Source of the DNA: a virus
Lineage: Duplodnaviria; Heunggongvirae; Uroviricota; Caudoviricetes
Direction: 5' to 3' (one strand)
Virus record (IMG/VR): IMGVR_UViG_2657244940_000006
Length of the DNA stretch: 5,484 bases
The number at the start of each line of letters is the position of its first letter. The stretch's first letter is position 1. This document shows positions 1 to 5,484 of the stretch, in pieces. Made by a program: the position numbers and the translations under genes. The notes beneath the pieces were generated by a model. That model made no database searches. It worked only from the letters and a program-made list of their open reading frames with translations, and was not told where the DNA came from.

Positions 1-42
1 GGAAAGCTATAAGCCGCAACTGGCTGAAGGTAGCGGGCGCAC

Positions 43-567
43 TCAGACCGTGCGCATGGTGCTGATTACCAGCAGCACGGACAATGTCACCTCTGTAGAG
101 CGGTTTCCGCTGGGTGAGTTATGCCTGTTGAAAAAATCAACGATAGCGTGGAGCGCGACTGAGCGCATTGCGTCCTTTTCAAAAAGGATCTCATGGTACG
201 CACCTTTAATTACCAACGGCCGTCCTCCTTCGACAGGATGGCCCGCAGCGGTGCGTAGTTCACAAAAACGGTCGTGCATGCGGTTATCAACAAACTGATG
301 GTTTTCATTGATAATGCGGGACCAGCCATCAACGCCAACCACCGGAACGATGCCGTTCTGCTTGTCAGGGAAGGCGTAAATTTCTTTCGTCCAGGGATTA
401 AGGCCGTACTGGTTGGCGACGATCAACAATGCGATAAATTGCGCATCGCTGGCATCACCTTTAAATGCCGTCTGGCGAAGAGTGGTGATTAGTTCCTGTG
501 GGTCGACAGAATCCATGCCGACACGTTCAGCCAGCTTCCCTGCCAGCGTTGCGAGTGCTGTACTCAT
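43..567 (-). CDS. bet: Bet (Red-beta) single-strand annealing protein, N-terminal ~90 aa only; C-terminal ~85 aa unrelated to lambda Bet (chimeric or truncated bet, possibly a pseudogene)
   Basis: Residues 1-89 (MSTALATLAGKLAERVGMDSVDPQELITTLRQTAFKGDASDAQFIALLIVANQYGLNPWTKEIYAFPDKQNGIVPVVGVDGWSRIINEN) match my recollection of lambda Bet almost exactly; QF at 91-92 also agrees, then similarity is lost (junction about nt 290-300). ORF is 174 aa versus 261 aa for lambda Bet. Start lies 5 nt downstream of the gam stop, as in lambda. AGAGG Shine-Dalgarno-like motif upstream of the ATG. Confidence 0.6.
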   Translation of the reverse strand: MSTALATLAGKLAERVGMDSVDPQELITTLRQTAFKGDASDAQFIALLIVANQYGLNPWTKEIYAFPDKQNGIVPVVGVDGWSRIINENHQFVDNRMHDRFCELRTAAGHPVEGGRPLVIKGAYHEILFEKDAMRSVALHAIVDFFNRHNSPSGNRSTEVTLSVLLVISTMRTV

Positions 568-572
568 CCGTT

Positions 573-869
573 TTATACCTCTGAATCAATATTAATTTGG
601 TGACGGGCGATGGTTTCAGCCATGTAGCGGATGTGTTCTGCCATGCGTTCCTGAAAATCGACATCGTCATCAAATGCACGGGAAATAGCTTTTTTGCTGG
701 CCCCGTGACGTTGCAGATTATCGATGCATAGCGATTCAAACAGGTGTTGGGGCAGACCTTTTTCCAGGTCGTCTGCCAGCTCAGCTTCAGTTTCTTCACG
801 GGCAATTTGCTGGTAGTGTCGTGCCCATGACTGCTCTTCAATGCGATCGGGGATAAGCCAGGCATTCAT
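573..869 (-). CDS. gam: Host-nuclease (RecBCD) inhibitor Gam, short 98-aa form
   Basis: Protein [98 protein letters not shown] is near-identical over its length to the C-terminal 98 aa (GamS form) of lambda Gam as I recall it. Strong RBS GGAGGTGA about 8 nt upstream of the ATG. The ATG overlaps the stop of the upstream 690-aa gene (ATGA at 866..869). Confidence 0.9.
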
Positions 870-2938
870 GATTTATCACCTCCGAAATTTTCAAGCCTGT
901 TGGCAATCATGATGGCGATATCAGGGATTGCTGGCGCTGTGGCTATACATGCGGGGTTGGCGCACAAACCATAGACGGCGGCAATCACGAGCTGTCTTTT
1001 CCAGTCGAGAGTTACTGGCTCAGAATTGGCGTCATCGCCGGACGTATCACTGCCTGGCTCGTTCTGAACAACGGTTTCGCCCTCCTGAGCGGCATCAACA
1101 GAGTTTTCCTGAATGATCTTCTCCTCAGTTTGTGCTGAGTCTTCTCCATCAGCGGCGTCATTTTCTCCAAAAGTTTCTGTGTAAGTGCTATCGCCCATTA
1201 CCGCACTACAGTCAGGGCAGTTACCCCCGCCAGTCTGACCACAGACGCGGCAGTTTTTTTCCAGCTCCGGTTGCGCTACTGGCCCTGGCTGTTGCTCTTC
1301 TGGCCCGTTTTGTTGCGTATCCGGGCTGTTTTGTCCCGCTTCTGGGGCAATTTGTTCCACTTTGGACTGATTCTGGTCCTCAGTGTCGCGAGTCTGGATC
1401 CCCTTCACCCACTTCGGATCAGCAGGGTTACTGATGCCTTCAACGAATTCTCCACGCGAGGCAGCCAGTAATTTGTCGGCATCGACTGGATTTTTTGGGG
1501 GGATGTTTTCCCTGGCTTTATTGAGTTCCTCCCTCAGTTCCTGGTATTTCGTTTCTACAGATGAGACATTTTCCAGTGATTGCGTGTCCTCATTATGTTT
1601 AACTGGAATTTCTTCCACTGATTCAGGCGCTGCCTGTTCATTAGCCATTGTGTCCGATGCTTGTTGCTTTTCTTCATCGCCATGTTTTCCTTCTGCTGTT
1701 CCGCGCTGCGGCATCGGTGCTGATGAGCGACCGCAGGCAATTTCCACGATTTCCGGATCCGGGTTAGCGTGATCGGTTTCGGTCAACACTTTGTTGAGAT
1801 ATTCAGTCACGCGTGCCGGGATGGCCTCAATGCCGATTGGTGCTTCTTTCACGGAAGCCACCACAATGGCGCGGGAATAATCCAGCCCACCGGGCATGGC
1901 GATAAATTTGTCGCGAAAAACAGAAAAGGGCGGCTTATTCTCTGACACGATTTCTTCAACGCGTTTTGCGTGTGCTGGGTGCAGGTTATAAATATCCACA
2001 TCCATTGAACGGGCCAGAACGCCGGTGGCTACATCTCGTGCGAGTGATGTCTTATCATGTTTGAATCCTTCACCACGATCGGTAATATTTCCGCCGCCAG
2101 CGTTAGCACCGGAAGGCGTACGGGTAATGCCTGAAACATAATTTCCGTTCTGCCATTCTTTTGTCAGCAGGCCCTGATCAAGGTAGTCAGTTTTCATCCA
2201 GGTGGAAATGAACTTGTCGAATTCAGCCGGGCTGATGCGATGATTTGCAGAGTGGGGGAATGCTTTCCCTACAGATTCAGCCAGGCGACTAAGGTGATAG
2301 TTCGTCAGTTTATCCAGTTCATGATGCGCGGCGCGCACAGCAGTAAGCAGGCTCTGAAGGTAACTGTCCTCTGTGTCCATCTCCATACGGATCACGTTAT
2401 TGCGTTGTTCTGGTGTGGCATGATGCCGGTATTTTCCATCTTCATCTTTGCTGAATAAGAAGAGGTGAAGGAAGCGATGAGTAAGGCTCAGAGTGGCGAC
2501 GGGAATTTCACACTCAGAACAGTCATCGTCGCTGTCCGGGGATTCGCTTTTCTCCACATCATCCGGAATAGTTCCGTCCAGGTTATCGTTGTCATCGCCA
2601 GCAGTTGTGGCATCTTCACCGTTGATGTTGTCATCGAAGGGGATAGCCATCATGGTGATGCCATCGTTACCGCCTTTTTCATAGCGGTTGCAGAATTCAG
2701 TATCAAACACGCCTTCCGGTGGAAGGTCATTCACAACGGGTAAATGGACGCGGATGGGTTTTTTAAAATCCTCTTCGTCAAATCCGGCATCGTCCATTGC
2801 AGCAACACCGCGTGATATTGCAACCGATAATTTTTTTGCTGTGCGCCAGTAAAAACCACCTTTAATCCCAAGGCGTTTTCTGACTTTGTCATTTTTGGCT
2901 TCGTAATATAGTGCAATTTCTTCTTTATCAGCGTTCAT
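866..2938 (-). CDS. Large (690 aa) highly acidic hypothetical protein with CxxC-x7-CxxC zinc-ribbon-like motif and hydrophobic C-terminal segment; occupies the kil / ydfE position between ydfD and gam
   Basis: Uninterrupted 2073-nt ORF; ATG at 2936..2938 preceded by GAGG about 7 nt upstream; stop overlaps gam start. Composition: D/E-rich low-complexity tracts (aa ~100-145 and ~415-645), a central less biased segment (aa ~145-400), Cys563-x2-Cys566-x7-Cys574-x2-Cys577 (nt 1208..1252), a further CxxC at aa 140-143, and a hydrophobic stretch aa ~648-680. No family recognised from memory. Confidence 0.8.
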
Positions 2939-3030
2939 TGATAAACCTCATAACCATTTTAAGGATGAACAAATTCCTGCCATTGCTGGCATTTTTAATC
3001 CGTTGGTATGGCGTTAATATGGCTGGCGGG

Positions 3031-3219
3031 TTATCCAGCCGGTGTTTCGTTATTCAGGTACAGCGATACTTTTTTTAACGGGAGGCATTCACCGGGGATT
3101 TTTTGTTCGTCCCTTACCTGAATGCAGGATGACTTACTGTCATAAATTCCGGTAATCACATTCTGCGGCTCACCCGTTATAAGAAAAACGGTCATTATCA
3201 GTGCAAACGCTGAAGTCAC
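3031..3219 (-). CDS. ydfD: YdfD-like small membrane (lysis-associated) protein, 62 aa
   Basis: Immediately downstream of dicB with a 4-nt overlap (GTGA; GTG start at 3217..3219, GGAG about 9 nt upstream). Hydrophobic N-terminus (MTSAFALIMTVFLITG) consistent with a single transmembrane helix. Size and position match the K-12 Qin dicB-ydfD arrangement. The alternative ATG at 3193..3195 lacks an RBS. Confidence 0.55.
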   Translation of the reverse strand: MTSAFALIMTVFLITGEPQNVITGIYDSKSSCIQVRDEQKIPGECLPLKKVSLYLNNETPAG

Positions 3220-3404
3220 TGCTGTTCTCCGATAATACCAAGTTCAAGAAGGGCAATTCTGGAAAGTATGGAATTATCATTGAGAAGATAAGGTTCATAT
3301 TTTCTCATCTTAATGGCATCTTCAGTAAACTCCCGGTTACTGAGCAGAACTCCAATATCAAAACAACCTTCAGACGTATTAACGTTTGGTAATAACGTTT
3401 CCAT
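3216..3404 (-). CDS. dicB: Cell division inhibitor DicB homolog, 62 aa
   Basis: Protein METLLPNVNTSEGCFDIGVLLSNREFTEDAIKMRKYEPYLLNDNSILSRIALLELGIIGEQQ; the N-terminal ~33 aa closely match my recollection of K-12 DicB (MKTLLPNVNTSEGCFEIGV...TEDAI), the C-terminal third diverges. RBS GAGGA 7 nt upstream of the ATG at 3402..3404. The supplied ORF 3216..3551 is an artefactual N-terminal extension running through the dicF-dicB spacer. Confidence 0.85.
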   Translation of the reverse strand: METLLPNVNTSEGCFDIGVLLSNREFTEDAIKMRKYEPYLLNDNSILSRIALLELGIIGEQQ

Positions 3405-3575
3405 TATCGCGTCCTCAACAATGAATTTTGTGATGCAGTGCCTGGTGCCTCCAGGTGACGTTAACCAGTTAACAACTAACGCCGGGTCAGGGGACGATGA
3501 CTTTCCGTGACATCCTGTCGGTTTAACTGTTCCGCGTGCGCATAGCCGCATTCACCGCATCACAAAATTCACTTT

Positions 3576-3616
3576 AAAAAGGGCGGACATCAGCAATCGG
3601 CAAACCGATGTCCGCC
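3576..3616 (-). terminator. Rho-independent terminator hairpin (10-bp perfect stem GGCGGACAUC / GAUGUCCGCC, 15-nt loop, then C + U5) at the DicF-like RNA 3' end
   Basis: Seen directly: plus-strand 3582..3591 ggcggacatc and 3607..3616 gatgtccgcc are reverse complements; the T-run on the minus strand corresponds to plus-strand a-run 3576..3580. On the plus strand the hairpin is not followed by a T-run, so termination is orientation-specific. Confidence 0.65.
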
Positions 3617-3632
3617 AAGGGCTACACACAGC
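3576..3632 (-). ncRNA. dicF: DicF-like small RNA (divergent variant); 3' end defined by an intrinsic terminator; 5' end approximate
   Basis: Minus-strand sequence ...GUGUGUAGCCCUUGGCGGACAUCGGUUUGCCGAUUGCUGAUGUCCGCCCUUUUU, followed by AAAGTGAATTTTGTGATG...GGTGAATGCGGCT...GCGCACGCGGAACAG, which matches the dicF-dicB spacer of K-12 as I recall it. The RNA body keeps the UUGGCGG...CCGCCCUUUUU framework of DicF but differs internally. Lies about 170 nt upstream of dicB, as in Qin. Confidence 0.5.
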
Positions 3633-3699
3633 AATGTTGTTATTCACAACCGGAAGCGCACGGTCGAAGAAATCTAACGACAAGCCTTCAATGGGAAAG

Positions 3700-3855
3700 A
3701 GTCTTCGCCGTGCACTTTCGTGTTGTACCCTGGCTTTCAGGGTAATGTCTGTTCAGTAAACTGAGAGTGCCGGAACTTACCCGTGTCCGGCGCACGATCT
3801 CCACCTCACCCGTGGAGAACTCCTCAACTACAAACCCCGTAAGGAGAGTGAGTTT
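3700..3855 (+). promoter_or_regulatory. Putative promoter and structured 5' leader of the plus-strand small gene (two hairpins 3767..3793 and 3798..3818 upstream of the RBS)
   Basis: Seen in sequence: inverted repeats gtgccgga/tccggcgc (8-bp stem with one G-U, 11-nt loop) and tctccac/gtggaga (7-bp stem, 7-nt loop) followed by AAGGAGAG. Only weak sigma70-like hexamers (TTGTAC ... TAATGT with 14-nt spacing, about 3723..3748). Promoter assignment is speculative. Confidence 0.25.
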
Positions 3856-4065
3856 ATGACACAAGAAGAAAAAGTGATGTTTCTGATGCGGCTGGCTGTC
3901 GATACCTACAACACACAATTCAGGGAGAAAGATATACCTCAAAAGGCAGTTCCTGCCGCGGTAGATAAGGGCGGTGCTATTGCCGTATTTTACGATGCAT
4001 TTGAATCATTTTTTAATGAAAAACTCGACGCTGTTAGCGGCTTCGGAACATCGAGTAATAAATAA
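3856..4065 (+). CDS. Small hypothetical protein (69 aa), opposite orientation to the surrounding operon
   Basis: ATG at 3856 preceded by a strong Shine-Dalgarno AAGGAGAG (3841..3848) with 7-nt spacing; TAA stop at 4063..4065. Protein MTQEEKVMFLMRLAVDTYNTQFREKDIPQKAVPAAVDKGGAIAVFYDAFESFFNEKLDAVSGFGTSSNK has no recognised family. Its 3' end overlaps by 32 nt the 3' end of the convergent minus-strand ORF 4034..4393. Confidence 0.6.
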   Translation: MTQEEKVMFLMRLAVDTYNTQFREKDIPQKAVPAAVDKGGAIAVFYDAFESFFNEKLDAVSGFGTSSNK

Positions 4066-4393
4066 CGTTCATTACGGTTCTTAAACAACAATCAGTGGGC
4101 TTGATGTTGTTCTTTTCAAGCTCACTTGCCATCACTTCCATTATTCTTGCACTTACACGAATTATTTGGTGGCTGTAAGCGATGCAACTGTCGCTGATAT
4201 TGCTGTTTATTTCTATTACTTCATTTTCACCATTAGCATCAACTTCGGATGCGCTGTTTTCATTATCCTGTTTCAGTGCTTTTTCTGCCATCTGGATGCG
4301 TGTCAGCGTTGCGGAATTTGGGCTAAGTCGATAAACCTGTCTGGCATCTTCCAGAAGCAGGGCGATAATGTGCTTCAGTTCTGTTTCGTTCAT
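4034..4393 (-). CDS. Hypothetical early protein (~119 aa from ATG at 4391..4393)
   Basis: The supplied ORF 4034..4414 begins with a TTG; the first ATG (4391..4393) has GGAG about 8 nt upstream. Acidic central tract (DNENSASEVDANGENEVIEINSN). The C-terminal end overlaps the plus-strand gene, so the true 3' end is uncertain. Confidence 0.5.
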   Translation of the reverse strand: MNETELKHIIALLLEDARQVYRLSPNSATLTRIQMAEKALKQDNENSASEVDANGENEVIEINSNISDSCIAYSHQIIRVSARIMEVMASELEKNNIKPTDCCLRTVMNVIYYSMFRSR

Positions 4394-4424
4394 AGTTAAC
4401 TCCGGTAGTTGCAATTTATTAATA

Positions 4425-4730
4425 TCAGGCGGTCAGCTCTTTAAGCTTCTGAACTGCTTTATTCATTTCATCCATACAGTCGATGAATTCGTCCAGTTTA
4501 AGCTGCATTTTTCCGGCGGCCTGAAGAATTTCAAGTTTTAAGGGCGCAAGTTTTTTGTTGAATGCATCATCTTCCTGGCGTTTTTTCTCCGCAATTTCGG
4601 CGGCTTTCAGCAATTCTTCAGCCTGTTTTCTGAGTATTTCTGGTGAAGGTGAAACTGCTTTGAGGTTATTCATTTCAGGTTCCTGTTGTTGCAGAATTAA
4701 TTTGTTGCATTCTCTGCGTGAGCGTTTCAT
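4425..4730 (-). CDS. Hypothetical coiled-coil-like protein (101 aa)
   Basis: ATG at 4728..4730 overlaps the stop of the upstream gene (ATGA at 4727..4730), suggesting translational coupling. Sequence rich in K/E/A/L/Q heptad-like segments (EILRKQAEELLKAAEIAEKKRQ...). Alternative internal ATG at 4671..4673 with AGGA upstream. Confidence 0.6.
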   Translation of the reverse strand: MKRSRRECNKLILQQQEPEMNNLKAVSPSPEILRKQAEELLKAAEIAEKKRQEDDAFNKKLAPLKLEILQAAGKMQLKLDEFIDCMDEMNKAVQKLKELTA

Positions 4731-5137
4731 TGCAGATTCGCACTTCTTGCAATAAATGGCTCTCCCGTCACGCTTGCTGGCATCTGAATAAAAATCATTG
4801 ACTGATTTTGTCTGCCCGCATCTGGTACATAATTTTGATTGAAGGTCCTTAATGATTGTGACGTTTCCTTCCCGCTTGGGATATCCATATTTTTGTGGCG
4901 TAAAAAGGTTACTCCGTTACCAGAACCTTCTTTTCTGACCTTAAATACAATGATGCTTTCCCGTTTATCGATAAAATCGATGAGCTGGTTTCTCTCCTTT
5001 CCTGACAGTTCGGCAAATGTCTTAACTTTTTTAGTAACCTCAGTAAGGCGAACGCCGTCAGGCATTTTTTCAACGAAGTTTTTAATCTCTGCAAGCGGAC
5101 GCCATAATTTTTGCGGCAAAACTGAAGGCGTGGTCAT
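4727..5137 (-). CDS. Hypothetical early protein (136 aa from ATG at 5135..5137)
   Basis: The supplied ORF starts at TTG 5138..5140; the adjacent ATG at 5135..5137 has a strong RBS GAGGTGA about 5 nt upstream and lies 3 nt after the upstream gene stop (5141..5143). No family recognised. Confidence 0.6.
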   Translation of the reverse strand: MTTPSVLPQKLWRPLAEIKNFVEKMPDGVRLTEVTKKVKTFAELSGKERNQLIDFIDKRESIIVFKVRKEGSGNGVTFLRHKNMDIPSGKETSQSLRTFNQNYVPDAGRQNQSMIFIQMPASVTGEPFIARSANLQ

Positions 5138-5140
5138 CAA

Positions 5141-5484
5141 TCACCTCGCCGTCAGTTGTTTTGATTTCCGGTAGCCTGCCGCGTAAATGGCTACGTTTGG
5201 AAGACATACACCAGTTTCTGGTTGCTTATGTCCAAACTCATTCGCGTACACAATGGCTGCTCGCTCCAGATTGCGTCTGTATTCTTTCTGTTGCCAGATC
5301 ACGTCCTGTGCCATGAACTTAATTGGCTTAGCGTCTTCTATGCGCTCAGGCGTTTCGTGAGTACCTTTAGCCTGAATCTGCGCTCTGCTTAGAGTAGGGC
5401 GGTGTAATACTTCTGAACTTATTGCTTCTTCGCGGGCCAGCACGCCGTTAGCTAATGCCTTTGCCTTTAAACGCACACGACGAT
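5141..5484 (-). CDS. Hypothetical protein, 5'-truncated by the window edge (C-terminal >=111 aa)
   Basis: Reading frame is open to the window end at 5484; the supplied start at 5474..5476 is a GTG and probably internal. Stop at 5141..5143 is immediately followed by the RBS of the next gene. Confidence 0.5.
   Translation of the reverse strand, partial: RRVRLKAKALANGVLAREEAISSEVLHRPTLSRAQIQAKGTHETPERIEDAKPIKFMAQDVIWQQKEYRRNLERAAIVYANEFGHKQPETGVCLPNVAIYAAGYRKSKQLTAR

Follow-up and report, generated by a model that had tools for sequence, protein, structure and literature searches.

Organization of the window

The window, a stretch of 5,484 nt, was a mosaic of three parts: a fragment of a P2-like tail-fibre gene (gpH, nt 1–91), the 3' end of the Escherichia coli gene pldB (nt 89–288) and a lambdoid early-left region with bet, gam and further genes up to N (nt 291–5484). 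A minus-strand open reading frame (ORF) of 174 aa crossed both joints, with its ATG at nt 567 and its TGA at nt 45–43. The ribosome-binding site of the broken bet gene was located inside the 3' end of gam, the same as in intact prophages. The coordinates of all features are compiled in Table 1.

Table 1. Features of the chimeric ORF, its joints and the adjacent prophage genes
Feature	Position (nt)	Strand	Basis or description
Chimeric ORF	43–567	minus	174 aa + stop: Bet (1–92, Q90H), PldB (273–340), 14 antisense gpH residues, TGA
bet codons 1–92, native start codon	292–567	minus	tblastn, 98.9% identity to intact Bet
pldB codons 273–340, 204 nt, native frame, no stop codon	88–291	minus	alignment and translation
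14 sense codons + TGA, antisense through the gpH fragment; accidental ORF C-terminus	43–87	minus	translation
P2-like (Peduoviridae) tail-fibre gene H, internal codons 108–137	1–91	plus	98.9% identity; Pfam PF12571
Junction J1 (gpH/pldB)	89–91		3-nt microhomology ACC common to both parents (base-by-base alignment)
Junction J2 (bet/pldB)	288–291		parents alignable across approximately 1–4 nt of imperfect microhomology
Private substitution G (natural gpH allele A)	86		3 nt from J1
Private substitution A (natural bet allele C), giving Q90H	298		7 nt from J2
gam, intact, 98 aa	573–869	minus	Pfam Gam 1–98 of 98, E 4.8e-65
690-aa 'RecE family' ORF	866–2938	minus	upstream of gam; Exonuc_VIII Pfam over residues 56–197

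The sequence from nt 288 to 5484 was collinear with Stx-phage-like prophages, including those of E. coli O104:H4, phage PhiR5_2 and phiSTEC1589-Stx1c. From the right end of the window, the minus-strand order was N, a hypothetical gene, a DicB/kil-type gene, a DUF1482 gene, the 690-aa 'RecE family' ORF, gam and bet. The 690-aa ORF was used as a lineage marker to find intact relatives. Many E. coli contigs encoded the exact protein; on each, the genes after it were gam, an intact bet (261 aa), exo, a DUF4222 gene and an integrase gene, and the prophage was integrated at ynfG or wrbA. Against the closest such relative (L006, GCA_010686555.1, integrated at wrbA and with an intact 261-aa bet), nt 291–5484 were 99.98% identical, with a single mismatch in 5194 nt, located at nt 298. 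The chromosomal flank of L006 matched B2 strains such as NC101. The gam gene, predicted originally to be intact, indeed covered its full profile and had no nucleotide difference from that of L006; the broken bet followed it directly in the same operon, which is of the pL type. The genes int and xis and the attL site, which follow beyond bet in the intact relatives, were all absent from the window. From this absence we infer that they were lost and that the prophage is hence unable to excise.

Several further observations were made in this region. The 690-aa ORF is publicly labelled 'RecE family exodeoxyribonuclease', with its Exonuc_VIII match limited to residues 56–197; the remainder was largely acidic and of low complexity, with a CxxC...CxxC motif near residue 590. 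In many Stx-like prophages this ORF occurs between the DUF1482 gene and gam. At nt 4425–5140 (minus), a gene of 237 aa in relatives (L005 7801–8514) was split into ORFs of 137 and 101 aa by a frameshift near codon 81. Since L006 has the same lesion, this frameshift predates the bet event. L006 itself had a frameshift in exo after approximately codon 158 (13154–13900), which suggests that the Red module was already decaying in this lineage, or an assembly error. The N antiterminator gene (nt 5141–5484, minus; PF25694 match) was truncated at the right end of the window. If both ends sit in repeats of the source genome, the window may represent an entire short-read contig.

The Bet remnant

As proposed from the sequence, the N-terminal residues of the ORF were those of lambda Bet. 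Residues 1–92 were identical to lambda Redβ (PDB 7UJL) except for Q90H, with the identity stopping at F92, and were 91/92 identical to the 261-aa Bet of the intact prophages, again with Q90H as the sole change. The alignment of 7UJL to the ORF covered residues 1–92 only, and the match to the RecT Pfam profile (PF03837) was restricted to positions 5–77 of 198. The annealing domain (approximately positions 1–198 of the RecT profile, or approximately residues 1–177 of Redβ) was therefore incomplete. Searches with Bet residues 93–261 and with lambda-type Exo against the six frames of the window (tblastn) gave nothing with an E-value below 1. The claim that no reading frame resembles Bet after the junction was thus borne out, and residues 93–174 aligned with no Bet/RecT subfamily. 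It had also been suggested to look for exo beyond the start of the window; no Exo was detected in the window itself, and the sequence at its left end was the gpH fragment.

In Redβ, the DNA contacts with the template strand are made by R128, W143, H153, K154 and R161, and the finger loop comprises residues 126–142 (PMC9512822). All of these are located beyond residue 92 and were missing from the ORF, in line with the expectation that a 174-aa product would be unlikely to function as a recombinase. The Bet region after residue 177 and the downstream gene for the partner exonuclease were both missing from the window as well. The C-terminal region of Bet binds Exo. The fusion has neither the annealing groove nor the Exo-binding domain of Bet, and it also lacks the catalytic serine of PldB. 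Because the start codon and ribosome-binding site of bet were retained, the fused ORF is probably translated when pL is derepressed. Its 174-aa product is best treated as that of a pseudogene. With bet broken and exo missing from the window, the prophage is predicted to be Red-deficient.

The pldB segment and the open reading frame

The original prediction placed an in-frame recombination junction near nt 290–300, by a mosaic boundary or a deletion that fused bet to another coding sequence. Base-by-base alignment located the junction at nt 288–291, and the fusion partner was identified by BLAST of nt 1–300 as the 3' end of E. coli pldB, in its native frame and with 100% identity over 200 nt. 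Of the two proposed routes, the mosaic boundary stood, in the form of a three-way mosaic with pldB and then gpH, and a simple deletion did not. A second junction at nt 89–91, to the left of which the tail-fibre gene lies on the opposite strand, had not been anticipated.

In a megablast of nt 1–300 against 5426 complete E. coli genomes, every genome matched in the core gene pldB, over nt 89–291. The match in E. coli Nissle 1917 was the 3' end of pldB (lysophospholipase L2), on the same strand as bet, and nt 89–288 were 100% identical to it, with 0 differences in 200 nt. Residues 93–160 of the ORF corresponded exactly to PldB residues 273–340 in the frame of pldB itself. The nucleophile of PldB (Ser139, in the motif AHSMGG) is located upstream of residue 273 and was missing from the fusion. 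With only residues 273–340 present the hydrolase fold was incomplete, and no hydrolase match was obtained with Pfam.

The extent of the ORF follows from this arrangement. An open stretch of approximately 85 codons after the Bet part had been judged unlikely by chance; on translation, 68 of the 82 extra codons were genuine terminal pldB codons, and the ORF stays open past bet because these are read in the pldB frame. Since the stop codon of pldB is missing, the reading runs 14 codons further, antisense in gpH. The pldB codons explain the open frame and make a statistical argument unnecessary. An in-frame join of bet and pldB has a one-in-three chance, and the 174-aa ORF is a by-product.

The pldB segment also carries a regulatory site. 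Pairing of SgrS and cleavage by RNase E, which regulate yigL, take place at +935–955 of pldB (PMC5286369). This site mapped to nt 153–173 of the window (minus), with the sequence ACGCAATGCGCTCAGTCGCGC. A pL transcript through the fusion would carry the SgrS target. An RNA-templated origin of the segment, from a processed 'pldB-yigL mRNA, was considered and rejected: the SgrS/RNase E site is inside the piece, and nothing else supported such an origin. A role for Chi was likewise rejected, since the Chi-like sequence GCGTGGTGG at the pldB breakpoint differs from Chi at two positions and is oriented such that it would not protect the fragment that was kept.

A second chimera with the end of PldB was observed on an unrelated contig (L014 567–1337, Logan SRR19193832; P0097), where GlnQ residues 1–184 were joined to PldB residues 269–340, followed by yigL-bioP-metR-metE. 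Its breakpoint was located 18 nt upstream of the pldB breakpoint in the window and had a microhomology of approximately 8 nt (GCTGAAGA). A recombination hotspot in pldB was considered on this ground; the microhomology was a different one from that in the window, and the proximity was judged a coincidence.

The tail-fibre segment

Nt 1–91 were 98.9% identical to P2-like prophages and to phage records of the Peduoviridae type with lengths of 33–47 kb. The 30 encoded residues aligned with positions 108–137 of 150 of the tail-collar profile PF12571. The gene was cut at codon 137 by J1 and also by the left end of the window, with the 5' part of gpH beyond it. Among 1361 E. coli genomes with a match, none had a 91/91 match to nt 1–91. 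The window begins inside gpH; about a quarter of E. coli genomes have this gene, in P2-like prophages.

Joints and adjacent substitutions

The window differed from its parents at three positions only (nt 86, 289 and 298), none of them more than 7 nt away from a joint. Away from the joints there were 0 differences in the 200 nt of pldB and 0 in approximately 5186 nt of prophage. Among IMG/VR viral contigs, a 24-mer with G at nt 86 had 0 matches versus at least 120 for A, and the A allele at nt 298 had 0 matches versus 39 for C. Residue 90, which is changed by the latter substitution, was Q in 7/7 retrieved Bet homologue sequences, and the matches spanning it among the best 120 of 6030 homologues reached at most 99% identity. 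The base at nt 289, inside J2, does not match pldB and gives no clean match to bet either. Such a cluster of changes beside the joints would be expected after error-prone synthesis during repair or template switching, and it does not fit neutral divergence.

At both joints, IS ends, target duplications, direct or inverted repeats and att sites were looked for and none were found. The non-homologous parents shared few bases there, as in a scar of microhomology-mediated illegitimate recombination.

Occurrence of the joints and of other Bet chimeras

No record covered either joint in BLAST searches of the 5426 complete E. coli genomes, phage records and plasmids, and an exact-match scan of GTDB species representatives, JGI metagenomes and IMG/VR gave nothing for either. 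The 174-aa protein was not found by exact look-up in an index of 153 billion genes. Among the best 120 of 6030 homologues, matches were to the Bet half or the PldB half, never to both as a Bet-PldB fusion; a single one spanned the junction (P0001, 95% of the query, 65% identity) and was a different Bet chimera, and the other Bet matches ended soon after residue 92. Because neither joint was found elsewhere, the event would be recent and private to its source, or an artefact. This three-way mosaic is new to the databases, and a prophage pseudogene formed by illegitimate recombination is of a known kind.

Truncated or fused Bet ORFs were recurrent in public E. coli assemblies. They included P0013 and other forms of 155 aa, P0007, P0031, P0048 and P0043. 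The 155-aa frameshift form was present on many contigs, and other fusions joined Bet to integrase, DUF551 and YqaJ domains. The bet gene appears to be disrupted often as prophages decay.

Origin of the rearrangement

We consider it probable that a lambdoid prophage in an E. coli of B2 type underwent microhomology-mediated illegitimate recombination with a templated insertion of 204 nt of pldB, and that the locus is the scar of this event. From N through the RecE-like gene and gam, the early-left operon is intact up to bet codon 92, where the sequence switches to pldB. The 204-nt copy of the pldB 3' end would have been taken as filler between two unrelated ends, and a second switch at the last pldB codon would have led into the middle of the P2-like tail-fibre gene in the opposite orientation. 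Most economically, this may have been a single break-repair or template-switch event, of the alternative end-joining or MMBIR type, in which each joint would be flanked by point changes from error-prone synthesis. The same product would also be expected from two rearrangements in succession.

We infer the repair pathway from its footprint alone. In E. coli alternative end-joining, 96% of translocation junctions had a microhomology of 2–12 bp (PMC11297215). A common origin of the three parts in one cell is plausible on the basis of allele and flank matches: the pldB allele was that of the B2 strain Nissle, and the flank of L006 matched B2 strains. Compared with what has been reported, a templated filler of 204 nt copied from a third locus is on the unusual side. 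In a more specific version, which is possible and which we put forward tentatively, the lambdoid prophage broke while induced or replicating, and an MMBIR-like multi-step event at the broken end took exactly 204 nt of pldB as template before jumping to a P2-like prophage, each switch leaving a point mutation no more than 7 nt away. The window contains only 91 nt to the left of J1, which limits the context available to place the locus in a chromosome or a phage genome, and to tell a duplicate of pldB from the only copy.

The main rival is a chimera of the sequencing library or the assembly, in which fragments of gpH, pldB and bet from one DNA preparation were joined in vitro, by ligation or by a template switch in the amplification step, and the organism itself has no such locus. 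We regard this as unlikely, though it has more in its favour than the other alternatives. Natural bacterial rearrangements do not usually bring three unlinked loci together within 200 nt, and a chimeric library molecule would look the same; both joints were unique to the window across the collections searched, the window ends 91 nt past J1, as a contig end might, and the three parents were plausibly together in one DNA preparation of a B2 E. coli. Graph assemblers, however, need shared k-mers, and the parents have no more than 4 nt in common at the joints. The near error-free consensus (the one mismatch in 5194 nt to L006) implies a good read depth, a 204-nt internal piece with two clean joints is atypical of long-read chimeras, and substitutions beside the joints would be anticipated after error-prone repair but not after ligation. 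No one of these arguments settles the matter. An aberrant excision of the lambda-bio or lambda-gal type, by which host DNA next to an att site replaced int-xis-exo and part of bet, is very improbable. Its appeal lies in the order of tail gene, host DNA and truncated red region, which is that of a lambda-bio-type genome. The captured host DNA is not the flank of a prophage att site, however: the closest intact relatives were integrated at wrbA or ynfG and not at pldB, and the pldB-yigL junction was uninterrupted in 5426/5426 complete E. coli genomes. Moreover, the host DNA amounts to merely 204 nt, and the tail-fibre piece is from a P2-like myovirus rather than a lambdoid phage and is cut mid-gene with no att sequence. 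The uninterrupted pldB-yigL junction likewise led us to reject a local deletion in a P2-like prophage beside pldB. As no known att site is located at the pldB end, this local deletion and lambda-bio-type excision were both ruled out as working explanations.

A selected functional fusion, either a dominant-negative or decoy Bet fragment or an RNA element with the SgrS site, has a slightly smaller probability still. The ORF keeps the translation signals of bet within the pL operon, its frame is open through the entire pldB piece, and this piece holds the SgrS/RNase E site (PMC5286369). Against this, the 100% nucleotide identity to the host allele implies an event too recent for selection to have acted, there was no second occurrence in the collections searched, both parent domains are incomplete, and the one-in-three prior for an in-frame join makes the open frame unremarkable. 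That the ORF encodes a divergent but intact Bet/RecT annealase we consider next to impossible: its N-terminal 92 residues fit such a protein and nothing beyond them does, as residues 93–160 are identical to PldB 273–340, the RecT profile match stops at position 77 of 198, and the sole junction-spanning homologue among the best 120 of 6030 is itself another Bet chimera. The microhomology-mediated scar remains the reading we prefer.

Implications

For annotation, the ORF should be labelled as a bet pseudogene or fusion remnant and not as a Bet-family recombinase. The prophage should be recorded as Red-deficient; it is probably also unable to excise. The locus is not evidence of a new protein family but of the usual prophage decay, with a filler that is out of the ordinary. 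It is mildly instructive as a scar in which a distant core gene supplied a short templated filler, the joints have microhomology and mutations are located beside them. If real, it is a case of a prophage that was inactivated through end-joining or template-switch repair and not through a simple deletion; if the MMBIR-like reading is true, it would be a rarely documented wild case of mutagenic break repair with templated insertion in E. coli. No larger question is opened or settled by the bet-pldB scar.

Comparison with known systems

The ORF shared with lambda Redβ/Bet residues 1–92 (Q90H aside) and its place after gam in the pL operon. Unlike Redβ, it had no residues 93–261, which comprise the remaining annealing domain with the DNA contacts and the finger loop, and the C-terminal region. 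With E. coli PldB, an α/β hydrolase, it shared the final 68 residues (273–340), identical and in the native frame, with 100% DNA identity over 200 nt. In contrast to PldB, this piece was without residues 1–272, including Ser139, had lost its stop codon and was located outside the pldB-yigL locus.

The joints resembled E. coli junctions of the alternative end-joining or MMBIR type in their short microhomology, the absence of site-specific elements, the templated insertion and the nearby point changes; they differed in that the pathway behind the window is a putative one, read from its footprint. With lambda-bio and lambda-gal transducing genomes, the window had in common host DNA in place of the int-to-red region, adjoining late or tail genes. 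In the window, however, the host piece was tiny and next to no known att site, and the tail gene was from an unrelated P2-like phage.

Other chimeras of bet in E. coli prophages (the Bet-integrase fusion P0048, the Bet-DUF551 fusion P0031, P0007, P0001 and the 155-aa forms) likewise had the N-terminus of Bet followed by unrelated sequence, as a result of deletion or rearrangement; such decay is routine in prophages. Their identifiable partners were of phage type (integrase, DUF551, HTH), which is what deletions inside a prophage would give. In the fusion described here, bet was instead joined to 204 nt from a distant core gene of the host, and these to a fragment from a different type of phage.

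Follow-up and report, generated by a model that had tools for sequence, protein, structure and literature searches.

The window, by which is meant the whole stretch of 5,484 nucleotides of viral DNA analysed here, most probably carries a normal and intact dicB-ydfD pair, in which the divergent tail of DicB is one of two ancient C-terminal modules that each travel with their own YdfD, and which has replaced a kil cassette. The divergent tail itself is not new; it is a frequent and already annotated allele that results from ordinary lambdoid mosaicism. The window represents the early-left operon of an N-type lambdoid prophage, which is transcribed from right to left in the order N, a split phrog_2539 gene, a phrog_2982 gene, a small RNA (sRNA) gene, a leader, dicB, the ydfD-like gene, a RecE-family gene (690 aa), gam, and bet. 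The features of the pair and its surroundings are collected in Table 1.

Table 1. Coordinates of the dicB-ydfD pair, its parts, and the associated elements (positions in the window unless another locus is named).
Feature	Position	Strand	Remarks
KilS-like small RNA gene with intrinsic terminator	3576..3661	-	position of DicF in Qin
Conserved leader, from sRNA terminator to dicB	3405..3575	-	alignment of 18 distinct leaders and Rac
GAGGA, putative Shine-Dalgarno of dicB	3412..3416	-	7 nt before ATG
dicB, window-type allele, ending …RKYEPYLLNDNSILSRIALLELGIIGEQQ	3216..3404	-	62 aa; cell-division inhibitor gene, by homology
DicB N-terminal module, codons 1-35	3300..3404	-	
Conserved DNA stretch FTEDAIKMRK, last ten N-module codons (26-35)	3300-3329	-	N/C recombination site
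DicB C-terminal module, window type, codons 36-62	3219..3299	-	
GGAG, putative Shine-Dalgarno of ydfD-like gene	3227..3230	-	inside dicB 3′ end, 7 nt before GTG
GTGA, ydfD-like GTG start / dicB TGA stop overlap	3216..3219	-	direct sequence reading
ydfD-like gene (DUF1482)	3031..3219	-	62 aa, GTG start
Imported block	2712..3475	-	first ~70 codons of RecE-like gene, ydfD-like gene, dicB, part of leader
Rac-type kil and 128-aa hypothetical gene	L003 4166-4969; L004 same coordinates		alternative to window 2950-3419

Both genes of the pair belong to recognized protein families. The dicB product matches the Pfam DicB model (PF05358) over residues 1–62 of 62 with an E value of 3.7e-38 and 129.5 bits (cutoff 27), and it scores 111 bits against NCBIfam NF049927, for which the curated cutoff is 100. 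The product of the downstream gene matches Pfam DUF1482 (PF07358) at an E value of 3.6e-14 and 52.8 bits (gathering score 25) as well as phrog_1092 at an E value of 1.7e-32; none of the NCBIfam models matched it. An initial annotation, made from the DNA letters, had described a dicB-ydfD pair in which the second gene begins with a GTG that overlaps the dicB stop codon. Its coordinates and gene calls are exact: the plus strand at 3216–3219 reads tcac, which corresponds to GTGA on the coding strand, and both ORFs are intact. The similarity to YdfD that it assigned to 3031..3219 is borne out by the PF07358 match and by a BLASTP identity of 45% to K-12 YdfD (E 6e-21). The GGAG and GAGGA motifs listed in Table 1 would serve as the ribosome-binding sites of the two genes. 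In addition, the N-terminal segment of the YdfD-like protein, MTSAFALIMTVFLIT, is hydrophobic (mean Kyte-Doolittle value 2.06, against 2.11 in K-12), and residues C32 and C45 align with the cysteines of K-12 YdfD, the conservation of which has been noted previously (PMC8835842).

Some database records depart from this two-gene arrangement. Two entries (P0099 and P0101) present DicB and DUF1482 fused into one ORF, and phrog_24763 consists of an upstream extension followed by the DicB N-module alone (residues 1–35). These are probably frameshifted or truncated copies.

For the comparison with K-12, the Qin prophage was read from NC_000913, and its dicB and ydfD genes were translated. The K-12 DicB sequence given in the initial annotation is an exact match to this translation. 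The statement that the N-terminal part of DicB is conserved and the C-terminal part divergent also stands: 27 of the 35 residues at positions 1–35 are identical to K-12, compared to 11 of the 27 residues at positions 36–62, with an overall identity of 61%. At the DNA level, identity is 87% over codons 1–35 and 46% over codons 36–62, and at third codon positions it is 80% and 22%, respectively. Synonymous divergence (pS) amounts to 0.22 in the 5′ part of the gene and 0.76 in the 3′ part, where alone it is saturated. The DNA alignment is nearly identical from the sRNA terminator through the leader to codon 35 of dicB, after which identity drops sharply; it stays low over the remainder of dicB and the whole of ydfD and returns just upstream of the gene that follows ydfD. 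The abruptness of this drop, together with the unequal synonymous divergence, indicates a joint at which recombination brought together sequences that differ greatly in age. Relaxed selection on the DicB tail would not produce this pattern. The conservation of the 5′ half of dicB could also reflect constraint at the RNA level, but the leader, which is non-coding, and the synonymous sites are conserved to an equal degree, so recent recombination is the simpler explanation.

The tails of DicB fall into two classes when 65 full-length family members are aligned. Tails of the K-12 class read ...[QH]ERELLNKICI[VL]SMLARLR..., and tails of the window class read ...YEPYLLNDNSILSRIALL.LGI[IF]G.... Residues E37, L40, L41, I46, S48, and A51 are invariant or nearly so in both classes, from which it follows that the two tails are homologous. 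These conserved residues include hydrophobic positions of the predicted C-terminal helices (40, 41, 46, and 51). Natural recombinants exist in both directions, with a K-12 N-half joined to a window tail in P0019, P0021, and P0026, and a window N-half joined to a K-12 tail in P0065, P0066, and P0068. Their joint lies in the conserved FTEDAI..RK stretch, which occupies 3300–3329 in the window.

The type of the DicB tail is linked to the type of YdfD in all loci in which both genes are readable (88 of 88), in a sample that is biased towards the window type. Across the 88 dicB loci, the sequence of the four-base overlap goes with the last two residues of DicB, being GTGA after QQ and ATGA after RQ. 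The ydfD-like ORF is truncated or has lost its start codon in about 10 of these 88 loci. Among 15 window-type dicB alleles, pN/pS over codons 36–62 is 0.15, and among 17 intact ydfD-like alleles it is 0.27, both values being drawn from pairwise comparisons that are non-independent. These ratios argue that purifying selection maintains both the window-type C-module and the ydfD-like gene. The charge of the tail varies inside the window-type lineage, as in alleles ending ...LLKLGIFGEWR.

The pair in the window has close and numerous relatives. Its DicB is 100% identical to WP_000449172.1, which is annotated as DicB, of E. coli O103:H2 str. 12009, and its YdfD-like protein is one residue apart from WP_001369006.1 (DUF1482) of the same strain, with D27 here and Y27 there. 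PPompW and Stx2a prophage records belong, like O103:H2 12009, to the closest known counterparts. A DicB identical to that of the window is encoded by 12 deposited records of phages or prophages and by at least 33 contigs of IMG/VR. The window-type dicB-ydfD block is present in 1020, and the K-12-type block in 3982, of the 5426 complete E. coli genomes; 4219 of them have any dicB match to the window query. This means that at least 783 genomes (3982 + 1020 − 4219) carry both block types. Homologues named as Salmonella and Citrobacter have the window-type DicB tail. A scan of one genome per species returned 7 loci, all of them in Escherichia or Shigella except for one metagenome bin labelled Veillonella, so the DicB family is narrow.

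The DNA surrounding the pair has a different history from the pair itself. The imported block (Table 1) shows 3 differences from the finished genome of O103:H2 12009, or 99.6% identity, and its flanks are 97–99% identical to phage PhiR5_2 and to the prophage of strain G1/2, which are the closest relatives. In the slot that is occupied by ydfD and dicB in the window, these relatives have a 128-aa hypothetical gene and a Rac-type kil. The intervals in which the crossovers fall are 2712–2734, inside the RecE-like gene, and 3448–3475, in the shared leader. In the related phage, neither the kil product nor the 128-aa protein has a Pfam model. Both of the alternative cassettes, kil and dicB-ydfD, encode small division inhibitors. 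It thus appears, from these alignments, that a PhiR5_2-like phage exchanged its kil cassette for a block of about 750 bases by homologous recombination in shared flanks. More generally, homologous recombination in dicB codons 26–35 and in the shared leader most probably joins such blocks to different N-halves and phage backbones. An independent contig, IMGVR_UViG_2667527898_000004, matches window 288–3647 at 99.94%, which means that an artefact in this window does not account for the arrangement. Among the complete E. coli genomes in the collection, none has window 3230–3800 contiguous at high identity.

Other parts of the window show irregularities of their own. At the left end, 1–91 is a 98.9% match to a phage tail-fibre gene, 89–291 is a 99.5% match to the 3′ end of the chromosomal pldB gene, and bet is cut off near position 288 after about 93 codons. 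The junction of pldB and bet is absent from IMG/VR, and the near-identical contig L112 continues otherwise; this patchwork over 1–291 could be a rearrangement or an assembly chimera. The phrog_2539 gene (237 aa; 4425–5140, minus strand) has a 1-base deletion in an A-run near 4894, relative to strain G1/2 and PhiR5_2, which splits it into ORFs of 137 and 101 aa and makes it either a frameshifted pseudogene or the product of a homopolymer sequencing error. The RecE-family protein (866–2938, minus strand) covers positions 1–598 of the 877-position exonuclease VIII model and scores 746 bits against a cutoff of 1269. Since its coverage stops at model position 598, it appears to lack the nuclease part at the C-terminus. 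Beside it lie the genes of Gam and Bet, and related phages also have lambda Exo. The N antiterminator gene (5141–5484, minus strand) runs off the right end of the window, and the GTG-start ORF listed there comprises the C-terminal 111 residues of a 127-aa N, as in PhiR5_2.

Upstream of dicB, the sRNA gene resembles KilS, an Hfq-associated sRNA derived from the kilR 5′ UTR of Rac (b4833; PMC8175672). It has 77 positions identical to the 98-nt KilS of K-12, its 5′ 45 nucleotides are about 90% identical to KilS, the terminator stem is common to both, and the distance from each to the division-inhibitor gene downstream is the same. DicF (RF00039) was considered as an alternative identity and rejected, as the segment 3581–3630, with 29.5 bits, falls short of the gathering score of 48, compared to 72–77 bits in Rfam for the true DicF of K-12, O103, and Shigella. 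Moreover, the 5′ single-stranded UUUCUGGUGAC segment of DicF is absent from the window sRNA. Judged by its sequence, the element is a KilS homologue and not DicF. Most dicB loci have a canonical DicF upstream; among the loci with enough upstream sequence, the window and the near-identical contig L112 are the only ones in which a KilS-like element precedes dicB. A search of the whole window against Rfam at an E value of 1 or less returned no family beyond sub-threshold DicF and STnc100. When RNAs from the DicF position were paired with the ftsZ translation start using RNAduplex, true DicF itself reached a z of only −1.2 relative to shuffles.

Between this sRNA and dicB lies a leader of about 170 nt that is common to dicB loci, to the kil loci of PhiR5_2-like phages, and to Rac kilR (loci L001, L002, L003, L005, L006, L010, and L131). 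Its conserved core is a hairpin, CCUGGAGGCACCAGG. The leader gives a weak match to Rfam STnc100 at every locus checked, with scores of 27–38 bits against a gathering score of 47. A simple promoter and terminator scan found no internal dicB promoter, with a count of sites not above that in shuffles.

The AlphaFold2 model of the window DicB (pLDDT 78, pTM 0.55) contains helices at residues 11–21, 24–36, 38–42, and 46–54, and its last 8 residues are of low confidence or disordered. In agreement with this, K-12 DicB has been found not to need its last 8 residues (PMC4967827). The model of the recombinant P0066, in which the window N-half is joined to a K-12 tail, has one continuous helix from 24 to 55; the pTM of this model is only 0.30, so the difference between a broken and a long helix is not reliable. 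Pro38 may be the cause of the difference between the two models. A search of PDB sequences gave no meaningful match for either DicB or the YdfD-like protein, and Foldseek, run with the DicB model on the PDB, returned nothing with an E value below 1.

It has been established that the N-terminus of K-12 DicB and residue L5 are essential, that the substitutions K2A, K2G, and K2R are tolerated, that truncations of the last 12 to 20 residues weaken the protein, and that MinC binding tracks the N-terminal 14 residues (PMC4967827). K-12 DicB also inhibits ManYZ (PMC6832061). K-12 YdfD is an IspG-binding protein that lyses cells, and both DicB and SulA protect against this lysis (PMC8835842). The N-terminus of the window DicB, METLLPNVNTSEGCF, contains L5 and has E at position 2, which is outside the published set of substitutions. 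A literature search for tests of a non-K-12 DicB tail or allele found none. By homology, the DicB and the YdfD-like protein of the window would be equivalent to their K-12 counterparts.

If this is so, the action of the block can be outlined as follows. Read-through of the sRNA terminator, mediated by N, would precede translation of dicB and the ydfD-like gene as a coupled pair through the GTGA overlap. DicB would then bind MinC and send it to the division ring, where division would stop, and it would also block the ManYZ-dependent entry of phage DNA. The YdfD-like protein, small and with a hydrophobic N-terminus, would lyse dividing cells, via IspG as reported for K-12, and this lysis would be masked for as long as DicB blocks division.

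The window C-module might instead, as the initial annotation suggested for partner specificity, confer on DicB a different partner specificity or strength, for example in MinC affinity, in ZipA-dependent targeting, or towards inner-membrane receptors other than ManYZ. The two C-modules are deeply diverged, that of the window is under purifying selection in its own lineage, residues 36–62 carry a net charge of −3 compared to +3 in K-12, and only the window type has Pro38; moreover, the loss of 12 to 20 residues weakens K-12 DicB, and the genomes with both block types are compatible with non-redundancy. Such co-occurrence is expected in any case, however, with Qin close to fixation in E. coli and the window type residing on additional prophages. 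The hydrophobic positions of the C-terminal helices are kept between types, charge varies within the window-type lineage, and K-12 DicB can do without its last 8 residues, while its binding to MinC follows the N-terminal 14. Furthermore, the tail belongs to a pair of homologous alleles that are both widespread, and RefSeq and phage records already contain the identical protein. A change of specificity is therefore considered rather unlikely. The same doubt attaches to its fuller form, in which the N-module would engage MinC and the two C-modules, each inherited with its own YdfD, would set specificity for the division-ring anchor or for inner-membrane phage receptors. If it were true, prophages with different DicB C-modules would give their hosts different spectra of superinfection exclusion.

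The linkage of tail and YdfD types could also be taken to mean that the DicB C-module and YdfD are co-adapted partners, held together by selection and not by adjacency alone. The linkage holds in every readable locus, the two genes are presumably translationally coupled through their overlap, and coexpression of DicB prevents YdfD lysis in K-12 (PMC8835842). However, fewer than 100 bases separate the linked features, and these bases include no conserved DNA in which a crossover could occur, so linkage is expected without selection, and the sample is heavily biased to the window type. Protection by SulA implies that the effect operates through division arrest and not through contact between DicB and YdfD, and co-adaptation is very unlikely. 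Still more remote is the suggestion that the divergent tail, or else the ydfD-like ORF, is a remnant in decay, or that an assembly artefact produced the arrangement. The patchwork of unrelated fragments at 1–291, the degraded ydfD-like ORFs of some loci, and the lack of a complete E. coli genome with 3230–3800 contiguous would be in keeping with it. Yet both ORFs are intact and have putative ribosome-binding sites, the pN/pS values are low (0.15 and 0.27), the imported block recurs in a finished genome, and the independent contig reproduces the arrangement, such that for 288–3647 this possibility is largely refuted. The preferred explanation remains that of an intact pair with one of two ancient C-modules, brought in at the expense of kil.

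As a by-product, DicB can now be described as a conserved N-module followed by one of two deep C-terminal allele classes. Functional work on DicB has so far been confined to the K-12 class, and the natural swaps of the C-module offer a cheap route for studying the contacts of DicB with MinC, ZipA, and ManYZ. The window also shows dicB-ydfD and kil to be interchangeable cassettes behind one leader and one sRNA position.

The nearest characterized counterpart of the window DicB is that of K-12 Qin (b1575; PF05358, NF049927), which is likewise 62 aa long with a full-length family match. The N-terminal 35 residues of the two proteins are 77% identical, with L5 and the NVNTSEGCF motif in common. 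In both cases, dicB is followed by ydfD with a 4-base start/stop overlap (ATGA in K-12, GTGA here), is preceded by the same leader, and belongs to a lambdoid early-left operon. The proteins differ in residues 36–62, which are only 41% identical (16 of 27 differ) and of opposite net charge, in the potentially helix-breaking Pro38 of the window type, and at position 2, which is E here and K in K-12. In addition, the sRNA upstream is of the KilS type here and not DicF, and the operon here includes the N antiterminator, while the Qin context is one of DicA/DicC only. K-12 YdfD (b1576; DUF1482, PF07358) has 63 aa compared to 62 aa here, and shares with the window protein, besides the 45% identity given above, the hydrophobic N-terminus, both cysteines, the EQKIPG.C motif, and the position and overlap with dicB. 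It differs in its ATG start, where the window has GTG, and in the net charge of the part from residue 19 to the end, which is −3 in K-12 and 0 here.

Two further systems share the block or its slot. The copy of the block in O103:H2 12009 belongs to a prophage adjoining rspAB and is preceded by a canonical DicF (77 bits); that in the window is preceded by a KilS-like RNA and has a backbone of the PhiR5_2-like type. The same slot, with the same leader and a KilS-type RNA in front of it, holds the kilR cassette in Rac and in PhiR5_2-like phages, and this cassette too encodes a small division inhibitor. However, KilR is unrelated to DicB in sequence, is not followed by a ydfD-like gene, and, according to record annotation and published work, does not require MinC for its action on FtsZ.

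Follow-up and report, generated by a model that had tools for sequence, protein, structure and literature searches.

The 5,484-nt stretch of phage DNA analysed here (the window) encodes on its minus strand the 3' 113 codons of a 933W-type N antiterminator gene (5144..5482, cut by the window end; tblastn to residues 15-127 of PhiR5_2 N, 99% identity). This gene and three small ORFs lie upstream of a candidate small RNA element, and dicB lies downstream of it. The dicB gene (3216..3404, minus strand) encodes a 62-aa cell-division inhibitor, as judged from the ORF, its translation and matching loci annotated dicB. It begins 171 nt downstream of the element and is reached by read-through of the element's hairpin. 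Next are a ydfD-like DUF1482 gene (3031..3219, minus strand; also recognised by its ORF and matching loci) and then a RecE-family exonuclease gene, gam and bet. Because the N gene lies upstream and dicB, the exonuclease gene, gam and bet lie downstream, we place the element inside the N-dependent early-left operon of a lambdoid prophage. The slot that it occupies belongs to the early-left operon of lambdoid phages and prophages, and the best-known occupant is DicF of the Qin prophage (Rfam RF00039), a repressor of ftsZ, xylR and pykA.

The surrounding genes have a mosaic history of their own. In window 2950-3419, the dicB and DUF1482 module replaces a module of kil and a hypothetical gene that is found in the closest relatives, locus L001 and phage PhiR5_2, with flanks on both sides that are 97.5-99% identical. 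The bet ORF (43-567, minus strand) encodes 174 aa compared with 261 for PhiR5_2 Bet, and its alignment with that protein (82% identity) breaks off at residue 117. At the nucleotide level the closest relatives cease to match near position 290, inside bet, which suggests that this gene contains a second mosaic junction or has been truncated. The 137-aa and 101-aa ORFs (4727-5140 and 4425-4730) together correspond, in two frames, to a single 237-aa gene that PhiR5_2 has intact (tblastn, frames -3/-2), and the frameshift is placed at 4877-4895 (minus strand). Because this gene is frameshifted, the prophage is probably decaying, unless the frameshift is a sequencing error.

The element is predicted to encode a 60-nt RNA (3576..3635, minus strand) that consists of a 19-nt free arm (AUUGCUGUGUGUAGCCCUU), a perfect 13-bp terminator hairpin and CCCUUUUU. 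The prediction draws on a family model (R1, described below) and on sub-threshold Rfam matches. The minus strand of the region reads ...CCGGUUGUGAAUAACAACAUUGCUGUGUGUAGCCCUUGGCGGACAUCGGUUUGCCGAUUGCUGAUGUCCGCCCUUUUUAAAGUG..., and the RNA quoted in the initial annotation, GUAGCCCUUGGCGGACAUCGGUUUGCCGAUUGCUGAUGUCCGCCC followed by UUUUU, is present on this strand at about 3624-3576. The hairpin (3582..3616; GGCGGACAUCGGU-UUGCCGAUU-GCUGAUGUCCGCC) has 13 perfect pairs and a 9-nt loop. RNAfold applied to a 71-nt stretch returns this stem and loop at -25.7 kcal/mol, an energy matched by 1 of 200 shuffles (z = -3.35); the hairpin by itself gives -23.1 kcal/mol. A simple terminator scan of the window did not call the hairpin, solely because the loop limit of that scan is 8 nt. 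The stem is very stable, and only the arm and the 9-nt loop are accessible. One C and a tract of five U follow (3576..3581, minus strand), identical in K-12 DicF and KilS, and would form the termination point and likely a site for the proximal face of Hfq. A tract of only five U is a point against reading the element as an sRNA.

On its 5' side, the arm is preceded by an extension (3636..3668, minus strand) that would belong to a possible long form of ~93 nt with a presumed 5' end. The extension includes AAUAACAAC (A-R-N repeats) and the AC|AUU junction with the arm. This junction resembles the RNase E site of RprA (GA|AUU in RprA) and, by that resemblance, hints at RNase E processing. Further upstream, a leader (3669..3850, minus strand) aligns with the Qin ydfC-dicF intergenic region and is presumably part of the precursor transcript. 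The spacer and dicB 5'UTR (3405..3575, minus strand) lie on the other side. Thus, the dicB-proximal 60-nt element is flanked by a leader and a spacer that are each conserved with K-12 Qin. The spacer is also weakly STnc100-like: the Rfam STnc100 model matches window 3372-3583 (minus strand) at 27.2 bits against a gathering score of 47, and spacers of the K-12 Qin type and of Rac give 38.7 and 28.0 bits. Because all three spacers give sub-threshold matches of this kind, the whole slot may be homologous to the Salmonella prophage sRNA locus STnc100.

The initial annotation had proposed a divergent DicF-like sRNA upstream of dicB, and a hairpin with a DicF-type terminator base and tail does lie in this position. 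The window and Qin have in common the location upstream of dicB, the UUGGCGG...CCGCCCUUUUU terminator frame, the spacer and a homologous leader, and the element sits between a ydfC-type leader and dicB as DicF does. The close match claimed for the spacer holds, with 153 of 182 columns identical to the K-12 dicF-dicB spacer; both ends are near-identical, and the divergence falls in ~40 nt between them. The terminator's 3' side (CCGCCCUUUUUAAAGUGAAUUUUGUGA), described as ending like DicF, is identical to K-12 at 27/27 positions. At the base of the stem, GGCGG/CCGCC is common to DicF and KilS, and the top of the hairpin is subtype-specific. The body is unlike K-12 DicF, as had been noted (45/65 columns identical, several gaps). 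Against Qin only the flanks align, these being a leader block ending CCGGUUGUG (28 nt, 27/28) and the 3' side of the terminator with the spacer. Qin also has ~130 extra nt, forming the 190-nt DicF precursor, that are absent from the window. A MAFFT alignment hinted at a KilS-like remnant within this precursor, an idea that was dropped when blastn-short returned no significant similarity past the flanks.

K-12 DicF uses its 5' end for xylR and pykA and sequences near its 3' end for ftsZ (PMC5069750). In the window, both the 5' arm of K-12 DicF (UUUCUGGUGACGU, xylR/pykA pairing) and its loop and 3' half (ftsZ pairing) are replaced. The xylR/pykA-pairing arm UUUCUGGUGACG (PMC5069750) was not found in the window element, whose arm reads AUUGCUGUGUGUAGCCC. 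Because the body differs exactly in the segments with which K-12 DicF pairs, the altered target set anticipated in the initial annotation appears to be the right expectation. The pairing of the variant's loop and 3' half with the ftsZ ribosome-binding site was compared with a background of 8,328 windows from 50 kb of K-12 DNA. Control of ftsZ, assumed by analogy with DicF, fared badly in this comparison. By duplex energy the window variant ranks 1354/8329 (z = -0.99), which is background, compared with 23/8329 for K-12 DicF and 15/8329 for the L036 variant in the same scan. Cofold binding energy also does not single out ftsZ for the window variant (rank 436/2855, versus 64/2855 for K-12 DicF). 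With both ranks near background, ftsZ was rejected as a target of this variant.

The Rfam DicF covariance model matches the element at 3581-3630 (minus strand) with 29.5 bits (E = 0.0018 on the whole window), below the gathering score of 48, so that the check proposed in the initial annotation is not passed cleanly. Copies of the K-12 type score 76.7 bits, and every other collected variant scores 28-44 bits. The initial identification as DicF therefore survives for the slot, the terminator base and tail and the spacer, but the element is not a drifted DicF copy and is colinear with KilS instead. The scores and pairing ranks indicate that it falls outside the curated DicF family and lend no support to ftsZ targeting. 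Naming it DicF with assumed control of ftsZ is probably wrong.

By sequence comparison, the closest characterised relative of the element is KilS (b4833), annotated in the K-12 Rac prophage in the corresponding position, upstream of kilR. KilS was predicted from Hfq RIL-seq data and verified by Northern blot, with yncL as a partner and possibly its own transcription start (Bar et al. 2021, PMC8175672). The 98-nt KilS and the window element align colinearly, matching at 37/40 positions over GUGCGCUUCCGGUUGUGAAUAACAACAUUGCUGUGUGUAG in the 5' part and at 35/35 from GCUGAUGUCCGCCC (the 3' stem half) into the spacer. The possible ~93-nt long form would be equivalent to the whole of KilS. The 60-nt RNA would be the counterpart of the 3' 66 nt of KilS, with which it shares 54 of 68 alignment columns, and it has the same architecture as processed RprA. 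Both loci are laid out as a leader ending CCGGUUGU, AAUAAC(G/A)ACAUUGCUGUGUGUAG, a GGCGG...CUGAUGUCCGCCCUUUUU terminator and a downstream spacer. They differ in the 5' stem half and loop (ACAUCGGUUUGCCGAUU in the window, CAUCAGUUUUUUUCUUGAAGUUCG in KilS), and the stem is a perfect 13 bp in the window but bulged in KilS. The downstream gene differs as well, dicB in the window and kilR for K-12 KilS, and the window element does not lie in a kilR 5'UTR. An element identical to it precedes kil in L001, in phage PhiR5_2 and in ~99 E. coli genomes. No promoter was found by a sigma-70 consensus scan upstream of KilS or of the window element. KilS and DicF were already known, and what appears to be new here is a KilS hairpin variant in a new junction with dicB.

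The arm of the element begins with a seed, AUUGCUGUGUGUAG (3622..3635, minus strand), that is identical at 14/14 positions to nt 60-73 of E. coli RprA, the 5' end of processed RprA. RprA (Rfam RF00034) is a host envelope-stress sRNA that belongs to the core genome and is under Rcs control. Processed RprA comprises RprA60-105, nt 60 being a natural 5' end (PMC3465796), and has also been described as the last 47 nt (RprAproc; PMC9262595). Overproduced RprA60-105 is enough for repression of csgD, and compensatory mutants pair csgD CAGC(-90..-87) with an RprA GCUG that lies inside the nt-60-73 block (PMC3465796). ydaM/dgcM responds to the same RprA mutation as well, with a separate compensatory change (PMC3465796). 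Similarity to RprA is looser 5' of the seed (GUGAA..ACAAC). The Rfam RprA model gives 29.7 bits on the element (3572-3683, minus strand; E = 0.066 on 201 nt) and 28.1 bits on the KilS region, both below its gathering score of 70. The alignment covers the conserved centre of RprA, and the DicF and RprA models score the element equally (29.5 vs 29.7 bits).

Like processed RprA, the element has a seed arm followed by a terminator, the same junction before AUUG and the same predicted duplex with csgD site Ib. Unlike RprA, it lacks the 5' stem-loops, has a different terminator hairpin and lies in a prophage rather than at the rprA locus. The rpoS-pairing block of RprA, AACGAAUU, is altered to AACAACAUU in the window, with no CCCCUG upstream. 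The element is thus outside the RprA family, membership of which takes at least 70 bits and three stem-loops. A shorter class of IMG/VR loci (L008, L020, L060, L065, L080, L108, L110 and L119) has GGAAUUGCUGUG joined directly to UUGGCGG. In this class GAAUUGCUGUG equals RprA nt 58-68, the hairpin top is unrelated and the downstream DNA is different; because of the equality, we regard the class as carrying a second, truncated RprA-like arm.

The K-12 csgD leader contains the site CUACACACAGCAGUG, with which the window arm (CAUUGCUGUGUGUAG) pairs in silico over 15 contiguous positions (site Ib), and GCCCUU after the arm can pair with UAGGGC of csgD site Ia. The duplex of the arm with csgD site I reaches -27.7 kcal/mol, and none of 26,648 background windows is as good (background minimum -25.0). 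The KilS and RprA arms behave like the window arm on csgD, and the K-12 DicF arm gives only -9.9 kcal/mol. Pairing of the window arm with dgcM/ydaM is not above background (-12.3 kcal/mol; 6,178 of 26,648 windows as good), and pairing with yncL is modest, as 291 of the 26,648 windows are as good. We rejected yncL as a distinctive target of the arm, the 12-bp duplex (3 G-U) with the yncL 3' region lying only in the top 0.3-1% of background. The G/U-rich arm is promiscuous in such pairing-energy scans. RIL-seq and TRIC-seq have reported yncL as a partner of RprA too, and a partner common to KilS and RprA fits either a shared seed or mis-assignment of reads between both. RprA and KilS share 22 nt, and RIL-seq reads could be mis-assigned between them. 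From these complementarities, the window RNA would probably act on RprA targets such as the biofilm regulator csgD, not on ftsZ.

A scan of IMG/VR for the frame common to the window and K-12 (TTGGCGG, 15-40 nt, CCGCCCTTTTT) yielded 120 loci with ~48 distinct relatives. Their 5' arms fall into few classes, among them the K-12 class (UUUCUGGUGACGU, as in DicF) and the commonest other class, (A/C)UUGCUGUGUGUAG(U/C)C, which includes the window. Arms and hairpin tops are found in varied combinations. Among unrelated arm contexts, similarity starts at AUUG, the same point as the start of processed RprA. The covariance model R1 was trained on 20 IMG/VR variants, among which neither the window nor its near-twin L005 was included. 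It finds the window element as the sole match in the window, at 48.8 bits (E = 8e-11, about 1e-10), a score that is inflated because the pattern by which the training variants were collected (TTGGCGG...CCGCCCTTTTT) also occurs in the window; the arm is independent of this pattern. KilS scores 62.9 bits and K-12 DicF 54.4 bits. The window has the family's order of parts, an arm with UUGGCGG, a variable hairpin and then CCGCCCUUUUU. All variants fold as stable hairpins with varying mid-stem pairs (UAC/GUA, UGA/UCA, UGG/CCA, CAU/AUG, ACAU/AUGU and GUAU/AUAC). On the model-fitted alignment the pair count is weak (72% of cells paired, with the slide -1 control equally high) because bulges put half of the variants in a shifted register, and structural support was taken from the per-variant folds. 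A contig scan with GCTGTGTG N4-9 TTGGCGG was too loose and gave only chance matches from unrelated phyla.

Among the sampled loci, arms of the K-12 type occur with dicB in 49 and with kilR in 2. RprA-type arms occur with kilR in 11, or with neither gene, and the window has the only RprA-type arm with dicB. The nearest dicB locus, from E. coli UTAK-6 (L249, 1614-1670, plus strand), has flanks identical to those of the window, a window-like hairpin and a third arm type, CCUCGUGGUGUACCCA. The arm is cleanly replaced there between CCGGUUGUG and UUGGCGG. A prophage contig in IMG/VR (L036, 5583-5643, minus strand) has an RprA-type arm and a loop, GUUUCUCUCC, that is perfectly complementary over 10 nt to the E. 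coli ftsZ Shine-Dalgarno region GGAGAGAAAC; this is the variant that ranks above K-12 DicF in the duplex scan. One RNA of this type may, judging by its complementarity, combine an RprA seed with an anti-ftsZ loop. In a further prophage contig (L061, 4732-5215, minus strand), a DicF-like RNA (38.8 bits) is followed by an STnc100-like spacer, by isrK (59.6 bits, above gathering) and by a C4 antisense RNA (76.7 bits), and the dicF slot can thus belong to a dense cluster of regulatory RNAs. As far as these comparisons reach, the slot is modular across prophages, with arms, hairpin tops and the downstream division inhibitor (dicB or kilR) recombining.

AgvB and AsxR of E. coli O157 offer a parallel: each of these ~51-60 nt RNAs joins a 3' terminator part that is conserved to a 5' recognition part that varies, and has a fixed lambdoid-prophage position (Tree et al. 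2014, PMC4104026). The window element, too, has the form of a short prophage sRNA divided in this way. However, AgvB and AsxR lie downstream of PR' in convergent pairs and have other sequences, and they are antisense to host sRNAs, whereas the window arm agrees in sense with a host sRNA seed. The AgvB/AsxR and Pas sRNAs were ruled out as the identity of the element, as they occupy other prophage positions.

Of 5426 complete E. coli genomes, 99 contain the 161 nt around the element at 99-100% identity, the O104:H4 outbreak lineage among them, and 72 contain the 65-nt body. An identical element lies in the N operon of the plaque-forming phage PhiR5_2. In those E. coli genomes and in PhiR5_2, kil follows the element, not dicB. 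Among the same 5426 genomes, none was found with the window's combination over 80% of positions 2900-4100. KilS-type copies are common (1749/5426 genomes with at least 80% of an 89-nt KilS-type query). RefSeq/PGAP records have no feature at canonical DicF, KilS-type or window-type copies, except for the curated K-12 record. Because even canonical DicF copies are omitted, the missing annotation says nothing about these RNAs.

The reading that we favour, and hold to be reasonably probable, is that the element is a KilS-type member of a modular prophage sRNA family in the slot upstream of dicB or kilR, and is predicted to act as an Hfq-dependent RNA with the RprA seed. This reading joins computed properties (sequence, fold, homology, family membership, mosaic context and complementarity) to expression, processing sites, Hfq binding and regulation that are taken by analogy from DicF, KilS and RprA. 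The RNA would arise as part of the N-led operon transcript, or else from a nearby start like that proposed for KilS. With antitermination off, the transcript would end at its own 13-bp hairpin and U5. Trimming at AC|AUUG would leave the 60-nt form (3635-3576), and the ~93-nt form may start near 3668. When N is active, read-through into dicB would follow, and the hairpin would thereby also gate the toxin gene. The single-stranded arm AUUGCUGUGUGUAG would base-pair with targets in an Hfq-dependent manner. Because it equals the seed of processed RprA, targets of the RprA seed should be bound. yncL and the csgD 5'UTR are the predicted targets; in csgD the arm would take site Ib with its 15 contiguous pairs, and GCCCUU might reach part of site Ia. 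The two segments with which K-12 DicF pairs are lost, and ftsZ is not a predicted target.

Alternatively, the hairpin may do no more than terminate or attenuate early-left transcription in cis, as an intrinsic terminator that gates dicB until N antiterminates, with no role in trans. The N gene upstream in the same operon, the strong hairpin and U tract and the toxic gene directly downstream all fit such a role. Nevertheless, a terminator by itself leaves unexplained the retention of a single-stranded arm of 14-16 nt between flanks that are unrelated, and the identity of this arm to the RprA seed. The K-12 homologue KilS also accumulates and is found in Hfq chimeras (PMC8175672). Because KilS is an Hfq-bound, Northern-verified sRNA (PMC8175672), we regard an operon-internal terminator and nothing else as unlikely. 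A cis role is compatible with a role in trans and is probably also true.

The initial reading, a true but diverged DicF that still acts as an anti-ftsZ antisense RNA in a shifted register, seems quite unlikely. The slot, the terminator base and tail and the spacer are all the same as in K-12, and the Rfam DicF E value of 0.0018 is in its favour. Inspection by eye also shows possible pairing of ftsZ AAUCGG and AAAC, around the Shine-Dalgarno sequence, with the loop CCGAUU and with GUUU, and of GGCG-ACA with UGU-CCGCC. In addition, ftsZ targeting recurs in the slot family, as in the anti-ftsZ loop of L036. However, the Rfam score is below gathering, the duplex and cofold ranks given above (1354/8329, compared with 23/8329 for K-12 DicF, and 436/2855) do not favour ftsZ, the perfect 13-bp stem would need to be opened and a 6-nt match is expected by chance at the ~10% level. 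We consider it improbable that the RNA is a competitor or decoy, occupying Hfq or RprA target sites without regulation or titrating a factor, and so modulating host RprA/Rcs output instead of mimicking RprA. The RprA seed stands here on a different scaffold, E. coli O157 has prophage anti-sRNAs whose 3' parts are conserved and whose 5' parts vary (PMC4104026), and processed RprA has an unexplained indirect effect on narP (PMC9262595). Yet RprA itself cannot be sponged by the window RNA because the two have the same sense, and RprA60-105, which has the same architecture, represses csgD (PMC3465796).

For the window locus by itself, the reading as a KilS-type RNA with an RprA seed amounts to the correction of an annotation-level guess. 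At the level of the family, DicF has been treated as a single well-defined prophage sRNA, and annotation follows an Rfam model that recognises the K-12 type only. In the searchable literature, of which our coverage is incomplete, we found nothing that links KilS-type RNAs and DicF as one modular family or equates the arm with the RprA seed. The 22 nt shared by RprA and KilS suggest that published interactome reads of both may be partly confounded. The family-level reading can be tested with simple reporters and is relevant to sRNA and phage biologists.

Because recognition arms and hairpin tops are exchanged like cassettes, strains would differ in the host mRNAs that their prophages can reach. 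KilS-type copies, whose seed is a copy of the RprA seed, occur in roughly a third of complete E. coli genomes. We tentatively propose, as a possibility to which we give less than even weight, that the division-inhibitor slot is a seed-swapping sRNA cassette. Lambdoid phages would use it to produce, within the early operon, a mimic of processed RprA that shuts off csgD and curli, together with other RprA-seed targets, independently of Rcs and alongside the block on division. Through the validated seed of a core stress sRNA, early transcription of prophages would then be tied to the biofilm switch csgD in a concrete way that can be tested. If this is true, the window shows that recombination can place the RprA mimic before dicB and not only before kilR.

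Follow-up and report, generated by a model that had tools for sequence, protein, structure and literature searches.

A counter-strand small gene in a lambdoid early-left region and its near-constant pairing with a converging gene

Gene Content of the Window

The stretch of DNA analyzed here (the window, 5,484 nt) comes from a lambdoid prophage, of which it represents the early-left region (pL type). In near-identical DNA of UPEC-245U and O104:H4, the N, cI, cro, and cII genes are found further upstream; the coverage of the window by any complete Escherichia coli genome does not exceed 86%. The following features were recognized.

Minus strand: bet/RecT fragment, gam, and a RecE-like gene (866-2938) (family match or RefSeq annotation of near-identical DNA)
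3031-3219, minus strand: DUF1482 gene (family match or RefSeq annotation of near-identical DNA)
3216-3404, minus strand: dicB (PF05358, E value of 2.5e-37)
3581-3630, minus strand: DicF-like terminator/sRNA (RF00039, 29.5 bits against a gathering score of 48)
3646-3727, minus strand: long hairpin between the DicF-like RNA and the plus-strand gene (wobble changes keep the pairing on the minus strand)
3734-3762, plus strand: best candidate promoter, weak and putative, with -35 CTTTCA at 3734-3739, a 17-nt spacer, -10 TAAACT at 3757-3762, and a start near 3769
3769-3855, plus strand: putative 87-nt structured leader, with hairpins at approximately 3769-3791 and 3798-3818 and a hairpin sequestering the Shine-Dalgarno sequence at 3818-3852
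3841-3846, plus strand: Shine-Dalgarno sequence AAGGAG, 9 nt before the ATG
3856-4065, plus strand: 69-aa protein-coding gene of the phrog_2605 family, ATG at 3856 and TAA at 4063-4065 (profile match, PGAP, pN/pS, open frame)
4034-4065, both strands: 32-nt overlap of the 3' ends of both genes, coding for the C-terminal tails of the two proteins, each of which is poorly conserved
4034-4393, minus strand: convergent partner gene, 119 aa (phrog_2982)
4043-4192, minus strand: conserved core of the partner, aa 68 to 117 (motif and pLDDT of ~90)
4425-5140, minus strand: phrog_2539 gene, split here by a frameshift (family match or RefSeq annotation)

Apart from 3856-4065, all genes supported by a family match or by the RefSeq annotation of near-identical DNA lie on the minus strand, including one further gene at the window end that is represented by its 3' part alone. 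An earlier note, made from the sequence alone, had stated that the 69-aa open reading frame (ORF) runs against every other gene of the window and shares 32 nt with the minus-strand ORF 4034-4393, and both statements are correct. Two of the minus-strand ORFs are listed with a 5' extension: the one given for dicB, with 111 aa, reaches further upstream than the DicB domain, which begins at ATG 3404, and the listed extension of the partner gene reaches a TTG at 4414, with the ATG at 4393 giving the 119-aa product. In the phrog_2539 gene, which encodes 237 aa in its intact form in UPEC-245U, the T-run at 4890-4894 (within 4885-4905; an A-run on the minus strand) has one A fewer than in UPEC-245U, so that the gene is split into the ORFs 4727-5140 and 4425-4730. 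The split could reflect a slippage site or an error in sequencing, or the gene could be a pseudogene. In the closest relatives, the place of dicB and DUF1482 (window positions 3031 to 3551) is taken by kil and a hypothetical gene, and the comparison indicates a swap between the dicB/DUF1482 and kil modules directly beside the conserved DicF-like region.

Coding Evidence for the 69-aa ORF

The plus-strand ORF and its near-consensus Shine-Dalgarno sequence were found as originally described. Since 61 ORFs in the window reach at least 30 aa, the length of this ORF alone is not beyond chance, and the frame might be open by chance, lying antisense to a part of the early operon that is not translated, and have been spread by annotation pipelines. 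The ORF is short and has no known domain, there are many chance ORFs of similar size in the window, and half of the variable sites among the closest relatives are nonsynonymous (3 of 6, a count too small for a selection test at that depth). The gene was judged to be real because of comparative evidence. It is annotated by PGAP in near-identical prophages (WP_000189937/6/8), its position in O104:H4 strain 2011C-3493 being NC_018658.1 2532608-2532817, and matches the phrog_2605 profile over its full length (residues 1 to 69 on profile positions 1 to 69 of 69; E value of 2.8e-44). In 8 homologues with 44 to 57% amino acid identity and saturated synonymous sites, only frame +1 is free of stop codons, whereas each of the other five frames contains 1 to 8 stops. 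In the homologue comparison, pN is 0.25 to 0.47, well below the saturated pS of 0.49 to 0.91, and the numbers of variable sites at the first, second, and third positions of codons 2 to 16 are 8, 1, and 13, respectively. In four aligned sequences, all differences within the first 45 nt of the ORF are synonymous third-position changes, except for Gln3His in phage EPP-1. The start context and the Shine-Dalgarno sequence of the gene are conserved as well.

Purifying selection on a minus-strand frame rather than on the plus-strand one had been named as one observation that would count against the gene. In the homologue comparison, no conserved minus-strand frame was found across 3856-4065, the ORF 3688-3942 on the minus strand of the window does not stay open in relatives, and it is the plus frame that is under selection. 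The spurious-ORF explanation, to which we assign only a slight probability, is contradicted by the open-frame and pN/pS results and can be considered essentially excluded. On this comparative evidence, 3856-4065 is a genuine gene for a predicted small, acidic, soluble two-helix protein.

The Plus-Strand Protein Family

The phrog_2605 family is an uncharacterized family of small phage proteins with a narrow distribution, being found only in enterobacterial temperate phages (SfII, EPP-1, an Stx1c phage, and Rac/Qin-like prophages). Homologues with 44 to 57% identity come from other E. coli prophages, Edwardsiella phage EPP-1, Shigella phage SfII, Buttiauxella, and metagenomic contigs. A search of 1.8 billion representatives gave 16 clusters of the family at 50% identity, and the gene is present in 74 of 5,426 complete E. 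coli genomes; a scan of one genome per species added a single locus, in Buttiauxella. The AlphaFold model of the 69-aa protein, which is of moderate confidence (pLDDT of 62), consists of a helix at residues 3 to 22, a variable loop, and a second helix at residues 32 to 65, and the conserved positions fall within the two helices. The protein has a pI of 4.9 and a GRAVY value of -0.24, and no membrane or hydrophobic segment was predicted in it. There was no Pfam match to this protein at E values of up to 1, and searches of Pfam, NCBIfam, PADLOC, and PDB sequence profiles assigned neither this protein nor the partner to any family. Likewise, a Foldseek search against the PDB returned no match at all for the 69-aa model and none with an E value below 1 for the partner model. 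Literature mentions of the 69-aa protein accessions were looked for and none were found.

The Partner Gene

The protein encoded on the minus strand is soluble and acidic. In its predicted layout, the N-terminal helical hairpin is followed by an acidic disordered linker and then by a C-terminal helical hairpin, which is conserved and has the motif LL.[IV]S[AS]E[IV]L..LKSEL...G[IV]KPT..NL..V..II..SL. Its length varies from 57 to 201 aa across the loci; the N-terminal parts are unrelated to each other, and a C-terminal domain of ~57 residues is common to all. The minimal partners of 57 to 59 aa in other phages consist of this C-terminal domain alone. In the minimal phages (SfII, L023, and L032 to L036), the partner gene is the first gene after the repressor gene. 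The two hairpin families were compared as possible homologues of each other, and hhalign gave a probability of 0.07%. The possibility that the partner is a cIII-like FtsH inhibitor was also rejected (hhalign probability of 0.4% against lambda cIII).

In phage SfII, the partner corresponds to an unannotated 68-aa ORF (L030 3654-3860, minus strand; NC_021857.1 28147-28353). This ORF is the first after the cI gene and converges on SfII_36.

Pairing of the Two Genes across Phages

The plus-strand gene and the partner were found together in 16 of the 17 loci examined. When the search was anchored on the plus-strand gene, the partner domain was present in 11 of 12 loci, with overlaps of 18 to 45 nt; these are the window, L005, L010, EPP-1, L020, L022, L023, L024, L025, SfII, and a distant pair in L019. 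When it was anchored on the partner, all five loci, which had been chosen via three divergent partners of 57 to 59 aa, carried a plus-family gene tail to tail with it, with overlaps of 36 to 39 nt. The only unpaired locus is an insertion sequence-flanked remnant in Buttiauxella. The paired phages have saturated synonymous sites and entirely different neighboring genes. As judged from this distribution, the plus-strand gene and the convergent minus-strand gene form a conserved two-gene module, co-inherited across distant enterobacterial temperate phages, and the co-conserved portion of the partner is its predicted C-terminal helical hairpin of ~57 residues.

The K-12 Qin prophage and L017 lack both the plus-strand gene and the partner. 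In K-12 and in 2015C-4136CT1, ydfC leads straight into the conserved dicF-precursor sequence, with the junction at the position of the Shine-Dalgarno sequence of the plus-strand gene, and the fuller Qin-like prophages have ydfA-ydfB-ydfC together with a 201-aa partner and the plus-strand gene. The difference from K-12 Qin that the earlier note had pointed out is, then, one of presence versus absence of the two genes, and the Qin region of K-12 is, in these alignments, a reduced version of the region. That note had also proposed comparing related prophages for presence or absence of 3856-4065 as a unit. Presence and absence were indeed observed, but the unit that is gained or lost in these comparisons is the pair and not the 69-aa ORF alone. 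Similarly, the convergent arrangement described there stands, whereas its suggestion of a lone moron insertion does not fit well, because the C-terminal domain of the partner is co-conserved with the plus-strand gene across distant phages.

The gene might still be a free-standing moron, that is, a lysogenic-conversion, exclusion, or antidefense factor acting on the host or other phages, with its association with the partner reflecting only their physical linkage inside a mosaic module. Linkage alone could explain the co-inheritance of adjacent genes, and several observations point in this direction: the slot is of the same kind as that of lambda sieB, it holds unrelated plus-strand genes in other prophages (a GhoS-like gene in E24377A and a 77-aa gene in STEC719), the plus-strand gene stands alone in Buttiauxella, and the partner survives without a full plus-strand gene in 2014C-3307. 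However, the pairing persists despite saturated synonymous sites and wholly different neighbors, and simple linkage would not predict that the C-terminal domain of the partner is conserved while its N-terminal parts are swapped. In addition, there was no match to PADLOC or any other defense family, a true SieB gene is also present in L020, and neither an own terminator nor presence or absence as a single gene, as expected of a moron, was found. We regard this explanation as possible but somewhat unlikely.

Some loci retain the partner next to a damaged plus-strand gene. In 2014C-3307 (L038, about 700-860), the partner ORF is intact, and the promoter region and ~37 first codons of the plus-strand gene have been lost. 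The partner ORF is also intact in L026, where the plus-strand copy (1501-1711) has a stop at codon 3 and a frameshift, and in L033, where the plus-strand copy (2639-2830) has at least one frame disruption. Among the complete genomes, 81 contain the partner at a coverage of at least 80%, as compared with 65 that have a full-length blastn match to the plus-strand gene of the window; ~16 contain the partner without a full-length plus-gene match, of which 2014C-3307 was the only one inspected. The plus-strand gene is therefore dispensable for carrying the partner, which weakens the case for its being an antitoxin.

In such a toxin-antitoxin-like pair, the hairpin of the partner would harm either the host or the prophage state, and the 69-aa protein or its antisense mRNA would neutralize it. 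The near-invariant co-occurrence of two genes whose 3' ends overlap tail to tail, the toxicity of adjoining early-left genes (dicB and kil), and the apparently constitutive-type promoter of the plus-strand gene would all agree with such a function. However, type II toxin-antitoxin systems are co-directional operons with recognizable domains, and the genes described here are convergent; type I toxins are small hydrophobic peptides, and the partner is soluble and acidic. No toxin-antitoxin or defense family in Pfam, NCBIfam, or PADLOC was matched. Furthermore, the loci in 2014C-3307 and L026, in which the partner ORF lies beside a broken plus-strand gene, are viable at least as repressed prophages. 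We consider a toxin-antitoxin function quite unlikely.

Promoter, Leader, and Terminator

The earlier note had raised the possibility that the gene is independently transcribed. In distant loci, an extended -10 element (TGnTATnnT) is located 36 to 41 nt before the ATG in all six cases and is the top-scoring sigma-70 site in each of them. In an alignment of ten distant loci, this element falls within a block of ~70 nt (GCCTGTCTTTTCACCACnTCAGGCTCGGTGGTATCTTGGnGTTCTCACACAACCAAGAAGGA) that has a mean column identity of 70%, with the synonymous sites of the gene being saturated. For the distant relatives, an independent promoter in this family is well supported. In the window type, the position of the ancestral extended -10 element is occupied by TGGAGAACT, which is not a promoter, and a promoter-prediction scan of the window found no plus-strand promoter here. 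The best candidate in the window matches 7 of the 12 hexamer positions and is below the threshold, with one T missing; the loci L005, L010, L016, and L014, which have TTTTCA-17-TAAACT, reach a promoter score of 8.0. The GTAAACTG sequence in the candidate promoter region is invariant in 12 loci, and the distance from the candidate to the upstream inverted repeat is similar to that in the distant loci. The candidate TAAACT element lies within sequence that is also retained in prophages without the plus-strand gene and that forms the 5' part of the DicF precursor. A search for a conserved intrinsic terminator within 260 nt downstream of the gene found none in 10 loci. The proposal of independent transcription thus has good support in the distant relatives, whereas the window has a weak candidate promoter and no intrinsic terminator.

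The 87-nt sequence between the candidate start and the ATG may serve as the leader of the plus-strand gene. Its predicted fold pairs the Shine-Dalgarno sequence with the upstream ACUCCUC (3819-3825), and this CUCC/GGAG pairing is kept in 11 of the 12 aligned loci, including L014 with its different cargo gene. The fold z score of the leader region is -4.75 on the plus strand versus -2.75 on the minus strand. The leader sequence is retained in K-12, which lacks the plus-strand gene.

These features raise the possibility that the RNA is the main functional product, with the plus-strand transcript being a cis-antisense regulator of the early-left transcript (of the partner, of DicF/DicB processing, or of read-through) and the ORF being secondary. 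Given the absence of a terminator, the transcript must extend antisense into the partner gene; its leader is highly structured; conservation is higher in the promoter block than in the coding sequence; and the OOP/cII pair of lambda provides a precedent. Of the features of a cis-antisense RNA, the 3' overlap was found (32 nt here and 18 to 45 nt in related loci), but a noncoding regulator was not. Indeed, purifying selection is clear at the protein level: the two helices are conserved in their amino acids, third positions vary freely, and in both genes conservation is lowest in the overlapped tails. A predominantly RNA-level function is accordingly very unlikely.

Conserved Upstream Sequence and the DicF-Like RNA

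A sequence of ~200 nt at positions 3640 to 3840 is retained in K-12 and L017, both of which lack the plus-strand gene, so that the upstream conservation cannot be credited to this gene. The long hairpin at 3646-3727 is assigned to the minus-strand RNA because its natural variation is tolerated as G-U pairs only there, with C-A mismatches resulting on the plus strand; by this criterion, it belongs to the minus-strand operon and not to the plus-strand gene. In the alignment with K-12, it is located ~137 nt 5' of DicF. In K-12, an RNase III cut ~137 nt upstream of DicF yields a 190-nt DicF species (Ragunathan et al., PMC10448788), and the hairpin is probably the corresponding RNase III site, giving a long DicF precursor. 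The small hairpin at 3729-3743 favors the plus strand, and covariation in the others (3768-3794 and 3799-3817) is too weak to assign a strand. The idea that the conserved 200 nt represent solely the promoter and leader of the plus-strand gene was ruled out by their retention in K-12 and L017, the minus-strand G-U pairing, and the RNase III site.

The dicF-dicB module reported in the earlier note is confirmed with regard to dicB. The DicF-like RNA, in contrast, scores below the Rfam gathering threshold: its terminator hairpin has been conserved, but the RNA carries a 5' seed (UGUGUGUAGCCCUU) unlike that of K-12 DicF, so that its targets may differ as well.

Several further observations were made in this part of the operon. 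The structured sequence of ~200 nt located 5' of dicF is common to the window and to K-12 (NC_000913.3, about 1649050-1649380). Between the DicF-like RNA and dicB, the sequence resembles the Rfam family STnc100, with a score below the threshold (27 bits, the gathering score being 47; window positions 3372 to 3583, minus strand), and a match of the same kind was detected in L019 and L015. In phage EPP-1 (L003 3925-5001), rdgC and the plus-strand gene are separated by ~1 kb without an annotated gene, part of which can be aligned with the structured sequence conserved among the E. coli prophages.

Comparison with Known Systems

sieB is a superinfection-exclusion gene of lambda, P22, and Rac, which in Rac also occupies this slot; it encodes a membrane protein and is expressed from the prophage by its own promoter. 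In lambda, the plus-strand sieB gene (34482-35036) is contained in the pL operon and directly adjoins the 3' end of the minus-strand N gene (35037-35438). Given this textbook case, the architecture of the window is nothing unusual among lambdoid phages: like sieB, the plus-strand gene opposes the whole early-left operon, converges on an upstream pL gene without any intergenic space, and is positioned between the N-proximal genes and the kil/recombination genes. Backwards genes in lambdoid early-left operons are thus already known, and what is new here is the family and the pairing. By analogy with sieB, the plus-strand gene might be expressed in the prophage from a promoter of its own. Unlike SieB (~190 aa, PF14163), the protein has 69 aa, is soluble, and has no Pfam match, and a true SieB (PF14163) gene adjoins its homologue in L020. 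Moreover, sieB is not known to be linked with a co-conserved domain of the gene on which it converges. The near-constant pairing with such a domain is, on present comparisons, the distinguishing feature of the gene described here.

For the convergent 3' overlap, the closest mechanistic analogue is provided by OOP RNA and cII of lambda, a convergent cis-antisense pair that overlaps at the 3' end and is cleaved by RNase III; OOP is a 77-nt noncoding RNA. Similarly, the convergent units in the window have tens of nucleotides in common where the early gene has its 3' end, with no terminator between them, although here the duplex and its cleavage are putative and the countertranscript encodes a protein under purifying selection. 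RNase III also acts nearby in this case, in DicF processing (PMC10448788).

In the coliphages 186 and P2, the lytic and lysogenic promoters are arranged face to face and interfere with each other's transcription, and the transcripts encode the repressor and lytic regulators. The locus studied here resembles this arrangement in that a presumably prophage-active promoter faces an early lytic promoter; in SfII, L023, and L032, the facing promoters are only ~0.5 kb apart and lie next to the repressor gene. In contrast to 186 and P2, neither product resembles a DNA-binding regulator.

The dicBF operon of K-12 Qin (ydfA-ydfB-ydfC-dicF-dicB) is of the same operon type and shares with the window the sequence 5' of dicF, the long hairpin, and the TAAACT candidate. 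It differs in that ydfC there abuts the conserved sequence and in the seed of the DicF-like RNA; furthermore, the operon of the window is, unlike the Qin operon, of the N-dependent lambda type.

Proposed Mechanism

There is about an even chance, in our estimate, that the plus-strand gene is expressed in the prophage and is coupled to its partner by convergent transcription and perhaps also by protein contact. The gene would have its own sigma-70 promoter, represented by the conserved extended -10 element in most relatives and by the weaker TTTCA-N17-TAAACT candidate in the window, and would be expressed in the lysogen while pL is repressed. Because there is no intrinsic terminator, its transcript would continue into the partner gene as antisense RNA. 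In the other direction, transcription from pL after induction would have to pass through the plus-strand gene, antisense to it, before arriving at the DicF-like RNA and dicB. The promoters could then oppose each other by transcriptional interference and through an RNase III-sensitive duplex, as OOP does with lambda cII, so that the prophage state would favor the plus-strand gene and induction would silence it. The two genes may modulate each other as a sense/antisense pair, as the earlier note envisaged. A weaker part of the proposal is that the 69-aa protein might work with or against the C-terminal domain of the partner, which is suggested by the co-conservation of the two hairpin proteins.

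A bolder, and in our judgment unlikely, version of this coupling is that the two small helical-hairpin proteins, encoded tail to tail on opposite strands, constitute a previously unrecognized switch module of temperate phages of enterobacteria. The plus-strand gene would hold down the first early-left gene and the leaky read-through into toxic genes, both by convergent transcription and by hairpin-hairpin binding, and induction would flip the balance. In minimal phages, the two genes adjoin the immunity region, and in the Rac-, Qin-, and Stx-type prophages they lie immediately upstream of DicF/DicB or Kil.

A functional pair would mean an additional level of control over the early-left operons in Stx-, Rac-, Qin-, and SfII-type prophages, which carry the cell division inhibitors DicF, DicB, and Kil. 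It would also offer a tractable case of two protein genes that regulate each other by overlapping convergent transcription. The finding would be routine if the plus-strand gene were just another hypothetical cargo gene in a slot like that of sieB. In either case, the annotation can be corrected, as the partner ORF of SfII had remained unannotated and the plus-strand gene had been missed in several records.

Other Cargo in the Same Slot

In the E24377A prophage, the same counter-strand slot contains a gene for a GhoS-like antitoxin endoribonuclease (L014 2711-2995, plus strand; NC_009801.1 1424135-1424419), with no ghoT annotated within the ~2.5 kb viewed on either side. In STEC719, the slot is occupied by an unrelated 77-aa plus-strand gene (L016 2209-2442). 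Both of these cargo genes are located downstream of the same conserved upstream sequence.
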